From: Candidatus Bathyarchaeota archaeon
GTDB lineage: Archaea; Thermoproteota; Bathyarchaeia; Bathyarchaeales; Bathycorpusculaceae
Length of the DNA stretch: 64,000 nt
NCBI GenBank assembly: GCA_963702095.1
Contig: OY969706.1
Location: 96,001 to 160,000, forward strand
Direction: 5' to 3'
Shown in pieces: positions 1 through 64,000 of this stretch; position 1 is the stretch's first letter, and every line of letters starts with the position of its first letter. The position numbers and the translations under genes are program-made. The notes beneath the pieces were generated by a model. It searched no databases. It saw only the letters and a list, made by a program, of their open reading frames with translations, and was not told the origin of the DNA.

Positions 1-110
1 ATTCTATCTCAAATAGTTTAGCTATTGCAGGGCACGGCAGAAGCTGTTTGCAGATAGCTTCAGGAGACCTTTGCCGAGGCATTACCTGATTGGAATTAGC
101 AAGCAAGCCT

Positions 111-330
111 TCCACGCTAAAAAAGCAATCGATACATGCTTCCACATCCACACCGCGACCAATTCAACATGGAGCCATGTTGAGCGTGTGGAGGAAAACA
201 CTGTTGCCACACCGAAGCGGACAAAGAAAAACAGCCTAAACCCAAAAGCAATCGCCCTCCAACCCTTCTTATGGCAATTCTAAAACCGCCACACCCACAT
301 AAAGAGAGAGAACACAAAAAGAAAAAGGGT
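111..330 (+). repeat. Intergenic repeat family A, copy A1
   Basis: AAAGCAATCGATACATGCTTCCACA...hairpin TCAACATGG-AG-CCATGTTGA (164-183)...CCGCCACACCCACATAAAGAG; homologous to 4060-4312, 25926-26187, 42860-43110, 59599-59760. Confidence 0.85.
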
Positions 331-342
331 CAGGTGCTAAGG

Positions 343-2442
343 CTAATGGGTGCTGGTAGGCCAGGTCAGGGGCGATAAACCTTTAGTTGGTTGTTTTCTG
401 CGACGCTTAGCTAACCCTATTCCGATCACTGTGAAAACAACCGCAAAAACTACGATTATTCCGACCAGTATCCATGTGTTGTCGCCTTGACCGCTGCCAG
501 TTTGAAGAGTGGACACCATTGCCATTGCTTTTCCGGTATATTCAACTGGTTGCTCCAGAGTCGCATAGCCATCCTTTGAGATTTGGAATACATACGACCC
601 GGCGGTTAAGTTTTGGAAAACAACATCGCCTGTTTCATTCGTTACACCTGACAGCGCCGCTATTCCTGCAGGCTGAGCAGTCGAAGAAACCAAAACGTCA
701 ACTAAGAAATTCCCTTGATTGTCCAAAACGCGCAATAGCAGTGTAACTGGAGTGCTGTTGGTGGTTGTGGGAACGGTTGGACCAACGGCTACTTGGACTG
801 TGCCATGGGAATCTATGAAATCAGTTTTTGAAGCGTTAGCGGTTATGGTACAGGTTGTTGTAGTAGAGAAGCTGGGGGCAGTAAAGATTGCGGTGTAATA
901 GCCTGTTGGGTTCTCCTGGGTTTCTGTGAATGTTCCGCCGTTGTCTGATGTAAACGTGACTTCTGCGCCGGTTACGGGTTTTCCTAGAGCAGTGATGTAA
1001 GCAGTTATTGTAGTATCGTTTCCGTTTAGAACCTGCTTTGCTTCGCTTGTAACATTCACATGTAACGATGCAAAGTCAATGATGTATGTTGTTGCATCTG
1101 CTTCTCCGGGCGTGTAACTCGAAGCCTGAGCTGTAATCGTAGTCGTGCCTGGTGAGTTTGTTGCAGTTAATGTGCCTGTTGCCCAGGTTTTACCCAGAGG
1201 TATCGTAACTTTTGAACTCACTAGACCTACGGTGGGGTTAGATGAAAAGAGCTTTACGTTCAAGTCCATGTCAGGGGCTTGCGCTGGGTTTCCATCTACG
1301 TCCTGAAGCTGCACTTGAACTGTTTGGTATCCACCGTTGTCGGCGGGCATTGTAGATGGAACGCAGTAAACCGCGAGTGCTGAAGCAGTAAAACCAGTTG
1401 TGTTAAACGGTTGCTGTGTTGCGATAAGGTTGGTTGCTGCTGCGGTAATGTTTGTGGTGCCTGCTTTGTAGGTGGAATGGAATGTTGCTAACGCGTAAGT
1501 TTGTGATTGTGGAATGATTAGGTGTGTTTCGGTTCTGCCTATGCTTTGATCTGCCGATGCTATGGTTACGGTTATGTCGGATGGAGCCGCAACCAAGTTA
1601 CCAAATTGATCTTGCAGTTGGACTGCTATTTGGGTATATGCGCTGTTGTCAGCTAAAACTTTGGGTGATCCTGTAGAAATGCTTAGTCTGGATGGGGCAT
1701 TAGTGGCCAAGTCTGTTGTGGTTATTTTTGTGTTTGAGGATATGTAGTCGCCGGCGATGGTGGTTATTGTAGCCTCGCCGGGTGTTGTTGTGGTTTGGAA
1801 GGTTGCTTTAGCGTAGGTTTGACCTTCAGGAATCGTCACCGACGGCGTAACGTCGCCCACCAATGTGTTGGAGCATGAAAGGTAAACTTGGGTACCGCCT
1901 TTAGGCGCCCTCGCCGGTGAACCATGAACATCCTGCAACTGGACCAATACGGCTTCATAGGAGCCTCCGTTGGCGGGAAGAGTCGCTGGAAAACCGTATA
2001 CCGCTATTGTGTATGGTTTAGGTCCCACTGTTGACACTTGGGCTTGTACGGTTGAGTAGCCTGTAGCGGCTGCGGCAATCATCGTGTTGCCCGACGTAAA
2101 GGTAGCGTAAAAGTTGGCTGCCCCAAAAGTTTCGCCCGCCGCAATGGATATGGACGTATCCACGGTTCCTATTTCTGTTCGCGAAGACGACAAACTAATA
2201 GACGTATCCTGCAGAGCACGCACAGGATTCCCATCAACATCCTGCAACTCAACAAAAACACACCTATACGTACCATTATCGGCCGGCAAACTAGGCGGAC
2301 CAACAAAAATCTCAATCTTAGAAGGACAAGCAGAAGCATTCGAAGAAACTTGACCAATCAAAAGAGCCGAGCAAACGATTAATGATATTACACAGGTAAT
2401 TAGCAGTTTTTTACCTATTTTTCTCTGGTACATGGGCATCAA
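343..2442 (-). CDS. Surface protein with tandem invasin/intimin-type Ig-like (Big_1-like) domains and C-terminal membrane anchor
   Basis: N-terminal signal peptide; four repeats of (L/M)xA(D/N)..Y..V.(V/E)LQD..G; Thr-rich; C-terminal TM followed by KRRRK. Confidence 0.8.
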   Translation of the reverse strand: MMPMYQRKIGKKLLITCVISLIVCSALLIGQVSSNASACPSKIEIFVGPPSLPADNGTYRCVFVELQDVDGNPVRALQDTSISLSSSRTEIGTVDTSISIAAGETFGAANFYATFTSGNTMIAAAATGYSTVQAQVSTVGPKPYTIAVYGFPATLPANGGSYEAVLVQLQDVHGSPARAPKGGTQVYLSCSNTLVGDVTPSVTIPEGQTYAKATFQTTTTPGEATITTIAGDYISSNTKITTTDLATNAPSRLSISTGSPKVLADNSAYTQIAVQLQDQFGNLVAAPSDITVTIASADQSIGRTETHLIIPQSQTYALATFHSTYKAGTTNITAAATNLIATQQPFNTTGFTASALAVYCVPSTMPADNGGYQTVQVQLQDVDGNPAQAPDMDLNVKLFSSNPTVGLVSSKVTIPLGKTWATGTLTATNSPGTTTITAQASSYTPGEADATTYIIDFASLHVNVTSEAKQVLNGNDTTITAYITALGKPVTGAEVTFTSDNGGTFTETQENPTGYYTAIFTAPSFSTTTTCTITANASKTDFIDSHGTVQVAVGPTVPTTTNSTPVTLLLRVLDNQGNFLVDVLVSSTAQPAGIAALSGVTNETGDVVFQNLTAGSYVFQISKDGYATLEQPVEYTGKAMAMVSTLQTGSGQGDNTWILVGIIVVFAVVFTVIGIGLAKRRRKQPTKGLSPLTWPTSTH

Positions 2443-2569
2443 TCTAAAAAATAGGATTATAGCAAGTAATAAGATTTACTATGCGAGTTGTTTTTAAAAT
2501 AACTGTTCTACAAAACTACACGTCGAGAATTTAGTAGTCACTGTAGGAGATTCTTTGGGTCTTTTTTTT

Positions 2570-2750
2570 GGGATGTTGCTTTACACCCACACTTTGGCCT
2601 CTTCAACATGGGGGGTTGTTGAGTGTGTGGAAAGAATCGTTTAGGTCACATCGAAATCGGCGTTGAAAAATGTTGCTACCGCAAGAAGCAGTCACTCACA
2701 GTTACTGCCGTGTGGCACCCCACAAACCGCCACAGTTACATCAAAGATTA
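2570..2750 (+). repeat. Intergenic repeat family A, degenerate copy A6
   Basis: GCTTTACACCCACAC..TTCAACA..TGTTGAGTGTGTGGAA...AAACCGCCACAGTTACATCAAAG aligns with A1. Confidence 0.6.
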
Positions 2751-3026
2751 AAAACAGTTAAATTCTCGGCCCCACTGGTTAATGTAGAGCCTTTGCGGGT
2801 TAATGTATGTGTTTTTCAGCATTGCTTTGCACGGTTTCCTCATTGCCCATGAGTTTGAAGAAGCCATGTCGGCTGCTGATTTGGCTGCGTCAGTGGCGCC
2901 TTGTTGCTTTAAGGGTACTTACCGCTTTTAAATTTTCATCGATGTTAACCAAACAAAAAAGAGTTCAGAGACAAAAACTATTGAAAGATAAAATAGACAA
3001 AAAAGAAAGAAAGCCAGTTAAAGACT

Positions 3027-3929
3027 TTACATGTAGAGTTTTTCCCAGCGGTTAAAAAGCTCCAGTACATCGTCGCCGCCGTGGTCTTTTAGGAACTCAC
3101 GGGTTTCTTTGTCAGCAGCTGCTTCTTTTTGGAATTTCTGGATGTACTCTGCTTTCTCTGCTAGGAAAATGATGCCGTCAACGCCTTGGCGTGCAACACG
3201 GGTTGCAACCGTCATGATTTGTTTGGTTGTTGAAACGGTTTCCCATGTTTCGTTGGGGCCTCTGACGTAGAAGTTCACCATCACTGGTTTTTTGAGTTGG
3301 CTCTTGAAGCCACGTGCGATGGTTTCCCAGTACCACGGGGTCGGGTAGGATTTGCTGAACATGGGTATAACGAAGTAATCAGCGTATTGTGCCAGTGCTT
3401 CGAAGTCGTAGCCAAAGCGGACTTTGCCCATCAAGGGGTCTGGAAGCAAGTTAACGAAGAGTGGCTTGCCAGAGACGATTTCTTTGACTTCGGCTAGGAA
3501 GTCAGTAACTGTTTTTGCACGCCATTCCACCCAGCTTAAGCCGCTTTTTGCCTGTGCAGCAATGCATCTTGGGCAAGTGCAGAAGCCTTGATCTGCGAAG
3601 TGTTGGCTACTGATGCTGATACCGGGGGTTTTTTTGGCGCTTTCAGCGATGATTTTGAGGTTGTATTCGCGGGCTTCGGGGTTGGTCATGCAGACGACGT
3701 CCCAGCGGAGGTTGAAGCGTTTGTTTGTGCGTAGGGCTGGGCCGAATGAGCTGACAGATACCCAGTCGGGGCGTTTTGCTGCCATGTTGTTGTCGCCGAA
3801 GACAGCGATGTTAGTGTACATTTTGGGGTTTACTACTCCGACAATGCCGGATTCTGATTTTTGACGGTAGAAGTTGTAGTCGACGCCTTCTACAGGTTCG
3901 GGTTGGTAGAGGAACGTGCCGAATTTCAA
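3027..3929 (-). CDS. Putative glycoside-hydrolase-like TIM-barrel protein
   Basis: 300 aa ORF with TTG start; VCMTNPEAREY, GFCTCPRC and WVEWRAKTVTDF motifs resemble GHL10/DUF4015-like barrels. Confidence 0.55.
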   Translation of the reverse strand: MKFGTFLYQPEPVEGVDYNFYRQKSESGIVGVVNPKMYTNIAVFGDNNMAAKRPDWVSVSSFGPALRTNKRFNLRWDVVCMTNPEAREYNLKIIAESAKKTPGISISSQHFADQGFCTCPRCIAAQAKSGLSWVEWRAKTVTDFLAEVKEIVSGKPLFVNLLPDPLMGKVRFGYDFEALAQYADYFVIPMFSKSYPTPWYWETIARGFKSQLKKPVMVNFYVRGPNETWETVSTTKQIMTVATRVARQGVDGIIFLAEKAEYIQKFQKEAAADKETREFLKDHGGDDVLELFNRWEKLYM

Positions 3930-4059
3930 GTCTAATACACCATTTTTAATTTACCAAAACATCACTTTACAGCCTTATTAAGTCTTCGCAGACAACGCCT
4001 AAGACTGTAATTTTTTGGATTTAGGCTGCTGGACTGTATAGTTTTTTGCTAGCTTCTTA

Positions 4060-4312
4060 CTGTTTTTCCTTTTATGTGGGTGTGGCGGTTTTAGAATTGC
4101 CATAAGAAGGTGTTGGAGGGCAAATGCTTTTTGCTTTTGTAACGTTTTTCAGCGACTGTTATGGTGTGGGATATGGGTTTTTCTCCACATGCCCTGCATG
4201 GCTCCATATTGAATTGGTCGCGGTGTGGATGTAGAAGCATGTATCATTTGCTTTTTTCAGCACAAGAATTCAGTAACAGAAATGAACAGCGCAATGCTGT
4301 CAGGTACTAGTA
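4060..4312 (-). repeat. Intergenic repeat family A, copy A2
   Basis: Reverse complement shares long identical stretches with A1 (CACACCGCGACCAATTCAA; CCTTCTTATGGCAATTCTAAAACCGCCACACCCACATAAA). Confidence 0.85.
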
Positions 4313-4596
4313 TGGGTCATTCAGAAAATACAAGCCAGCTTTCACCTAAAAGAAACCCAGCCCAGCCGCCGCCTATGAGCAATTTTTGTAAACAAAATAT
4401 ACGATAAAAAAACGCTATTACAAACAGCTAAACATAGCCTCAAGCGCTTTTCTAGCGGGTAAGATATTGACTGAAGGGCTCTGGAATTAAATTAACTAGT
4501 CGCGGTTGAAGAATGGTTTAGTTGCATTTTCCATTCTTTCTTCCTTTATTTTGACCAGAACCCCAGCAAAACCATCCCCAATTTAAGCCTAACTCG

Positions 4597-6906
4597 TTAA
4601 GGCTGCTCTAATATTTTGAAGATGACGTATCGGTCGTTACTGTAAATTAACTGTAAGAGTTTGCTGTGGAGGATTTGGGTGTCAAGTTGGTTGCGGTCGT
4701 AGACTAGGAAGCCGATGTTGTTTTCTTTGATGTAGTCTTGGAAGTTTCGGGTTGTAATCGTGAACTCGGCTTGTTTGTCGAATAAGCCCTGAAGCTGGTC
4801 TGGTTGGAGGGTTGGATAGCTGCTTTTTGACAGCGTCAGCATCTGGTAGGCGCATGAAACCGTCTGGTTCACGCCGACGGTGTTGAAGTCATATTGGAAT
4901 CTTACGCTGTCTATTTGGCGGTTACCCAATGCGCCGACGTTTCCCCACTGCGGCAAAGTGGTGAATTCGAATGCGAAGCCGATGTTTTCAGTGTCATCGT
5001 AGAGGCCTAAATAGTGGTCTTTTAAGGTTGCATTGGAGAAGCCAGCGACTGTCCATTGGTTTTCATATGTTTCTCTATTCGCTGGGTCAACATCCCAAGG
5101 GTTCACCCAATCCATCAAACCCGGGATGTAAGCTTTGTCAAAGTGCCATCTCAAATCGTAGAATATGCTCAGGTAGAGGCTTGCATTAACCAACGGGTTT
5201 TTTAGAGGTCTTAGAGTCCATGAGACATCAAGCGGATAACTGTCACTATTCATAGTCACAGTCTTGGTTAACATCATGTCGTCGTTTGTGTAGGTGAAGA
5301 TTAACTGGGGGGAACTTGCGTTGTCGAACACGATTTCCTTGTTAAGCTGTGAGAGCGTAACTTTGACGGTTGACCCGTTTGTTGCTTGGTAGAATACTGC
5401 GTCGCCGCTTCCAGAAGTGTATGAAACCCTGTCCCAAACCTGGTTCATCGACACATAAGTTTCGTCCAGCAGGTCTCCTTTTGCTTGGTAAGCCTCGAAG
5501 ATGGTTTGAGTATGGTTCATTTCATAGCTCAGTGTCAAAACAGCCTCTGGAATTTCAGTGTACTGCACCGTCTGATCAGTCTGTGCAATCACGTTTTTAC
5601 CGGAAAATTCCTGGAACCAGAAACCCGGGATATCTGTGTCCACAACCCATTGGTCTCCTGGATAGTTGGTTTTGAGCCATAAGCCTGCTTCCAAGGCTTT
5701 TACGTCTGTTGTTGAGTAGTAGACGCCTGCTTCTTGGACTTTGCCGTAAACCGTGTCATAGCGCAACACAACCATGGCGGCAACCATGACGATTATCGCT
5801 ACTGTGAGGGCTTTCACCCAGGTTTTCTTGAAAACCAACCGTTTCTTTGCGCGAAGGGCAATGAACTGGTCGATGAGGAATACGACGGTGACGGCTGCCA
5901 AAATCGCCATGGGCGCTGTGAGGTAGTAAACGAACCATGCGAACGGCATAAAGAAACCTACAACGTAGGATTCTGCGAAGAAGAATGGCACAAACAGGCT
6001 TAAAACTAAAATCAGCCAGTAAAGAGGCTTCTTCTGTTTTCTTAGCAGGTAAAAGGATACTGCGACTCCGCCAAGTCCTAAGAAGAAGACGAAGCCAAAA
6101 TTGACCATGAAAGCGCCAAAGTTAACGTTAGGAATCTGATATGCGTATGTTTTGATCTCAAAAAACACGTACTTGATGACCACGTCAAGGTAGCCCGCCA
6201 TTGCTTGGAAATAGTAGAGGAAGAATGCTATGCCGCCGCCTAAGGCTAATGCAAGGACAATTTTGAGGTTTTTGCCTCTGGATTTTATGAGCATAAACAG
6301 CAGAATTGGCGGCACAATAAAGACGGCTAGAAACGCTGCTAACTGGTGAGCCAACACAAGCCCAAACGCGGCAAAGAAAGCTACCACAAGATACCCCAGA
6401 TGGTTAACTGAGAGCGGCGTGTAGAGTAAAACCAACAGCATAAACGCTAAAGCCAAAACCGTGGTGTAGCCGCCGAATTGGTTGGCTTCAAACACTGGAA
6501 AACACATCAACAGCAAAATCACAGCTGCCACCGCGACTTTTCTGTTGAAGAATTTGTTGGCAAGCAAGTAAACGGACATGAACAGCAGCCAGTCGAGGAC
6601 CACGACTAATGCTTTGACCCAGAAGATGTATTGTTCGATGCTTGCTGCGCCGCTTATGGATATGAGCATGGCGAGCACAATCTGGAAGAGCGGAGGCGTC
6701 CAACTATTGTTTGCAAGCGAAATTTGGCCTGTCCTCAGAAAAATCTGGGCTTTCTCCAAATGAACAGCGGGGTCATTACCCAAAACCACCCCGTTCATGG
6801 AGACGACAAGGTAGAACATGACAAGGATGACCACTGAGAAAACCGCTATGAAGGCGAGTTCTAACTGTTTCTCTTTTAGCATCCAAATATGCAAGTAGCC
6901 CTTCAC
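4597..6906 (-). CDS. Multi-pass membrane protein, GT-C-fold glycosyltransferase-like
   Basis: About 12 TM helices, GNDPAVH loop after TM1, large extracellular C-terminal domain; paralog of next gene with 4 nt overlap. Confidence 0.7.
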   Translation of the reverse strand: MKGYLHIWMLKEKQLELAFIAVFSVVILVMFYLVVSMNGVVLGNDPAVHLEKAQIFLRTGQISLANNSWTPPLFQIVLAMLISISGAASIEQYIFWVKALVVVLDWLLFMSVYLLANKFFNRKVAVAAVILLLMCFPVFEANQFGGYTTVLALAFMLLVLLYTPLSVNHLGYLVVAFFAAFGLVLAHQLAAFLAVFIVPPILLFMLIKSRGKNLKIVLALALGGGIAFFLYYFQAMAGYLDVVIKYVFFEIKTYAYQIPNVNFGAFMVNFGFVFFLGLGGVAVSFYLLRKQKKPLYWLILVLSLFVPFFFAESYVVGFFMPFAWFVYYLTAPMAILAAVTVVFLIDQFIALRAKKRLVFKKTWVKALTVAIIVMVAAMVVLRYDTVYGKVQEAGVYYSTTDVKALEAGLWLKTNYPGDQWVVDTDIPGFWFQEFSGKNVIAQTDQTVQYTEIPEAVLTLSYEMNHTQTIFEAYQAKGDLLDETYVSMNQVWDRVSYTSGSGDAVFYQATNGSTVKVTLSQLNKEIVFDNASSPQLIFTYTNDDMMLTKTVTMNSDSYPLDVSWTLRPLKNPLVNASLYLSIFYDLRWHFDKAYIPGLMDWVNPWDVDPANRETYENQWTVAGFSNATLKDHYLGLYDDTENIGFAFEFTTLPQWGNVGALGNRQIDSVRFQYDFNTVGVNQTVSCAYQMLTLSKSSYPTLQPDQLQGLFDKQAEFTITTRNFQDYIKENNIGFLVYDRNQLDTQILHSKLLQLIYSNDRYVIFKILEQP

Positions 6907-9251
6907 CCTTGGCTGAGGTTCCCATTTACCTTAAAGATTGCAACTTCTTTGTTAATAAAGACGAGGCTAAACAGGGGGTCTTCAAGGAATTTTGGTTCCA
7001 CAGCTTGGTCTCTGCAAACGACGTAGGAAACCTCTCGGTTTTGCAGTTCCAAGCGGTAATTGAAAACAGTTAGTTCAAGAGCTTTTCCTTTGGACGGTTC
7101 AACCATGCGGAGTGGAGACGCCAAGTTGTTGGCTATCTCCGACTGGAAGTAGGCGTTTCTGGTGTCTTTCGTGGCGTAGTATGCTAAGTTATCGGTCACT
7201 GAGTATGCGCCTGCCAGCATCTTGAATGAACCTGAAGAGTTGTCCGCAAAATTGTATTTGGCTTCAACTGTTTTTCCAACGGTAGTACGGTAGGGCACTT
7301 GGTCAAAGATTAATTGCCCCAGTGCTTTCACGCCTTCGTCAATCAAGCAAACCGTGTGGGGATCACTGTAGGGGATTTGTTCTCCGTTGCCGTCAACTTT
7401 GATGTTTACCCATTCAAGGTTAACATTGGGAGACAACGCAGTTATGGTGGATGTTATGTTTGCAAAGCGTGCCTGTGTATACACTGTGGTTGTGAGTGTA
7501 TAGTTGAGGTCATCGTTGCCTCTGGTAACCACTATTGTGGCATGTTGTGTATCGTTTATTATTTGCATGCTTTTTACCGCAAGCTCCGATAAAACAACGT
7601 TGCAATCGTCGCCGTTAACGCTGTAGTACACTTCGGTTTGGTTGCTAAGGGTGAAGAAAGAGTACTTGGCGTAGGTCCAGTTTTGACCCACTAAAATCTC
7701 TGGGTTATGCCTTGAAAGGTACCCGTCCTCTTGAACCTCAATCCATCCATTATCAACTATGTAATCGGTTCCTAGGAGGTTTCTGGCGAAGGTAGCATTA
7801 TCAACTTCCCGTTTCACCGTCAAATATTCAGGTGATACGGCACTCAAAGTGGGTCTCTGCGCAAACCCTCCAAGCCACCAGCCGTAGAGTGCATCTGAAA
7901 CCAACACCGAACCCTGCGGAGTGCTGGTTTTGACCCATTGGAGGGCGTTCCAGCATTCGTTATCCATCGTTTGGTAATAACTCTGCATGGTTTCGCCAAA
8001 GTTGGTTGCTGGAGCAGTGAAAATGGGCAGGGCAACAAAACAGAATAGCAAAAGAAACAGCACAGAGATTGAATAGATTCTCTTCCGTGTTAAACCCGCT
8101 GATAGTCTCTTGGAGGCTCGGTCAAGTTTTCCTTGAAGTCTTTCCAATCGCTTGGGAACTTTAGGTGGCTTAATCTTCAGTTTACCTTGAGCCCTAAGCA
8201 TATCTAGGGATTCAGAGATAAAGCCCGACCCATAATCAATCAAGATGGCTATAAATACCAGAACTGGCAGAACAAGAAAATACAGGAAACGATTGTAGTC
8301 AACGGGCAAACCAACCAAGTATCCCTGTGTAAGGATCAGCGGCAGAAATATCCACATTGCAAACAAAAGCGTTGGCAGGGCGAGGAATTTCTTGTAGAAT
8401 TTTTTGGAGAAGATAAAGAATGCTGCGGTTATAAGGAAAAGCGGCAGGACAACTTCAAGGGATAGAATTCGGGTGGCGATTGTTGCAGCAGCAATCTCAT
8501 CAGAGCCATACTGCGCCAAATAGATCGGAATCGCCTGCACTAAAAATGGAGAGACCAAAATGGCGCCCAAAACAATGGGCAAAAGCCAGTAGAGCGCGGT
8601 TTTTCTTGGAACACCCAGCTTCTTGGGAAAGGCTAAAACAGCGAGGATCATGACGGCTGCTATTAAACTGAACATTACTGCGCTTAGGGAATGCGTCAGA
8701 AGCATTGAAGCTGCCAAGATTGAAGTGGAAACAAGGAACGGCGCTTTTGTGAAGCGGTCTTTTTCTAGGTATAAGTAGAAAGTTAACGGTATAAGCATCA
8801 ACGTTATTACGTTGGGGTATCCTGCCCACATCAACATTTCAACGTCGAAGCGTGAAATCGCAACCAAAAAAGCCACTGCGAAAGCTGCTCCGGTAGACCA
8901 AACTCGCCTAGTTATTAGAAAAGCCGCTAAAACCAGTAGCGCCGAAAAGAGGGATACGACTAGGGCGTGGGCAAAGGGCTCCATCGACGCCGTCATCCCC
9001 GTTATCAGCATGACGCCTGCAGTGAAGATGTGATAGCCTGGAAACGTCAGCGATATGCCGCCGCCGATATGGTAGTAGTTGTAGAAGAAATCGGTGGGGC
9101 CTGACCCTACAATGGAGTAGATGACGCTGTTGTGTAAGCCTATGTCGGCGCCGGGTGGGTAACCCGCCCAAAACATCAGCAGCATGCGGTATAGGAAAGC
9201 GAACGCAAAGATTAGCAGCAGCAAGAGGACTGATTTGTTTGCTTTGGGCAT
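6903..9251 (-). CDS. Multi-pass membrane protein, GT-C-fold glycosyltransferase-like
   Basis: GADIGLH loop after TM1, many TMs, WVKTSTP..SD..YGWW motif in the soluble domain. Confidence 0.7.
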   Translation of the reverse strand: MPKANKSVLLLLLIFAFAFLYRMLLMFWAGYPPGADIGLHNSVIYSIVGSGPTDFFYNYYHIGGGISLTFPGYHIFTAGVMLITGMTASMEPFAHALVVSLFSALLVLAAFLITRRVWSTGAAFAVAFLVAISRFDVEMLMWAGYPNVITLMLIPLTFYLYLEKDRFTKAPFLVSTSILAASMLLTHSLSAVMFSLIAAVMILAVLAFPKKLGVPRKTALYWLLPIVLGAILVSPFLVQAIPIYLAQYGSDEIAAATIATRILSLEVVLPLFLITAAFFIFSKKFYKKFLALPTLLFAMWIFLPLILTQGYLVGLPVDYNRFLYFLVLPVLVFIAILIDYGSGFISESLDMLRAQGKLKIKPPKVPKRLERLQGKLDRASKRLSAGLTRKRIYSISVLFLLLFCFVALPIFTAPATNFGETMQSYYQTMDNECWNALQWVKTSTPQGSVLVSDALYGWWLGGFAQRPTLSAVSPEYLTVKREVDNATFARNLLGTDYIVDNGWIEVQEDGYLSRHNPEILVGQNWTYAKYSFFTLSNQTEVYYSVNGDDCNVVLSELAVKSMQIINDTQHATIVVTRGNDDLNYTLTTTVYTQARFANITSTITALSPNVNLEWVNIKVDGNGEQIPYSDPHTVCLIDEGVKALGQLIFDQVPYRTTVGKTVEAKYNFADNSSGSFKMLAGAYSVTDNLAYYATKDTRNAYFQSEIANNLASPLRMVEPSKGKALELTVFNYRLELQNREVSYVVCRDQAVEPKFLEDPLFSLVFINKEVAIFKVNGNLSQG

Positions 9252-9356
9252 TTAGTTACCTGCTTAATATGATTACATTGAAACGTTGGTAAAAGGTTAA
9301 ATATTGATTTCGAGTATAAAAAGCCCAGAGTATACAAACAGGAAAAAGGTGTTTAA

Positions 9357-9782
9357 ATGTCGTGGCTTAAATCTATGATGGAAAAAGAACCACCAGAACC
9401 AGAGAATCCCTTAGGCATTGTCGTTATCGGCAACATCGAACCGGACATGCATGACACAGCAAAAGAAGCAGTCCGCCGAACACTAAAACGCGCAGGCTTC
9501 AAAACCATTGACGTCGGAAAAAGCGTTGCACCCCAAGTTTTCATCGACAAAATAAAGGAAAACAACGCAAACCTCCTTGCACTCTCAGTCAACACAGTTC
9601 CAGCAAAGAACAACCTGGCAAAACTAGACGAACTCCTAAAAGCAGCGGGTCTCAAAGACAAAATCGGCATCATCATGGGCGGCGCAGCCGTCAAAAAAGA
9701 GGATGCGGATGCATTCGGCGCACTCTTTGGCAAGAACAAAGAAGAAGCTCCAGAACTTGCAAAGAAAGCCCTGAAGAAATAA
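9357..9782 (+). CDS. Stand-alone cobalamin (B12)-binding domain corrinoid protein
   Basis: DMHDTA (DxHxxG variant), LALS and IMGGAAV Rossmann motifs; adjacent to MtrH-like gene. Confidence 0.85.
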   Translation: MSWLKSMMEKEPPEPENPLGIVVIGNIEPDMHDTAKEAVRRTLKRAGFKTIDVGKSVAPQVFIDKIKENNANLLALSVNTVPAKNNLAKLDELLKAAGLKDKIGIIMGGAAVKKEDADAFGALFGKNKEEAPELAKKALKK

Positions 9783-9803
9783 GTCCATCCGAAGTGGATT
9801 CAA

Positions 9804-10715
9804 ATGTCCTTCAAATTCAATACAGAACAAAAAATATACGATATTGGGAATGCCAAGATTGGCGGTCAACCAGGCGAAAACCCGACTTTCCTGATCGGCT
9901 CTATCTTCTGGCTAGGACAAAAAATGGTCCAAGACGCCAACAAAGGTCTCTTTGACGCTAAAGCTGCTGAACAAATCATCAACACAATGCAAACCCAAAG
10001 CGACATCACGGGCGTAAAGTTCGCATTAGACATTGTCGGCACAACGGAACTCGCATTCGAGAAGTATATTGACTTCGTTCCCCAACACACTGACGCGCCA
10101 CTTATGCTTGACGCAATGAGTCCAAAGACCCGTATGGCAGCTGCAAACTTGGCAAAGAAAATGGGTTTACAAGACCGCTGTCTCTACAACTCAGTCTACA
10201 AAGGCGTGCAAGATGCAGAACTCGCAAACCTCAAAGAAAGTGGCATAAAAATGTCCATTGTTCTCGCTGACGACCCCAGAGACACAACCCTTGAAGGCAA
10301 AATGAACGTCATCGTTGAAGCTTTAGCACTCGCAGAAAAAGGCGGAATCACCAAACCGCTCATCGACACAGCCATACCCGCATTCGAACCAGACATGGGA
10401 ACTGCAGTTAGAACCATTCCAATAATGAAAGAGAAGTATGGTCACCCTGTAGGTTTAGGCAGCGGAAACGTTGTCACAACCATGGGTTGGGTTAAAGCGA
10501 ATGTTGCTAAAGAATTCCGCAAGGGATGCGTAACCGCTACCAACACTATCATGCAAATGGCAGGCGCCAACTGGCTTATGATTGGACCGGCTGAACAAGC
10601 TGAATGGGTCTTCCCAGCAGTCGCGGTGACAGACACATACATTGCATCTGCCGCAGCTGACCTAGGCACAAGACCTCTCGAAGAAACACACCCAATCTAC
10701 AAAGCTTTTATGTAA
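9804..10715 (+). CDS. mtrH: Tetrahydromethanopterin/THF methyltransferase subunit H family (MtrH/MtgA-like)
   Basis: IGGQPGENPTFLIGSIF N-terminus, YNS, PLIDTA and GxGSGN motifs of MtrH. Confidence 0.85.
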   Translation: MSFKFNTEQKIYDIGNAKIGGQPGENPTFLIGSIFWLGQKMVQDANKGLFDAKAAEQIINTMQTQSDITGVKFALDIVGTTELAFEKYIDFVPQHTDAPLMLDAMSPKTRMAAANLAKKMGLQDRCLYNSVYKGVQDAELANLKESGIKMSIVLADDPRDTTLEGKMNVIVEALALAEKGGITKPLIDTAIPAFEPDMGTAVRTIPIMKEKYGHPVGLGSGNVVTTMGWVKANVAKEFRKGCVTATNTIMQMAGANWLMIGPAEQAEWVFPAVAVTDTYIASAAADLGTRPLEETHPIYKAFM

Positions 10716-10766
10716 AGCTTTTTCCTTTCTTTTCTTTGTTCAAAAAAAAATAAATGAAGTGCTCCC

Positions 10767-11159
10767 TTGAAACCCCTAAGATGGCTTGAAATCGTCGTTA
10801 CGTTCACAGTTTTAACGTTACTTGTTAGTTACCTTGTTCCAAGTGACTCCCCTATTGTTGTATTACGCTATGTCTTAGGGTTTGTTTTCATCGTTTTCCT
10901 CCCCGGCTACTGCTTAATCAACATCCTGTTTCTGGGCAAAAACCGCTTAGACGTCATCGAAGAAATCACCCTCTCAGTTGCGTTAAGCTTTAGCTTAACA
11001 GGGCTCATCGGGCTCTTCTTGGGGTTGTCGCCCATCGGCATAAACTTTGTATCCATAACTGTTTCGCTAGGTGTGGTAGTGCTGGTTTTAGCCGTGGTGG
11101 CTTTTGTCCGCCTGAGCAAAGAGAAGCCCATAGTTCCGACGCAGACCATGCCAATCTGA
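10767..11159 (+). CDS. DUF1616-like small membrane protein
   Basis: FLPGY and E.ITLSVALS motifs, 4 TMs. Confidence 0.7.
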   Translation: MKPLRWLEIVVTFTVLTLLVSYLVPSDSPIVVLRYVLGFVFIVFLPGYCLINILFLGKNRLDVIEEITLSVALSFSLTGLIGLFLGLSPIGINFVSITVSLGVVVLVLAVVAFVRLSKEKPIVPTQTMPI

Positions 11160-11251
11160 CACTGAGTTTGAACATAGTAATGCGTGCTTTTTTAAACCAA
11201 TACGTAATATTCCCTTAGCGTTTCTACGGAGGGTTCGACAATGATCAGTGG

Positions 11252-11732
11252 CTACTTTGGGATCTTGGCTAACTCCTGCTGTATCTGCTCATAGTTAGGC
11301 TCTATTGTAGGATTCTCAGATATCCACATGTACTGTATGATGCCTTTTTGGTTGATTATAAAAATGGAACGTTTCGCCACAACATAACCGTTTAAACCAG
11401 CGTAATCGGGCATTTCCAAACCGTATTTCTTGATGATTTCCCGTTTGTAATCGCTCAGTATCGGGTAGGGCAACCTGTTTTTTTCTGAGAATTCCTTGTT
11501 CGAGAAGGGGTCGTTGACGCTTACGCCGATAACTTGAGCGCCTAAATCAGTAAAGCGGTCCGTCGAATCACGGAAGGTACACACCTCTTTAGTGCAGGTT
11601 GCGGTGAATGCGCTAACATAAAAGACTAAGACAACTTTTTCGGCCCAGAAATTCATGGAGGCTCCGAGGTTTCGTATTGGTGTCGGGCAACGTGAAATCT
11701 GGTGCTTTATCTCCAACTTTAACGTTTACCAT
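11252..11732 (-). CDS. Peroxiredoxin (Bcp/PrxQ-like), apparent +1 frameshift near 11640
   Basis: ATG 11732 gives MVNVKVGDKAPDFTLPDT..FLGRK; an extra A in an A-run shifts into VVLVFY..FTATCTKEVC. Confidence 0.85.
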
Positions 11733-11785
11733 AAGATAGTAGCTCCTACTAAAGGAAATTGAGCGCTTCTATAAATGGCTAATGC

Positions 11786-12445
11786 TTACTCAAAAGTGAA
11801 GGCGCTTGGGCATATTTCGTTGAGTACACAAATTTCGCATCGAGGCTTCTTTGCTATGCACACCTGTCGTCCATGAAAAATAAGCAAGTCAGTTAGCGGC
11901 ATCCACTCCTCTTTAGGCGTTACCGCCATGAGGTCCTGCTCGATTCTGTTTTGATCTTTATGCTCCGTTAATCCCAGTCGCTGCGAAAGCCTCATCACAT
12001 GCGTATCCACAGCTATGCCAGCGGTGACACCGAAGGCGTTGTAGAGCACTATGTTTGCGGTTTTCCGTGCCACCCCCGGCAACTCAGTGAGTTCCGCCAT
12101 TGTCTTGGGAACTTGCCCACCGAACTTCTCTACCAACATCCTGCAGCATCCTTGGAGGTTTTTGGCTTTGTTGTGGTAGAAACCGGTTGAGTGGATGTCT
12201 TGTTCTAACTCTTTTATGTCAACGTTTGCGTAGTCTTGGGCTGTTTGGTATTTCTTGAATAGGGTTTTGGTGACGAAGTTGACTTGGACGTCCGTGGTTT
12301 GGGCGGAGAGCATGGTGGCGACTAAGAGTTCGAGGGGGTTGGTGTAGGTCAGTGCAGTTTTGGCGTTTGGGTATTGTTTTTGGAGGAGCTGGATTATTTT
12401 TTGGGTGCGTGTTTTGGGTTCGAGGTAGATTTTCGGGGTTTTCAT
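11786..12445 (-). CDS. nth: Endonuclease III
   Basis: LSAQTTD, HhH LPGVARKTAN, VDTHV and CxxxxxxCxxCxxxxxC 4Fe-4S motif. Confidence 0.97.
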   Translation of the reverse strand: MKTPKIYLEPKTRTQKIIQLLQKQYPNAKTALTYTNPLELLVATMLSAQTTDVQVNFVTKTLFKKYQTAQDYANVDIKELEQDIHSTGFYHNKAKNLQGCCRMLVEKFGGQVPKTMAELTELPGVARKTANIVLYNAFGVTAGIAVDTHVMRLSQRLGLTEHKDQNRIEQDLMAVTPKEEWMPLTDLLIFHGRQVCIAKKPRCEICVLNEICPSAFTFE

Positions 12446-12646
12446 GCGTGTTCCTCTCTTAGAAGCGTTGTTGTATTGTTTAGGGTGGGTGGGTTTAAAG
12501 AGTTTTTGTGGAAAAAACCAGAGATTGCTAAACGTCTGTATAGAAAACCTGTTTATTTTTTGAAATATGCAAATAAAACCCTCTAAATTATAGAGTAATG
12601 TTTATATATTTTCCATTAAACTGGATGACTGTTAAAAAACTACCGA

Positions 12647-13213
12647 GTGAAGCCCATGACAAACCCCACAAGAGTAACCGTCGCCTTCGACAAACCCACA
12701 GCCGACCTCCTAGAAAAAATAAGCAAAGAAGCCGACGTTTCACAGAGCGAAATCATGCGCCGCGCCCTAAAATTCTACAGCGAAAACAAAAGCCTCGAAG
12801 ACCCAACAACCAAAAAAAGAATCCACGCCTACCTAGACATGCTCTTCACCGGCGAACACGTAATAATAGACGTAGACCACTGGCTGATGTTTCTGCACTT
12901 AATCGACACCTCGCCACAGAAAGACCAGTTCTGGAAAGAACACCGTGAACTCGCCAGGGCACACTGGGAACAACTCAAGAACAAAATCCACAGCACCGAA
13001 GACATGCTTATGCGCTTGGAAGCCTGCAACTTTTACCGCCTCATAAAGAACGCGCCCAACGATTTCACGCTTGTGCTGGTTTCGGAGGGTTCTAAGGACT
13101 TTATTCGTGTGTTCTTGGAGGAGTATTTTGCGGCTATGGGTGTTAAGGTTGAGATTAAGGAGAACCTTACTAAGCTGAGGGTTATCCTCAAACCCAACGG
13201 TTCCAAAGCATAA
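12647..13213 (+). CDS. Ribbon-helix-helix (CopG-like) regulator with C-terminal domain
   Basis: RVTVAFD...VSQSEIMRRAL RHH signature. Confidence 0.8.
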   Translation: MKPMTNPTRVTVAFDKPTADLLEKISKEADVSQSEIMRRALKFYSENKSLEDPTTKKRIHAYLDMLFTGEHVIIDVDHWLMFLHLIDTSPQKDQFWKEHRELARAHWEQLKNKIHSTEDMLMRLEACNFYRLIKNAPNDFTLVLVSEGSKDFIRVFLEEYFAAMGVKVEIKENLTKLRVILKPNGSKA

Positions 13214-13336
13214 CTGTCCAATCAAGAGCTAATTATCATTCTATTTATCTATTTTTTCCTAAAAATTATGAACAAATCGTAACTACATTTATATCTTATT
13301 GAACAATGTTTTGAGGGTGAGAAAGAGGAATAAAAA

Positions 13337-13450
13337 ATGATAAATGCAATAATTCTCGGGTTAAGCCTCATCGCCGCGGTTGTAGGTTCCTTCGCAAGCG
13401 AGATTTACTTAGCGAAGAAAGTCGGCTCGGAAGGCTCCGCCTCAAATTAA
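13337..13450 (+). CDS. Small single-TM protein (37 aa)
   Basis: MINAIILGLSLIAAVVGSFASEIYLAKK..., preceded by GAGG; below the ORF-track cutoff. Confidence 0.5.
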   Translation: MINAIILGLSLIAAVVGSFASEIYLAKKVGSEGSASN

Positions 13451-13752
13451 ACGGCGTTTGTAAACAAACATCGAATGCATCAGAGTCTGCTAAAGCTTAA
13501 TTCTGGATCGTATTCTGTTTTGGAATCCTAAATTAGACGCGCTCGCGAGAGCGGCTTTCATTGCTGGTTTTATTCGAAAATTCATAACATTTATGAAAAA
13601 ATCTCAACTAACCTTATATTTAATTGAATATATTATATGTAATCATGGAATAAGTGAACAACCATGAGCGTGGAAAACAAAAAAACCCTAAAAACGCCAG
13701 CGAAACTGGCAAGATGCCCAACCGCAGCCTAAAACTACAGGAGAAAAGAACC

Positions 13753-13917
13753 ATGGACCCAACAACCCTAGTCCTAGAACTCTTCGGCGTCGGATCCCTC
13801 GCATTCGCCTTCGCCAAATACACCATTGAGAAAAGGAAAATGGCAAGCTCAGAGGACAACATGAAAAATAACTACCTAACCCATAGCTTAGGCTGCAATA
13901 ATTCCCCAATTTCTTAA
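13753..13917 (+). CDS. Small single-TM protein (54 aa)
   Basis: AGGAG RBS then MDPTTLVLELFGVGSLAFAFAKYTIEKRK. Confidence 0.5.
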   Translation: MDPTTLVLELFGVGSLAFAFAKYTIEKRKMASSEDNMKNNYLTHSLGCNNSPIS

Positions 13918-13999
13918 CGTTTCCAATGTAGTTTTGTTTTTGGTTTGCAGAAGCTTTTTTGCCCTGACCCATCACCTACAAGTCTAAGGTGAAAAAAGA

Positions 14000-14161
14000 G
14001 TGGGTGTCAAATTAACCGTTGATGGAAAAACCGTTCCCCTAAACGATTTTGTGGAAAGCATCTTGGGCGGCACCATAACTGGGGCAGTTACAACCCTGCA
14101 TGGCGTCGAAGCTGATTGGCAAAAAATCGAAATTACAATCGAGCGGCAGCCTAACCTTTAA
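14000..14161 (+). CDS. Small protein (53 aa) resembling the MobB C-terminal extension
   Basis: AAGGTGA RBS, GTG start; VKLTVDGKTVPLNDFVESILGGTITGAVTTLHG. Confidence 0.6.
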   Translation: MGVKLTVDGKTVPLNDFVESILGGTITGAVTTLHGVEADWQKIEITIERQPNL

Positions 14162-14714
14162 ACTCCACTTTTGCATCTAACTCTGCAAACATTTCCCGAT
14201 TGGCCTTGCAGATGGGGCAGATGTACGGTGGGTCTTCCCGGTACACTACGTAACCGCATTGTTTGCAGTACCAGAGTTTTTTTTTGATTTCAGGCGGCTT
14301 TTGTGTTTGCGGTTGCGTGGGCGGCGTGGCTTTTTTTTGTGTTACCTCCACATGTTGTTTGGCGATTGGTACACCGTATGCTCTTTGCTGTTTTTCCGGG
14401 GGTCGGCGTTCTGGCACTTCGGGGAGGTTTTGGCTTTCGTAAACCACTTTGTTGACGTAGAGGCGGCAGTAGCAGGCGCCGTATTGGGCTACGTCGGGGT
14501 CTCGGTAGTCGCAGGGGCAGATGATGTCGCGGTCTAAGTCTAGGTTGCCTGTGCCTAGGCGGCAGGGGCAGACTGGGTAGCCGTAGCGTTCCTCGTTTGT
14601 TTTTAAGCCCTCCAAAAACATCTGGAGCAGCTCCGGTTGGGGCGTGAGGTAGTAGCCGTAGGTTTTAGCGTCGGTTTCGGCGCGTTTACGTACAGCTTCT
14701 ATGGTTGGGGTCAA
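14151..14714 (-). CDS. Ferredoxin:thioredoxin reductase catalytic-type protein with C-terminal rubredoxin-like domain (FDR-like)
   Basis: CPC, CPC and CYC FTR motifs; C-terminal CKQCG..CPIC. Confidence 0.9.
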   Translation of the reverse strand: MTPTIEAVRKRAETDAKTYGYYLTPQPELLQMFLEGLKTNEERYGYPVCPCRLGTGNLDLDRDIICPCDYRDPDVAQYGACYCRLYVNKVVYESQNLPEVPERRPPEKQQRAYGVPIAKQHVEVTQKKATPPTQPQTQKPPEIKKKLWYCKQCGYVVYREDPPYICPICKANREMFAELDAKVEFKG

Positions 14715-14995
14715 ACGCCAAGAGCCTCTTTAAGCTGGTCTTTGCGGAACCCGTTGATTAGGGTTTTGTCGTCTATGATTGTGGTGGGGTAGCTGAGGCT
14801 TCCGCCTTTATCCAAGATGGCTTTGTGCACTTGACTCTTGTCATTGTCCTCCAAGAGGTCAACATCGACAAATTCGTAGGCGACGCCGTTGTCGCTTAGA
14901 AACTGCTTAGTTAACTTGCACCACACACAGGTGCTTAGAGCATAGAGGATGACTTTGTGGTCGCTTTTTTTCCCAGAAACCTTTGAGAATTGCAA
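14711..14995 (-). CDS. Glutaredoxin-like protein (methanoredoxin-type CVWC)
   Basis: LSTCVWCK active site, SYPT cis-Pro motif, GF motif. Confidence 0.88.
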   Translation of the reverse strand: MQFSKVSGKKSDHKVILYALSTCVWCKLTKQFLSDNGVAYEFVDVDLLEDNDKSQVHKAILDKGGSLSYPTTIIDDKTLINGFRKDQLKEALGV

Positions 14996-15124
14996 CTGAA
15001 AAATTCACCAATAGATTTTGGTTTTGCGCGCATATAACTGTTTAGATGAGAATCGCTTGCACGCTACTTTTCTTTGGGTTAGCAGTTGCGGTCTCTTCTG
15101 TTTTCCATGAAAATGTTAGACCCT

Positions 15125-15865
15125 CTAATACTTTGTCAGCAAGTACTCCGAGAGGTTCTTAGAAATCTCCGGCAGACTTTTGGCTATTCGATCCGGCGCC
15201 TGTTTGCTCTGTGCCAAATCGTCTAAACTGTTAAACTGCGAAGAAACAAAGACCGTGCCTAACCCAGCATCTTTGGCGCCCTTAATATCCTCAATTGGGC
15301 TGTCCCCGACGAAAACCGATTCCTGCGCCGCCACCCCCATCCGCTTCAGAATTTCTTGGAAAATGTCACCGCAGGGTTTTCTGCAGCCAACTTCATCCGA
15401 AACAACGATGGCGTTAAAGTATTGGTGTATGCCGACTTTTCTTAGGCTTCTGTGGATGACGGGGGCATGGGTGAAGTTGCTGATTAAACCCACCTTGTAC
15501 TCTACGGCGGTTTGCTGGAGCAGTTTTTTGGCGCCTTCCCGCAGTTCCATGGTGTCGATGAAGTCTTGGAAAAACACGTTAAGCGCTGCCTTAACATGGG
15601 CGTCTTGGGGTGTGACTTTGAAGCCTAAGCTACAGAGGGCTTCTGCGACCCAAATGGCGTTGGTTACTTCTTTGAATTCTTCGTAGCGGATTTTGCGGTA
15701 TTTTCGGTGGGCAACATTGTAGGCAGCCAGAAACTGTTCCTTGTCTAAGTCGAAGCCTTCTGCAACAAGCGCCCGATGCAGGTTGTCCTCGGAGTCTGCC
15801 ATGCTGTAGCCTACGCAGTTGACTAGTGTGCCTATGTAGTCGAAGATTACAGCTTTGATGGGCAT
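15125..15865 (-). CDS. HAD-superfamily hydrolase
   Basis: IFDYIGTL, ISN, KP and VGDSPIEDI motifs. Confidence 0.9.
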   Translation of the reverse strand: MPIKAVIFDYIGTLVNCVGYSMADSEDNLHRALVAEGFDLDKEQFLAAYNVAHRKYRKIRYEEFKEVTNAIWVAEALCSLGFKVTPQDAHVKAALNVFFQDFIDTMELREGAKKLLQQTAVEYKVGLISNFTHAPVIHRSLRKVGIHQYFNAIVVSDEVGCRKPCGDIFQEILKRMGVAAQESVFVGDSPIEDIKGAKDAGLGTVFVSSQFNSLDDLAQSKQAPDRIAKSLPEISKNLSEYLLTKY

Positions 15866-16611
15866 TGGCTACTCCCTTTTTGGTTGACTGCAGCTTTTTT
15901 GATTCTATCCATGGCTTCGCCGAGGGCTGTGCCTAAGAGGTGGTTGGGATAGCCAATTGAGGATTCAACGTTGGGGTCATAGATGATTTCACCCAGATAG
16001 TTTAGCCCCAACCGCTGTGTTTCACGCTGGATTGCCGTTGACTTGTCCATCTTTAGGTTTTCTACGACGCCGACTATGGGCATTTTCAGTTCCACAAGGA
16101 GAGCGACTTGTTTTTTGACTACTTCAAAAGCCAGAAGCGACGGCGTAGTCACAATCAAAAACTCTATGCGCTTAACTAGCCGCACCATGTCAAGCACGGC
16201 GTCGCTGATGCCCGGCGGCATATCGATGATTAAAAAATCAAGTTCGCCCCACCGAGTTATAGCCAGCAACTCTATTAGGGCGTTGGATATGTCGCCTCCC
16301 CGCAGCGGCGCAGGGTTATCTCCGACAAAGTAAACCATGGACATGTATTCTAAACCGTTGACTGTTGGGGGGATGATGCCTTTGTCTTCTTTGGGCTGCA
16401 CAGTTTTGGGGACGTCTAGAATTATGTGGGTTGAGGGACCGGTGAAGTCTACGTCGAAGAGGCCGACGCGGCAGCCTTCTTTGGCAAGGGAGAGCGCTAA
16501 TGCGGTGGCAATCATGCTTTTGCCGACGCCGCCTTTGCCGCTTGAAACGGCGATAATTCGCTTTATCCCAGCTAAACGGTCAGTTATTACGCTTGTCCGC
16601 GTGTCAATCAC
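15847..16611 (-). CDS. mrp: Mrp/NBP35 Fe-S cluster carrier ATPase
   Basis: SGKGGVGKS Walker A, DVDFTGP, DMPPG. Confidence 0.9.
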   Translation of the reverse strand: MIDTRTSVITDRLAGIKRIIAVSSGKGGVGKSMIATALALSLAKEGCRVGLFDVDFTGPSTHIILDVPKTVQPKEDKGIIPPTVNGLEYMSMVYFVGDNPAPLRGGDISNALIELLAITRWGELDFLIIDMPPGISDAVLDMVRLVKRIEFLIVTTPSLLAFEVVKKQVALLVELKMPIVGVVENLKMDKSTAIQRETQRLGLNYLGEIIYDPNVESSIGYPNHLLGTALGEAMDRIKKAAVNQKGSSQCPSKL

Positions 16612-17012
16612 TCGGCTTTGACTCCTTGTATGTCTTCAAGCCAGACTCCGCGTCCACTGGCGATTTCAAAGTCGGGGCTGCCGCATTTTGGGCACTTGAT
16701 GTATGAGTGCGCGACTTCGGGGACAAAGTGGATGGCTTCGGCAGTGGCTTTGTCGAGGCTCTTTGTGTTGTACTGCCAAGAAGTGCCGCAGACACGACAT
16801 TTCAATGTAGACTTTGCCTTCAAAATTCGGAATTTGGCGCCCTCAAAGATACCGGTGCCCAACTGTTTTAGTGCAAACCGCAGAATCGGCGGCTCAACCT
16901 GCTGTAGCTCGCCAATGCGTATAGTGACCTCTGTGACCTGTACTAGGTGCTCCTGCACTGCGATCTGCTGTGCAGTGGCGAGTATTCCTTCAGCTAGTGC
17001 CCATTCATGCAT
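16608..17012 (-). CDS. hypA: Hydrogenase nickel incorporation protein HypA
   Basis: MHE start, two CxxC motifs, GRG. Confidence 0.95.
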   Translation of the reverse strand: MHEWALAEGILATAQQIAVQEHLVQVTEVTIRIGELQQVEPPILRFALKQLGTGIFEGAKFRILKAKSTLKCRVCGTSWQYNTKSLDKATAEAIHFVPEVAHSYIKCPKCGSPDFEIASGRGVWLEDIQGVKAE

Positions 17013-17125
17013 AACTAAAAAGGTTTAACGCGGCAATAAAAGAATATTGCAAAGTGCACGTCGATTCTGGGGCGCAGTAGCTTTAAATCCCCCAAGTCGC
17101 CCCTAATCTTTTCGGTGTTTCTGTT

Positions 17126-17689
17126 TTGAGCCAAAAAATCAAGGTTCTATCTTTCGCAGGCAGCTTAAGAGCAGGCTCCTACAACAAAGCCATGGTCCGT
17201 GCCGCCGTAGAAGTGGCACCGCAAAACGTAACCCTCGAAGTTTTCGATTTAGCTGGCATCCCACCCTACAACGCCGACCTCGAAGCTAACCCGCCGCAGA
17301 AGGTAGTGGAATTCAAAGAGAAAATCCGCCTAGCTGACGCCCTGCTCATCGCTAGCCCCGAATACAACTACTCCATCCCGGGCGTACTCAAAAACGCCAT
17401 CGACTGGGCCAGCCGACCCGCCAAAGGCAACCCATTGGAGGGCAAACCTGTGGCTATCATGAGTGCCTCCACAGGCAGGTTCGGTGGAGCAAGGGCGCAG
17501 TATCATCTGCGGCAGTCCTTTGTATTTCTCGATATGCACCCAGTTAACCGCCCAGAAGTCATGCTCTCAGACGCAGCCCACAACGTTGATCTCGAGGGTA
17601 GGGTAACTAACGAGGTGACGCGGGAGCTTATTGGGCAGTTGCTTGAGGCGTTGGCGGCATGGACAATTAAGCTCAAAACTCCGCCTTAG
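17126..17689 (+). CDS. NADPH-dependent FMN reductase
   Basis: GSLRAGSYN and PEYNYSIPGVLKNAIDW. Confidence 0.92.
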   Translation: MSQKIKVLSFAGSLRAGSYNKAMVRAAVEVAPQNVTLEVFDLAGIPPYNADLEANPPQKVVEFKEKIRLADALLIASPEYNYSIPGVLKNAIDWASRPAKGNPLEGKPVAIMSASTGRFGGARAQYHLRQSFVFLDMHPVNRPEVMLSDAAHNVDLEGRVTNEVTRELIGQLLEALAAWTIKLKTPP

Positions 17690-17718
17690 CATTCCGTGGC
17701 GTACTCTGGGTTTGTTGT

Positions 17719-17732
17719 GAAAAGCCTTAAAA
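17719..17732 (+). promoter_or_regulatory. Putative BRE/TATA of the native endoQ promoter
   Basis: GAAAAG-CCTTAAAA about 36 nt upstream of the orphaned ATG at 17768. Confidence 0.45.
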
Positions 17733-17767
17733 CGGTTAACCAACACGTTAAGGCTTGGCGAATTCAG

Positions 17768-17815
17768 ATGAGAGTTATAGCGGACTTGCACATCGCCATG
17801 TACACAAATGCTTAA
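17768..17815 (+). pseudogene. Orphaned native 5' end of endoQ (MRVIADLHI then element-derived AMYTNA*)
   Basis: ATG AGA GTT ATA GCG GAC TTG CAC ATC encodes the PHP-domain ADLHI(H) start and is cut at attL. Confidence 0.85.
17780..17794 (+). repeat. attL core
   Basis: GCGGACTTGCACATC identical to 21776-21790. Confidence 0.88.
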
Positions 17816-17851
17816 ATTCGGGTTCACGGTAATACACAATCGGCGATTAGG

Positions 17852-19442
17852 TTGGTACGTAAACGGTTAGACGGTTGGAAATTCGTCAAAGACACCCAAG
17901 AACACCTTTATCCTAAAGAACGGGAAATGCTGGATTTCATCAAGGCTGAGAAGCAGCTCTCAGTTGAGCAACTTTTAGAGAAGTTGAAGTACGGCAAAGC
18001 CCAGAAGAGAACCATCGAAATAACCGCTTACCGTCTCAGGCAGAAGGGCTTAATCGACTCAATCATCACATTGGTAGAGGGCGAGGTTTCTAAGGAGGTC
18101 AGGGAGCTAACTCAGTCGAGCGAAGCACTCAAAGCGTGGACTCGACGCCTCAACTCTCAGGAAACCATCAACAAATTCCTCTATTTGTACCTGCGATATT
18201 TTGGGTGGATTAAGCAAAAGGGCTGCTATCAGACTCCCGACGAAATGATTGAGCATCAACAGAACGCCGAGTCCAACAAGGAGCGCTTCAAGGACATTAC
18301 CCTCATTGAAGACTACCTCTTAGAGTCTAAACTTCCAGCGCCTCAGCAGAAAAGCACCTACACGGCAATAAGGAGCTTCTATAAACACAACAAAGCTGCT
18401 CTTCCAGCCTACCCTATCCAGTTCAAAACCAAGAACAACAAGCCCAAAGTAACTGAGGAACCCATCACTCTGCCGGAAATCAAAGAGTTACTCAAGAACG
18501 CTAACCCCCGAGAGCAAGGCATCTTCCTGTGTTGTCTTCATGCAGGCTTGGACCGCTCAACCTTCTGCAAAGTGTTTAACCTTAATGCATGGCCGCAAAT
18601 TGTCAAGCAGATGGGAACCGAGAACGCTGACGATTGGGACCTCTCAAAAGCTCCTGTCAAAATAGAGTTGCTCCGGCCTAAGACTCAACAGGAATACTAT
18701 AGTTTCCTCTCAGTCGATGCTCTAAAAGCCATCCAAGCATGGCTAAAAGTCCGGGAAACGTTGACAGGTAAGAAGATGAGCGCTGGAGAACCCCTCTTTT
18801 TGACGGCGAGAAGAGAACCCATGCAAGTAGACAACGTGAGCGGCCTCTTCAATCGCTTAGCCATATCTGCGGGGCTGGAAGCAAAGAAGTACGGGAAGGC
18901 CGTCAGAGGTTAGATACCGCTTCCATGCTCACGAGCTCCGAGACACCCTAAAAAGCGCTTGTTCAATGGCGGGGGTGGTGACAGCGGTTTCTGAGTTCAT
19001 CATCGGCCATGAAATCGACTCTCTGCATTATGACAAGAGCCCTCAAGCATACCCAGACCATTTCAGAGCGGAATATCGCAAGGTAGAAGTCCACATCAAT
19101 ATCTTCAGCTCTGAAGAGGCTACGGCCAAAAAACTTGAGGCCGTTGAAGAGAGACTCGCACAGAAGGACTCAATCATAGGGAGCTTAGTTGAGGACAAAA
19201 AAGCATTGGAGAACCGAGTCGAACGCATGGAGCGCATGATGATGAACTTTGAGAGGGTCCTCAACCAACAGCCAGGAGCAACCACAATCCAAGCGGAAGA
19301 GCAGAAACAAGCGGCATGGAAAGAGCATCTAAAACAGCATCCAGAGCTTCAGCTCTCAGTCGAGGACACAGCGGACCCCGTGAAGCTTGAGCAGTTCTTG
19401 AAGGCCTACAAAGGGTTCCAAGAGCAGAAAATCACAGCCTAA
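17852..19442 (+). CDS. Tyrosine recombinase/integrase (apparent +1 frameshift near 18902)
   Basis: HAGLDRS region; after removing one G the frame continues RYRFHAHELRDTL (HxLR) and IGHEIDSLHY (H..Y); N-terminal extension and C-terminal coiled coil. Confidence 0.88.
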
Positions 19443-19578
19443 ACGCCTTTTTTTTCTTTGTGTTTGCTGGGCAAAATAAGGCTTTTTTTGAGCCCTATTT
19501 TTGATTTAAAGGCTGTAAAAACGTGCAACAAGCCTTAAGTACATACTTCGTTCATACCTCAGATTCAGGGTAAAAAGC

Positions 19579-19731
19579 ATGAAGAAAAGTGGAAGAATCA
19601 TATTTCGCGCCGACAAAGCCTTCATCGAAGAAATCTCCCAAATCGCTGAAGAGCTTGACGAAAGTCGGTCGCGTCTGATTAGGAAAGCCATCAAAGAGAA
19701 AATCGCCGCTTTGAGAGGGGTTCAGGCGTGA
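19579..19731 (+). CDS. Small ribbon-helix-helix (CopG-like) protein, 50 aa
   Basis: MKKSGRIIFRADKAFIEEISQIAEELDESRSRLIRKAIKEKI; GTGA overlap with next ORF; absent from the ORF track. Confidence 0.75.
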   Translation: MKKSGRIIFRADKAFIEEISQIAEELDESRSRLIRKAIKEKIAALRGVQA

Positions 19732-20105
19732 CGAACCAAACCACAGCGACAATAGACGACCCCAGCAGAGACGACCATGTGCAGAACTGGGAGCTCTTTC
19801 TTGAAGAGCGCAAAGATGTCGCCGACAGAGCGGTCGCCGAGACTGAAGCGATTGAGCAACGGGCAAAGCAAATTGTTGCCAGCGTGAGAAGGGGTGCGGC
19901 TGAGCGCTTAAATCAGGAAAGGGCGAAGGCCTACAAGGAAGAAGCTGAACGAAAAATCAAGGACGCCCTGACTCCGAGAGAAAAACAAGCCGTCAAAGCC
20001 GTAAGCGAAATGTGGCAGAGACAGCCGCAAGTTCACCCGCCATCATCCGAGCCCAAAGGCGTTCTCGACCTCTACGCGATTCGTCAAAAAAGGATTCGCC
20101 CATAG
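19728..20105 (+). CDS. Element-encoded coiled-coil hypothetical protein
   Basis: 125 aa helical charged ORF, translationally coupled to the RHH gene. Confidence 0.65.
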   Translation: MTNQTTATIDDPSRDDHVQNWELFLEERKDVADRAVAETEAIEQRAKQIVASVRRGAAERLNQERAKAYKEEAERKIKDALTPREKQAVKAVSEMWQRQPQVHPPSSEPKGVLDLYAIRQKRIRP

Positions 20106-20166
20106 ATTTCTTGAGATGGTAGCCCAACCTGCCGTCTGAGAGATTTCTAAAAAGGAGGATGGAAGG

Positions 20167-20817
20167 ATGGGCATAGCAGTAACTCAGAGTCCAAACAAAA
20201 AGCCAGCTAAATCTATGGAAGAGTCCAAAGAAAAAGCCGACTTTTCTCCAAAGATTTTTACGACTCACCCTAAAAGCGGGAAGAGACGCAAGAACAAACG
20301 CTCAATCTTTGAAGATAGTACGGCTAAAAGCCGACTTTCTTCCATAGAACATGAGCTTGGTTTATCGGGGTTATTTGAGGGAGAAGTTTACCATTTAAGC
20401 TTTGATTGCCCTAAACCGCTTGCAAAACTGTTTAAAGAGTCAACAAAGGCTAATGGAACCAGCATTTGCAAAGAACTCCAGAAATATGCCTTATCATATT
20501 GCGCAAACCATGTACTTGAAAAGTCGGCTTTTGGCAGTACTTTGAGCAGGGTTTTGAAGCCTAAACTCACTATTGAGAACTTGAATTTTGAGCAGTACTG
20601 CCAGACAAGACCTCGTCGCTGGATTCCAAAGTCCGCTGAGGAGGTGAAAGTCGTCGATGCTGAAGGGGTGAAAGGCAAGTTCTGCGAGGTTGGCGGGGGA
20701 GCCTGTAAGGAGCCTGCGGTCACTGTGGGCGTCTATTTGCCCACTAAGAAAGAGTACCGTCTCTGCTCTAAGCATGGAAACCTGTTTGCTGAGACATCAA
20801 GCTGGAGGGTTCATTGA
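20167..20817 (+). CDS. Element-encoded hypothetical protein with possible RHH-like segment and C-terminal Cys/His Zn motif
   Basis: GGAGG RBS; HLSFDCPKPLAKLFK..GTSICKEL; C-x5-C...CxxH. Confidence 0.65.
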   Translation: MGIAVTQSPNKKPAKSMEESKEKADFSPKIFTTHPKSGKRRKNKRSIFEDSTAKSRLSSIEHELGLSGLFEGEVYHLSFDCPKPLAKLFKESTKANGTSICKELQKYALSYCANHVLEKSAFGSTLSRVLKPKLTIENLNFEQYCQTRPRRWIPKSAEEVKVVDAEGVKGKFCEVGGGACKEPAVTVGVYLPTKKEYRLCSKHGNLFAETSSWRVH

Positions 20818-21083
20818 TGAGCTGTCAAGGGTGTAAGGGTGAGGCGAAACCCTGCCAAAACCGTAAGGCAAAGGAGACAAGAGAAGGACTCTTTCGTCAT
20901 TTGGACGCTGTAATAAGCCTCTCACTGGAAAAAATCAAGGCTCGGGGCAACTCTGACAGAGCAAAACTGAGCTATGGACGTCTGCTCTGTACCGCCATTT
21001 CCTGTTATGGGGACTTGCTGAAGGACGCGGAGCTGGAGTCTATCGAGGCGCGTCTTGAGAGGCTGGAGGGGGTGAAGTCGTGA
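20814..21083 (+). CDS. Element-encoded hypothetical helical protein
   Basis: 89 aa, coupled overlap, C-terminal ELESIEARLERLE. Confidence 0.65.
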   Translation: MMSCQGCKGEAKPCQNRKAKETREGLFRHLDAVISLSLEKIKARGNSDRAKLSYGRLLCTAISCYGDLLKDAELESIEARLERLEGVKS

Positions 21084-21403
21084 GTAATTTTAAGAAGCGT
21101 GTTGCAGTCTTGGAGAGGTTCCGTGCACCTGTCAACTCTTCGCCGTCTAAGGTCTATGCTGGAGACATCCCAGAGGGTACAAAGGTAATCAAGGGCCGTT
21201 TTTGGCATCCGAACCCTGAAATTTGTAGGACCCTACCTCAACCGACAACTGGTCTTAGCATGTGGAGCCCTGGAGGGGCTGTGCAGGTCTTTGACGAGTC
21301 AAATTGGCATTTGCTGCCCTGCTATGGTTGTGCAAGCTTCGGCCATCAATGCAGTGGACCGGTGAGCGTGAAGCTCAACGTCAAGAGGAGTGCGGATGCA
21401 TGA
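21080..21403 (+). CDS. Element-encoded hypothetical protein
   Basis: GGAGG RBS, GTGA overlap, CxxC..C motif. Confidence 0.6.
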   Translation: MSNFKKRVAVLERFRAPVNSSPSKVYAGDIPEGTKVIKGRFWHPNPEICRTLPQPTTGLSMWSPGGAVQVFDESNWHLLPCYGCASFGHQCSGPVSVKLNVKRSADA

Positions 21404-21573
21404 CTAAAAAGTACCCAAAAGACTACAAAGTCACAAAGGGGCTCTGGAAAAATAGGGGTGAGAATGTGCCTCACTGCGCTAAGTGCCGTCGCCGATTCAA
21501 GGTCGGCATGTGGGTGCACAGGTTGAACAAGCGGCTTCTCTGCCAGAAATGCTATGATGGCATGTTCGTCTAA
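21400..21573 (+). CDS. Element-encoded small zinc-finger protein (57 aa)
   Basis: ATGA overlap; CAKC...CQKC. Confidence 0.65.
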   Translation: MTKKYPKDYKVTKGLWKNRGENVPHCAKCRRRFKVGMWVHRLNKRLLCQKCYDGMFV

Positions 21574-21760
21574 CCTTTTCCGTCGACGGAGGTCTCCCTT
21601 TCCGTCTGGGCTCCCCGGGTTGCAGAATGGGCAAAACTGCGCTCGGGTCCCGGGTGCTGGGCTGGAGCCTTAGCGAAGCTTTTTTTATGTCTCAAGTGTT
21701 TTAGCCCTGTCTGTATGGGAGATGTAGTGAGCGCTTGAGATTAAGGGGGAACCTATTGGT

Positions 21761-23058
21761 TTGACTCGTGTATATGCGGACTTGCACATCCACGGCAGAT
21801 TCAGCCGCGCAACCAGCGAACAGATGAACTTAGAGGAAATTGCCAAGTACGCAAAAATCAAAGCGGCCTCACCCTGGTAGGCACAGGCGACTTCACCCAT
21901 CCTCTGTGGCTACAGGAAATCCGTGAGGTCCTCACCCCCGACACCGACACAGGACTGCTTAAACTTGCCAAAGTGGACTCGCCCGTGCGGTTTATGCTGC
22001 AAACCGAAGTCTGCACCATCTTCGACCACGAGGGGGAATCCAAAAAAGTCCACCACGTCATACTCACACCAAGCCTCGAAACCGCAGACCAAATCAACGA
22101 GCGCCTTGTAAAATTCGGCGACTTAAAAGCCGACGGACGCCCAATACTGGACTGCACCGCACCGCAGCTAGTCGAGGAAGTCATGGCCGTCAGCGGTGAC
22201 AACATGGTGTTCCCCGCGCACGTTTGGACTCCGTGGTTTAGTATCTTCGGTGCTTTCAGCGGTTTCAACACTGTTGAGGAATGCTATCAGGACATGACTA
22301 AGCACATCCACGCGTTGGAAACCGGGTTGTCTTCGGATCCTCCGATGAATTGGCGCCTAAGCGGACTCGACAAATACGCGCTCTTATCGAATAGCGACTG
22401 CCACAGTTTCTGGCCTTGGCGCATCGGCAGAGAAGCCAATGTCTTCGACCTTCCCGACTTCGCTTACAACCAAGTTATTTCAGCCATATCTGACAATGAC
22501 CCAGAACGCTTCAAATTCACCATCGAAACCGACCCCGCCTACGGCAAATACCACTGGACCGGACACCGCAACTGCAAAATCAGCCTCTCACCCCCCGAAG
22601 CCATCAAATTCGGCAACGTCTGCCCAGTCTGCCGCCGCAAACTCACCAAAGGCGTCGAACAACGCATTGAAGAACTCGCCGACCGCCCAGCCACCTACAC
22701 ACGCCCCGACGCACCTGGCTTTAGGCGACTGCTACCGCTCTCAGAAGTCATCGCTGCCGTCGTCGGAACCGACTCGCCCTCGACACAAGCCGTTTGGAAA
22801 ATCTACAATGCACTTGTGGGGAAATTCGGCGACGAATACTCCGTGCTCATCGATGCGCCGCTGGATGCGTTGTCTGCGGTTGCGGATGCACCGTTTGCAC
22901 AGGCGATTCTCAAAGTGCGGGAAGGCACCGCTAAAGTTACGCCAGGCTACGACGGCGTCTATGGACAGCTTGAGTTGGGCGTTGAAACACCGAAGGCTAA
23001 GCCAAGGTCGCCGCCAGTGCCTACAGTGCAGCAGCGGAGCATGAGCGACTTCTGGTAA
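21761..23058 (+). CDS. endoQ: Endonuclease Q family (PHP domain + Zn finger); first 5 codons supplied by the element; apparent frameshift near 21863
   Basis: TTG..ADLHIHGRFSRATS, GTGDFTHP, PAHVWTPW, ETGLSSDP, SNSDCHS, GKYH..GHRNC, CPVC, PGYDGVYG. Confidence 0.9.
21776..21790 (+). repeat. attR core
   Basis: Second copy of the 15 bp repeat, in frame as A-D-L-H-I. Confidence 0.88.
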
Positions 23059-23138
23059 CTTAATCAAGTCACCGTTTGTCAGATTTGAAACGCATTGTTT
23101 AATTCCCACATTAATTCTAGCTTTAGTGGACGATTACT

Positions 23139-24524
23139 TTGAAGGACCTTCTAACAAAACTCAACGGTGCCGCAACCGCCAAGTATGGCGCTTCCTACGC
23201 TGAAACCCGTGCACAGCGGCTCACCAAAACCATGCTTACCCTCAAGGAGGAACGGGTAGAAGCAGCCAAACAGGGCATTGAATCGGGCGTTGCTATCCGC
23301 GTGCTCGTAGACGGCGCATGGGGATTCGCCTCGGTAGGCTCCATGGACCCAAAGATTTTGGAAGCAGCGGTTTCTGACGCCTGCAAAATGGCGAAACTCG
23401 CCAGCAGCCGCCTCAAAAACCCCATCAAACTTGCAGCCGCCAAAACCGTCGAAGCCCACGTGGCTGCAAAACCCAAAAAGAATCCCTCCGACATCGCCAT
23501 GGAAGACAAAATCAAAACCGCCTTAACCATAAACAAGACCAGCCTCGCCTACGACAGCCGCATAAAAAGCTGCAGCGCAGACTACCTCGACTTGATGGGC
23601 AACAGCACTTTTGCAAACAGCGAAGGCACCTACATCGAACAGGACAAACTCTACGTTTGGGCGCGGCTGACGGCTTCGGCTGAAAGCGGCGGAGTCTTCA
23701 CCTATAGCCGCGAGGAAATTGGATCCACTTTTGGCTATGAACTCTTCGACGACCAGCCACCCGAGGAATTGGGCAACAAAGTCGCCAAACGTGCTATCGA
23801 ACAAATCAGCGCTAAGGCGCCTAAGGGAGGCAAAAGCCCCGTTGTCTTGGGACCTAACGTGGTGGGGGTGTTTGTGCATGAAGCTTTTGGGCATCTTGCC
23901 GAAGCAGACTTGGCGCTCTCAGGAGGATTGTTGGCAAGCAACATGGGCAAGAAGTTGGGCTCTGACTTAGTCACGTTCTATGATGACGGCACTTTAGCGG
24001 GTTCTTTTGGCGCGTTCGGGTACGACGACGAAGGTGTCGCCAGCCAAAAAACCCTGCTCATAAAAGACGGCGTGGTGGCGGGGTTGATGCATAACCGCGA
24101 AACCGCACAGAAATTCAACGCAGAGCCCACAGGCAACGCACGCGCCGAGGACTTCCGAGTTGAACCCATCATCCGCATGCGCTGCACCTACATGGCGCCC
24201 CGCGACCACAAGCTTGAGGAGCTATTGGAAGGTGTCAAGGAAGGTTTCTACTTCAAGAGTTTCCGCGGAGGCCAAGCCAGCTTAGATGGCACCTTCCAAG
24301 TGGGCATACAGGAAGGCTACGAGATCAAAAACGGCGAAGTCGGCGAGGCAGTGCGAAACGCATCCATCAGCGGCAACACGTTAGAGACGCTGCATAAGGT
24401 GGATGCTGTTGGCAAAGATTTTATGCTGGACCCTGGAAGGTGCGGGAAGGGGCAGACGGCGTTTATCTGTGACGGTGGACCGCACATAAGAATCAGCGAG
24501 GTGGTTGTCGGTGGCAGTGCTTGA
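23139..24524 (+). CDS. tldD: TldD metalloprotease
   Basis: [22 protein letters not shown]. Confidence 0.93.
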
Positions 24525-25878
24525 AAAAGATTTCATGATTAGCTTAGCCGAGAACACGGTGAAAGCAGCCCTGAAACTGGGCGCAGCAGAGGCAGAAGCC
24601 TACGTTTACGAGGGCCAAGCCACCAACATCGGCATCGATCTGGGCCAAATCAGCAAAACCAACCGCATAATCGACCTCGGCGTAGGCATACGCACCATAG
24701 CCGACAAAGCCGTCGGATTCGCCTACACCAACATCGTAGCCGACAAAGCTGCCCTAGAAAGCGTCGTCGCCCGTGCACTGAGCGCTGCAAAAGCCAGCAA
24801 ACCCGACCCTGACTGGCGGGGGCTGCCCCAAAAGAAACCCTACAGCACAACAGAGGGCACCTTCGACCAGAAAATAGTTGAGTTGAGCCCCGAAGACCTC
24901 GTCAAAGTAACCGCCGCAATGCTGGACTCTGCAGGCGAAGTTGACAAACGCGTCTTCTCCATTGAGGGCGGAGTCGGCAGCGGATACGTCGCCAACGCCA
25001 TCGCCAACTCCAACGGCGTCTCCGGCTACGACAGGGGCACAATCGTGGAGTGCAGTTTGGCGGCGCTGGCAAAAGAAGGCGGCGCAGTCACACCGGTGTG
25101 CTTCGAGTTTAATGCTGCCAGAAACTACAGTCTCGACCCATCTTGGGTGGGCAAAGAAGCCGCGAAGTTGGCAGTGTCCGCGCTCAAGCCTAAGCCGGTG
25201 GAATCGAAACCAACCAAGGTCATTTTAACCCAGTTTGCACTGCAGGACCTCTTCGCCTACACCCTGATGGGCGCGGTGAAAGCGGATAGTGTCCAGCGCA
25301 ACCAGTCGCCGTTTAAGGGCAAAATCGGAGAGCAAGTCGCTTCAGAGAACCTATCCATCTACGACGACGGTTTGTACCCCACAGGACTGCGCACGTCAAT
25401 CTTCGATGGGGAAGGCGTGCCCCACCAAAACACCCCAGTCATCGAAAAAGGCGTCCTCAAAAACTACCTCTACGACAACTATGCCGCCAAAAAAGACGGC
25501 GTCCAAAGCACAGGCAACGCCTCACGCGCAGGCTACCTCAGCACTCCAGGCATCGACACCACCAACTTCCACATCACCCCCCAAAACAAAACCACAGAAC
25601 AAATGCTCTCTGAAGTCGGCGACGGCTTAATCATTTACTACCTCCAAGGCGCACACAGCAGCAACCCAGTGAGCGGAGAATTCTCTGTGGTGGCGACGCC
25701 ATGCTGGAAAATCAAGGGCGGAGAAATAACCCATTCATGCGGTGGCGTGATGCTGGCAGGCAACATCTTTGAACTCCTCAAAAACATCTCAGTGGTCGGC
25801 GGCAACGAACGGCAAATGGGCTCAATAATTGCGCCATGGGTGATTGCGGATAATGTGCGGGTAATCGGTAAACAGTAG
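24505..25878 (+). CDS. pmbA: PmbA/TldE protein
   Basis: FDGEG, STGNA and SGEFS motifs; no HExxH; coupled to tldD. Confidence 0.9.
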
Positions 25879-25925
25879 AAAATTAGAAACTCTTGAGCAG
25901 GCGAACTGTACCTGTTTACGGCCCT

Positions 25926-26187
25926 GCTAGTGCTCGCCCTGTATTGTGCTGTCGTTGCTGTTCACTGTCTCGCTAAGAAAGCAAACGATACATGGTTTCA
26001 CATACACATCGCGTCCGCTTCCGCATGGAATCATGTGCCGCGTGTGGAAGAAAACGGATTTCTCACACCGAAACGGGCGCAAAAAACGTTGCAACCAAAA
26101 AAGCAACCGCATCCAGTTGCAGTATTGTGGCAATTCTATGGCCGCCACACCCACAAAGAGAGAAACAACAAAAAAGAGAAAAGGGGG
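25926..26187 (+). repeat. Intergenic repeat family A, copy A3
   Basis: GCTAGTGCT...AAAGCAAACGATACATGG...CCGCCACACCCACAAAGAGAG; lies between convergent genes and abuts the GT4 stop codon. Confidence 0.85.
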
Positions 26188-27393
26188 TTAGGGCACCCAG
26201 AAACTCTTGGAGTACTCGCTCAACACGCCCTCGTAGATGCGTTTGGTCTGCTGCGCTATCTTTTCCCAATCATACTTCTCCCTAACAGTGCGGTAAGCGT
26301 TTTCACGTATGTAGTGGGCGTAGCCTTCGTCAAGCAGTATCTTGTTTATCCCCCAAGCCAGCGAATCGGGGTTGTTGGGGTAAACTTTAACACCGTTATA
26401 GTCATGCTGGATGATCTCTGTTAAGCCGCCGGTGTCTGAAGCAACCACAGGGCTCTTCGCCGCCATAGCCTCCAACGCCACGATGCCAAACGGTTCAAAC
26501 AGCGACGGCACCACGGACACGTCGGCGACTTTCTGCAGCTTCAGCAGTGTGGCTTCGTCTATGAAGCCTTGGAAGAGCACTTTATGCTCCAACCCCATGC
26601 TGCGAACGATGTTTAACAGCTGCTCTTTCATGTAGCCGCTGCCCACAATGATGAATTTCGCGTTAACTTTGCCTAGGATTTTGGGCACTGCGTTGATGAG
26701 GATATGGATGCCTTTCTCGTAAACCAATCGCCCCACGAAAAGCACGATTTTTTCTTCAGGCAACGCAAAGCGGCTTCTGAAGGCTGCGTCGGCACCGTTG
26801 ATATCATAGCCGTGGGTGTTGACGCCGTTAGGCACCATTACCAACTTGTCGCTGGGTAACCCGAACACGTATCGGACGTGGGATATCATGTAGTCGCTGC
26901 AGCAGATGACTTTCCAGGCTTCATAGGTTAACCAGGCTTCGGTTTCATGAATCATCCTCTCGGCAGTAGTGTGTAAACCGTCGCGTCTGCCCATTTCGGT
27001 TGAATGCATCGTTACCAGCAGGGGCTTTCGGAAAACATGCTTCAACCCGATGCCCGCATTCGCGACAAGCCAATCGTGCGCATGGATAACGTCTATTTTA
27101 TCGGAGATTTTCCTCATCAATGCTGCGGCTTCTTTTTGCATGTTCATGTTCATGAGGTAAACCCACGTGGCGAAGTCAGGCGAAGGGTTCTTGTAAGAAT
27201 CCACTCGGTACACTTCTACGCCGTCGACTACTTCATGGGCTGCTGCGCCCGGAAAATCGCAGGTGACCACGTAGACTTTGACGTCTTGTTTGGCTAGGAA
27301 CTTGGATAGATGGTAAATGTGGGGGGATATGCCGCCGATGACTCTGGGCGGGTACTCCCAGCTAAGCATCAAAACGGAAAGTTTATGTTGCAT
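26188..27393 (-). CDS. GT4 glycosyltransferase (glycogen-synthase-like)
   Basis: WEYPP..GG, HAHDW, GRLVYEKG, EPFGIVALEAM. Confidence 0.92.
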   Translation of the reverse strand: MQHKLSVLMLSWEYPPRVIGGISPHIYHLSKFLAKQDVKVYVVTCDFPGAAAHEVVDGVEVYRVDSYKNPSPDFATWVYLMNMNMQKEAAALMRKISDKIDVIHAHDWLVANAGIGLKHVFRKPLLVTMHSTEMGRRDGLHTTAERMIHETEAWLTYEAWKVICCSDYMISHVRYVFGLPSDKLVMVPNGVNTHGYDINGADAAFRSRFALPEEKIVLFVGRLVYEKGIHILINAVPKILGKVNAKFIIVGSGYMKEQLLNIVRSMGLEHKVLFQGFIDEATLLKLQKVADVSVVPSLFEPFGIVALEAMAAKSPVVASDTGGLTEIIQHDYNGVKVYPNNPDSLAWGINKILLDEGYAHYIRENAYRTVREKYDWEKIAQQTKRIYEGVLSEYSKSFWVP

Positions 27394-28015
27394 TCTTCTT
27401 TACCTCCGAGACAACGCTATAGAGCTTTAAAATGTCATCTATCCAAGTGTCAGAGCCTGTGGGAACAACCGCTATCTTCTCCTTGGGCACCTTGTAGATG
27501 CGGACGATTTCGTCTCTCATCCACTCAGATTTTGCACAAACCATCTTGGTTTCATAGAAGCCAAGCCACTCTATACTTTTAATAGCCATGTTGTAAGAGG
27601 AGTTTGCGGTTGGAGACCGATGGTCCTCTAGGCTTTCAACAGAGTAAACAAAAGGGATTCCTAACGCATTCTTCAACGTTACAGCGGCAGGTATAAAATG
27701 CCAATCGAATACATCGATTAAATCGACTTTTTTGTTTTTGTCGTAGTGGAGGTTGGCTGCTACCCGTTCAACTTCTTGGTTTAAGGTAAGTACCCATGTT
27801 AAGACGCCGATGTGGGTTTTTACTGGGTTAGTGACGCGGATGGTTTTTACTCCGCTGGGTTCCTCCGTTAAACCCGTGGAGCTATCATCGTAGGTGACAA
27901 CCGTTACGTCAACTTTGTGGGCGCTAAGCTGGGTTGTTAAGGATTTGACGTACCCAGAAAGTTGACCTACCACCCTAGGCGGGTACTCCCAAGAGAAAAC
28001 GATGGTACGCAGCAT
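27383..28015 (-). CDS. GT4 N-terminal-domain-only protein
   Basis: WEYPPRVVG start and DW motif; ends at 210 aa without the EPFG domain. Confidence 0.75.
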   Translation of the reverse strand: MLRTIVFSWEYPPRVVGQLSGYVKSLTTQLSAHKVDVTVVTYDDSSTGLTEEPSGVKTIRVTNPVKTHIGVLTWVLTLNQEVERVAANLHYDKNKKVDLIDVFDWHFIPAAVTLKNALGIPFVYSVESLEDHRSPTANSSYNMAIKSIEWLGFYETKMVCAKSEWMRDEIVRIYKVPKEKIAVVPTGSDTWIDDILKLYSVVSEVKKNAT

Positions 28016-28025
28016 GTATCCCCTT

Positions 28026-28283
28026 CTAAGTGAACAGTGAACAGACTTTAATTATTCCTCGTCCGTTGAGATAATATCTTTTTTTGCCTTCACCGTCGAC
28101 GAAGCCTTCAGCGAACCCCTCGGACTTATAACGGTCCAAGATACTCTCGATTTCATCTGGGTCCTTCTGCAGCAACCGCGCCACCTCGTCGCCTCGCCGT
28201 GCCAAATCAGGCGCTGTGGCACAGAGGTTGTGAAGGGTCTGCAAAACCTTGTCTGGAAACGGAAGCTCTTCTCTCATGTACAA
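28026..28283 (-). CDS. Small winged-helix-like hypothetical protein
   Basis: 85 aa ORF in operon; ..GF....DGEGKKRYYLNGRG wing-like motif. Confidence 0.55.
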   Translation of the reverse strand: MYMREELPFPDKVLQTLHNLCATAPDLARRGDEVARLLQKDPDEIESILDRYKSEGFAEGFVDGEGKKRYYLNGRGIIKVCSLFT

Positions 28284-28340
28284 TGCACCAATTCAATATA
28301 CAGCGATTTATCTTAATAAACGCTGACATCGCATATGCAC

Positions 28341-29883
28341 CTAAGAAAGTTGCGTTGCATCAAGCACTTCCTTGCTCTGAGTCACAAACCGCTTCTTTGA
28401 GGCAGCGATGAGGGCGTTTCTCAGTTTTTCGCCTTTCTGTGCTTTTAAGCCTTTGAACGTATCAGCCAACTTTGCGTCTTTAAGCGAGAACCTTGCCCAA
28501 CTTTCAAAGTCACCATTACCCGTGTGAAACTCAACTGCTGCTAAAGCGACGTCTTCGAGCGCTTTAATGAAGCCCTTAAGACTCCAAGCCATCACACCAG
28601 TGTATTTTTCTTCGCCTACACCCGTGTAGAACATAAACGGTTCATTAGCTGTCAAAATAGCCAAACGCAATCTAACTTCAAAGTCGTTTAGAAGAGTCTG
28701 AGCAGCTACGAAGGCATCCATAGGTGACTCATAGGGGCTGAAGTAGGAATGCACTTCGCCGGGTCCGCCGCCAGCTGTGAACATGTAGTAGAGGTGGTCG
28801 CTGGTTTGGAAATCACGCCATAACCGCAGAAACTCGGGGTCCTCTGCTTCTTTGATGAACGGTTCAAGCCTGCGTAGACTGGTATAGTAAGCCCACTGCA
28901 TAACGTTGCCAAGCCAACCGGATTGGTCACGCTGCACATCCGCCCAAGAAACGGTACCCCCGGCTTCAGGCACATCCAACTCTCCTTCTGAATCATGTTT
29001 CTCTACAACTTCAGTCGGCGTAGCCATCCTTAGGTGATCAAAATTCAGGATTTCATCTGGTAGGTGTCTGAGGAAACTGTGGATGCCGGTTTCGGGCCAA
29101 TGGTGTTCACCGAAGGTTTCGTAGTCAGGGAAGATGTTGATGAGTTCTCCCTTGGTTGTGGCTAACCAACTGGCGTATTTGGGGGCGGTCAGAGGCGACT
29201 ACAGGCCACCATCGTGCGGAGAAGCGGAAGCCGATGTCGTCGGTTAACTTGTAATTGCGTAGTAGAACTCGGATTTTTTTGGTGCCTTTTGGAGTGTAGA
29301 TGAAGTTTGGGGATTTCTCTCCCAATATTTTCTCTACACCCTCGGTGTATATGCCTTTGTACCCCATGTCTTCGACGGTTTTGGCGATGGTGTTATTGTA
29401 GAGTAATTCGGTGTTTTCGAAGACGACTGGGGTGTAGCCGAGAAGGTCTTTGATGGTTTGCTTGTGCAGTTGGGCTTGAGCGATGAATTCTTCTTTGTCG
29501 GGGTAGAGGCTGGCGATGGAGTGGTAGTAGGTTTGGTTGAGAAACTCAACGCATCCTGTTTTGGATAGTTCCCGAAAAGTCTCCAGCAAATCCTTATCAA
29601 ACATTTCACATTGTTCCAAAAACACGCCTGAGAGGCTAAACGAGAATTTGGCTTGTTTTCGACTGCGTTTGTGGCGGTCGATTACGTCGAGGATTATTTG
29701 GTTGGAGGGATAGTAGCATTTTCTTGCGGCGCGTTTAAAGATGTCTTGGTCGACTTCTTGGTCGAAGTAGTAGTTGAAGAGTTCTTCTTTGGTTTGGCGC
29801 CGAAACACTTTGCCTTCCCAAAACAGTTTTCGCCGCAGCCTATGGGGCTGGTGGACTTCAAAGACAAACACTATATCCGTCAT
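28341..29883 (-). CDS. GH57 alpha-amylase with C-terminal DUF5752-like domain (apparent frameshift near 29200)
   Basis: FEVHQP, NTEL, DYETFGEH (in the shifted frame), QTSDHLYYM; C-terminal F.FY...EFH..GDFESW. Confidence 0.88.
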
Positions 29884-30029
29884 AACTAATCCTCATAACT
29901 AAAACAAGTATTCATGCTTGGGTTATTTAATTTATGTCCGAATCTGCTCTTAACTCATTTACTTTCTTGAATGTACCTATTGAAAAAGCTTTAATGCCCA
30001 TGTAGCCCATTGTAGTTAAAGCGGTTGGC

Positions 30030-31316
30030 ATGCCCGAGGGTAAAGAAGAAATCTACTCTATCATGTTCAGTTCACTTAAGCATCCTGCACGCCGCAAAAT
30101 CCTCCGCATACTCGCCGACAAACCCCTAGCATTCTCCGAGATGCTTGAGTTACTTGGCATCTCCAGCTCCAACCTGACCTACCACCTTGATAGCTTGGGT
30201 GAACTGGTCTCTAAAGACGAAAACGGCGTGTATAGGCTATCAACTTTTGGGAAGGCTTCGGTTAGCACCATGAAGATTGTTGAAGAAGCTCCCGAAGTGC
30301 AAACCCGAAAAACACGCAACGGTGCATCCCGCAAATGGAGAATGTTAACAGCAGTGCTGCTTATCACCATAATCTCGGTTTCAAGCGTCTATGCCCTGCA
30401 GTTTAACGCGATGACGCAAGCCACAAGCGACCGAGACGCTTTGCAGGCAAAGTATGATCAACTCTTGGCTTGGAGTACAACCACCAACAGCGCCTTAGAT
30501 TTCCTCCAAAACGTCGTTCAAATCGATGTTTCTAAATACCAAGAAACCCTTCTCAGCCGGACGATAGAGACCAAAAAAGACTTGGAGGGAGTTATTGAGG
30601 AAACCATGCATTACTCGCTTAGCAGTAGTGACAGCAAACTAGATGTTGTGTTCATTTTCCGTAATAACAAGCTTTCCCAGTATCAGTTGACCCCTCTTGA
30701 GGGAGCACCGATTTATTCAGTGGCTCAATCTCACGTTGTCTTAGACACCGCCAATTATCTACTGGATAGGTACAAAGCCTATCAGGGCGGCGCCTACCTT
30801 GATAACATGAGCCGAATTTTAGCAATAGCTAACGCGTCGCCGAACATCGAAATCAAAGAGGGCAATCTTAAAATGAACGCCAGCTTCGTCACTGCAGACG
30901 ACGCTCAAATCGCCATCATGTACACAGAAAACAACGTTGACTTTTCACCCAAAAGCTTAAGCCTCCTATTTCAGGGACGCACATTAACCAAGCTTGTCGA
31001 TGACTATTCACTCTACACCATCGGAAGCACTACTCTCAAGATTTCTAGTGAGCGCGCCACTGAGTTAGCGAAGAGTACTATCAACGGTTTCACTTACAGC
31101 GCGAATGGATTGGTGATCTCTAACTTTAAGACTATATCTGATCCTGCACCTGTTGTAAGCTTCCAGTCCAGCACTAAAAACGATTTAGCGCTCTACCCAC
31201 AGTACAAAATTATCTATTACCTAGACAAGGTCTACGCGAACAACTATTACCGTATCGCGGTGACGATTTGGGCTGACACTGGCGAAGTTGCGTCGATACA
31301 GCCACTGAACTACTAA
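30030..31316 (+). CDS. ArsR-type wHTH fused to a TM helix and extracellular domain
   Basis: SLKHPARRKIL..FSEM..SSNLTYHL; single TM near aa 105-125. Confidence 0.8.
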   Translation: MPEGKEEIYSIMFSSLKHPARRKILRILADKPLAFSEMLELLGISSSNLTYHLDSLGELVSKDENGVYRLSTFGKASVSTMKIVEEAPEVQTRKTRNGASRKWRMLTAVLLITIISVSSVYALQFNAMTQATSDRDALQAKYDQLLAWSTTTNSALDFLQNVVQIDVSKYQETLLSRTIETKKDLEGVIEETMHYSLSSSDSKLDVVFIFRNNKLSQYQLTPLEGAPIYSVAQSHVVLDTANYLLDRYKAYQGGAYLDNMSRILAIANASPNIEIKEGNLKMNASFVTADDAQIAIMYTENNVDFSPKSLSLLFQGRTLTKLVDDYSLYTIGSTTLKISSERATELAKSTINGFTYSANGLVISNFKTISDPAPVVSFQSSTKNDLALYPQYKIIYYLDKVYANNYYRIAVTIWADTGEVASIQPLNY

Positions 31317-31408
31317 ACAGAAAGACGAAAATCAGGTTTGAATTGGTAACGCATTTTGCAGGCTGACTTGGGAAAAATTTTATATGAAGAGCCGTTGACT
31401 ACTCAAAC

Positions 31409-32131
31409 ATGGCTCCTAATAAAAAACGTCAAAACAAGCAAACGCCGAAAAAAGGAATGCAGAAAAAATCTAACAAGACAACATGGTATGCAATAGTTGC
31501 CATAACGATTATTCTAGTTATTTTTGGAGCATTAGCTGCAACGGGACAGCTAGGTAACAGCACAAGCACCACAAGCAATACAGCCACCCCCACGGCGACA
31601 CCTGCCACCACCGCTACCCCGATACCTGCTTCGTCTGACCCCTACGCAAGCGCAACAGAGGTCCTACTTCACACAAGCATGGGCGACATAACCATCGCGC
31701 TCAGAAACGACATGCCCATAACAACGGCAAACTTCATAAACCTTGTAGAGGAGGGCAAATACGACAACACCATCTTCCACCGCGTTATCGAGGGTTTCAT
31801 GATTCAAGGCGGAGACCCCACCGGCACAGGATACGGCGACTCATCGATACCCACAATCCAAGACGAATTCACAACCACCAACCACAACTACAACGGCACC
31901 ATAGCCATGGCTAACACAGGTCAACCCAACACTGGAAGCAGCCAATTCTTCATCAACGTCGCAGACAACAACAACCTCTACTCAGCATTTGATAGCGCCT
32001 ATCCGGCATTCGGAAAAGTCGTCTCGGGCATGGATGTTGTCATGGCAATATCTCATGTGGCTGTACAGGATACTACTGACTACAAACCCGTAGAAAACGT
32101 TACTTTGATCGGCGCTTCAATAATCTCGTAA
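31409..32131 (+). CDS. Membrane-anchored cyclophilin-type peptidyl-prolyl isomerase
   Basis: N-terminal TM and Thr linker; FHRVIEGFMIQGGDPTG, SQFFIN. Confidence 0.92.
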   Translation: MAPNKKRQNKQTPKKGMQKKSNKTTWYAIVAITIILVIFGALAATGQLGNSTSTTSNTATPTATPATTATPIPASSDPYASATEVLLHTSMGDITIALRNDMPITTANFINLVEEGKYDNTIFHRVIEGFMIQGGDPTGTGYGDSSIPTIQDEFTTTNHNYNGTIAMANTGQPNTGSSQFFINVADNNNLYSAFDSAYPAFGKVVSGMDVVMAISHVAVQDTTDYKPVENVTLIGASIIS

Positions 32132-32239
32132 ACAATTTTCCCTCTTCTTTGTAATGTTGTTAGAAAAAATTGGGCTCTTGACCTTCTGGGCAATAACCAT
32201 AAATGGTTCTTTTTAATTCGTGTATGTCGGCGAATATTT

Positions 32240-32749
32240 ATGGTAGAGACAAACCCAACCCAACCCCCAACGGCAGATCCATACGCTAATGGAGTAAAAC
32301 TTCTTCTCCACACAAACATGGGCGACATAACCATCCAACTTAGAAACGATATGCCCATAACTACAGAGAACTTCAAAAACTTGGTTCAACAGGGAACTTT
32401 CAACGCCACCATATTCCACAGGGTCATCAGCGATTTCATGATTCAAGGCGGCGACCCCACAGGCACCGGTTGCGGCGACCCCTCGATACCTGACATCAAA
32501 GACGAATTCACCCGCAAAAACCACAACGACCGCGGCACCATCGCCATGGCAAACGCTGGTCCAAACACTGGAAGCAGCCAATTCTTCATCAACCTAGTAG
32601 ACAACAACTATTTAGACAGCAAGCATCCCCAGTTCGGCAAAGTAGTAGCGGGGATGGATGTCGTGGACAAAATCGCCAAAGTCAGAACAGACCCCAGAGA
32701 CAAACCACTAAAAGACGTTGTAATAGTTAACGCGTCGATTGTGCCATAA
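32240..32749 (+). CDS. Cytoplasmic cyclophilin-type PPIase
   Basis: FHRVISDFMIQGGDPTG, AMANAGPNTGSSQFFIN. Confidence 0.93.
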   Translation: MVETNPTQPPTADPYANGVKLLLHTNMGDITIQLRNDMPITTENFKNLVQQGTFNATIFHRVISDFMIQGGDPTGTGCGDPSIPDIKDEFTRKNHNDRGTIAMANAGPNTGSSQFFINLVDNNYLDSKHPQFGKVVAGMDVVDKIAKVRTDPRDKPLKDVVIVNASIVP

Positions 32750-32773
32750 AAAAGCAAAAAGTGGAAAATCAGG

Positions 32774-32986
32774 TTACTTTTTCTTTTCTTCTTCTGGCTT
32801 AGGCTTTGACCCGATTTCTACTACTTGTATGCTTATCTGGTACTTTTTGCCTCCAGCCACCATTTTTCCTGTTCCGTAGTATCCTCGGCTGCCTGTTTTG
32901 AAGTCTTTTTTGTCGATAATAAAACTCTGTTTGTCACCGTTTAACTGAATAGTTGCCATGTTTGCTTGTTCACTCACATGAGTCAC
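32774..32986 (-). CDS. Small basic beta-rich hypothetical protein
   Basis: FKTGSRGYYGTGK...YQISIQVVEIGSK; AGGTGA RBS-like sequence near the start. Confidence 0.7.
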   Translation of the reverse strand: MTHVSEQANMATIQLNGDKQSFIIDKKDFKTGSRGYYGTGKMVAGGKKYQISIQVVEIGSKPKPEEEKKK

Positions 32987-33129
32987 CTGTCTTGTGTATT
33001 ATCGCAGTAGCTTTTCACCTTTTCGCTCAAAACGCCTATCATATTAACTGGCAAGCCAGAAAATGTGTCACTGCAGCGCTGAACAAAAAAGAGGTGAATT
33101 ATTTCCAGTTTGACTGGTTTTGATGCTCA

Positions 33130-33462
33130 CTAACTTTTCGCTTCTGGGGGAACAAATGCTGGCGCGACAAGCGATTTTTTGCGCCTTATGACTATTCCAG
33201 CGCCTAAAGTGGCGAGTTCAACAGCAAACAACGAACCTAGACCGATCATAGCAGCTATGTTACTCTCTGTTATGGCGTAAATAAATCCGGCGCCGAAAAT
33301 AGCAGCGCCAAAGCCGCCGATTAACAGCAGTATAAGACCGATCAACCGCTTTCTTGTAGGCAGAAAACGCGAAAGCCCTAACCCCACGATAAGAATTGCA
33401 ATTGGAGCAATTAATACAAACAATCCTAATGCAATATCAGATGCCGATGCCGCCATAGCCAT
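33130..33462 (-). CDS. Small 3-TM membrane protein
   Basis: Hydrophobic helices; GGAG upstream. Confidence 0.65.
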   Translation of the reverse strand: MAMAASASDIALGLFVLIAPIAILIVGLGLSRFLPTRKRLIGLILLLIGGFGAAIFGAGFIYAITESNIAAMIGLGSLFAVELATLGAGIVIRRKKSLVAPAFVPPEAKS

Positions 33463-33570
33463 CTCCAGCTAGTCACTTAAGCAGTTTAGCTTATTAATTT
33501 TTATTATGACAATTTTAAATAAGCCTTTTAAGAGGCAAAGCGCTAAACAGAAGACCTCTAGGTAGCAGCA

Positions 33571-34575
33571 TTGAAGCACAAACTAACTAAACTACTCATG
33601 CTACTTCTATGTGCATCTACATTATTGATAAGTGTAAAACCTGCGTTTTGCTGGAGTAACGGAGGCTACTCAGATTACCCCGCCAACCCCGATTATGGCA
33701 CTCACGACTGGATTGCCCAACACGCCCTCGACTATCTGCCAGCAGAAGAAAAAAAGTACATAACCGATAATCTTGCTGTTTACCTCTTGGGCACTGAGTT
33801 GCCCGACAACAGCGATGACGCGATAGGCGGAATCGGGGACACCGCCAAACACCACGTCTACTACTCAGCCGCCGAAGCCTTAACCGATGATGCCTCAGCC
33901 CAGAGAGCACAAACCGAGTATGAATTGGCGTTGTCCTATCTAAAAGCTAACGATTTAGTTAATGCCGCAAAAACCGCTGGAACCATGACTCACTACATCG
34001 CCGATTTGGGCGTTTTTGGGCACGTTATGGGTTCTTCGACCGATTGGGGCGCTGAAACTCACCATAGCGACTACGAAAGCTACGTTAACACCCGAACCAA
34101 CGCTTACTCAGACACCTTCAACACCTACCTATCCTACGACGGCAGCTTAACCACCATCACCGCCTACAACGCCACCCTAAACCTGGCGTATGACACTACT
34201 TTTGGCGGAAGTAGCCACCTAAGCTGTGTATGGATGGACACCAACTACAACTGGGGTAACGTACAGTTTAGCGGCAGATGTGGGGAATCCCTGAATTTAG
34301 CAGTTAACGCAGTAGCCGACGTTCTCCATACTCTCTACACACAGGCATCGCCCTCAGCCTCTCAAACCCCCTCCCCAGCACCTACGCCAACCTCTCAATC
34401 AACCAATACGCAATCGCCTACAAACCCGCCGTCAACAACACCCACACAGACTTCTGGGTCGCCGACTTCAACACCTGTGGCCCCAGAGTTTCCAGCAGCC
34501 CAAAACACAGTGGTCGTCATGTTAGCTGTTCTTGTTTTGGGAATCGCCTACAAGAAACAAGCATCAAAACAATAA
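33571..34575 (+). CDS. Secreted zinc-dependent phospholipase C/S1-P1 nuclease-fold protein with PEF-type C-terminal sorting signal
   Basis: Signal peptide then W..; THDWIA, HYIAD and HSDYE Zn ligands; Ser/Thr/Pro linker; PEFP-TM-KK. Confidence 0.8.
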   Translation: MKHKLTKLLMLLLCASTLLISVKPAFCWSNGGYSDYPANPDYGTHDWIAQHALDYLPAEEKKYITDNLAVYLLGTELPDNSDDAIGGIGDTAKHHVYYSAAEALTDDASAQRAQTEYELALSYLKANDLVNAAKTAGTMTHYIADLGVFGHVMGSSTDWGAETHHSDYESYVNTRTNAYSDTFNTYLSYDGSLTTITAYNATLNLAYDTTFGGSSHLSCVWMDTNYNWGNVQFSGRCGESLNLAVNAVADVLHTLYTQASPSASQTPSPAPTPTSQSTNTQSPTNPPSTTPTQTSGSPTSTPVAPEFPAAQNTVVVMLAVLVLGIAYKKQASKQ

Positions 34576-34583
34576 GTCCCAGA

Positions 34584-34838
34584 TTATATTTCCGCCGATT
34601 TGCCTTGTATGCAGTAGTACATTTGATCTAGCGAATACTTACTCCAAACAGGGCACGTGGGACAGGAGCAGCCGGCTTGCTTAGCCTTCTCTGGTGCTTT
34701 GCCTCGGGCGCAGAAAAGAGTGTTGCTTAATCGGCTTTGCTTGTAGGTGGGGCATGTGGGGCACACGCATATTTTCGTGTTTTCTTCGTTGTCAGGAACA
34801 GGGTTACCCAAAACGTCACCAAAACAACTCTTGTCCAT
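34584..34838 (-). CDS. DUF2769-like Cys-rich protein
   Basis: CxCPTCPTY..LFCARG..CxCPTCPV..YYC. Confidence 0.75.
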   Translation of the reverse strand: MDKSCFGDVLGNPVPDNEENTKICVCPTCPTYKQSRLSNTLFCARGKAPEKAKQAGCSCPTCPVWSKYSLDQMYYCIQGKSAEI

Positions 34839-34959
34839 AAACTAATAGTGTTATGTGACTGCCTAGAGGTCTCTACAAAAAAGAGGCAACTTGTACGTTG
34901 AATGCTTCTTTGACTAAAAATATAAAGATGTCTTTGCGTGTTTTCTTCTTTGGTGTGGA

Positions 34960-35223
34960 ATGATTCTTTCAGCTTTTATTATGGTGCCCGTTCCATCGAG
35001 TCACAGTTGTGTTGTGATATGCCCCAGATGCAACTCCCAAGCAACCTCCGCTGCTAATTACTGCAGTGCCTGTGGGGCAACCCTAAAACCAACGGTGATT
35101 CTCAAGATTTGTCCTCGATGCAGAAACCGAATTGCTGAGTCAGCGAAGTTTTGCCCTGAATGCGGACAAAAACAATTAGATGGCTCAGCCTATTGGATGC
35201 CTTTGTCGCCGTATTTGTTATGA
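34960..35223 (+). CDS. Double zinc-ribbon protein
   Basis: Four CxxC pairs (CPRC, CSAC, CPRC, CPEC). Confidence 0.7.
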   Translation: MILSAFIMVPVPSSHSCVVICPRCNSQATSAANYCSACGATLKPTVILKICPRCRNRIAESAKFCPECGQKQLDGSAYWMPLSPYLL

Positions 35224-35921
35224 TGAGTAAAGTCAGCTATTTCCCGGCGGACCCGCAAACCTTTTGCCGCTGCAACGGGGTAGCCTAATCGGATTGTATA
35301 AGCGATTTTTAGGTGTTCAGGCACGCCCAGAATCTGCTTTAACTCTTTTTCCACAGAGGCAGTTGCAGATAAACTTAAAATTTGTAAGCTAATCCCCAAT
35401 GCCTCAGCGGCTAACCAAATGTTCTCCATAAGGCAACCTAGACTCATGAATCCCAAAACGTCTCCGCCGCTGGCAGGCGCCCTCTTCGTCGGGTCATAGA
35501 ACACCAGCAGGAGTGTGGGGCTGCCCCTGATGTTGTTCGCAAGCGCGATAGGCGCTGATTCTCGGAGTACAAACGGTATTTTGGCTGGGTCAACCCAGTC
35601 AGGCGGAAACCCAGCTGCCAATATTCCAGTTTTCTTTTTCTGCAATTCTTCAGTTGAGAAAGACAACTGCTCATAGTTCTCGCGGAGAAACTCTTCGGAG
35701 ATGCGTGACTTGATTTTAGCCATTTCCCCCAGAACTTCTGAGTCATCGACTATGACGATTTCAAAGTTTTGCATGTTATGCGCTGTAGGTGTCCACCGCG
35801 CTGCCTCAAGTATGTACCTCAGGTCTTCTTTGGAGATTGGCCTGTTGGGATCGAATGGTACACGGTTGGAATGGCGTTCTTTGATAACTTTTAAAACTTC
35901 ACTCATGAGACGACCACACAA
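35190..35921 (-). CDS. Nitroreductase family protein
   Basis: RHSNR, AARWTPTAHNMQ, ENIWLAAEALG, LGYP. Confidence 0.88.
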   Translation of the reverse strand: MCGRLMSEVLKVIKERHSNRVPFDPNRPISKEDLRYILEAARWTPTAHNMQNFEIVIVDDSEVLGEMAKIKSRISEEFLRENYEQLSFSTEELQKKKTGILAAGFPPDWVDPAKIPFVLRESAPIALANNIRGSPTLLLVFYDPTKRAPASGGDVLGFMSLGCLMENIWLAAEALGISLQILSLSATASVEKELKQILGVPEHLKIAYTIRLGYPVAAAKGLRVRREIADFTHHNKYGDKGIQ

Positions 35922-35962
35922 ACCTTTAGTGGATGGCTTGGTAAAAACGTGACTGTTTGGAG

Positions 35963-36035
35963 TGCGGTTGCCGGGATTTGAACCCGGGTAGCCAGCTTGG
36001 GAAGCTGGAGTCCTACCGAGCTAGACTACAACCGC
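35963..36035 (-). tRNA. tRNA-Gly(CCC)
   Basis: Acceptor GCGGTTG/CAACCGC, anticodon arm CCAGC-TTCCCAA-GCTGG, T-loop TTCAAAT; CCA not encoded. Confidence 0.95.
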
Positions 36036-36114
36036 GCATTCTTAGGAGCTATCAGAAACCTGTTGGGGTTATTTTAGGATTCTGTCACCTTCAATTGTCT
36101 AAGAGTGCCCTCTT

Positions 36115-36258
36115 TGGCAAAGCTGCTTGGGGAATCCGCCACAACCAACCTGCAACTAAAAGGGGTCGCTGACGCCAAAAAACAGCGTCCCTAACAAACC
36201 GTTGCTTGTTGTTGTGTATAGGCGCTTCCCAGCAACAACAACTAAAGAAAAAAGGAGT
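36115..36258 (+). repeat. Intergenic repeat family B, copy B1
   Basis: CTGCTTG..CCACAACC...TTGTTGTTGTGTATAGGCG..CAGCAACAACAA hairpin; homologs at 42035-42180 and 56320-56470. Confidence 0.75.
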
Positions 36259-36259
36259 C

Positions 36260-37114
36260 TTACCTTAGAAGCCTCTCAGCATCAACCGAGTAGCCCAAGC
36301 CAATGAGCTCACGTATAAGCGCATGCCTCCAACTGCCCCGGTCGTCGAGCGCAGTAAATTTTACGCCTTCAAACTCTATTGGAAATGCAAAGTTCGGGCT
36401 CTCCCTATAGAAAGCCAGCACCCTATCCTTCCCAAGTTTACCCAACAGGAAGCCAAACATCAAAATCACGTCTTGGCGTGGAGTGCGTATGCGTTTTGTA
36501 GCTTCTTCCCCCTTTGGGTAAACGTAGATGTCAGGCGAAAGCAAAACCACAGCAAACCCCACATCCTTATAATCTGCAAAGCGTTCCACGATTTTTTTGC
36601 CCTGATTGGGCTCTTCAGCCATAACTACAGCGGCGAGACCGAGTTTTCTTAATGAGCCTATGATGGTTTGCTTCATTGTTTCGTCTGTTCCAGAAACAAC
36701 AATTATCCGTCGCGGCACGCCACTTGGAGTTGAAGCCACCGGTTTAGCTTGCTGGTCAGTCGCTTTGGTTTTTTGGGTTACAGCGACGAATTCTTCGGTG
36801 CACACATAAATGCCTTTGACTTTGCCTTTTAGGATGTTGTCGATGACGTATTTTTTGTCTTTGACGACTATGATATTTTCATGGTTGGGTAGGCGCAGTT
36901 GGTCGGCTGTTTCGTAGGACCAGAAGATTACGATTTTTGTGACTTTGATGGGGTTGAGGAGTCGTCCCATGAACCAGAAGGGTTCGCCGTTGGCAAAGGG
37001 TTCTTGGAATGCCCCCACTAGTTCCGCGTGGGAAACGTTGAAGCGGAAACCTGACTTGTCGGACTCGCTGTATTCGATGTAGATGTGGTATTTGGGCGTT
37101 GGCAATTTAATCAA
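36260..37114 (-). CDS. TIR-like nucleotide-binding domain protein (Cap12/Pycsar-type TIR) with degenerate active site
   Basis: IIVVSGTD..LGL..EEPNQG..VGFAVVLLSPD..PRQDVILMFGFLLGKLGKDRV. Confidence 0.75.
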   Translation of the reverse strand: MIKLPTPKYHIYIEYSESDKSGFRFNVSHAELVGAFQEPFANGEPFWFMGRLLNPIKVTKIVIFWSYETADQLRLPNHENIIVVKDKKYVIDNILKGKVKGIYVCTEEFVAVTQKTKATDQQAKPVASTPSGVPRRIIVVSGTDETMKQTIIGSLRKLGLAAVVMAEEPNQGKKIVERFADYKDVGFAVVLLSPDIYVYPKGEEATKRIRTPRQDVILMFGFLLGKLGKDRVLAFYRESPNFAFPIEFEGVKFTALDDRGSWRHALIRELIGLGYSVDAERLLR

Positions 37115-37164
37115 AGTCTACTCTGCGTGTTCAATGCACAAAAACGTTGCCCTGCCGCTTTCTG

Positions 37165-37340
37165 CTAGTGGCGGGCTCCTCAACCAGCCTGCAATCCATA
37201 GCAGACGTGGATGCCAAAAAGAGCAATTCTGCCAAGTCCGCAAGAAGAAGATGAGCAAGGGCGCCCCCTCTTCTTCTTAAACTAGAAAAAACAAACCCCA
37301 AACGGCATCTCCATAAAATAAAGCATCCAACAGGAAACGT
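37165..37340 (+). repeat. Intergenic repeat family C, copy C1
   Basis: CAACCAGCCTGCAA...GCCAAAAAG..GCCAAGTCCGCA..GATGAG.AAGGG matches the reverse complement of 44590-44775. Confidence 0.7.
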
Positions 37341-37394
37341 AATTGTTATCAGACACCGCCCCACACATAAGCGTGCAAGGAGCAACAGCCTTCA

Positions 37395-38477
37395 ATGCCC
37401 AAAAACTACACCTACACCGACGCAGGCGTCAACCGAGCACAACGCCACGAATCCAAAAAAGCACTCTCAACCCTCAGTGAAACCTACAAGCACATCGGCT
37501 TCGGCGGCATCATGCACCTGCCATACGGCAACATCTTCCCACTCGCAAAGGACACGTTTTTGGACCTCCAAATCGAAGGCGTCGGCACCAAAGTCTTAAT
37601 CGCCCAACTCGCAGACAAATACGACACCATCGGCATAGACGCAGTCGCTATGGTGGTAAACGACGTTATCCGCAGCGGCGCAAAACCGCTTGCCTTAGCA
37701 GACAACATTCACGCGGTAGCCAGCGAACCCTCACTCGTTAACGCCTGGCTCAAAGGCATAATTGAGGGCGCAGAGCAATCCATGTGTCCAGTCGTGAATG
37801 GCGAAACAGGTGACGTAGCCGAAATCATCCGCGGCATCAAGCCCAATTCTGGTTTTGACATGGTTGCCTCCTGCGTGGGCAAAGTGGAGCGCCAAAACAT
37901 CATAACTGGCATGGGCATCAAACCCGGTGACCCCATCATCGGCTTGCCCAGCAGCGGCGTCCACAGCAACGGCATCACGCTTGTCCGCAAGATTCTCTTC
38001 AAGCAATGGGGAGGCAAATACGACGCCACCGACATCCCAGAGGGCTTATACCGCGAAGTGGCACTCGAAGCGTTGGAGCCCACCAAAATCTACGTTAACC
38101 CCCTCCTCAAGTTGACACAGGAAGTCAAGGTTAAGGGTGCGGTCCACATTACAGGCGACGCCTACACCAAGTTCAACAACCTCGCCAACTACTCGGCGGG
38201 CATCGGTTTCTGCTTTGACAATTTCAATCCCCAACCCATCTTCGGCGTGATTCAGCGAACCGCGTCGGAGCTTGGTTACATTATTACCGACGAGGAAATG
38301 TTTCGGACTTTTAACATGGGCTGGGGCTTCGGCATCATCGTGGATAAAGCCGACGTCGACAAAGCCATGGATATCCTTGAGCAGGACAGCGTGCAACCGC
38401 AGGTCATCGGCGAAGTCACAGACAAAGAACGCGTCGTCGAGATAGTGCACGGGAAAAAACGCATGGTTCTGTCGTAG
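37395..38477 (+). CDS. purM: Phosphoribosylformylglycinamidine cyclo-ligase
   Basis: YTDAGVN, EGVGTK, GETG, SSGVHSNG, HITG, TFNMG. Confidence 0.95.
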   Translation: MPKNYTYTDAGVNRAQRHESKKALSTLSETYKHIGFGGIMHLPYGNIFPLAKDTFLDLQIEGVGTKVLIAQLADKYDTIGIDAVAMVVNDVIRSGAKPLALADNIHAVASEPSLVNAWLKGIIEGAEQSMCPVVNGETGDVAEIIRGIKPNSGFDMVASCVGKVERQNIITGMGIKPGDPIIGLPSSGVHSNGITLVRKILFKQWGGKYDATDIPEGLYREVALEALEPTKIYVNPLLKLTQEVKVKGAVHITGDAYTKFNNLANYSAGIGFCFDNFNPQPIFGVIQRTASELGYIITDEEMFRTFNMGWGFGIIVDKADVDKAMDILEQDSVQPQVIGEVTDKERVVEIVHGKKRMVLS

Positions 38478-38536
38478 GGTTTTGCATTGTTTGTGACGAA
38501 AGCGTTTAAATCCTTATAGCTTAATTTAAAGGCTTT

Positions 38537-38794
38537 ATGAAATACGCTGCCAAAATTGAAGTCAGCCTCAAACCCGGACACAGCAACCCGGAAGGCGAAA
38601 CCACCCAGCGACTCCTCGTCGAACTCGGCTACAAAGTCGCAGCAGTCGACGTGAGCAAAGTCTACACCGTCGACCTCGAAGCGGCTTCAGCGGCTCAGGC
38701 AAAGGCGAAAGCGGAGGAAATGAGCAAGCGCCTCTTGGCTAACCCAACCAAAGACAACTACACCATAAGTGTCGTTGAGAAGAATGACCGCTAA
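38537..38794 (+). CDS. purS: FGAM synthase subunit PurS
   Basis: LKPG..PEG and LLANP motifs. Confidence 0.93.
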   Translation: MKYAAKIEVSLKPGHSNPEGETTQRLLVELGYKVAAVDVSKVYTVDLEAASAAQAKAKAEEMSKRLLANPTKDNYTISVVEKNDR

Positions 38795-41170
38795 ACTCAT
38801 TGTCCAACGCAAGAGTAGCCAAGTTTTAGAGTTCACCATAGCCAAAGCCACACCTGCACAGTTGGCGAAAATCAACAGTGAACTCGCATTGGGCTTTAGC
38901 GCAGAGGAACTATCCGTAATTCAAGCTTACTTCAAAAAAGAAGGACGCAACCCAACCGACGTCGAGTTGCAAACTATCAGCCAAAGCTGGAGTGAACACT
39001 GCTGCCACAAAACCTTCAAAGGCAAAGTAGAACTCGACGGCAAAACCATCAACAGCCTCTTCAAAACCTACCTTGCTAAAGCCACCAAACAAATCAAAGC
39101 GCCATGGTGCTTCAGCGTCTTTGAGGACAACGCTGGCATAGTCAAATTCGACAAAGGCTACGGCATCGCGGCGAAAGTGGAAACCCACAATCACCCCTCA
39201 GCAGTAGAGCCTTTCGGCGGCGCAGCAACAGGCACTGGCGGCGTCATCCGTGACATACTGGGTGTCTGGGCTGACCCCATCGCATGCACCGACGTCTTGG
39301 GCTTCGGACCCCTAGATTACGATTACGCTAAGCTGCCAGCAGGCATTAAGCACCCCAAATACGTCTACATGGGCGTCACCGCAGGCATCAGCGCGTATGG
39401 CAACAACATGGGCATCCCAACCGTCAACGGCGCCATATACTTTGACGAATCCTACACTGGCAACGTCATCGTTTACTGCGGTTGCATCGGGCTCTTACCG
39501 CTCAACAAGTATGTTAAAAACGCCAAAGTCGGCGATGTCATTGTCCTATCAGGCGGCAAAACTGGGCGAGACGGCATCCACGGCGTAACCTTCGCTTCGG
39601 CAGAGCTTACTGAGAAATCGGAGGAAATCTCGCGCCCGCTGTCCAAATCGCCGACCCCATTGAGGAGGAAAAGGTTAAACGGGCAGTTATTGAAATCCGC
39701 GACCGTCAACTTGGCTCAGCCATAACAGACATTGGCGGCGGGGGCCTCTCATCAGCCGTCGGCGAAACCGCGGAACGTTTCGGCTGTGGAGTGGCTGTTG
39801 ACTTGGCTAAAGTGCCCCTGAAATATCAGGGTTTGTCTCCTTGGGAAATTTACATTTCTGAATCGCAGGAGCGCATGCTTATGGCGGTGCCAGAGGAGAA
39901 TTTGGAACAGGTTATGGCAGTTTTTGAGAAAGAGGATGTGTTGGCAACTGCAATTGGCAAACTTATCCCTCAGAGGCGCCTGCAACTCAGCTATAATAGC
40001 GAGTTAGTCTGCGACGTTGACATGGATTTAATTTTTAACCTGTGCGAAAGCACCAAAACCGCATCTATCGAAACATCAAAACTCGTGGACCCCGAGTTTA
40101 AGGAGCCAGTTGACCTAACCCAAACCCTTCTGCAGCTGCTCGGTGCACCAAACATCGCCAGCAAGGAAGCAATCATCCGCACCTACGACCATGAAGTTAA
40201 AGGCAACACACTGCTAAAACCCCTGCAAGGCGACTACGCAGGACCCAACGACGCAGCTGTGCTAAAACCCCTTGATGATTCAATCAAAGGGTTGGTGATT
40301 AGCTGCGGCATGAACCCCAACTACGGCAAAATTGACCCTTACTGGATGGCGGCTTCAGCAATAGATGAGGCAATCCGCAATAACGTCGCTGTCGGCGGCA
40401 GAAGAATCGCACTTCTCGACAACTTCTGCTGGGGCAACCCAGAAAAACCAGAACGACTCGGCTCGCTGGTGCGTGCCTGTGAAGCCTGCTACGACTTCGC
40501 CACCACGTTTAAGGCGCCTTTTATCAGCGGCAAAGACAGCCTCTACAACGAATCCCCCCTCGGACCAGTCACGCCTACCTTGCTCATCACGGCGGTCGGC
40601 ATCAACCCCAACATCGAACACACCATCTCCGTTGACCTCAAAGAAGCCGACAACCCCATCTACATCGTGGGCAAAACTTACCCTGAACTCGGCGGCAGCG
40701 AATACTACAAACTCAAAGGCTACCTCGGCGCATCCGTCCCCGAAGTCCGAGGCGGCAAAGCCAAACGTACCTTCAAAGCAGTAACCAAAGCCATCGACAT
40801 GGGACTGGTGAAATCCTGTCACGACCTCTCTGAGGGCGGGTTGGCAGTGGCTGCGGCAGAAATGGCTTTTGCATCCGGTTTAGGTTTAGAGCTTGACCTT
40901 GAAAAGGTTCCTGGCAAAGACTTGACTCGAAACGACTATGTGTTGTTCTCGGAGTCTAACAGTCGTTTCCTAATAGAAGTCGCCGAAGCAGACAAAAAAG
41001 AATTCGAAAAACTCATGGCTGGTAAGGACTACGCGAAAATCGGCAAAGTAACCAAAGAACCCAAACTGCGTATAGTGGGCTTAGACGGCAAAGCTGTGGT
41101 GGATGCTCCGTTGGATAAGCTGCGGCGCAGCTGGAAGAGGACGCTTAACCCGGAGGAGGCAGAGCAATGA
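38784..41170 (+). CDS. purL: FGAM synthase subunit PurL (apparent 1 nt deletion near 39638)
   Basis: WSEHCCHK, ETHNHPS, GRDGIHG; continues in another frame as AVQIADP..SESQERM..HDLSEGG. Confidence 0.95.
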
Positions 41171-41985
41171 ACCTAAACGACATCAAAGTCTGCGTTATGC
41201 GCGTCGGCGGAACCAACTGCGACGCCGAAACCCAACGTGCGTTTACAGAACTCGGCGTCCAAGCGGAGACTTTGCAGGTCAGCGAATTAATCAAACACCA
41301 CAACCTCCTAGACTACAACGTGCTCGTGTTCCCCGGCGGCTTCTCTTACGGCGACTACGTCCGCTCAGGCGTTATTTTCGCAAGGCATTTGACAGCTAAT
41401 TTAGGCAAAGAAATCGAAAAATTCGTCGACGAAGGCCGCCCCATACTTGGCATATGCAACGGCTTCCAAATCCTCGTCGAATACGGTTTGCTGCCTGGAT
41501 TCAAAGGCATAAGCCCCGTTCCCGAAGCCACCTTGACCACTAATGAGCCCTCGGGTTTCAAATGCAAATGGGTCTACCTCAAACAGGAGAACCGCGGCAA
41601 CTGTGCCTTCACCACCGCCATCCTCAACGGCAAAGTTATCAGGCTTCCGATTGCACACGGCGAAGGACGCTTACTGTTTCCCAAAGAAAAGGAAGAAGTT
41701 GTCCTCAAGAAACTCGTTGACGAGGACATGCTGGTGTTTCGCTACTGCACCAAAGACGGCGAAGCAGCAAATGGAGCGTACCCCGCTAACCCCAACGGCA
41801 GCTTCCACGACATCGCAGGCATCTGTAACCCACAAGGCAACATCTTCGGTTTAATGCCCCATCCCGAACGGGCGTTGTACTGGTGGCAGCAGCCTGATTG
41901 GACACGGCAAACGCAGATGTTGCAGTATGGCGACGGCAAACTAATATTCCAAAGCATCATTGACAAACTAACCGGGACCTGTTAG
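41167..41985 (+). CDS. purQ: FGAM synthase glutaminase subunit PurQ
   Basis: GTNCD, PGGFSYGDY, GICNGFQ, MPHPER. Confidence 0.96.
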   Translation: MNLNDIKVCVMRVGGTNCDAETQRAFTELGVQAETLQVSELIKHHNLLDYNVLVFPGGFSYGDYVRSGVIFARHLTANLGKEIEKFVDEGRPILGICNGFQILVEYGLLPGFKGISPVPEATLTTNEPSGFKCKWVYLKQENRGNCAFTTAILNGKVIRLPIAHGEGRLLFPKEKEEVVLKKLVDEDMLVFRYCTKDGEAANGAYPANPNGSFHDIAGICNPQGNIFGLMPHPERALYWWQQPDWTRQTQMLQYGDGKLIFQSIIDKLTGTC

Positions 41986-42034
41986 AAAAGGTTAGCTGTA
42001 CATAATGGAAGCGGAATTTAAGGCGTTTTTAGCC

Positions 42035-42180
42035 TTTTTAGGTTTTGTTTAGTTGTTGTTGCTGGGAACTCCCTATACATAACAACAACCAAGGGCATTT
42101 AATGGCGGCTGTGTTTAATGTTTGGGGTTGGCAGCACGTTGCTGGCTGGTTGTGAACGTTACTACAAGCAGATTCTGAAA
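42035..42180 (-). repeat. Intergenic repeat family B, copy B2
   Basis: Reverse complement TTGGTTGTTGTTATGTATAGGG..CCCAGCAACAACAACTAAAC matches B1. Confidence 0.72.
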
Positions 42181-42281
42181 CTGGAATAGCTGTCCCGCAA
42201 GTGGAAAGGGCAATCAGACGGCGTGGTTGTGGCCTTGTAAACCCGCCTTAAAGAGAAAAGGGAACAGAATAGTCGAAGGTT

Positions 42282-42785
42282 TTAAGATATTTTCATAAAT
42301 TTAGCTTTGGGTGTTCCGCAGATTGGGCAGTTGTCCGGGGCGTCGCCTTCGAAGGTGTTGCCGCATACTGGGCACACGTGCAGTTCGGTTTTGGGGAGGT
42401 CTTTTTTGGTTTTGACTGCGTCGATGGCTTTCTGGTAGAGGTTAGCATGGATTTTTTCGACTTTGTTTGCATAGTCAAAACTTTGCAATGCAGCTTTGTT
42501 TCCGTCTTTTTTTGCCTCTTCGATGAATTGTGGGTACATTTTTGTGAACTCGTAGGTTTCGCCTGTTATGGCGGTGCTGAGGTTGTCGGCTGTGGTTTTG
42601 ACTTGTCCGAGGACTCTGAGGTGGTTGAGGGCATGTACGGTTTCTGCTTCAGCCGCTGCTTCGAAGAGTTTAGCGATATGTGGAAAGCCTTCTGCTTCTG
42701 CGGCACGCGCAAACGCGGTGTAGAGGCGGTTTGCTTGGGATTCGCCTGCAAACGCGGCTTTTAGGTTTTCTTCAGTTTTAGCCAT
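42282..42785 (-). CDS. rbr: Rubrerythrin
   Basis: AFAGESQA, E..HA, GETYE, EKIH, C-terminal CPVC/CPIC. Confidence 0.95.
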   Translation of the reverse strand: MAKTEENLKAAFAGESQANRLYTAFARAAEAEGFPHIAKLFEAAAEAETVHALNHLRVLGQVKTTADNLSTAITGETYEFTKMYPQFIEEAKKDGNKAALQSFDYANKVEKIHANLYQKAIDAVKTKKDLPKTELHVCPVCGNTFEGDAPDNCPICGTPKAKFMKIS

Positions 42786-42859
42786 AAATAAAATCACTAC
42801 AGTCTCTAAAGATAAACGGAGTTATAAGCACTAGCTTAACGTAGGGATGGTTGAGTACT

Positions 42860-43110
42860 ATGCGATTTTACTCTTTATGTGGGTGTGGCGTTTTATGGGG
42901 CACCACAAGACTGCAACAGTGGACGACTGCTTTTTGTGTTTGCGTTGTTTTTCTGCGTCTGTTTCGGTGTGGTAATACTGTTTTTCTCCACATCCCCTAC
43001 ATAGCTCTATGCAGAAGCCGTCGCTATGTGAGTGTGGAAGCATGTATTGTTTACTTTTTACAAGAATAATCAGTAAACTCCGTGGCAGCAGGCAAATCAG
43101 CGATTAGCTC
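42860..43110 (-). repeat. Intergenic repeat family A, copy A4
   Basis: Reverse complement ATACATGCTTCCACA..CTGCATAG-AG-CTATGTAG..CGCCACACCCACATAAAGAG. Confidence 0.82.
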
Positions 43111-43159
43111 CTTAAAGCAAAGTATATTAACTGTGTCCCATTTTTGGAATTAGTGATTT

Positions 43160-43807
43160 TTGGTGAAGTTTATGGAAAAAGTAAAAATGTTTACTCTACC
43201 CAAACTACCATACGACTACAACGCACTCGCACCCTACATTTCTGAGGAACAACTCAAACTACACCACGACAAACACCATCAAAAATACGTCAACGACGCC
43301 AACACATTATTTGTCCGAATAGATGAAGCAATGAAGGAGGGCTCACAAATTGATTACTGGGTGTCTTTTGGATACGTCAAAGCGCTCGCTAAAGAACTTG
43401 CCTTCAACATCGGCGGCCACATGCTCCACACCACCTACTGGGAAAACATGGCTCCAGCAGGCAAAGGCGGCGGAGGACAACCCGGCGGAGCAATCGCAGA
43501 CCTCATCAACAAAGAATACGGCAGCTTCGAGAACTTTAAAAAAGTCTTCTCTGCAACTGCAACAAGCGCAGAAGGTTCGGGTTGGGCGGCGCTGGCTGTT
43601 CACCCCTGCATCGCAAGACCGCTAATCATGCAGATAGAAAAGCACAACGTCAACGTCTTTCCCGACTTCCAAATAATTTTGGCACTCGACGTTTGGGAAC
43701 ACGCCTACTACTTGGACTACAGGAATGAGCGCCCGAAATTTGTGGAAGCTTTCTGGAACATCGTTAACTGGGACAAGGTCAACAGAAACTTAAGCCTCGT
43801 AAAATAA
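43160..43807 (+). CDS. sod: Fe/Mn superoxide dismutase
   Basis: LHHDKHH, GGH, DVWEHAYY. Confidence 0.96.
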   Translation: MVKFMEKVKMFTLPKLPYDYNALAPYISEEQLKLHHDKHHQKYVNDANTLFVRIDEAMKEGSQIDYWVSFGYVKALAKELAFNIGGHMLHTTYWENMAPAGKGGGGQPGGAIADLINKEYGSFENFKKVFSATATSAEGSGWAALAVHPCIARPLIMQIEKHNVNVFPDFQIILALDVWEHAYYLDYRNERPKFVEAFWNIVNWDKVNRNLSLVK

Positions 43808-43824
43808 CCAGTTTTCTTTTTTCT

Positions 43825-44484
43825 TTAAGTTGCGGTTTCCAGCTTCTTTAGCACTTCGCTTTGCCGTTTAGTGTATCTTGCAGTCACGCCTTTCTGCAGA
43901 TAAATCGACACTGCAGCGATGCTTTTTGTGGGGTCGTTGCGCATGATGATGGAGTAGAGGTGGAACAGTTTGATGCCCACGGGGTCTTTGGATATTTGTC
44001 CGCTGGTTAATTTGAGGGCAAGCGCTATGGCGTCGTTGATTGAGCCGCCCGCTGCAACCACCTTGATCTCGTCGAACTTTGCTAGACGCAGTAACGTTAT
44101 GGTGACGAGGCGTTCCATAGTTGAAGCTCTGCTGACACTGATAGTTTGCTCTCCAACGTCGGCGAGTTTCTTTTCTTCCTGTTCAGCAAGCGTTGAGTAA
44201 TCCCCCGCCTGTTTCTGCGACAGATGCGCAGAGATGACAGAGACTTTTCCATGTGTAGGTACCTGAACAGGGGCTATGTCTATGTCGTCAACGTAGACTT
44301 TCGCGATCTCCGTTGCCATGTTCATGGCGCTGCAGGCAAGAAACATCGAATCGTTTACGCCTACAACGTTGACTTCGCCCGTTTCCATGATACCTGAGAT
44401 TAAGGCTTCGACTACGTCTGTGATTTTGGCCTGGGCATCGGCTGACTGGAGAACTATGGTTTTGCCCACTGGCTGCTGACTCAT
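43825..44484 (-). CDS. Putative tandem double Alba-fold protein
   Basis: Two ~90 aa halves, each with Alba-like pattern (e.g. EIKVVAAGGSINDAI...AVSIYLQK). Confidence 0.6.
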   Translation of the reverse strand: MSQQPVGKTIVLQSADAQAKITDVVEALISGIMETGEVNVVGVNDSMFLACSAMNMATEIAKVYVDDIDIAPVQVPTHGKVSVISAHLSQKQAGDYSTLAEQEEKKLADVGEQTISVSRASTMERLVTITLLRLAKFDEIKVVAAGGSINDAIALALKLTSGQISKDPVGIKLFHLYSIIMRNDPTKSIAAVSIYLQKGVTARYTKRQSEVLKKLETAT

Positions 44485-44589
44485 AGCAGTCTACTGGGGC
44501 TCTGCAAATATAAAACACTTGCCGCTAAAACTGCCGTGTCTTTATCAGAAGACCAAAATTTTTAATTTTTTTGTTAGTTGGTTTCTCTC

Positions 44590-44775
44590 TTGTTTTTTGG
44601 TTGCCATCAGGGTCTATTCTTGTTTTAACATCAACCGGCATGTTTGGTCTTTGTTTTTATAGTGTTAGACGAAGAGAGATTGCCCCTTACTCATCATCTA
44701 CCTGCGGACTTGGCTGGCAACTGCTTTTTTGGCGTCAGAGCCTGAGGCGCTTTGCAGGATGGTTGTGGAACAAAC
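44590..44775 (-). repeat. Intergenic repeat family C, copy C2
   Basis: Homologous to 37165-37340; shares its 5' module with family B. Confidence 0.7.
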
Positions 44776-44807
44776 CACAAACAGATAAAAAAGAATTTGA
44801 TCTACTG

Positions 44808-45125
44808 TTATGGTGGGGGAGTGATTTTTATCGCTGCCGCGGGGCACTGCATTTCGCAGGCGAGGCACTGGATGCAGTCTTTTTCACGGGCGGGGTCAGC
44901 TTTGCGAGCAGAAAGCGGGTGACCAGAAACATCAACCATATCGTAGAGGGAAACGGGGCACACGTCAGCGCAGACTCCGTCTCCGACACAGCTGTCCCAG
45001 TCCACTGCAACGTTGGTTCCGTGGATTCCAAGTTTGGTTGGGGGTTCAACGGGTCCCCAAACTTTGTGTCCACTATGTTCGCTTACAGTTTGGCGTTTAG
45101 TTTGAAAATCAGGGTCAATAGGCAA
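44808..45125 (-). CDS. zfx: Zinc-containing-type dicluster ferredoxin
   Basis: GGTGA RBS, TTG start; PIDP..EHSGHKVWGPVEPP..LGIHGT extension; CxxDxxC..CP and CxxCxxC..CP. Confidence 0.85.
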   Translation of the reverse strand: MPIDPDFQTKRQTVSEHSGHKVWGPVEPPTKLGIHGTNVAVDWDSCVGDGVCADVCPVSLYDMVDVSGHPLSARKADPAREKDCIQCLACEMQCPAAAIKITPPP

Positions 45126-45213
45126 GAATAATTCACCACTTAACTGGGGTAGAGACAGGCATATTAGTGTTTCCACAAAGCATTTTGCCGACATGGTGTA
45201 ACCTATCTATTGA

Positions 45214-45996
45214 GTGCTTATGGTTCAATATTACATGCCCACTGGCATGCGTTACTCCACCTTAGAGGAGCGCCAAGAATTTTACACGGAAGAATTTAGC
45301 ATTGAGAAGGTGGCAGACTGGTTCGGCGACAGACTAGACAGAACAAGATTCGCAGTTATCATGGGTAGACATACAAACATTTTCTTGGAGAAGTACCGTG
45401 AAGACGCCGCCACCACCATAATAATCGATGAGTACAGAGACCTCAAAGACGTTCGGATGCAGATTTTGGATTTTCTTCCCGAAGCCGTCTACTACGACCG
45501 CAACATCTACGACGCACACGGCGAAAAGGTGGGGCAGGAACTTGCCTTCGACCTTGACCCTGAAAACGTCACTTGCCCAGTCCACGGCACCCTCGCCGAC
45601 AAAATGAAGCGACAACAGGGGTTGAGCTTCTGCGAGTTAGAACTCGACATCGTGCGAAAAGAAGCCATTGACCTCTACGAGTTTCTGGAGCAGCGGTTTT
45701 CGGAGTTGCGGGTTGTGTATTCGGGCAGAGGCTTCCACCTGCATGTTTTGGATAAAACTGCTTATGGGCTGAGACTTGAGGAGCGGTTGGCGTTGGCAAA
45801 AGAGGCTAAGCAAGCAGGATTTCACATCGACGAGTGGGTCACTTCAGGCGAGTACCGACTGATACGTTTGCCCTACAGCTTAAACGGGTTGGTTTCACGG
45901 ATGGTGTTGCCACTAAAAAAGGAAGAATTAGAGGGCTTCGACGCCGTCCACGACAGGCGCTGCATACCACGTTTTTTGGCAAAAGCTACTTTTTGA
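45214..45996 (+). CDS. Archaeo-eukaryotic primase (PriS-like) domain protein
   Basis: ELAFDLD (DxD), YSGRGFHLH, RLIRLPYSLN. Confidence 0.8.
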   Translation: MLMVQYYMPTGMRYSTLEERQEFYTEEFSIEKVADWFGDRLDRTRFAVIMGRHTNIFLEKYREDAATTIIIDEYRDLKDVRMQILDFLPEAVYYDRNIYDAHGEKVGQELAFDLDPENVTCPVHGTLADKMKRQQGLSFCELELDIVRKEAIDLYEFLEQRFSELRVVYSGRGFHLHVLDKTAYGLRLEERLALAKEAKQAGFHIDEWVTSGEYRLIRLPYSLNGLVSRMVLPLKKEELEGFDAVHDRRCIPRFLAKATF

Positions 45997-46081
45997 CTGC
46001 TTTGGCTTTCTTTTCGCCTTTACCGTAGTAATATGCTTGCTTTTTCTTCTGCTCTTCTGCTGAAACAGGTTTCTTAGACAA
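45986..46081 (-). CDS. Possible 31 aa basic microprotein
   Basis: TTG MSKKPVSAEEQKKKQAYYYGKGEKKAKAVKK*, GGGGA upstream. Confidence 0.4.
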   Translation of the reverse strand: MSKKPVSAEEQKKKQAYYYGKGEKKAKAVKK

Positions 46082-46202
46082 ACAGGTCCCCACTCAATAT
46101 TGGTTTGAGTGCTTAAAGATTTTATTCAAGCAAGCGTTTGCAATTGAAAGGTTTATTTGCTTAAATTCGCCATTTTACTGTAAATACTTTGAGGCTTACT
46201 TT

Positions 46203-47585
46203 ATGGAAGAATTTGACGTGTTGGTTATAGGTTCAGGTTCAGGTATGCTTGTTGCTTCAGCCGCGGTTGAAGCCGGCTACAAAGTCGCTTTGGTTGAGCA
46301 TGGACGCATGGGCGGCACCTGCATAAACGTGGGTTGCGTGCCCTCCAAAATGCTGATTTACCCCGCAGACGTCCTCACCACAATCAAGGAATCATGGAAA
46401 CTCGGCGTCAAAGCCACCGTAGACCAAGTGGATTTCCAAAACATCATGAACCGCATGCACGCCTTAGTCGACCATGACACGGGACAGCAAGCCGCCGCCG
46501 TCGAAGCCACCAAAGAAATGACGTGGTTTAAGGAGACAGGCGAATTCATCTCCGACTACACCATGCAAGTTGGCAGCCACACCATCAAAGCTAAAGTTAT
46601 CTTCATCGCTTCAGGAGCCCACACCGTCATCCCCCCAATCAGCGGCATCCAAACCGTCGACTACTTAACCAGTGACACCGTGCTGCAACTCAAAACACAG
46701 CCCAAAAGTATCATAATCATTGGCGGAGGCTACATCGGCATGGAATACGGCCACTTCTTCTCAGCCATCGGCACCCAAACCACCGTAATCCAGCGGTCTG
46801 ATCGCGTGCTGCCAGAGGAGGAGCCTGAGATTTCAGATTTGCTCAAAACAGAGTTGGGTAGGCGCGTCGACATCTATACGGGGTATGAAGCACTGGAAGT
46901 CAGTCAGGGAGGCACCATGAAAACACTCGTCGCCCAAAACCGTTTAGACGGCACAAAAAAAGCATTCACTGCCGAAGCCTTGATGGTTGCCACTGGCAGA
47001 GCCTCCAACGCCTATCTGTTGCACCCCGAAAAAACCGGGGTCAAACTCGACGACCACGGCTTCATCGCGGTCAACGAATATTTAGAAACCAGCAAAAAAC
47101 ACATCTACGCCTTCGGCGACGCCATCGGCAAACAGATGTTTAAGCACTCAGCCAACTATGAAGCAGGCATAGTTTGGCACAACAGCAGCCATGACCACAA
47201 GGCACCGATGGATTTCTCTGCTACCCCACATGGCGTTTTTACGCATCCCCAAATTGCCGCCGTCGGATTAAAAGAGCAAGAGGCAAAGCAGCACTATAAC
47301 ATCGTCGTGGGCAAAGCAGCCTACAGGGATACGGCGATGGGTGCAGCGATGGGGTTCCCCGAGGGGTTTGTGAAGGTTATCGTGGAGAAGGAAACCGGCA
47401 AGATTTTAGGCGCTCACATCATCGGCCCCGAAGCCTCGCTCCTCATACAGGAAATCACTAACGCCATGACCACCGGTAATGGCGACTACGGTCCAATCGC
47501 AATGGGCATGCATATCCACCCCGCATTAAACGAGGTGGTGCAGAACGCTTTTGGAAACCTTCATGAACCCGGACATGAGCACTAA
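46203..47585 (+). CDS. Dihydrolipoamide dehydrogenase-family flavoprotein disulfide reductase
   Basis: GSGSG, GGTCINVGCVPSK, GGGYIG, HPALNE. Confidence 0.92.
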   Translation: MEEFDVLVIGSGSGMLVASAAVEAGYKVALVEHGRMGGTCINVGCVPSKMLIYPADVLTTIKESWKLGVKATVDQVDFQNIMNRMHALVDHDTGQQAAAVEATKEMTWFKETGEFISDYTMQVGSHTIKAKVIFIASGAHTVIPPISGIQTVDYLTSDTVLQLKTQPKSIIIIGGGYIGMEYGHFFSAIGTQTTVIQRSDRVLPEEEPEISDLLKTELGRRVDIYTGYEALEVSQGGTMKTLVAQNRLDGTKKAFTAEALMVATGRASNAYLLHPEKTGVKLDDHGFIAVNEYLETSKKHIYAFGDAIGKQMFKHSANYEAGIVWHNSSHDHKAPMDFSATPHGVFTHPQIAAVGLKEQEAKQHYNIVVGKAAYRDTAMGAAMGFPEGFVKVIVEKETGKILGAHIIGPEASLLIQEITNAMTTGNGDYGPIAMGMHIHPALNEVVQNAFGNLHEPGHEH

Positions 47586-47736
47586 GCACTTGCTGCATAC
47601 GTGGCTTCCAACATGATAGCGCAAAGGATGAGTACAGCATAGCAAGAAAACCATATTCTTTTAGGCGTTTTTACGCACAAAAAGTTATTAGCCCCGCATA
47701 ACGAATAGTTGAGTGTATTTGTAACGGTGCTCGTTA

Positions 47737-48606
47737 GTGTCGTTTGAAATCCAAGAATTACCCGATGTTATCCGCGTTATTGTTCTACTCAACCTCAAAA
47801 AAGGCGCTAGAGTCAAACTTTCCACTCTAAAAAACCGCATTGACCGCGTCTGCGCGGCCTACGCCTGCATTGAAATGAATGAGCTTGACAAGGCGCTCAA
47901 AGAAATGACGGCTGAAGGCCTCATAGCTGAAAGAGAAGAGACGGTGCAGTTGACGGCGCAGGGGCTGAGGCTTAAAAAAGAATGGGAAAGTCTTCTGCTA
48001 AAAAAAGAGCCTATCATGGAGATCGTGGCGGGCTTAGTAGACGGCTCCATAACCAGCCTAGTGGTTATTCTCTCCGCTTTCATCTCCACTTTAACGGCGG
48101 CCACCACGCTTTTGGGTAACCCAAAAACACTCATATTCGCCGCGCTCCTCACGCTTAGCGCAGTAGCCATCACCAACTTCTCCAGCTTCCTCTTAGGCGG
48201 TATCACCGCAGATTTAGCTGACATAATGACACTTCAGAACCTCATGAACTACAGCCTAAGCGACATACCCGACAAAAAAGAACGCGACAAATCGCTGCTG
48301 CTGGTCCAGAAACTCTTTACGTTGCTGGGTAAAGAGATTCATCGATCCAACATTTACGGAGCCATAATTTCAGGCGTTACAACTTTTGTGGCGGGAATTA
48401 TACCCATAGCAACCTATTTGGTGCTGGTGGATTATTACCCTCTTAACCTAATCCTCTCACTCATTGAAGTCACACTTATAGTGGGCATTTTCCTTGTGCG
48501 GTATCGCTCCAAAAAAACCCGCATCAACTGGAAAGTAACTCTTGCCGAAACCCTAGCAATCGTTGTCATAGCTACGGTGGTTTCACTACTGCTCGGAGCC
48601 ATTTAG
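47737..48606 (+). CDS. wHTH fused to VIT1/CCC1-like membrane domain
   Basis: N-terminal ..EGLI..V.LTAQG wing; EIVAGLVDGSIT VIT1-like TM1 motif; 5 TMs. Confidence 0.6.
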   Translation: MSFEIQELPDVIRVIVLLNLKKGARVKLSTLKNRIDRVCAAYACIEMNELDKALKEMTAEGLIAEREETVQLTAQGLRLKKEWESLLLKKEPIMEIVAGLVDGSITSLVVILSAFISTLTAATTLLGNPKTLIFAALLTLSAVAITNFSSFLLGGITADLADIMTLQNLMNYSLSDIPDKKERDKSLLLVQKLFTLLGKEIHRSNIYGAIISGVTTFVAGIIPIATYLVLVDYYPLNLILSLIEVTLIVGIFLVRYRSKKTRINWKVTLAETLAIVVIATVVSLLLGAI

Positions 48607-49038
48607 GTGCGGTAGATGCCGATGCAGATGCTCAGCCATCATGCACTTATCCATAACCACAACTAACCCCGCCTGCCGTGCTGCTTCAGCCGCAGCCTCG
48701 TTTACGATGTGTAGCTGCATCCAAACCACAAAGGGACGCCCAACCTTGCGCTTGAGCTCTATAGATTGCTCCACAATCGGCGGCACATCCTCCGATTTCC
48801 TAAAAATATCCACGACATCAATGGTCTTCTGGATTTTCTCAGGGATATCTAGTAGGCTTGGGTAGCTTTTTTCGCCGAACAGCTTGTCTATGTTGGGGTT
48901 GACTGGGATGATTTGGTAGCCGTGTTGTTTGAGGTATGCGGTGACGCGGTGGCTGGGTTTACCGATTTGGTCTGATGCCCCCACAACGGCAATTACCCTG
49001 TATTTTTCGAGGATATCCTTGATTTCGGCTTCACTCAT
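48586..49038 (-). CDS. CoA-binding protein (YccU-like)
   Basis: IAVVGAS, IPVNP, DVVDIFR, VWMQ, MDKC. Confidence 0.9.
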   Translation of the reverse strand: MSEAEIKDILEKYRVIAVVGASDQIGKPSHRVTAYLKQHGYQIIPVNPNIDKLFGEKSYPSLLDIPEKIQKTIDVVDIFRKSEDVPPIVEQSIELKRKVGRPFVVWMQLHIVNEAAAEAARQAGLVVVMDKCMMAEHLHRHLPHLNGSEQ

Positions 49039-49041
49039 GTT

Positions 49042-49974
49042 TTAGGGTGCCTCGCTTAGTTTTAAATCAAAATAGTGCTGCCGACCGCTACGGACCGCAA
49101 AAACCCTCACAACATCGCCGACACTGCGATTATGGACTTCATCGACTAACTCCTCAATTGTCTGGGTTTGGCGGTTGCCGACCTGCACGATTATGTCGCC
49201 GTCCACCATGCCACCTGCATACGCTGGGCTGCCCAACGCCACCTTAGTCACCAACACGCCTGAATCGACGGGAAAACCATAGTAGCGGGCGATTTGCGGA
49301 GTCAAAGTTAACCCCACGATGCCCAACCAAGCCTTACGCAAGATCCCTTTAGTCAATACGTCGTTGGTGCAGCTCTTTGCCGAGTTTATGGGGATGGCAA
49401 ACCCGATGCCTTGCGCATAAGGAATAATCGCCGTGTTAATCGCCACAACTTTGCCCGAAACGTCGACGAGGGGGCCGCCGCTGTTTCCTGGGTTAATCGC
49501 CGCGTCAGTTTGCACCAGATTCTCGATTAAGCCGCGCTCGGATTCGATGGTTCGGTTTATGGCGCTGACTACGCCGCTGGTCACACTGGGTCCACCTGCC
49601 AAGCCAAAGGGGTTGCCGATGGCGAAAACACGTTGCCCCATACGCAGCTTATCAGAGTCACCCAACTGGGCAGGATGGAGGTCTTTGGCGTTGATTTTTA
49701 TGACAGCTATGTCTTGCATGACGCAGGAGCCGGCAATGGTGCCTTCGACGACTTGATTGTTGTAGAGGGTGACGTTGATTTTTTCTGCTCCTCCGACAAC
49801 GTGGTTGTTGGTTAAGATTAAGCCGTTGCCGTCGATGATGGTGCCGCTTCCCATGCCTCCGACTGGTACGGCTTGGTAGAAGATGTTATGGACTAATTTG
49901 ACGGTGGATATGTTGACTACGCTTTTACTGGTTTTTTCGATGATGTCTAGAACGGTGTTTTCGTCGTATGACAA
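49042..49974 (-). CDS. HtrA/DegP-like S1C serine protease with PDZ domain, no signal peptide
   Basis: TNNHVV, DIAV, QTDAAINPGNSGGPL; PDZ C-terminus. Confidence 0.93.
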   Translation of the reverse strand: MSYDENTVLDIIEKTSKSVVNISTVKLVHNIFYQAVPVGGMGSGTIIDGNGLILTNNHVVGGAEKINVTLYNNQVVEGTIAGSCVMQDIAVIKINAKDLHPAQLGDSDKLRMGQRVFAIGNPFGLAGGPSVTSGVVSAINRTIESERGLIENLVQTDAAINPGNSGGPLVDVSGKVVAINTAIIPYAQGIGFAIPINSAKSCTNDVLTKGILRKAWLGIVGLTLTPQIARYYGFPVDSGVLVTKVALGSPAYAGGMVDGDIIVQVGNRQTQTIEELVDEVHNRSVGDVVRVFAVRSGRQHYFDLKLSEAP

Positions 49975-50145
49975 TCTGTTTTTCCCTAAAAATGGGTAAA
50001 CGGCGTTTGTAATAAAGCTTCGAAGTCCTATTTTCTATTTTATGGGGTTGCCTATATTTGCCGACTTTCCTCTAAAGGTAAAACAAAGATATCGGAAACT
50101 TCTTAAACGCCGTTAACAACAAAAAGATAATGGGTAGTTGAACTC

Positions 50146-50373
50146 TTGAAGTATCGGTTAAGCATCCTTGTAATACTTCTCATCGCCAACATACCGCTAC
50201 TCAACACTATTAGCGTTGACCTGCACGCACCAGAAGCTCAAACCAACGCGGTGGCGGGTTTTAGTTGGGCAGAAATCGAAGTGCCCATAGTGGTGGTTGC
50301 CATAGTTGCTCTGTCGGTTGCAGTGTTTATTCTGTTGTGGAAGAAATCAGTGCCTCTGCTTGGGATGAAGTGA
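50146..50373 (+). CDS. Small membrane protein
   Basis: Two hydrophobic segments and WKK tail. Confidence 0.5.
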   Translation: MKYRLSILVILLIANIPLLNTISVDLHAPEAQTNAVAGFSWAEIEVPIVVVAIVALSVAVFILLWKKSVPLLGMK

Positions 50374-50487
50374 CGGGTCTTTTCTATGTCACCTCTTTGA
50401 GGGGAGGCGGTCGAATTCCCTGTTTAATTCCCATATTGGAAAAGGTTTAAGTGGGCAAAAACGCAGTTAATTTATGGGTAACAACAA

Positions 50488-50712
50488 ATGGGTAGAGCTA
50501 AACTGGACGAAAGAGGCAGGATCTTAATCCCCCTCGAAGAACGCCAAAAGCTTGGTCTCAAAACAGGAACCGAAGTTGACCTAATCAGAAACGACGGTGT
50601 CTTAATTTTAAAACCTATCATCCCTGAACCTCTCAGAGTGGATGCAACCCATAGAAAATGGGGCAAAGAAGCCTTTCTGGATTCGGGAGAAGCAACTTTT
50701 GGCGAACAGTAG
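50488..50712 (+). CDS. AbrB/MazE-family antitoxin
   Basis: KLDERGRILIPLEERQKLGLKTG. Confidence 0.85.
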   Translation: MGRAKLDERGRILIPLEERQKLGLKTGTEVDLIRNDGVLILKPIIPEPLRVDATHRKWGKEAFLDSGEATFGEQ

Positions 50713-51375
50713 CCCAACCGACAGGATTAACCAAGTTTGGGATGTTAACGTCTTAGCAATTTTCCTCTCCAAGGGACACCCCGGATTCGAGTATGTCTCG
50801 CCAGTTATAGAATCAGGTTTGCGAGGCGCTTATGTGCCGGTGCTTATGGATATCTTGCCTTTGAGGGCTTTTTGGGTTATGACGCATCCATGGGGATTAC
50901 CCAAAGCAGCTTGTTCTTCTGCCATCCAACACTTCATACAAGCATACGATATACCCCGATACGTCGCGTTGAGTCGAGAGACCCTCTTAGAAGGCTTCAG
51001 ACTACAAAAGAATTAAACCATGACGTTTCAGACTGCATGTATCTTGCACTTGCACAACAAGAGAAAGCTAGGCAGTATAATTACAAGGGGCAAATAGTTG
51101 TTCTTCTGACATGAAACAATTCATAGAGGGATACGGTATACCGCGATACGTCGCTTTGAATCGAGAGACCCTCTTAGAAGGCTTCAGACTAGCAAAAGAA
51201 TTAAACCATGACGTTTCAGACTGCATGTATCTTGCACTTGCACAACAAGAGAAAAGCTAGCAGTATAATTACAACAGACACAGATTTTTATAGGCTCTGC
51301 AGGCATGTCGGCTTAAAATACGTTAATCCAGTTCCAAGAGACATACTCAAACGTTTTAGGGAACAGAACAAATAG
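50699..51375 (+). pseudogene. PIN-domain (VapC) toxin disrupted by an internal ~187 bp tandem duplication and frameshifts
   Basis: WDVNVL, HDVSDCMYLALA and IITTDTDF motifs spread across frames. Confidence 0.7.
50911..51274 (+). repeat. Tandem duplication (50911-51086 / 51098-51274)
   Basis: Near-identical GAGAGACCCTCTTAGAAGGCTTCAGACTA...CAGTATAATTACAA blocks. Confidence 0.9.
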
Positions 51376-51383
51376 TCGGTTGT

Positions 51384-51761
51384 TCAGCGGCAGAAGAAGC
51401 ATTTTTCCGCCCATTCAGCGGTCATTTCCTTCTGGCATTTGGGGCACATTAAGCCTCTTTCGCGGATGGCAGTGCAGGTTTTGCAGAACAACTCCAGCAC
51501 CTTGGCTTTGTCGGCGGGTTGTTTTATCAGTGAGGTTACCATTTCGTCGATTAGGGTGAGGACTTCTTGGGTGTTTTCGATGGATATGAGGTTGTGCCCT
51601 CTTTCTCTGCCGACGTAGCGGCTGACTGCGGATTGTGAGAGTCCTAAGAGGTTGGCGGTTTGTTTTTCGCTGTAGCCGTGTTTTTGGACTATGGAGCGTG
51701 CCATGATGGCTTTGACTGCTGGAAGCACGGTTTTGACTCCTATTTCGCATGGTAATATCAC
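51384..51761 (-). CDS. HTH transcriptional regulator with Cys-rich C-terminus
   Basis: PCE..LPA, LGLSQSAVSRY, CxxC/CxxC/CxxC. Confidence 0.8.
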   Translation of the reverse strand: MILPCEIGVKTVLPAVKAIMARSIVQKHGYSEKQTANLLGLSQSAVSRYVGRERGHNLISIENTQEVLTLIDEMVTSLIKQPADKAKVLELFCKTCTAIRERGLMCPKCQKEMTAEWAEKCFFCR

Positions 51762-51823
51762 TTTGAGTTATGCCCCTTTTCTGCCCTGAATATGTACACT
51801 TTTGTGGGGTAACTTATTTAAGT

Positions 51824-51856
51824 ATGACGCCTGTCATTGACTATGACGCGTGTCAA
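51824..51856. promoter_or_regulatory. Tandem palindromic operator (ATGAC-N4-GTCAW x2) immediately after a TATA box
   Basis: ATGACGCCTGTCAT 51824-51837 and ATGACGCGTGTCAA 51843-51856, following TTATTTAAGT. Confidence 0.65.
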
Positions 51857-51939
51857 GACGGGCTATCAATCGCAAACAACTCTAAACCCACCACCCTCAC
51901 TCCTTCCCCGCCCTGACACACGCAAAGGAGAACAAAAAA

Positions 51940-52881
51940 ATGGGCAACGTCCTCCAACCAACCCACAACGGCGAAAAACGCGACCTCACAACCATGCTAA
52001 AAACACTTGACTCCGAATGCCGAAACTGCGCCCCAACCTCACCGCTCGAATGCATAAACCGCTGCCAAGTCTACAAACTAAAAAATGAACTGCGAAAACT
52101 AAGAGAAGCCATGGATAACCCCAACTACATGAAAGAATTATTCAACGTCCTAAAAAACGAAACCAGACTCCACATCCTAAAAGCCATAGTTAACGGCAGA
52201 TACTCTGTCAGCCAACTCCAACAGGAACTCAAAAGACAGGGCCACTCGCACAGCCAAGACACCATAAGCGAAGAGTACATCCAACCCCTCATGGCAGTGG
52301 GTTTAGCCAACGAATCAAGAGAAGAATACTATGCCACCCACTTCGGCGGACGCTTAACCGAAATCCTCGCCTATTTCCCAGAATTTGCCGATGTACTGCC
52401 CGCACATTCAGAATGCTATGAAGAAACGCTTCTTAGAGCACTCTCCGCTGGACCGAAAACATTCGAAGACATAGAAGCCGTGGTTTCTCCAAAAATAGCC
52501 TCCAGAATACTAAAACGCCTACGTGAAGTCGGCTTAATCGAAACACCCGAAGAACGCGACTACATTTTCTTCTTTAAATCCAAACGTAACCCCGACAAAG
52601 AAACCTTCACTGGCACAGAACGGAAAGTCTACGACACCCTACACAACGAAGGCATCTCCGCTGGAAAACTATCCAAAGAGATGGGTTTGTCTATGAGACG
52701 CACCTACAAGTACCTGCGGGGATTGAAAGGAAAAAAACTTGTGTTCGTAAGAAAAACCCCCAAAGCCTACGGGTTAACCTGTAAAGGTGAAATGTTAGCC
52801 TCGGTGCTTGAGGGACTGCAAAAGGTAGTGGAGGAAACTTGGAGTTCCTCCCAGCAAGTCTTCTGCGGCACCAACGCATAA
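51940..52881 (+). CDS. Multi-winged-helix protein with N-terminal Cys cluster
   Basis: CRNC..C..RC, then ArsR-like LKNETRLHIL and further wHTH repeats. Confidence 0.7.
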   Translation: MGNVLQPTHNGEKRDLTTMLKTLDSECRNCAPTSPLECINRCQVYKLKNELRKLREAMDNPNYMKELFNVLKNETRLHILKAIVNGRYSVSQLQQELKRQGHSHSQDTISEEYIQPLMAVGLANESREEYYATHFGGRLTEILAYFPEFADVLPAHSECYEETLLRALSAGPKTFEDIEAVVSPKIASRILKRLREVGLIETPEERDYIFFFKSKRNPDKETFTGTERKVYDTLHNEGISAGKLSKEMGLSMRRTYKYLRGLKGKKLVFVRKTPKAYGLTCKGEMLASVLEGLQKVVEETWSSSQQVFCGTNA

Positions 52882-52889
52882 GCCTTGTT

Positions 52890-53375
52890 TTAGCCGCCGC
52901 CTGGCGCGCCGTGGAAAGGCACGTTCTCCCAGAGCATTTTCCACCAGTCGTCTTCCGTTATGGTTTCTCCATGCACAATTATTTCCAAAGTCATCTTCAA
53001 CATGGCATGGTGGCGTATCTCGTCTTCGAGGATAGCTTTTAGGAGGAAAACGACTTTTTCATTTTTAATTTCTGGGATTTTTTCTTTGAGAATTTTTATG
53101 AGTTGGGCTTCGATTTCGATGTGTTTCTGTATGAGTGCTTTGTGGGTTTCGAGGTCTTCCTGCTTCAACGCGGTAGATGCGCTGGTCAGCAAAGTTATCG
53201 CTGAAGTGTAGAGTTCGGCATGCTTCACCGAATCCAACGAGACACCCTTCAATACGCCTTTGACAGCGGGGTTTTTCATATCCACCAACGCTTTCTCAAG
53301 GGACGCCACTATTTCTTTTTCTACAACTACTTGGTGCTTCAAGAATTCAATGAGATTATCGTCCTTTTTTTCCAT
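52890..53375 (-). CDS. Ferritin-like/rubrerythrin-like four-helix bundle protein
   Basis: E..DSVKHA and E..DEIRHH di-iron motifs. Confidence 0.8.
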   Translation of the reverse strand: MEKKDDNLIEFLKHQVVVEKEIVASLEKALVDMKNPAVKGVLKGVSLDSVKHAELYTSAITLLTSASTALKQEDLETHKALIQKHIEIEAQLIKILKEKIPEIKNEKVVFLLKAILEDEIRHHAMLKMTLEIIVHGETITEDDWWKMLWENVPFHGAPGGG

Positions 53376-53398
53376 AGAATTACCCACAGCGTTTAATG

Positions 53399-53842
53399 TT
53401 AAACCAGATTCTTCAAGCTTTCGGATACCCTTTTCCCCAGGTCTCGACATGCGTCGAGAGCGGCTTGGTCGGGAATATATTTGACGTTTATCGGCGCCTC
53501 AGTGATTTGCATCTCAAACTTTGACTGCATGATGTCCTGCATCACTTTGGTTGCCTCTCCACTCCAGCCATAAGAGCCGAAGACCGCTCCGATTTTACCC
53601 TTCAAACTTATGCCTTGTGCCCCAGCTTCTTCGAAGAGGTTTTTGAAGTCCATCGGTATCTCTTTGCGGTAAGTTGGCGCGCCCACTATGATTGCGTCGT
53701 AACCAGTCAAATCTTTGGGTTCCACATGGTAGTCCAATTGCACTTCTACGCCGTTGACGCTTTGGGCACCTTCTGCGACGGCTTTAGCCATCTTCTCAGT
53801 GTTTCCACTGCGGCTATAATACAATACAAGTACTTTCTTCAT
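53399..53842 (-). CDS. Flavodoxin
   Basis: YYSRSGNTEKMA, GAPTY, FGSYGWSGEA. Confidence 0.92.
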   Translation of the reverse strand: MKKVLVLYYSRSGNTEKMAKAVAEGAQSVNGVEVQLDYHVEPKDLTGYDAIIVGAPTYRKEIPMDFKNLFEEAGAQGISLKGKIGAVFGSYGWSGEATKVMQDIMQSKFEMQITEAPINVKYIPDQAALDACRDLGKRVSESLKNLV

Positions 53843-53904
53843 AACACCAAATAAGCGCTAAAATATATTTCAATGTTTTGAAAAACTAAAAGGAAAAAGC
53901 GGCA

Positions 53905-54153
53905 TCAAAGCTTAACCGTTGTGTAACTTTTCGGTTTGCCTCCTTTAGCCGCTTTGTTTTCTCTGCTTTCGCCACCCTTTTGTCCAATCGCCCGGTAAAA
54001 CTCTGAACCCCGCTGCTCAGCCACTTTTTCACCGCCCTTCTTTCCAATCTGACGATAGAATTCCGAGCCTCTTTCTCTAGCAACTTTTTCTCCTCCGATT
54101 CTGCCGGCTTCCTGTCGAGTCATTTTTCTTTTCTCTTCATTTTTGGTCGACAA
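53905..54153 (-). CDS. KGG-repeat stress protein (GsiB/Em-like), copy 6
   Basis: GGAGGTGA RBS, TTG start; MTRQEAGRIGG, EFYRQIGKKGG x2. Confidence 0.88.
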   Translation of the reverse strand: MSTKNEEKRKMTRQEAGRIGGEKVARERGSEFYRQIGKKGGEKVAEQRGSEFYRAIGQKGGESRENKAAKGGKPKSYTTVKL

Positions 54154-54282
54154 TTCCTTTTCACCTCCGAAACAAAAACTATCTATGTCTAATCTTTTAG
54201 AAAGCCTGTGGTTCATCGAGTAATTGTAAACATGTGTAATCAGGGCTAAACCACATGACGGAAAACCAAAAAACAATAAAAC

Positions 54283-54567
54283 TTATTCTATTTTGCCTAT
54301 TTCCTTAGTTATATCGATAGGCGAATGATAGGTTTTATCAGGAAGCTTATTTATTAGGTTCATGACGTCGTCGGGTGCTTCCTTGTTTTGTGCGTTGGTG
54401 ACTAATTTCTGTTTTTCCGCTGGGTAATGCATGCCCGCTAAGTATTTTTCGACGATTGCTGGGCTAACATGCCCCGATCTGCCGCTGCGGTCGGTGTATT
54501 GCCTTCTTGTTCCTCTGCCTTGGCCTATGCCTCGACGTCGTGCGGTGGTTACTTCTGTGTCACTCGT
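54283..54567 (-). CDS. DUF2795-domain protein (94 aa) with apparent ACG start
   Basis: GGAGGTG RBS; VSPAIVEKYLAGMHYPAEKQKLV..A....APDDVMNLINKLPDKTYHSP. Confidence 0.75.
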   Translation of the reverse strand, partial: TSDTEVTTARRRGIGQGRGTRRQYTDRSGRSGHVSPAIVEKYLAGMHYPAEKQKLVTNAQNKEAPDDVMNLINKLPDKTYHSPIDITKEIGKIE

Positions 54568-54632
54568 TGTGTTCCACCTCCGATTTTGTTAAAAAATAAA
54601 TTTGGGAAAAGAAAGGAAAGAGAAGGCTTATT

Positions 54633-54800
54633 TTATTCATTTTCGTATTCCTTTCCTTCTTCGATGAGTTTTTTGACTTTTTGACCGCCTTTGTGACCGA
54701 TTTCACTGTAGAATTCTTCTCCATGGGTTTCAGAGGTTTTTTCACCTCCCATGCGGCCAGCTTCTTCAACGGTCATTTTTCCTTTCTTTTTATCAGACAA
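54633..54800 (-). CDS. KGG-repeat stress protein, copy 5 (55 aa)
   Basis: GGAGGTGA RBS, TTG; MSDKKKGKMTVEEAGRMGGEKTSETHGEEFYSEIGHKGGQKV; not in the ORF track. Confidence 0.88.
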   Translation of the reverse strand: MSDKKKGKMTVEEAGRMGGEKTSETHGEEFYSEIGHKGGQKVKKLIEEGKEYENE

Positions 54801-54852
54801 TCAATTTTCACCTCCATAAACTCGACTTGGGAACAACTCTGATAGAAACCGG

Positions 54853-55035
54853 TTATTCTTCTTCGTGCTCCTTTCCTTCTTGGATTAGCCTTCGGACTTT
54901 TTGCCCACCTTTGTGTCCAATTTCCTCGTAGAATTCTCTGCCATGGGTTTCAGCGGTTCTCCGCCCACCTTTTTGACCGCCCATGCGACCAGCTTCTTCA
55001 ACGCTCATTGTTCCCTTTTTCCGTTCATCAGCCAA
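54853..55035 (-). CDS. KGG-repeat stress protein, copy 4
   Basis: GGAGGTGA RBS, TTG; MSVEEAGRMGGQKGG..THGREFYEEIGHKGG. Confidence 0.88.
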   Translation of the reverse strand: MADERKKGTMSVEEAGRMGGQKGGRRTAETHGREFYEEIGHKGGQKVRRLIQEGKEHEEE

Positions 55036-55107
55036 CAAATTCACCTCCTATTGGCGAACAAATAATTCAAAGGATAGCCTGTTCCTTTCAAAAGGGATTT
55101 TTAGAAG

Positions 55108-55359
55108 TTACTCTTCTTCGTGTTCTTTGCCTTCCTCGATTAGTTTCCTCACGCGTTGTCCGCCTCTGTGTCCTGCTTCTTCTAGGCTGGTTTTGCCCTT
55201 TGCCTCGGTTGTGCCTTCATGTTGCTTTGCGCGTTCTGATCCGCCTTTGCTTCCGATTTCGCTGTAGAATTCTGGTCCGTGAGTTTCAGAGGTTTTCTCT
55301 CCTCCCATGCGGCCAGCTTCTTCAACGGTCATCTTTCCTTTCTTTTTGTCTTCGTTCAA
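55108..55359 (-). CDS. KGG-repeat stress protein, copy 3
   Basis: GGAGGTGA RBS, TTG; THGPEFYSEIGSKGG. Confidence 0.88.
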   Translation of the reverse strand: MNEDKKKGKMTVEEAGRMGGEKTSETHGPEFYSEIGSKGGSERAKQHEGTTEAKGKTSLEEAGHRGGQRVRKLIEEGKEHEEE

Positions 55360-55541
55360 ACATTTCACCTCCAAAAAAAGTTAAACGGTAGCTTTTCTTC
55401 ATTGTCCTAGCCCAAAGCAAACTTCATAAAGATATGTGGCTGTCCTTTTACAGCAACAGCAAAAAAAATCCTAATTTAACTATAAATCATCTATATTTCG
55501 ATAAAAAAGAAAAACAATTTGGGAGGGATACAATCCATCAG

Positions 55542-55730
55542 TTACTCTTCTTCGTGAGCTTTGCCTTCCTCTATCAGTTTTCGAACTCGTTGCCCGCCTT
55601 TTGGTCCACCGATTCTTCCGCCTTTGCGTCCTATTTCACTGTAGAATTCTTCTCCGTGTGTTTCAGAAGTTTTAAGTCCTCCTCTGCGACCTGCCTCTTC
55701 GACTGTCATTTTCCCTTTTTTCTCCTCCAA
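55542..55730 (-). CDS. KGG-repeat stress protein, copy 2
   Basis: GGAGGTGA RBS, TTG; THGEEFYSEIGRKGG. Confidence 0.88.
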   Translation of the reverse strand: MEEKKGKMTVEEAGRRGGLKTSETHGEEFYSEIGRKGGRIGGPKGGQRVRKLIEEGKAHEEE

Positions 55731-55805
55731 AAAATTCACCTCCATTAAAAAATTAAATTAAATTATAGAAAAACAAGCATTAACTTTTTAAAAGCTACTT
55801 TTTGC

Positions 55806-56123
55806 TTAGTCGCCTTCATGCTCCTTTCCTGCTTGGATTAGGCGTCGAACGCGTTGTCCGCCTCTGTGTCCTGCTTCTTCTAGGCTGGTTTTGCCCTCTG
55901 CCTCGGCTGTGCCTTCATGTTGCTTTGCGCGTTCTGATCCGCCTTTGCTTCCGATTTCGCTGTAGAATTCTGGTCCGCGTTCAGATGAGACTTTTTCTCC
56001 TCCTTTGCGTCCGATTTCCTCGTAGAATTCGCGGCCGTGGGTTGAAGCGGTTTTTTGCCCTCCTTTTCGTCCTGCCTCTGCAACGGTCATTTTGCCTTTT
56101 CTTTCTTCAGTTCGTGTACTCAA
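55806..56123 (-). CDS. KGG-repeat stress protein, copy 1
   Basis: GGAGGTGA RBS, TTG; MTVAEAGRKGG, EFYEEIGRKGG, EFYSEIGSKGG. Confidence 0.9.
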   Translation of the reverse strand: MSTRTEERKGKMTVAEAGRKGGQKTASTHGREFYEEIGRKGGEKVSSERGPEFYSEIGSKGGSERAKQHEGTAEAEGKTSLEEAGHRGGQRVRRLIQAGKEHEGD

Positions 56124-56319
56124 AAAATTCACCTCCTACTATACTACGGAAAAGTAAACAAGAATAGAGCCGAATAACCGCTCATAAACATATGTTGTTG
56201 TCGGATGGCAGTAACATGCCAACTCAGCCACCGCAGAAGTACAAAAGCATGTATATTTACACAAAAAACAGCTAACAATATGGATGCTGAGGAGAATGCT
56301 GTGGAGGAGTTACCTTAAA

Positions 56320-56470
56320 TTTGGCTTTGTTTTGGCTTTTTGTATTGTTTGTTGCTGCAGAAAACCGCCTATACACAACAACAACCAATGGTTTGAGGGA
56401 AACGTTGGTTTTGGCGGCTGATTGAGGACCAGGCTGTGAGCTTGTTGTGGCTGATTTGGCAAGCAGAGCG
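56320..56470 (-). repeat. Intergenic repeat family B, copy B3
   Basis: Reverse complement CAAACCATTGGTTGTTGTTGTGTATAGGCG..CAGCAACAA matches B1. Confidence 0.75.
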
Positions 56471-56586
56471 AAATCACCCATCACCCACAGCAACCAAACC
56501 GACTTCACAGCCTTCATAAAAAACCAAAACAACCAACAAACCCACAACACCGACCAACACAAACCTAAAACACGTAACTATAGTGT

Positions 56587-56943
56587 TTGAAGGTTGTGGC
56601 GGCGTTGAAGTTGTGGTGTGATCGTGGTTATCGGGAGGTGGAGTTTAGTGTGCCGTTGACGTGGGGTAGGAAAAAGTTTTTTGTTGATGTTTTGGCGAGG
56701 AAGGGGGATGGGGTGGTTGGGGTTGAGTGTATGCCGAGCCTTAATTTGGGGTGGTTGCGTGGGCGGATGGTGTTGTTGCGTCGCTGTTTGGGTCCAGACA
56801 CATATTTTGTTATTGTTTTTCCCTCAACGGTGGGTAAGCGGGTGGATAGGGCTGCTTTTTTGGCTGATAAGGTCTGGGTGACCGACGAGGACAACGGCAA
56901 GGTGGAGCGTATGATGTTTGTTTCGGTCTGTCACAAAGAATAG
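56587..56943 (+). CDS. Possible PD-(D/E)XK nuclease-fold protein (start uncertain)
   Basis: GY.EVEF..VDV.A....VGVEC pattern; N-terminus may extend upstream across a frameshift. Confidence 0.45.
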   Translation: MKVVAALKLWCDRGYREVEFSVPLTWGRKKFFVDVLARKGDGVVGVECMPSLNLGWLRGRMVLLRRCLGPDTYFVIVFPSTVGKRVDRAAFLADKVWVTDEDNGKVERMMFVSVCHKE

Positions 56944-57012
56944 AGAGAACCCGCTGGTTTCAGCAATTTAAATATCAGGCAGGAGCAACGATATAGCCTG
57001 TGGGTGCACTCA

Positions 57013-58494
57013 ATGAAGGTTCTCCTGATTAATCCGCCGCAGACGTTTTTTGCGGGTTCCGAGCCCCCCGCAGGCAACTTACCCATAGGCCTGATGTATT
57101 TAGCGGCGGTGCTGCAAAGAGCCCACGTCCAAGTAGAAATCCTCGACGCCTTCTTCACAGGAGGCGAATTCAAAGAGAACGATGAAACCCAGACAGTCGG
57201 CTTACCCATCGAAAAAATAAAACAGGAAATCCAAAACAGAAACCCAGACATCGTGGGAATCGCAGGACCCTTCACCTGCCAAATCGAAAACACAATCAAA
57301 GTCTGCGTGGCAGCCAAAGAAGTCAACCCCAATATCCTAACCGTTGTCGGTGGACCCCACGTAACCTTGGTTCCCAAAGAGTTCCTAGACGAAGTCAAAA
57401 CCGCAGATATAGCCGTCGTCGGGGAAGGCGAGTATACGTTGCTTGAAATCGTCCAGCATTTCGAAGACAAAAAACCCTTAAACGACATCAAAGGGGTCGC
57501 TTTCCGCCAAAACGGCGTGGTCACCGTTAATCCGCCTCGCCCATTCATTACTAATTTGGATGAATTGCCCTATCCCGCCTACGACCTAGTCGATATGGAA
57601 CAGTACCTAAACCCAGTGCACATAGGGTACCGCAGCTTCCAAAACCGCGCCATATCCATGATAACCAGCCGCGGATGCCCCTTCAACTGCTGCTTCTGCG
57701 CCGTTCACCTCCACATGGGACAAGGCTTCCGCGCCCACTCAGCCCAATACGTCCTAGACCACATACAATTCGTAGTGGACAAATTCAAAGTCAAAAACAT
57801 CTTTTTCGAAGACGACAACTTAACCCTTGACCTCAAACGCTTCGAAGCCATATGCGACGGCTTAATCGAACGCAAAATCCACGTCGGCTGGGAAACCCCC
57901 AACGGAGTCCGCGCAGACTGCCTCAACATGGAGTTGCTAAAGAAAATGAAGCGGTCAGGCGTCAAAAGCATCTTTGTCGGCGTTGAATCGGGGGACCAGC
58001 AAATCCTCGACAAAGTCATCTGCAAAAGCCTCGACCTCAACAAAGTGGTAGAGTTTGCGAAGAATAGCCATGAACTCGGGTTAAAAACAGGCGCTTTCTA
58101 CATAATCGGGTTCCCCGGTGAGACCAAAGAGAATATGCAGCGGACAGTCGATTTTGCTTTGATGCTTAAGCGTAAGTATGATGTGGGTATGCACCTCTTT
58201 GCTGCGACGCCCAGCTATGGCACCCGACTCTATGAAGAATGCAAAGCCAAAGGCTATTTGCCATCTGATTTGACTTGGAACAGTTTTGCCCAGGCACGTC
58301 AGGCAAAGGGGTTGCCGCTGATTGCAACCAACGAGTTTACGCCGGGGGAAGTCAAGGAGATTGCGGCTGAGGCGTTGGCACAGTACAAGAAGCTATCGTT
58401 GATGGGTCACGTTAAGCATCCGAGGAAGGCTCTAAGGACCATGTTTGATCAGCCGCAGTTGATTGTTAAATACCTTAAAAACCTTGTTTCGTAG
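57013..58494 (+). CDS. B12-binding radical SAM protein
   Basis: LLINPP, GGPH, GEGE, TSRGCPFNCCFC, GVESG, IIGFPGET. Confidence 0.93.
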   Translation: MKVLLINPPQTFFAGSEPPAGNLPIGLMYLAAVLQRAHVQVEILDAFFTGGEFKENDETQTVGLPIEKIKQEIQNRNPDIVGIAGPFTCQIENTIKVCVAAKEVNPNILTVVGGPHVTLVPKEFLDEVKTADIAVVGEGEYTLLEIVQHFEDKKPLNDIKGVAFRQNGVVTVNPPRPFITNLDELPYPAYDLVDMEQYLNPVHIGYRSFQNRAISMITSRGCPFNCCFCAVHLHMGQGFRAHSAQYVLDHIQFVVDKFKVKNIFFEDDNLTLDLKRFEAICDGLIERKIHVGWETPNGVRADCLNMELLKKMKRSGVKSIFVGVESGDQQILDKVICKSLDLNKVVEFAKNSHELGLKTGAFYIIGFPGETKENMQRTVDFALMLKRKYDVGMHLFAATPSYGTRLYEECKAKGYLPSDLTWNSFAQARQAKGLPLIATNEFTPGEVKEIAAEALAQYKKLSLMGHVKHPRKALRTMFDQPQLIVKYLKNLVS

Positions 58495-58605
58495 TTTTCG
58501 GCAGCTAAATAGGCACAGAACATTGTGCTGTATAGTAGCCATTTGTATGCCAAGATTTATATTTGAACACATCCGATAGAATATATAAACTAGGCGATTT
58601 GCAGA

Positions 58606-58872
58606 ATGAAACGTCACGAAGCAATCAATTGCCTAAGAGAAATCAACAACTCCTGCTACAAGATCAACAACTCCTGCTACAACATGTCCCCTGCTTTTGT
58701 CGCTCTCATGAATTCTAAACGAGACGACCAACTATCAATCGGGTACCAAGTGCACATACAAGGAGTGCTGGATCATGATTCAAGAGCCAAAATCCTCGAT
58801 ATCCTCAAAAAATACGGTTTGGCACTAAGCGAAGAACCCAACAAAATAGTTATCTACAAACCGAAACGGTAG
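58606..58872 (+). CDS. Small hypothetical protein with an in-frame 21 bp tandem duplication (INNSCYK/N x2)
   Basis: ATCAACAACTCCTGCTACAA at 58642-58661 and 58663-58682. Confidence 0.65.
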   Translation: MKRHEAINCLREINNSCYKINNSCYNMSPAFVALMNSKRDDQLSIGYQVHIQGVLDHDSRAKILDILKKYGLALSEEPNKIVIYKPKR

Positions 58873-58888
58873 CAAAGCCGAAAAAAGA

Positions 58889-58967
58889 TGGCGGGCCCGC
58901 TGGGATTTGAACCCAGGATTCTCGGCTCCGGAGGCCTGATGCCTTATCCGTACTAGACTACGAGCCC
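58889..58967 (-). tRNA. tRNA-Arg(CCG), CCA encoded
   Basis: GGGCTCG/CGGGCCC acceptor, loop CTCCGGA, TTCAAAT; one extra A in the 5' anticodon stem. Confidence 0.9.
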
Positions 58968-59007
58968 ACAAGGCGAAACAAACTGAACTTCCCGATTTAA
59001 AGATAAC

Positions 59008-59523
59008 TTATTCTTGGATAATCTCTTGGTCTATCCACCAAGCCTTCTTCTTCCCCGACCGCTCACCAGCATAGTATTCGATGATGGATTTGCCCGCTTG
59101 CTTCTTGCTGTTGCGCTCGATTTTCTGCAGCCTGTTTAGCACCAGCCAACGGTTGGTTTTGAGGTAATCTGCCAATTCGGGGGTGGTTGCGGATTTGTAG
59201 TTTAGGAGGTATTCGATGATTTTGCGGTCGAAGTCGTCGAGGGCGTATTGGTAGGGGTTGATTTTGCCATGTTGGAACGTGAGGATTTCGAGGTCAGAGA
59301 GGTACTTTTTGATTTGACCAAACTGCTCTTCAAGCTGTGCCATGCGACCTTCGAGGGCTAAGAGTTTGTCGGGTCTGGGGGTTTTCTGCAGTTTCTCATG
59401 GATGGCTTCGCGGATAAAGTCGCTTCTGTCGCCCTCAGGGATACGCAGTGCCATCTCCTGGTAGACTTCTTCAGGCAGTTTAACCGTTACTATTCTAGGG
59501 TTACCCAATGCTAGCCCTCGCAT
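59008..59523 (-). CDS. RHH + coiled-coil + HTH regulator
   Basis: IVTVKLPEE..RSDFIREAI; ATTPELADYL. Confidence 0.75.
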   Translation of the reverse strand: MRGLALGNPRIVTVKLPEEVYQEMALRIPEGDRSDFIREAIHEKLQKTPRPDKLLALEGRMAQLEEQFGQIKKYLSDLEILTFQHGKINPYQYALDDFDRKIIEYLLNYKSATTPELADYLKTNRWLVLNRLQKIERNSKKQAGKSIIEYYAGERSGKKKAWWIDQEIIQE

Positions 59524-59598
59524 GGAGATTATGGCACTTTAATTATTTCATAGTTTCCCTTAGCTGGTTAACTGCAATACGGTGCTTTGGGCATATCA

Positions 59599-59760
59599 TG
59601 CTAGTGCTGCTTGCATTGCGCTATGTTGCTGTTCAAGTGGAGAAAAAAGCAAATGATACATGGTTTCACACACATCCTGACCGCTTCAACATAGAACCAT
59701 GCACCGCTTGTGGAGAAAAACACCATTGCCACACCCACATAAAGAGAGAAAAACGAAAAA
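59599..59760 (+). repeat. Intergenic repeat family A, internally deleted copy A5
   Basis: GCTAGTGCT..AAAAGCAAATGATACATGG..TGTGGAGAAAAAC..GCCACACCCACATAAAGAG; about 90 bp missing between the two CCACACC motifs. Confidence 0.8.
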
Positions 59761-59873
59761 ATGCTTCAGCCTACCGCAACCCAACGCTAAAACAGCGTTG
59801 TTACATTTGTTGTTTCCCATCTAGCAATACAAATTTATTTGAGGGAAAACAAGATTACACCTACGGTGAAAAA

Positions 59874-60789
59874 ATGACCGATTGGTCTAACAAGGATTTG
59901 TTGATTTTAGCGTTTGATCATCGCGCTTCTTTTATCGAAAAATTGTTCGGTATCAAAGGGCGTGCCCCGACAGTTGAAGAGAGAAAAGCCATTGAAGAAG
60001 CCAAGCAAATAATTTTTGAAGGCTTCAAGTTGGCGCTTGAGCGGAAGGTTCCCAAAAACATGGCTGGCTTGCTGGTTGACGAAGAATTCGGCGCAGAGAT
60101 TTTACGGGAAGCCAAAAAAGACGGCTTCAACTTTGCCATGCCTGCAGAGAAATCGGGGCAAGAAGAATTTGACTTCGAATACGGCGGCCAATTCGCCAAG
60201 CACATCGAAGAATTCGACCCCACCTTCCTCAAAGTATTGGTCCGCTACAACCCAGAAAGCGACCCCACACTAAACAAACGCCAACTTGAGAGACTAAAGA
60301 TACTCAGCAATTACCTCGCAAAGAACAACCGAACCTTCCTCTTCGAACTCATCGTCCCCGCCACACCCGAGCAACTTGCAAAGGTAGGCGGCCGAAAAAT
60401 CAGCTTACGACACCCAGTTGCGCCCTAAACTCATGTGTGAATGCCTAAAGCAAATCCAAGACGCCGGCGTGGAACCAGCCATCTGGAAACTCGAAGGCGT
60501 CGAAGACCCAGAAGACGCCAAAGCCATAGTTGCCCAAGCCCAAGCGGGCGGACGCAAAGTAGGCGTCATCACACTGGGGCGCGGCGAATCCAAAGACAAA
60601 GTCAAGGAGTGGTTGGCAGTGGGCGCCAAAATCCCTGGTATCATCGGCTTCGCTGTGGGACGAACCATATTCTGGGATCCACTCGTTGAATTTAGGGCAG
60701 GCAAAGCAGATAGGAAAGTTGTAAGCGAGAAAATTGCTCAGAACTACATTGAATTTGTAGAACTCTGGCAAAACGAAAGGAAAAAGTGA
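59874..60789 (+). CDS. DUF2090/IolC-C-terminal-like class I aldolase-type TIM barrel (apparent +1 frameshift near 60392)
   Basis: LAFDHR, LVDEEFG, EKSGQ, KVLVRYNP, WKLEG, LGRG, GFAVGRTIF. Confidence 0.8.
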
Positions 60790-61778
60790 TATACATGACC
60801 TCATTGCGATCTCTCGGACCATCTTTAATACGCATAACCACCGCCGGCTCCTTAGGAGCAGCCCTCCACATAGGCAAAGGCGAACCAGACATGGTAGACC
60901 AAACCGCACTGGACTTTTCCCGAGCAGTCCTCAACCAAACAGAGATTGACGGCGAAGTCATCTGTTGCGAAGGACCCAAAGACAACGCCCCCGCCTTTAA
61001 CAACCGCGAAAAAGTCGGCACCGGCAACGGACCCAAAGTCGAATTTGTCATCGACCAAGTTGACGGCACCACCGCAACTTCAAAAGGCAGAAAAGATGCC
61101 ATTTCCGCTTTAGCATGCGCCCCCGCAGGCTGCCTCCAAGTGCTACCAGACGACGGCTACTACTTTAAAGTGGCAACCAACGGCATAGCGAAAGGCAAAA
61201 TAAACCTCGACATGTCCATAGAGGAAATCGTGCAGACCGTAGCCAAACTCAAAAAACGACCATTAGCCAACTTCACTGTCATCATGCTTGAGCGGCCCAG
61301 ACACGACGAATTGCTAAAACGCCTTAGAAAGATAGGGGTACGAATCATCCTCATCACCGACGGCGACATCGCCGGTTCCATCGTCACTTGCCTACCGGAC
61401 TCAGGCGTAGACTTGCTTTTAGGTGCAGGTGCAGGCGCAGAAGCCACAATCGCAGCCACCGCAGTGAAATGCCTCGGCGGAACCATGCTGGTTAAGGTTT
61501 GGAAAGACAAAAAAGACGACCCCAAACGCATGGAACGGTTAAAAGCTGCAGGCGTCGACGTGGAGAAAACCTACACTGAAGACGAGTTAGCGAAGGGCAA
61601 CGAAATGATTTTTGCTGCTTCAGGCGTTACCAAGGGCGAAATGCTTGATGGCGTACGCTTTATCCAAGGCGGCGCAAAGGTGCAGTCGCTTTGCACACGG
61701 TTGCCCAGCGGCACAATCGAGTGGTCTCAGACTATTCTAAAGTTCAAAGAGCACCCGATCTACAAACAAATAACCTAA
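60786..61778 (+). CDS. glpX: Fructose-1,6-bisphosphatase class II
   Basis: EG.KD.AP, DQVDGT, RPRH, DGDI, GAGAE, GVT.GEMLDGV. Confidence 0.88.
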   Translation: MIYMTSLRSLGPSLIRITTAGSLGAALHIGKGEPDMVDQTALDFSRAVLNQTEIDGEVICCEGPKDNAPAFNNREKVGTGNGPKVEFVIDQVDGTTATSKGRKDAISALACAPAGCLQVLPDDGYYFKVATNGIAKGKINLDMSIEEIVQTVAKLKKRPLANFTVIMLERPRHDELLKRLRKIGVRIILITDGDIAGSIVTCLPDSGVDLLLGAGAGAEATIAATAVKCLGGTMLVKVWKDKKDDPKRMERLKAAGVDVEKTYTEDELAKGNEMIFAASGVTKGEMLDGVRFIQGGAKVQSLCTRLPSGTIEWSQTILKFKEHPIYKQIT

Positions 61779-61864
61779 ACCTCTCTTCCATTTTTGTGGA
61801 AGACCTTTTTTTAGACTCAAACCTATGGGCTACTGTTTACTAAGAAATACCGAACATGGGTGAA

Positions 61865-62461
61865 TTAGGCGTGGGTATGAGTGTGTTGGTGCTCATGTTC
61901 ATCTTCAGGGAACGTCTGCCCAGCCAACTCTGCCAACTCGTGGTAGCGTTCATCCACAATTTCATGGAGCCGCTTGAGTAATTCTTCACCGGTAATGTTG
62001 CGTCCCTTAAGCATAGCCATTTTTTTGGCAAGTTCCTCGTCGCCAAGCCCCCTAAACCATGCTTCGAAGTCGCCGCGTTTGAAGTGGAATTCAAGCGATA
62101 TCGGGTCAACCTTGTCGATTTTAACTGTGAAGTCCCGCAGGTTATGGGCGTGGATGCTGAGTGGTTGACCGACTGTCGAGTAGAAGCTGAATGCTCTGTC
62201 GTGTGGGGCATAGGCAAGTATGGCTGTGGCTTTTTCTTTGGTGATTTCGGGGAAGCCCAGAGTTTGTTTTCCCCGTGCTGATATGATGTAGAGTCCTTTT
62301 TCTGGGGATGAGATGTAGCCCATGCGTTGGAGTCCCAAGAGGTGCATCATGACAGGCTGGAATTCTTTGTGTGCATCCTTAGCGATGTCTGTGGCTCTCA
62401 TCGGTTTTTCGTTGAGGAACATACACTCCAGAATTTCCTTTTTAATAGGTGATAAACTCAT
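61865..62461 (-). CDS. wHTH-DUF5752 fusion protein with His-rich tail
   Basis: VMMHLLGL...G.Y.IS.RGK wing; FSFY..A.NLRDF..SLEFH..RGDFEAW. Confidence 0.7.
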   Translation of the reverse strand: MSLSPIKKEILECMFLNEKPMRATDIAKDAHKEFQPVMMHLLGLQRMGYISSPEKGLYIISARGKQTLGFPEITKEKATAILAYAPHDRAFSFYSTVGQPLSIHAHNLRDFTVKIDKVDPISLEFHFKRGDFEAWFRGLGDEELAKKMAMLKGRNITGEELLKRLHEIVDERYHELAELAGQTFPEDEHEHQHTHTHA

Positions 62462-62629
62462 TTTGTTGGCACCTGCCTGTATCTGCTATGTAAATCGGGG
62501 CTAATCAAACTTTTCCTCAACAAAGCATAGAATAAATGGTACCGCTTGGTTTAGGCGGCTTCTTTGAATAAGTAAAGCTTTAGTACACTGTTTCCCACCT
62601 AATCCTATAATAATGGTGACTCTTAAAGG

Positions 62630-63880
62630 ATGAAGATAGCTGTTTTTGTCTACGAGTACCCCCCTAAAATCGTTGGGGGACTAGGAACCTACGCTGCAGA
62701 AATCACCCGCAAATTCGTTTTAAACGACCACGACGTAACCGTCTTCACCATGAACGATGACGCGGGCTCTTTACCGACACGTGAAATCTGGCGCGGCATA
62801 GAAATCCACCGCCCCCTCCACATCGACGTGTCCGATTCATTGCCTGATGTCATAGCCGAAGACATACGCAAATGGGGCAGAGGCATCCACCTCTTCGGCA
62901 AACTCATGGTTTACAACTACCTCTCCGCGGCTAAACTGGTTAACGAGTTGATCAAGCGCGAAGGCATGAAATACGACATTGTAGTGGCGCATGACTGGCT
63001 CTCCGCTATGGGCGGTATAACGGTGAAGCGGGAAACGGATTTGCCCTTTGCTTTCCACGTGCACAGCACCGAGAAAGGCCGCACTATGGGCAACGGTTCA
63101 GGCGTCGTAAGCAACATAGAGTTGCGTGCAGGCAAAACCGCTGATATGGTTGTCACAGTATCGTACGCCATGAAAGACGAACTCATCGGATTGGGTTTTC
63201 CACGAGACAAAATTCAGGTAAGCTACAACGGTGTGGACCCACAGAAGTATAACCCTGCAAACGTTAACCCCGCCGATATCGCGCGTATCCGAGCCAAATA
63301 CGGCATAAAGGACGACGAATTCATGATTCTTTTCTTAGGCCGACTCGTCGGCGTCAAAGGCGTAGACAAACTTATCATGGCATTGCCCCATATCCTAACC
63401 AAAATCCCCAAAGCCCGCTTGGTCATCGTTGGCGTCGGCGACTTGCAGGAGTACCTCCAAAACCTCACTCGCACCATACGCCTCAACGAATACGTCAAAT
63501 TCTGCTTGGACTTCATCCCTGAAGAAGAACGCATCCTCCACTATGCTGCCTGCGACATAGCTGTGTTCCCAAGCTACTATGAACCCTTCGGCATCGTTGC
63601 TTTGGAAGCTATGAGCATGGAGAAACCGGTTGTGGTGGGCGCGGCAGGCGTGAGCGGCATGCGGGAGATCGTTATTTGCTGCGGCGAAGAGCAATGTGGC
63701 TACCACATCGACCCCAACAACCCCAGCGACATCGCTTGGGGAGTCATCAGCGCCCTCGAAAGCAGGGACCGCATGAAGATGCTGGGCAAAAACGGCAGAA
63801 AACGCGTCTTAGCAGAGTTCACATGGAACAAGATCGCAGAGAAAACCATTGCACTCTACGAAACCATCGCTAAACGGTAG
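62630..63880 (+). CDS. GT4 glycosyltransferase (glycogen-synthase-like)
   Basis: EYPPKIVGGLG, AHDW, HSTE, EPFGIVALEAM. Confidence 0.92.
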   Translation: MKIAVFVYEYPPKIVGGLGTYAAEITRKFVLNDHDVTVFTMNDDAGSLPTREIWRGIEIHRPLHIDVSDSLPDVIAEDIRKWGRGIHLFGKLMVYNYLSAAKLVNELIKREGMKYDIVVAHDWLSAMGGITVKRETDLPFAFHVHSTEKGRTMGNGSGVVSNIELRAGKTADMVVTVSYAMKDELIGLGFPRDKIQVSYNGVDPQKYNPANVNPADIARIRAKYGIKDDEFMILFLGRLVGVKGVDKLIMALPHILTKIPKARLVIVGVGDLQEYLQNLTRTIRLNEYVKFCLDFIPEEERILHYAACDIAVFPSYYEPFGIVALEAMSMEKPVVVGAAGVSGMREIVICCGEEQCGYHIDPNNPSDIAWGVISALESRDRMKMLGKNGRKRVLAEFTWNKIAEKTIALYETIAKR

Positions 63881-63885
63881 CACCT

Positions 63886-64000
63886 TTGCCTGAAGATAAT
63901 GAACTAAAACGTCGAGTAGCACGGGAAGCCGCCACACTGCTCTATTTTGGAGCAGAAAAAGAGTACAAACAAGCCAAAGACAAAGCCGCACAGACTTTGG
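63886..64000 (+). CDS. Partial CDS, probable nucleotidyltransferase-domain protein (runs off the window)
   Basis: TTG MPEDNELKRRVAREAATLLYFGAEKEYKQAK. Confidence 0.5.
   Translation, partial: MPEDNELKRRVAREAATLLYFGAEKEYKQAKDKAAQTL

What the first reader, a model, noticed from the sequence alone, without database searches (positions are those of the whole stretch)
17768..23058. Integrative element that inserts into, and rebuilds the start of, the DNA-repair gene endoQ
Seen: a 15 bp direct repeat GCGGACTTGCACATC (codons A-D-L-H-I of the metal-binding motif) at 17780 and 21776 brackets a 3996 bp integrase-bearing insert. Left of it lies the stranded native start ATG-AGA-GTT-ATA (MRVI-ADLHI) with a BRE/TATA-like box. 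Right of it the element provides a look-alike start TTG-ACT-CGT-GTA-TAT (MTRVY-ADLHIH) with its own GGGGGA RBS. Excision would regenerate MRVIADLHIHGRFSRATS exactly. Established: archaeal integrases mostly target tRNA genes; EndoQ incises DNA at deaminated bases; bacterial elements in repair operons (e.g. SpyCI at mutL) act as mutator switches. Inference: the element puts endoQ, and perhaps downstream tldD-pmbA, under its own expression signals while the host repair promoter now faces the integrase. This is a candidate excision-controlled repair switch, which I do not recognise as described in archaea.
Basis: partly seen in the sequence, partly recalled or inferred. Interest (0 to 1): 0.9.

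Follow-up and report, generated by a model that had tools for sequence, protein, structure and literature searches.

The report
Small integrative element inside endoQ start
A 4-kb mobile element carrying an integrase has inserted into the first codons of the archaeal DNA-repair gene endoQ and brings a substitute start for it, an unusual place to integrate, but there is no evidence that it acts as a repair switch.

Summary
An exact 15-bp direct repeat (17780-17794, 21776-21790) brackets a 3,996-bp insert that begins with a tyrosine integrase gene. The nearest relative genome (G007) has the empty site: FMN reductase, then endoQ starting MRVIADLHIHGRF, then tldD and pmbA. Its homology to this genome breaks exactly at the repeat.

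It is a small cryptic integrative element in a Bathyarchaeia-type genome. It recombined inside codons 5-9 of endoQ. Its right arm supplies an in-frame TTG start, five codons (MTRVY in place of MRVI) and a Shine-Dalgarno-like box at the spacing this genome uses. That is the familiar target-restoring strategy, applied here to a 5' end rather than a 3' end or a tRNA gene.

Both breaks sit at GGCC, and this single-contig assembly has a clear excess of frame breaks at GGCC. I read them as probable assembly errors (about 70%).

The "excision-controlled repair switch" has no support. No reads of the source were available, the element was found in 1 of 120 genomes of the genus (this genome only), and the integrated state does not obviously silence endoQ.

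Verdict: a real element and a new variant of a known kind, of moderate interest.

The parts
17721..17732 (+). Native endoQ promoter-like motif AAAGCCTTAAAA, now stranded on the left of the element
   Evidence: The core of this motif (GCCTTAAA or a one-base variant) stands in the 80 nt upstream of the endoQ start in most of the 19 relatives' loci printed, usually about 35-48 nt before the start. TATA-like words peak at -52 to -38 genome-wide. Its function as a promoter is inferred, not shown.
17768..17815 (+). Stranded native start of endoQ (ATG AGA GTT ATA), the core, and then 6 element codons and a stop. This leaves a 15-codon remnant ORF, MRVIADLHIAMYTNA.
   Evidence: Read. The first 9 codons are identical in protein to the start of the G007 endoQ.
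17780..17794 (+). attL core: left copy of the 15-bp direct repeat, covering endoQ codons 5-9 (A-D-L-H-I)
17810..17816 (+). TATA-like box CTTAAAT, 36-42 nt before the integrase start
   Evidence: Sequence. The spacing falls in the genome-wide peak. Inferred only.
17852..18913 (+). Tyrosine integrase, N-terminal 353 codons as recorded. The frame ends at TAG 18911-18913, after an extra base that follows GGCC at 18898-18901.
   Evidence: Pfam Phage_integrase scores 23.7 bits, below the 27.1 cut-off, because the domain is cut. The protein is 49-63% identical to intact relatives P0001 and P0003. Those relatives pass the cut-off at 38.9 and 38.3 bits.
18903..19442 (+). Integrase C-terminal part in the next frame. 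It carries the catalytic motifs RFHAHELRD (H-x-x-R) and GHEIDSLHY (H...Y), followed by a helical tail of about 110 residues.
   Evidence: Translation. It aligns with the intact relative across the break (SEVRYRFH).
19579..19731 (+). 50-aa ribbon-helix-helix (CopG/Arc-like) protein
   Evidence: Pfam RHH_1, E 9e-4, 19.6 bits against a 20.5 cut-off. PHROG Arc-like repressor, E 3e-4. These are weak hits.
19728..20105 (+). ORF of 125 aa, function unknown
   Evidence: No Pfam or NCBIfam hit. One weak PHROG hit, E 1.6e-3.
20167..20817 (+). ORF of 216 aa. The model shows a strand-helix-helix stretch (residues 80-121) and a small Cys/His C-terminal module. The gene is shared with other metagenomic elements.
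   Evidence: 33 homologues, all unnamed. AlphaFold mean pLDDT 64.7. No PDB fold match with E at or below 0.001.
20814..21083 (+). ORF of 89 aa, function unknown. It has a homologue in the metG-adjacent element of L064.
   Evidence: tblastn, 46% identity, E 1.6e-16. No family hit.
21080..21403 (+). ORF of 107 aa, function unknown
   Evidence: no family hit.
21400..21573 (+). ORF of 57 aa with paired Cys motifs (zinc-ribbon-like)
   Evidence: Weak Pfam LIM hit, E 4.7e-4, below the cut-off.
21574..21760 (+). Non-coding right arm of the element. It holds a palindrome (21579-21588), a T7 run with a TATA-like word (21681-21690) and the Shine-Dalgarno-like GGGGGA (21746-21751).
   Evidence: G-rich SD-like words show a small rise at -16 to -10 in this genome, and the canonical GGAGG-type words peak at -14 to -10. 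No promoter was identified with confidence.
21761..21775 (+). Element-supplied substitute start of endoQ: TTG ACT CGT GTA TAT (M-T-R-V-Y)
   Evidence: It is the only in-frame start between the TAA at 21743 and the core. TTG is also the first in-frame start codon before the [RK]-[VI]-I-[AS]-D motif of the native endoQ in 6 of the 19 relatives' loci printed. The codons CGT GTA match those used for R-V by the more distant relative L020.
21776..21790 (+). attR core: right copy of the 15-bp repeat
21761..23058 (+). endoQ as recorded: 34 codons (21761-21862), two extra bases (21863-21864) beside GGCC, then 397 codons in the next frame (21865-23058)
   Evidence: PfuEndoQ at E 5.6e-52 over residues 37-390 and at E 0.013 for the N-terminal 36 aa including DLHIH. 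91% protein identity to G007 with no internal stop. The two bases are the only gap in 4.1 kb of alignment to G007.

Best explanation
This is a small (about 4.0 kb) cryptic integrative element of a Bathyarchaeia-type archaeon. It carries a tyrosine integrase, two putative ribbon-helix-helix DNA binders and four small ORFs of unknown function.

How it most likely works:
- Integration. Its integrase recombined a 15-bp core on the element with the identical 15 bp that encode A-D-L-H-I at codons 5-9 of endoQ. The native promoter, start codon and first four codons were left behind on the left, where they now face the integrase gene.
- Target restoration. The element's right arm carries an in-frame TTG, five replacement codons and a Shine-Dalgarno-like box. 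A near-native EndoQ (MTRVY-ADLHIH... instead of MRVI-ADLHIH...) can therefore still be made. This is the usual target-restoring strategy of integrative elements, applied to a 5' end.
- Frame breaks. The breaks in the integrase and in endoQ in the record are most likely base-calling or assembly errors at GGCC sites.

What is shown and what is inferred:
- Shown: the repeat, the empty site in a relative, the gene identities, and the in-frame start.
- Inferred: that the TTG is used, that the hybrid EndoQ is active, that the breaks are errors, and that the element is still mobile.
For: Integration:
- The exact 15-bp repeat is found only at the two borders.
- The G007 empty site has the same gene order, and homology breaks exactly at the repeat.
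- The integrase gene starts 58 nt inside attL. Its intact relatives of about 450-500 aa pass Pfam Phage_integrase.
- The element DNA was found in 1 of 120 genomes of the genus, G000 itself. That fits a recent gain.

Restoration of endoQ:
- TTG at 21761 is the only in-frame start after the TAA at 21743.
- GGGGGA sits at -15 to -10, in the zone where SD-like words rise in this genome. The canonical words peak at -14 to -10, and the G-rich words rise more weakly at -16 to -10.
- TTG is the first in-frame start before the conserved motif of endoQ in 6 of the 19 relatives' loci printed.
- The replacement keeps R-V-hydrophobic, with codons that a more distant endoQ also uses.
- The residue before the A/G-DLHIH motif is not conserved between this genus (I) and PfuEndoQ (D).
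- The 397 downstream codons are open and 91% identical to G007, the same level as tldD (90%) and pmbA (89%).

Breaks read as errors:
- Both lie at GGCC.
- Of 273 stop-free frames of G007 with a counterpart in G000, 14 junctions in 13 frames are frame-split in G000. Seven of those junctions hold GGCC in G000, where about 0.6 would be expected from 0.91 GGCC per kb over 686 nt. At two more junctions G007 has GGCC.
- Genome-wide, frame-switch signatures occur at 72 of 2,675 GGCC sites (2.7%). The 18 other 4-mers tested gave 0.9-1.7%, and random positions gave 295 of 20,000 (1.5%).
- The genome is a single contig yet only 90% complete by marker genes.
Against: - As recorded, both key genes are broken. 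If the breaks are real, the integrase is dead and endoQ is a pseudogene.
- The GGCC argument is statistical. No reads of the source could be laid.
- Five of the 14 frame-split junctions show no GGCC in either genome. The enrichment by flanking base is based on small counts.
- No promoter for the relocated endoQ was identified with confidence. The T7 run at 21681-21687 could equally be a terminator.
- I to Y at the residue before the motif, plus one added residue, are untested changes.
- No second case of this element or of any integrase at endoQ was found. It is absent from 19 relatives' endoQ loci, from 29 class-level integrase loci, and from 27 metagenome loci and 5 genome-collection loci. 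A co-evolved target-restoring arm therefore rests on one example.
Confidence: 0.7

Rival explanations
1. Dead-end insertion. The element knocked out endoQ and has itself decayed. On this reading the 2-base insertion in endoQ and the 1-base insertion in the integrase are real mutations, the TTG start is a coincidence, and the locus is a fossil with no function for host or element.
For: - Both frames are broken in the record.
- An in-frame start within a few codons of a junction is not rare by chance. My rough estimate is about 1 in 4, not a tool result.
- Another species of the genus (G016) also has a frame-broken endoQ at a non-GGCC site.
- 6 of 41 relatives searched gave no endoQ match, so the gene may be dispensable.
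Against: - Both breaks sit at GGCC, where this assembly has a several-fold excess of frame breaks.
- endoQ downstream of the break is open for 397 codons and as conserved as its neighbours.
- All six small element ORFs are intact and tightly packed, five of them with 4-nt overlaps.
- The two repeat copies are identical, 15 of 15.
Confidence: 0.2
2. Excision-controlled repair switch. Reversible excision and re-integration moves endoQ between its native promoter and the element's signals, changing repair capacity or mutation rate. This would be analogous to bacterial regulatory-switch prophages and to the island at mutL in Streptococcus pyogenes.
For: - The geometry allows it. Recombination at the repeat would restore the native gene exactly.
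- The native promoter-like motif now points at the integrase.
- In the circular form the right arm would lie upstream of the integrase, so the 5' regions of endoQ and int are swapped by integration.
- The repeats are identical, and the integrase is intact apart from the suspect base.
Against: - There is no evidence of excision. No source reads were available and no empty-site or circle junction could be sought. No free copy was found in the viral contigs.
- The integrated state keeps a start-bearing endoQ, unlike known switches, which disrupt or silence the target.
- The integrase has its own TATA-like box.
- The element is present in only 1 of 120 genus genomes. A host-beneficial switch would be expected to be kept more widely.
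- The nearest integrase relatives simply sit behind housekeeping genes: metG three times and a TGT gene once.
Confidence: 0.08
3. Artefact: a chance repeat or an assembly chimera rather than a real insertion.
For: The assembly has systematic small errors. Only one genome shows the insert.
Against: - A 15-nt exact repeat is expected about 0.03 times in 7.5 kb (my arithmetic), and 0 of 100 shuffles gave two copies.
- The repeat coincides to the base with the break in homology to G007.
- An integrase gene lies next to one copy.
- The element's integrase and ORFs have homologues in other archaeal records.
Confidence: 0.02

Closest known systems
Integrated mobile elements of Thaumarchaeota, especially the 'cryptic integrated elements' and those inserted in protein-coding genes (Krupovic et al. 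2019, PMC6563490; passages read)
   Same: - Tyrosine-integrase elements bounded by short att repeats. The median there is 17 bp; here it is 15.
- Verified the same way, by comparison with an empty site in a related genome.
- Integration into the end of a protein gene with the reading frame kept open. Their example has the element supplying a new stop codon.
- Small elements with no recognisable replication, virion or conjugation genes.
   Different: - All 14 protein-gene integrations reported there are in 3'-distal regions. Here the target is the 5' end, so the element must supply a start codon, a ribosome-binding site and probably a promoter rather than a few C-terminal codons and a stop.
- The host is a different class (record titles of relatives say Bathyarchaeia).
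- The target gene, endoQ, is not in their main-text list. Their Table S2 could not be seen because supplements are closed.
Non-suicidal archaeal tyrosine integrases, as opposed to SSV-type 'suicidal' integrases (review by Badel et al. 2021, PMC8371274; passages and section 19 read)
   Same: The att site lies outside the integrase gene, 58 nt upstream of its start. Integration therefore leaves the integrase gene whole, as with pNOB8-type and bacterial-type integrases.
   Different: - There is no tool-based assignment to any named subfamily. No solved structure matches by sequence, and the Pfam score is only 38-39 bits.
- The protein has a long N-terminal region and a helical tail of about 110 residues after the catalytic tyrosine.
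- The att core is much shorter than the 40-60 bp quoted for Sulfolobales and Methanococcales elements.
Bacterial regulatory-switch prophages and islands ('active lysogeny'). Examples: phiSa3 in hlb (search listing only); the SpyCI island at mutL and the comK prophage of Listeria (both recalled, not read here).
   Same: A mobile element sits inside or at the 5' end of a host gene. SpyCI also sits in a DNA-repair gene. In each case precise excision would restore the native arrangement.
   Different: - Those elements disrupt or silence the target while integrated, and they have been shown to excise reversibly.
- Here the integrated state appears to preserve an expressible gene, and no excision is shown.
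- This locus fails the one defining feature that could be tested (see membership test).
Endonuclease Q of Pyrococcus furiosus (PDB 5zb8, 7k30)
   Same: Sequence match over residues 37-390 (E 5.6e-52), and over the N-terminal DLHIH-containing segment. Relatives in the genus have the full uninterrupted gene.
   Different: In this genome the first four or five residues are element-derived, and the record has a 2-base frame break after codon 34. The TIGR00375 score of the downstream part alone (195 bits) is below its 326.6 cut-off.

Membership tests
Site-specific integrative element (tyrosine-recombinase type) | Direct repeats (attL/attR) at both borders | tested here: met
   15 of 15 identical, and the only two copies in the window.
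Site-specific integrative element (tyrosine-recombinase type) | An unoccupied attB in a related genome, with homology breaking at the repeat | tested here: met
   G007 is empty at this site. blastn breakpoints fall at window 17793 and 21776. The core in G007 differs at 1 of 15 positions.
Site-specific integrative element (tyrosine-recombinase type) | An integrase gene at one border | tested here: met
   The integrase starts 58 nt from attL.
Site-specific integrative element (tyrosine-recombinase type) | Excision or a circular form (attP junction) observed | not testable with these tools
   Only one public run held 5% of the sampled words. It covered none of the element interior and no junction. 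The attL-side 26-mer has 0 hits in viral contigs.
Tyrosine recombinase (Pfam PF00589) | Family profile match above the curated cut-off | tested here: inconclusive
   The window's N-terminal piece scores 23.7 bits against a 27.1 cut-off, because the domain is cut by the frame break. The intact relatives P0001 and P0003 score 38.9 and 38.3 bits.
Tyrosine recombinase (Pfam PF00589) | Catalytic H-x-x-R, second His and the Tyr nucleophile | tested here: met
   RFHAHELRD and GHEIDSLHY are present in the second frame. H, E, R, D and Y-D-K are invariant in a 20-sequence alignment of the family. Naming them as catalytic residues is from recall of the family.
Tyrosine recombinase (Pfam PF00589) | A single uninterrupted reading frame | tested here: not met
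   One extra base after GGCC at 18898-18901 splits the gene in the record. This is probably an assembly error, but that is not proven.
SSV-type 'suicidal' integrase | attP lies inside the integrase ORF, so integration splits the gene at att | tested here: not met
   The core lies upstream of the integrase start (17780-17794 against 17852). The split in the gene is a frame break 1 kb away from att.
Cryptic integrated element in the sense of PMC6563490 | Integrase-bearing element without recognisable virion, conjugation or replication genes | tested here: met
   Pfam, NCBIfam and PHROGs give only the integrase and weak RHH hits. ORF216 has no fold match. No relative was found in viral contigs.
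Endonuclease Q | Homology to characterised EndoQ over the PHP-like core and the C-terminal part | tested here: met
   5zb8 at E 5.6e-52, residues 37-390. The N-terminal DLHIH segment aligns to residues 4-34.
Endonuclease Q | Intact gene | tested here: not met
   Two extra bases at 21863-21864 in the record. This is probably an assembly error, but that is not proven.
Regulatory-switch element ('active lysogeny') | The target gene is disrupted or silenced while the element is integrated | tested here: not met
   An in-frame TTG with an SD-like box restores a full-length frame apart from the suspect 2-base break. Expression itself was not measured.
Regulatory-switch element ('active lysogeny') | Reversible, regulated excision without loss of the element | not testable with these tools
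   No reads of the source and no RNA holder were listed.

The most novel reading that the evidence does not exclude
Integration swaps the 5' control regions of two genes. In the circle, the element's right arm drives the integrase. In the chromosome, the same arm drives endoQ, while the host's endoQ promoter drives the integrase. If so, the element would place a deaminated-base repair nuclease under its own (RHH-repressor) control and tie its own excision to the host signal that normally induces endoQ. That would make it an archaeal mobile element acting as a DNA-damage-coupled repair or mutator switch, or one that tunes EndoQ to protect its own DNA.
Probability: 0.08. Interest if true: 0.75.

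Novelty: new variant of a known kind. Interest (0 to 1): 0.4.

Why it matters
Site-specific elements that restore the gene they insert into are well known for tRNA genes and for the 3' ends of protein genes, including in archaea. A 5'-end case is different. The element must bring a start codon, a ribosome-binding site and probably a promoter, so the host gene's regulation passes to the element. This locus gives a clean, base-resolved example in Bathyarchaeia, a group with almost no described mobile elements. It also gives an integrase clade whose closest members all sit next to protein genes rather than tRNAs. Such integrases with short, defined att cores are candidates for genetic tools.

The practical lesson is separate. 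This assembly has frame breaks concentrated at GGCC, which would mislead any pseudogene call made from it.

Tried and rejected
Reads. The look-up of sequencing runs listed one DNA run holding 5% of the sampled words and no RNA holder. Laying its contigs gave only short, diverged pieces on hypA/ParA-like, FMN reductase, endoQ and tldD. There were no joints, and nothing lay on the element interior apart from one bin of depth 0.26.

Free or second copies.
- The integrase relative P0001 against viral contigs gave no relative.
- The ORF216 alignment against viral contigs gave none.
- A 26-nt attL-side stretch against viral contigs gave 0 hits.
- Element DNA 19450-21775 in 120 genus genomes matched only G000.
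- The window integrase in G000 gave one copy. The family profile finds a second, distant member at about 1.067 Mb, which was not followed.

Other integrases at endoQ. None was found in any of these sets:
- the 19 relatives' endoQ loci;
- the 5 genome-collection loci;
- the 27 metagenome loci with ORF216 homologues;
- the 29 class-level integrase loci, where only +-1.5 kb was held and an endoQ stub of 9 codons would escape tblastn.

att of the metG-adjacent relatives. Only 11-nt candidate repeats turned up, and homology to G000 ends 8-37 nt after the metG stop. These att sites are not resolved.

Function of ORF216. The AlphaFold model has mean pLDDT 64.7. Foldseek against the PDB gave nothing with E at or below 0.001. 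The RHH-like reading rests on the secondary-structure pattern only.

A narrower error motif (AGGCCT with an inserted base). Counts by flanking base were too small to settle it, so I claim only GGCC.

A methylase to explain GGCC errors. Two C5-methyltransferase loci and N4/N6 methyltransferase matches exist, but their specificity is unknown. This is not used as evidence.

Literature.
- 'EndoQ' with 'integrase' gave 2 papers, neither about integration by title (listing only).
- No archaeal regulatory-switch element appeared among the 12 papers listed of 92.
- The supplementary tables of PMC6563490, which list all integration sites, are closed and might hold a 5'-end case.

Full report
Observation. 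The 15-bp sequence GCGGACTTGCACATC occurs exactly twice in the window, at 17780-17794 and 21776-21790. No other hit appears at up to two mismatches, and 0 of 100 shuffles gave two copies. The start-to-start spacing is 3,996 bp. The left copy is preceded by ATG AGA GTT ATA. The right copy is preceded by TTG ACT CGT GTA TAT, with GGGGGA 10-15 nt upstream of the TTG.

Gene identities. The ORF upstream (17126-17689) is an NADPH-dependent FMN reductase (Pfam E 1.7e-47). Downstream of endoQ lie TldD and PmbA homologues. The gene to the right of the insert is endoQ. Its main part matches P. furiosus EndoQ at E 5.6e-52 over residues 37-390. The first 36 residues, including DLHIH, align to residues 4-34.

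The insert opens with a tyrosine integrase. The recorded N-terminal ORF (353 codons) scores just under the Pfam cut-off because the domain is cut. The following frame carries RFHAHELRD and GHEIDSLHY. The two pieces together align end to end with intact relatives of 449 and 496 aa, and those relatives pass the Pfam cut-off.

The rest of the insert is one co-oriented, tightly packed set of six small ORFs:
- a 50-aa RHH protein (weak hits);
- a 216-aa protein with 33 unnamed metagenomic homologues and a strand-helix-helix pattern in a mediocre model;
- four ORFs without any family hit.

Nothing resembles a capsid, a replication initiator or a conjugation gene. No relative is present in the viral-contig collection.

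Empty site. A search of 41 relatives with EndoQ found the gene in 35. In 18 of the 19 relatives' loci examined, the motif [AS]-D-[LM]-H-[IV]-H stands in the same open frame as the rest of endoQ. It is preceded by a basic residue, V/A/I and I, with an ATG, GTG or TTG start just before. The exception is L006, which is frame-broken.

The closest genome, G007 (91% EndoQ identity), has the order HypA (opposite strand), FMN reductase, endoQ (MRVIADLHIHGRFSRATSEQ...), tldD. It has no insert. G007 contig 33 aligns to window 25872-21776 and to window 17793-14114. The two alignments overlap in G007 by the core and are separated in G000 by the insert. The three-way alignment shows that the left flank of G000 is the native upstream region and start, and that the right flank continues the native coding sequence. 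The insertion is real, site-specific and precise to the base.

- The integrase frame ends at a TAG (18911-18913) because of one extra base after GGCC (18898-18901). Relatives read ...KKYGKASEVRYRFH... straight through.
- endoQ carries two extra bases (21863-21864) next to GGCC (21865-21868). This is the only gap in 4.1 kb of alignment to G007.

Taken at face value, the element is immobile and endoQ is dead.

Are the breaks real? Both sit at GGCC, so I tested whether that is a property of the assembly.
- I compared 426 kb of G007 with G000. Of 405 stop-free frames of at least 150 codons, 273 had a counterpart. These are frames, not curated genes, and some are shadow frames.
- Of the 273, 13 frames with 14 junctions are split between frames in G000. 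Seven junction contexts, 686 nt in total across all 14, contain GGCC. About 0.6 would be expected from the genome's 0.91 GGCC per kb.
- At two more junctions G007 has GGCC where G000 has an altered string. Five junctions have no GGCC.
- Genome-wide, an ORF-geometry signature of a frame switch is found at 72 of 2,675 GGCC sites (2.7%). The 18 other 4-mers gave 0.9-1.7%, and 20,000 random positions gave 1.5%.
- The genome is one contig but scores 90% complete.
- endoQ downstream of its break is open for 397 codons. It is as similar to G007 (91%) as tldD (90%) and pmbA (89%) are.

I conclude, at about 70%, that both breaks are systematic base-calling errors, possibly linked to methylation. This is not proven, because the source reads are not available here.

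How the element treats its target. The core lies in codons 5-9 of endoQ, so integration removes the native promoter region, the start and four codons from the gene.

On the left these remain as a 15-codon remnant (17768-17815). It sits behind a motif, AAAGCCTTAAAA, whose core stands upstream of the endoQ start in most of the 19 relatives' loci printed. The position is the one where TATA-like words peak genome-wide.

On the right, several features point to a substitute start:
- TTG 21761 is the only in-frame start after the stop at 21743.
- GGGGGA lies at -15 to -10, in the zone where SD-like words rise in this genome.
- TTG is the first in-frame start before the conserved motif in 6 of the 19 relatives' loci.
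- The five replacement codons keep R-V-hydrophobic. They use CGT GTA, as the endoQ of a more distant species of the genus does.
- The residue before the motif differs anyway between this genus and PfuEndoQ.

This looks like a diverged copy of an endoQ 5' end carried by the element, the counterpart of the replacement 3' ends that tRNA- and gene-targeting elements carry. I could not identify a promoter for the relocated gene with confidence. A T7/TATA-like word at 21681-21690 could be a promoter or a terminator, and read-through from the co-oriented element operon is possible.

Relatives of the integrase.
- An exhaustive profile-free search found 968 representatives at E up to 0.001, of which 67 were at E up to 1e-30.
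- In 401 genomes of the class, 78 have a member at E up to 1e-15.
- The three close relatives (48-54% identity) lie directly behind metG, in records titled Bathyarchaeia, Bathyarchaeota or 'uncultured archaeon'. A decayed copy lies behind a TGT gene.
- Of 29 class-level loci, only one has a tRNA gene within the roughly 1.5 kb held on each side.

None of these is next to endoQ. The element's DNA is found in 1 of 120 genus genomes, G000 itself. So this clade habitually uses protein-gene-proximal sites, and the endoQ insertion is a recent, so far unique event.

Mechanism and rivals.
- Best reading (0.7): a cryptic integrative element that integrated by tyrosine-recombinase crossover in a 15-bp core at the endoQ 5' end and restores the gene with its own start.
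- Dead-end insertion (0.2): this depends on the frame breaks being real.
- Regulatory switch (0.08): the geometry permits it, since integration does swap the 5' regions of endoQ and the integrase. But it lacks any evidence of excision. It fails the one testable defining feature, because the target is not evidently silenced when occupied. It is also weakened by the integrase's own TATA-like box at -42 to -36 and by the element's rarity.
- Artefact (0.02): excluded for practical purposes.

Comparison with what is known.
- Krupovic et al. 2019 (PMC6563490, passages read) describe 68 thaumarchaeal integrated elements with a median att length of 17 bp. [quoted passage not shown] They also describe a class of cryptic integrated elements.
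- The review by Badel et al. 2021 (PMC8371274, section 19 read) lists a few more archaeal intragenic att sites and notes that none has been tested.
- A 2026 survey (PMC13626063, passages read) reports that most delimited proviruses insert into coding sequences or RNA genes.

The kind is therefore known. What differs here is the 5'-end target with replacement of the start, the host class, and the target gene. A search for 'EndoQ' with 'integrase' returned two papers that are unrelated by title (listing only). Supplementary tables that could hold a 5'-end precedent are closed.

Verdict. I rate it a new variant of a known kind, with interest 0.4.

Noticed in passing
whole genome G000; in the window at 18898-18902 and 21863-21868: Frame breaks in this single-contig assembly cluster at GGCC: 7 of 14 split junctions against G007, and 2.7% against about 1.5% genome-wide for a frame-switch signature. 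GGCC is itself about 3-fold under-represented in G000 (0.91 per kb against 2.99 expected) and in relatives' loci (0.83 against 2.31). Pseudogene calls from this record need care.
   Followed up: partly
G000:C1:550833-551827 and 2927482-2928645 (outside the window): Two C5-cytosine methyltransferase loci are present. One is itself split between two frames, and that split is not at a GGCC. Their specificity is unknown.
   Followed up: partly
L062 5262-8497; L063/L022; L064 5194-8497; L023 50-1875: The closest integrase relatives (48-54% identity) sit directly behind metG in three records titled Bathyarchaeia, Bathyarchaeota or 'uncultured archaeon'. A decayed copy sits behind a TGT gene. Their att sites could not be resolved. 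The L064 element also carries a homologue of the window's 89-aa ORF and a 570-aa protein with no Pfam hit.
   Followed up: partly
L006 (G016), endoQ codons about 36-40: Another species of the genus has a 1-base deletion that breaks endoQ a few codons from the G000 break, not at a GGCC. This could be a separate assembly error or a real pseudogene.
   Followed up: partly
G007:C33:2171-2345 and 7742-7860; L063 4840-4980; many places in G000 outside the window: Dispersed short repeats. A unit of about 165-175 nt from the relative hits at least 35 places in G000 at 74-82% identity, and a unit of about 117 nt hits at least 8 places. These may be MITE-like elements.
   Followed up: no
window 21579-21606, and 21768-21775 with 17798-17805: The right arm begins with the palindrome CCGTCGACGG and a direct repeat TTTCCGTC (two copies). 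In the modelled circular junction the core is flanked by GTGTATAT and ATGTACAC (7 of 8 inverted). These are candidate integrase-binding or terminator features.
   Followed up: no
window 19100-19442: The integrase has a helical tail of about 110 residues after the catalytic tyrosine. A comparable tail is present in relatives P0003, P0007, P0009 and the L064 integrase. Its function is unknown.
   Followed up: no
L068 5664-8420 (metagenome contig): A 62%-identical homologue of the 216-aa ORF lies on an 8.9-kb contig next to a different Phage_integrase protein (482 aa, 38.1 bits). The ORF therefore travels with more than one kind of integrase-bearing element.
   Followed up: partly
G000:C1:1066868-1067587 (outside the window): A second, distant member of the same integrase family is present in this genome (E 3.8e-16, open frame 507 aa).
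   Followed up: no
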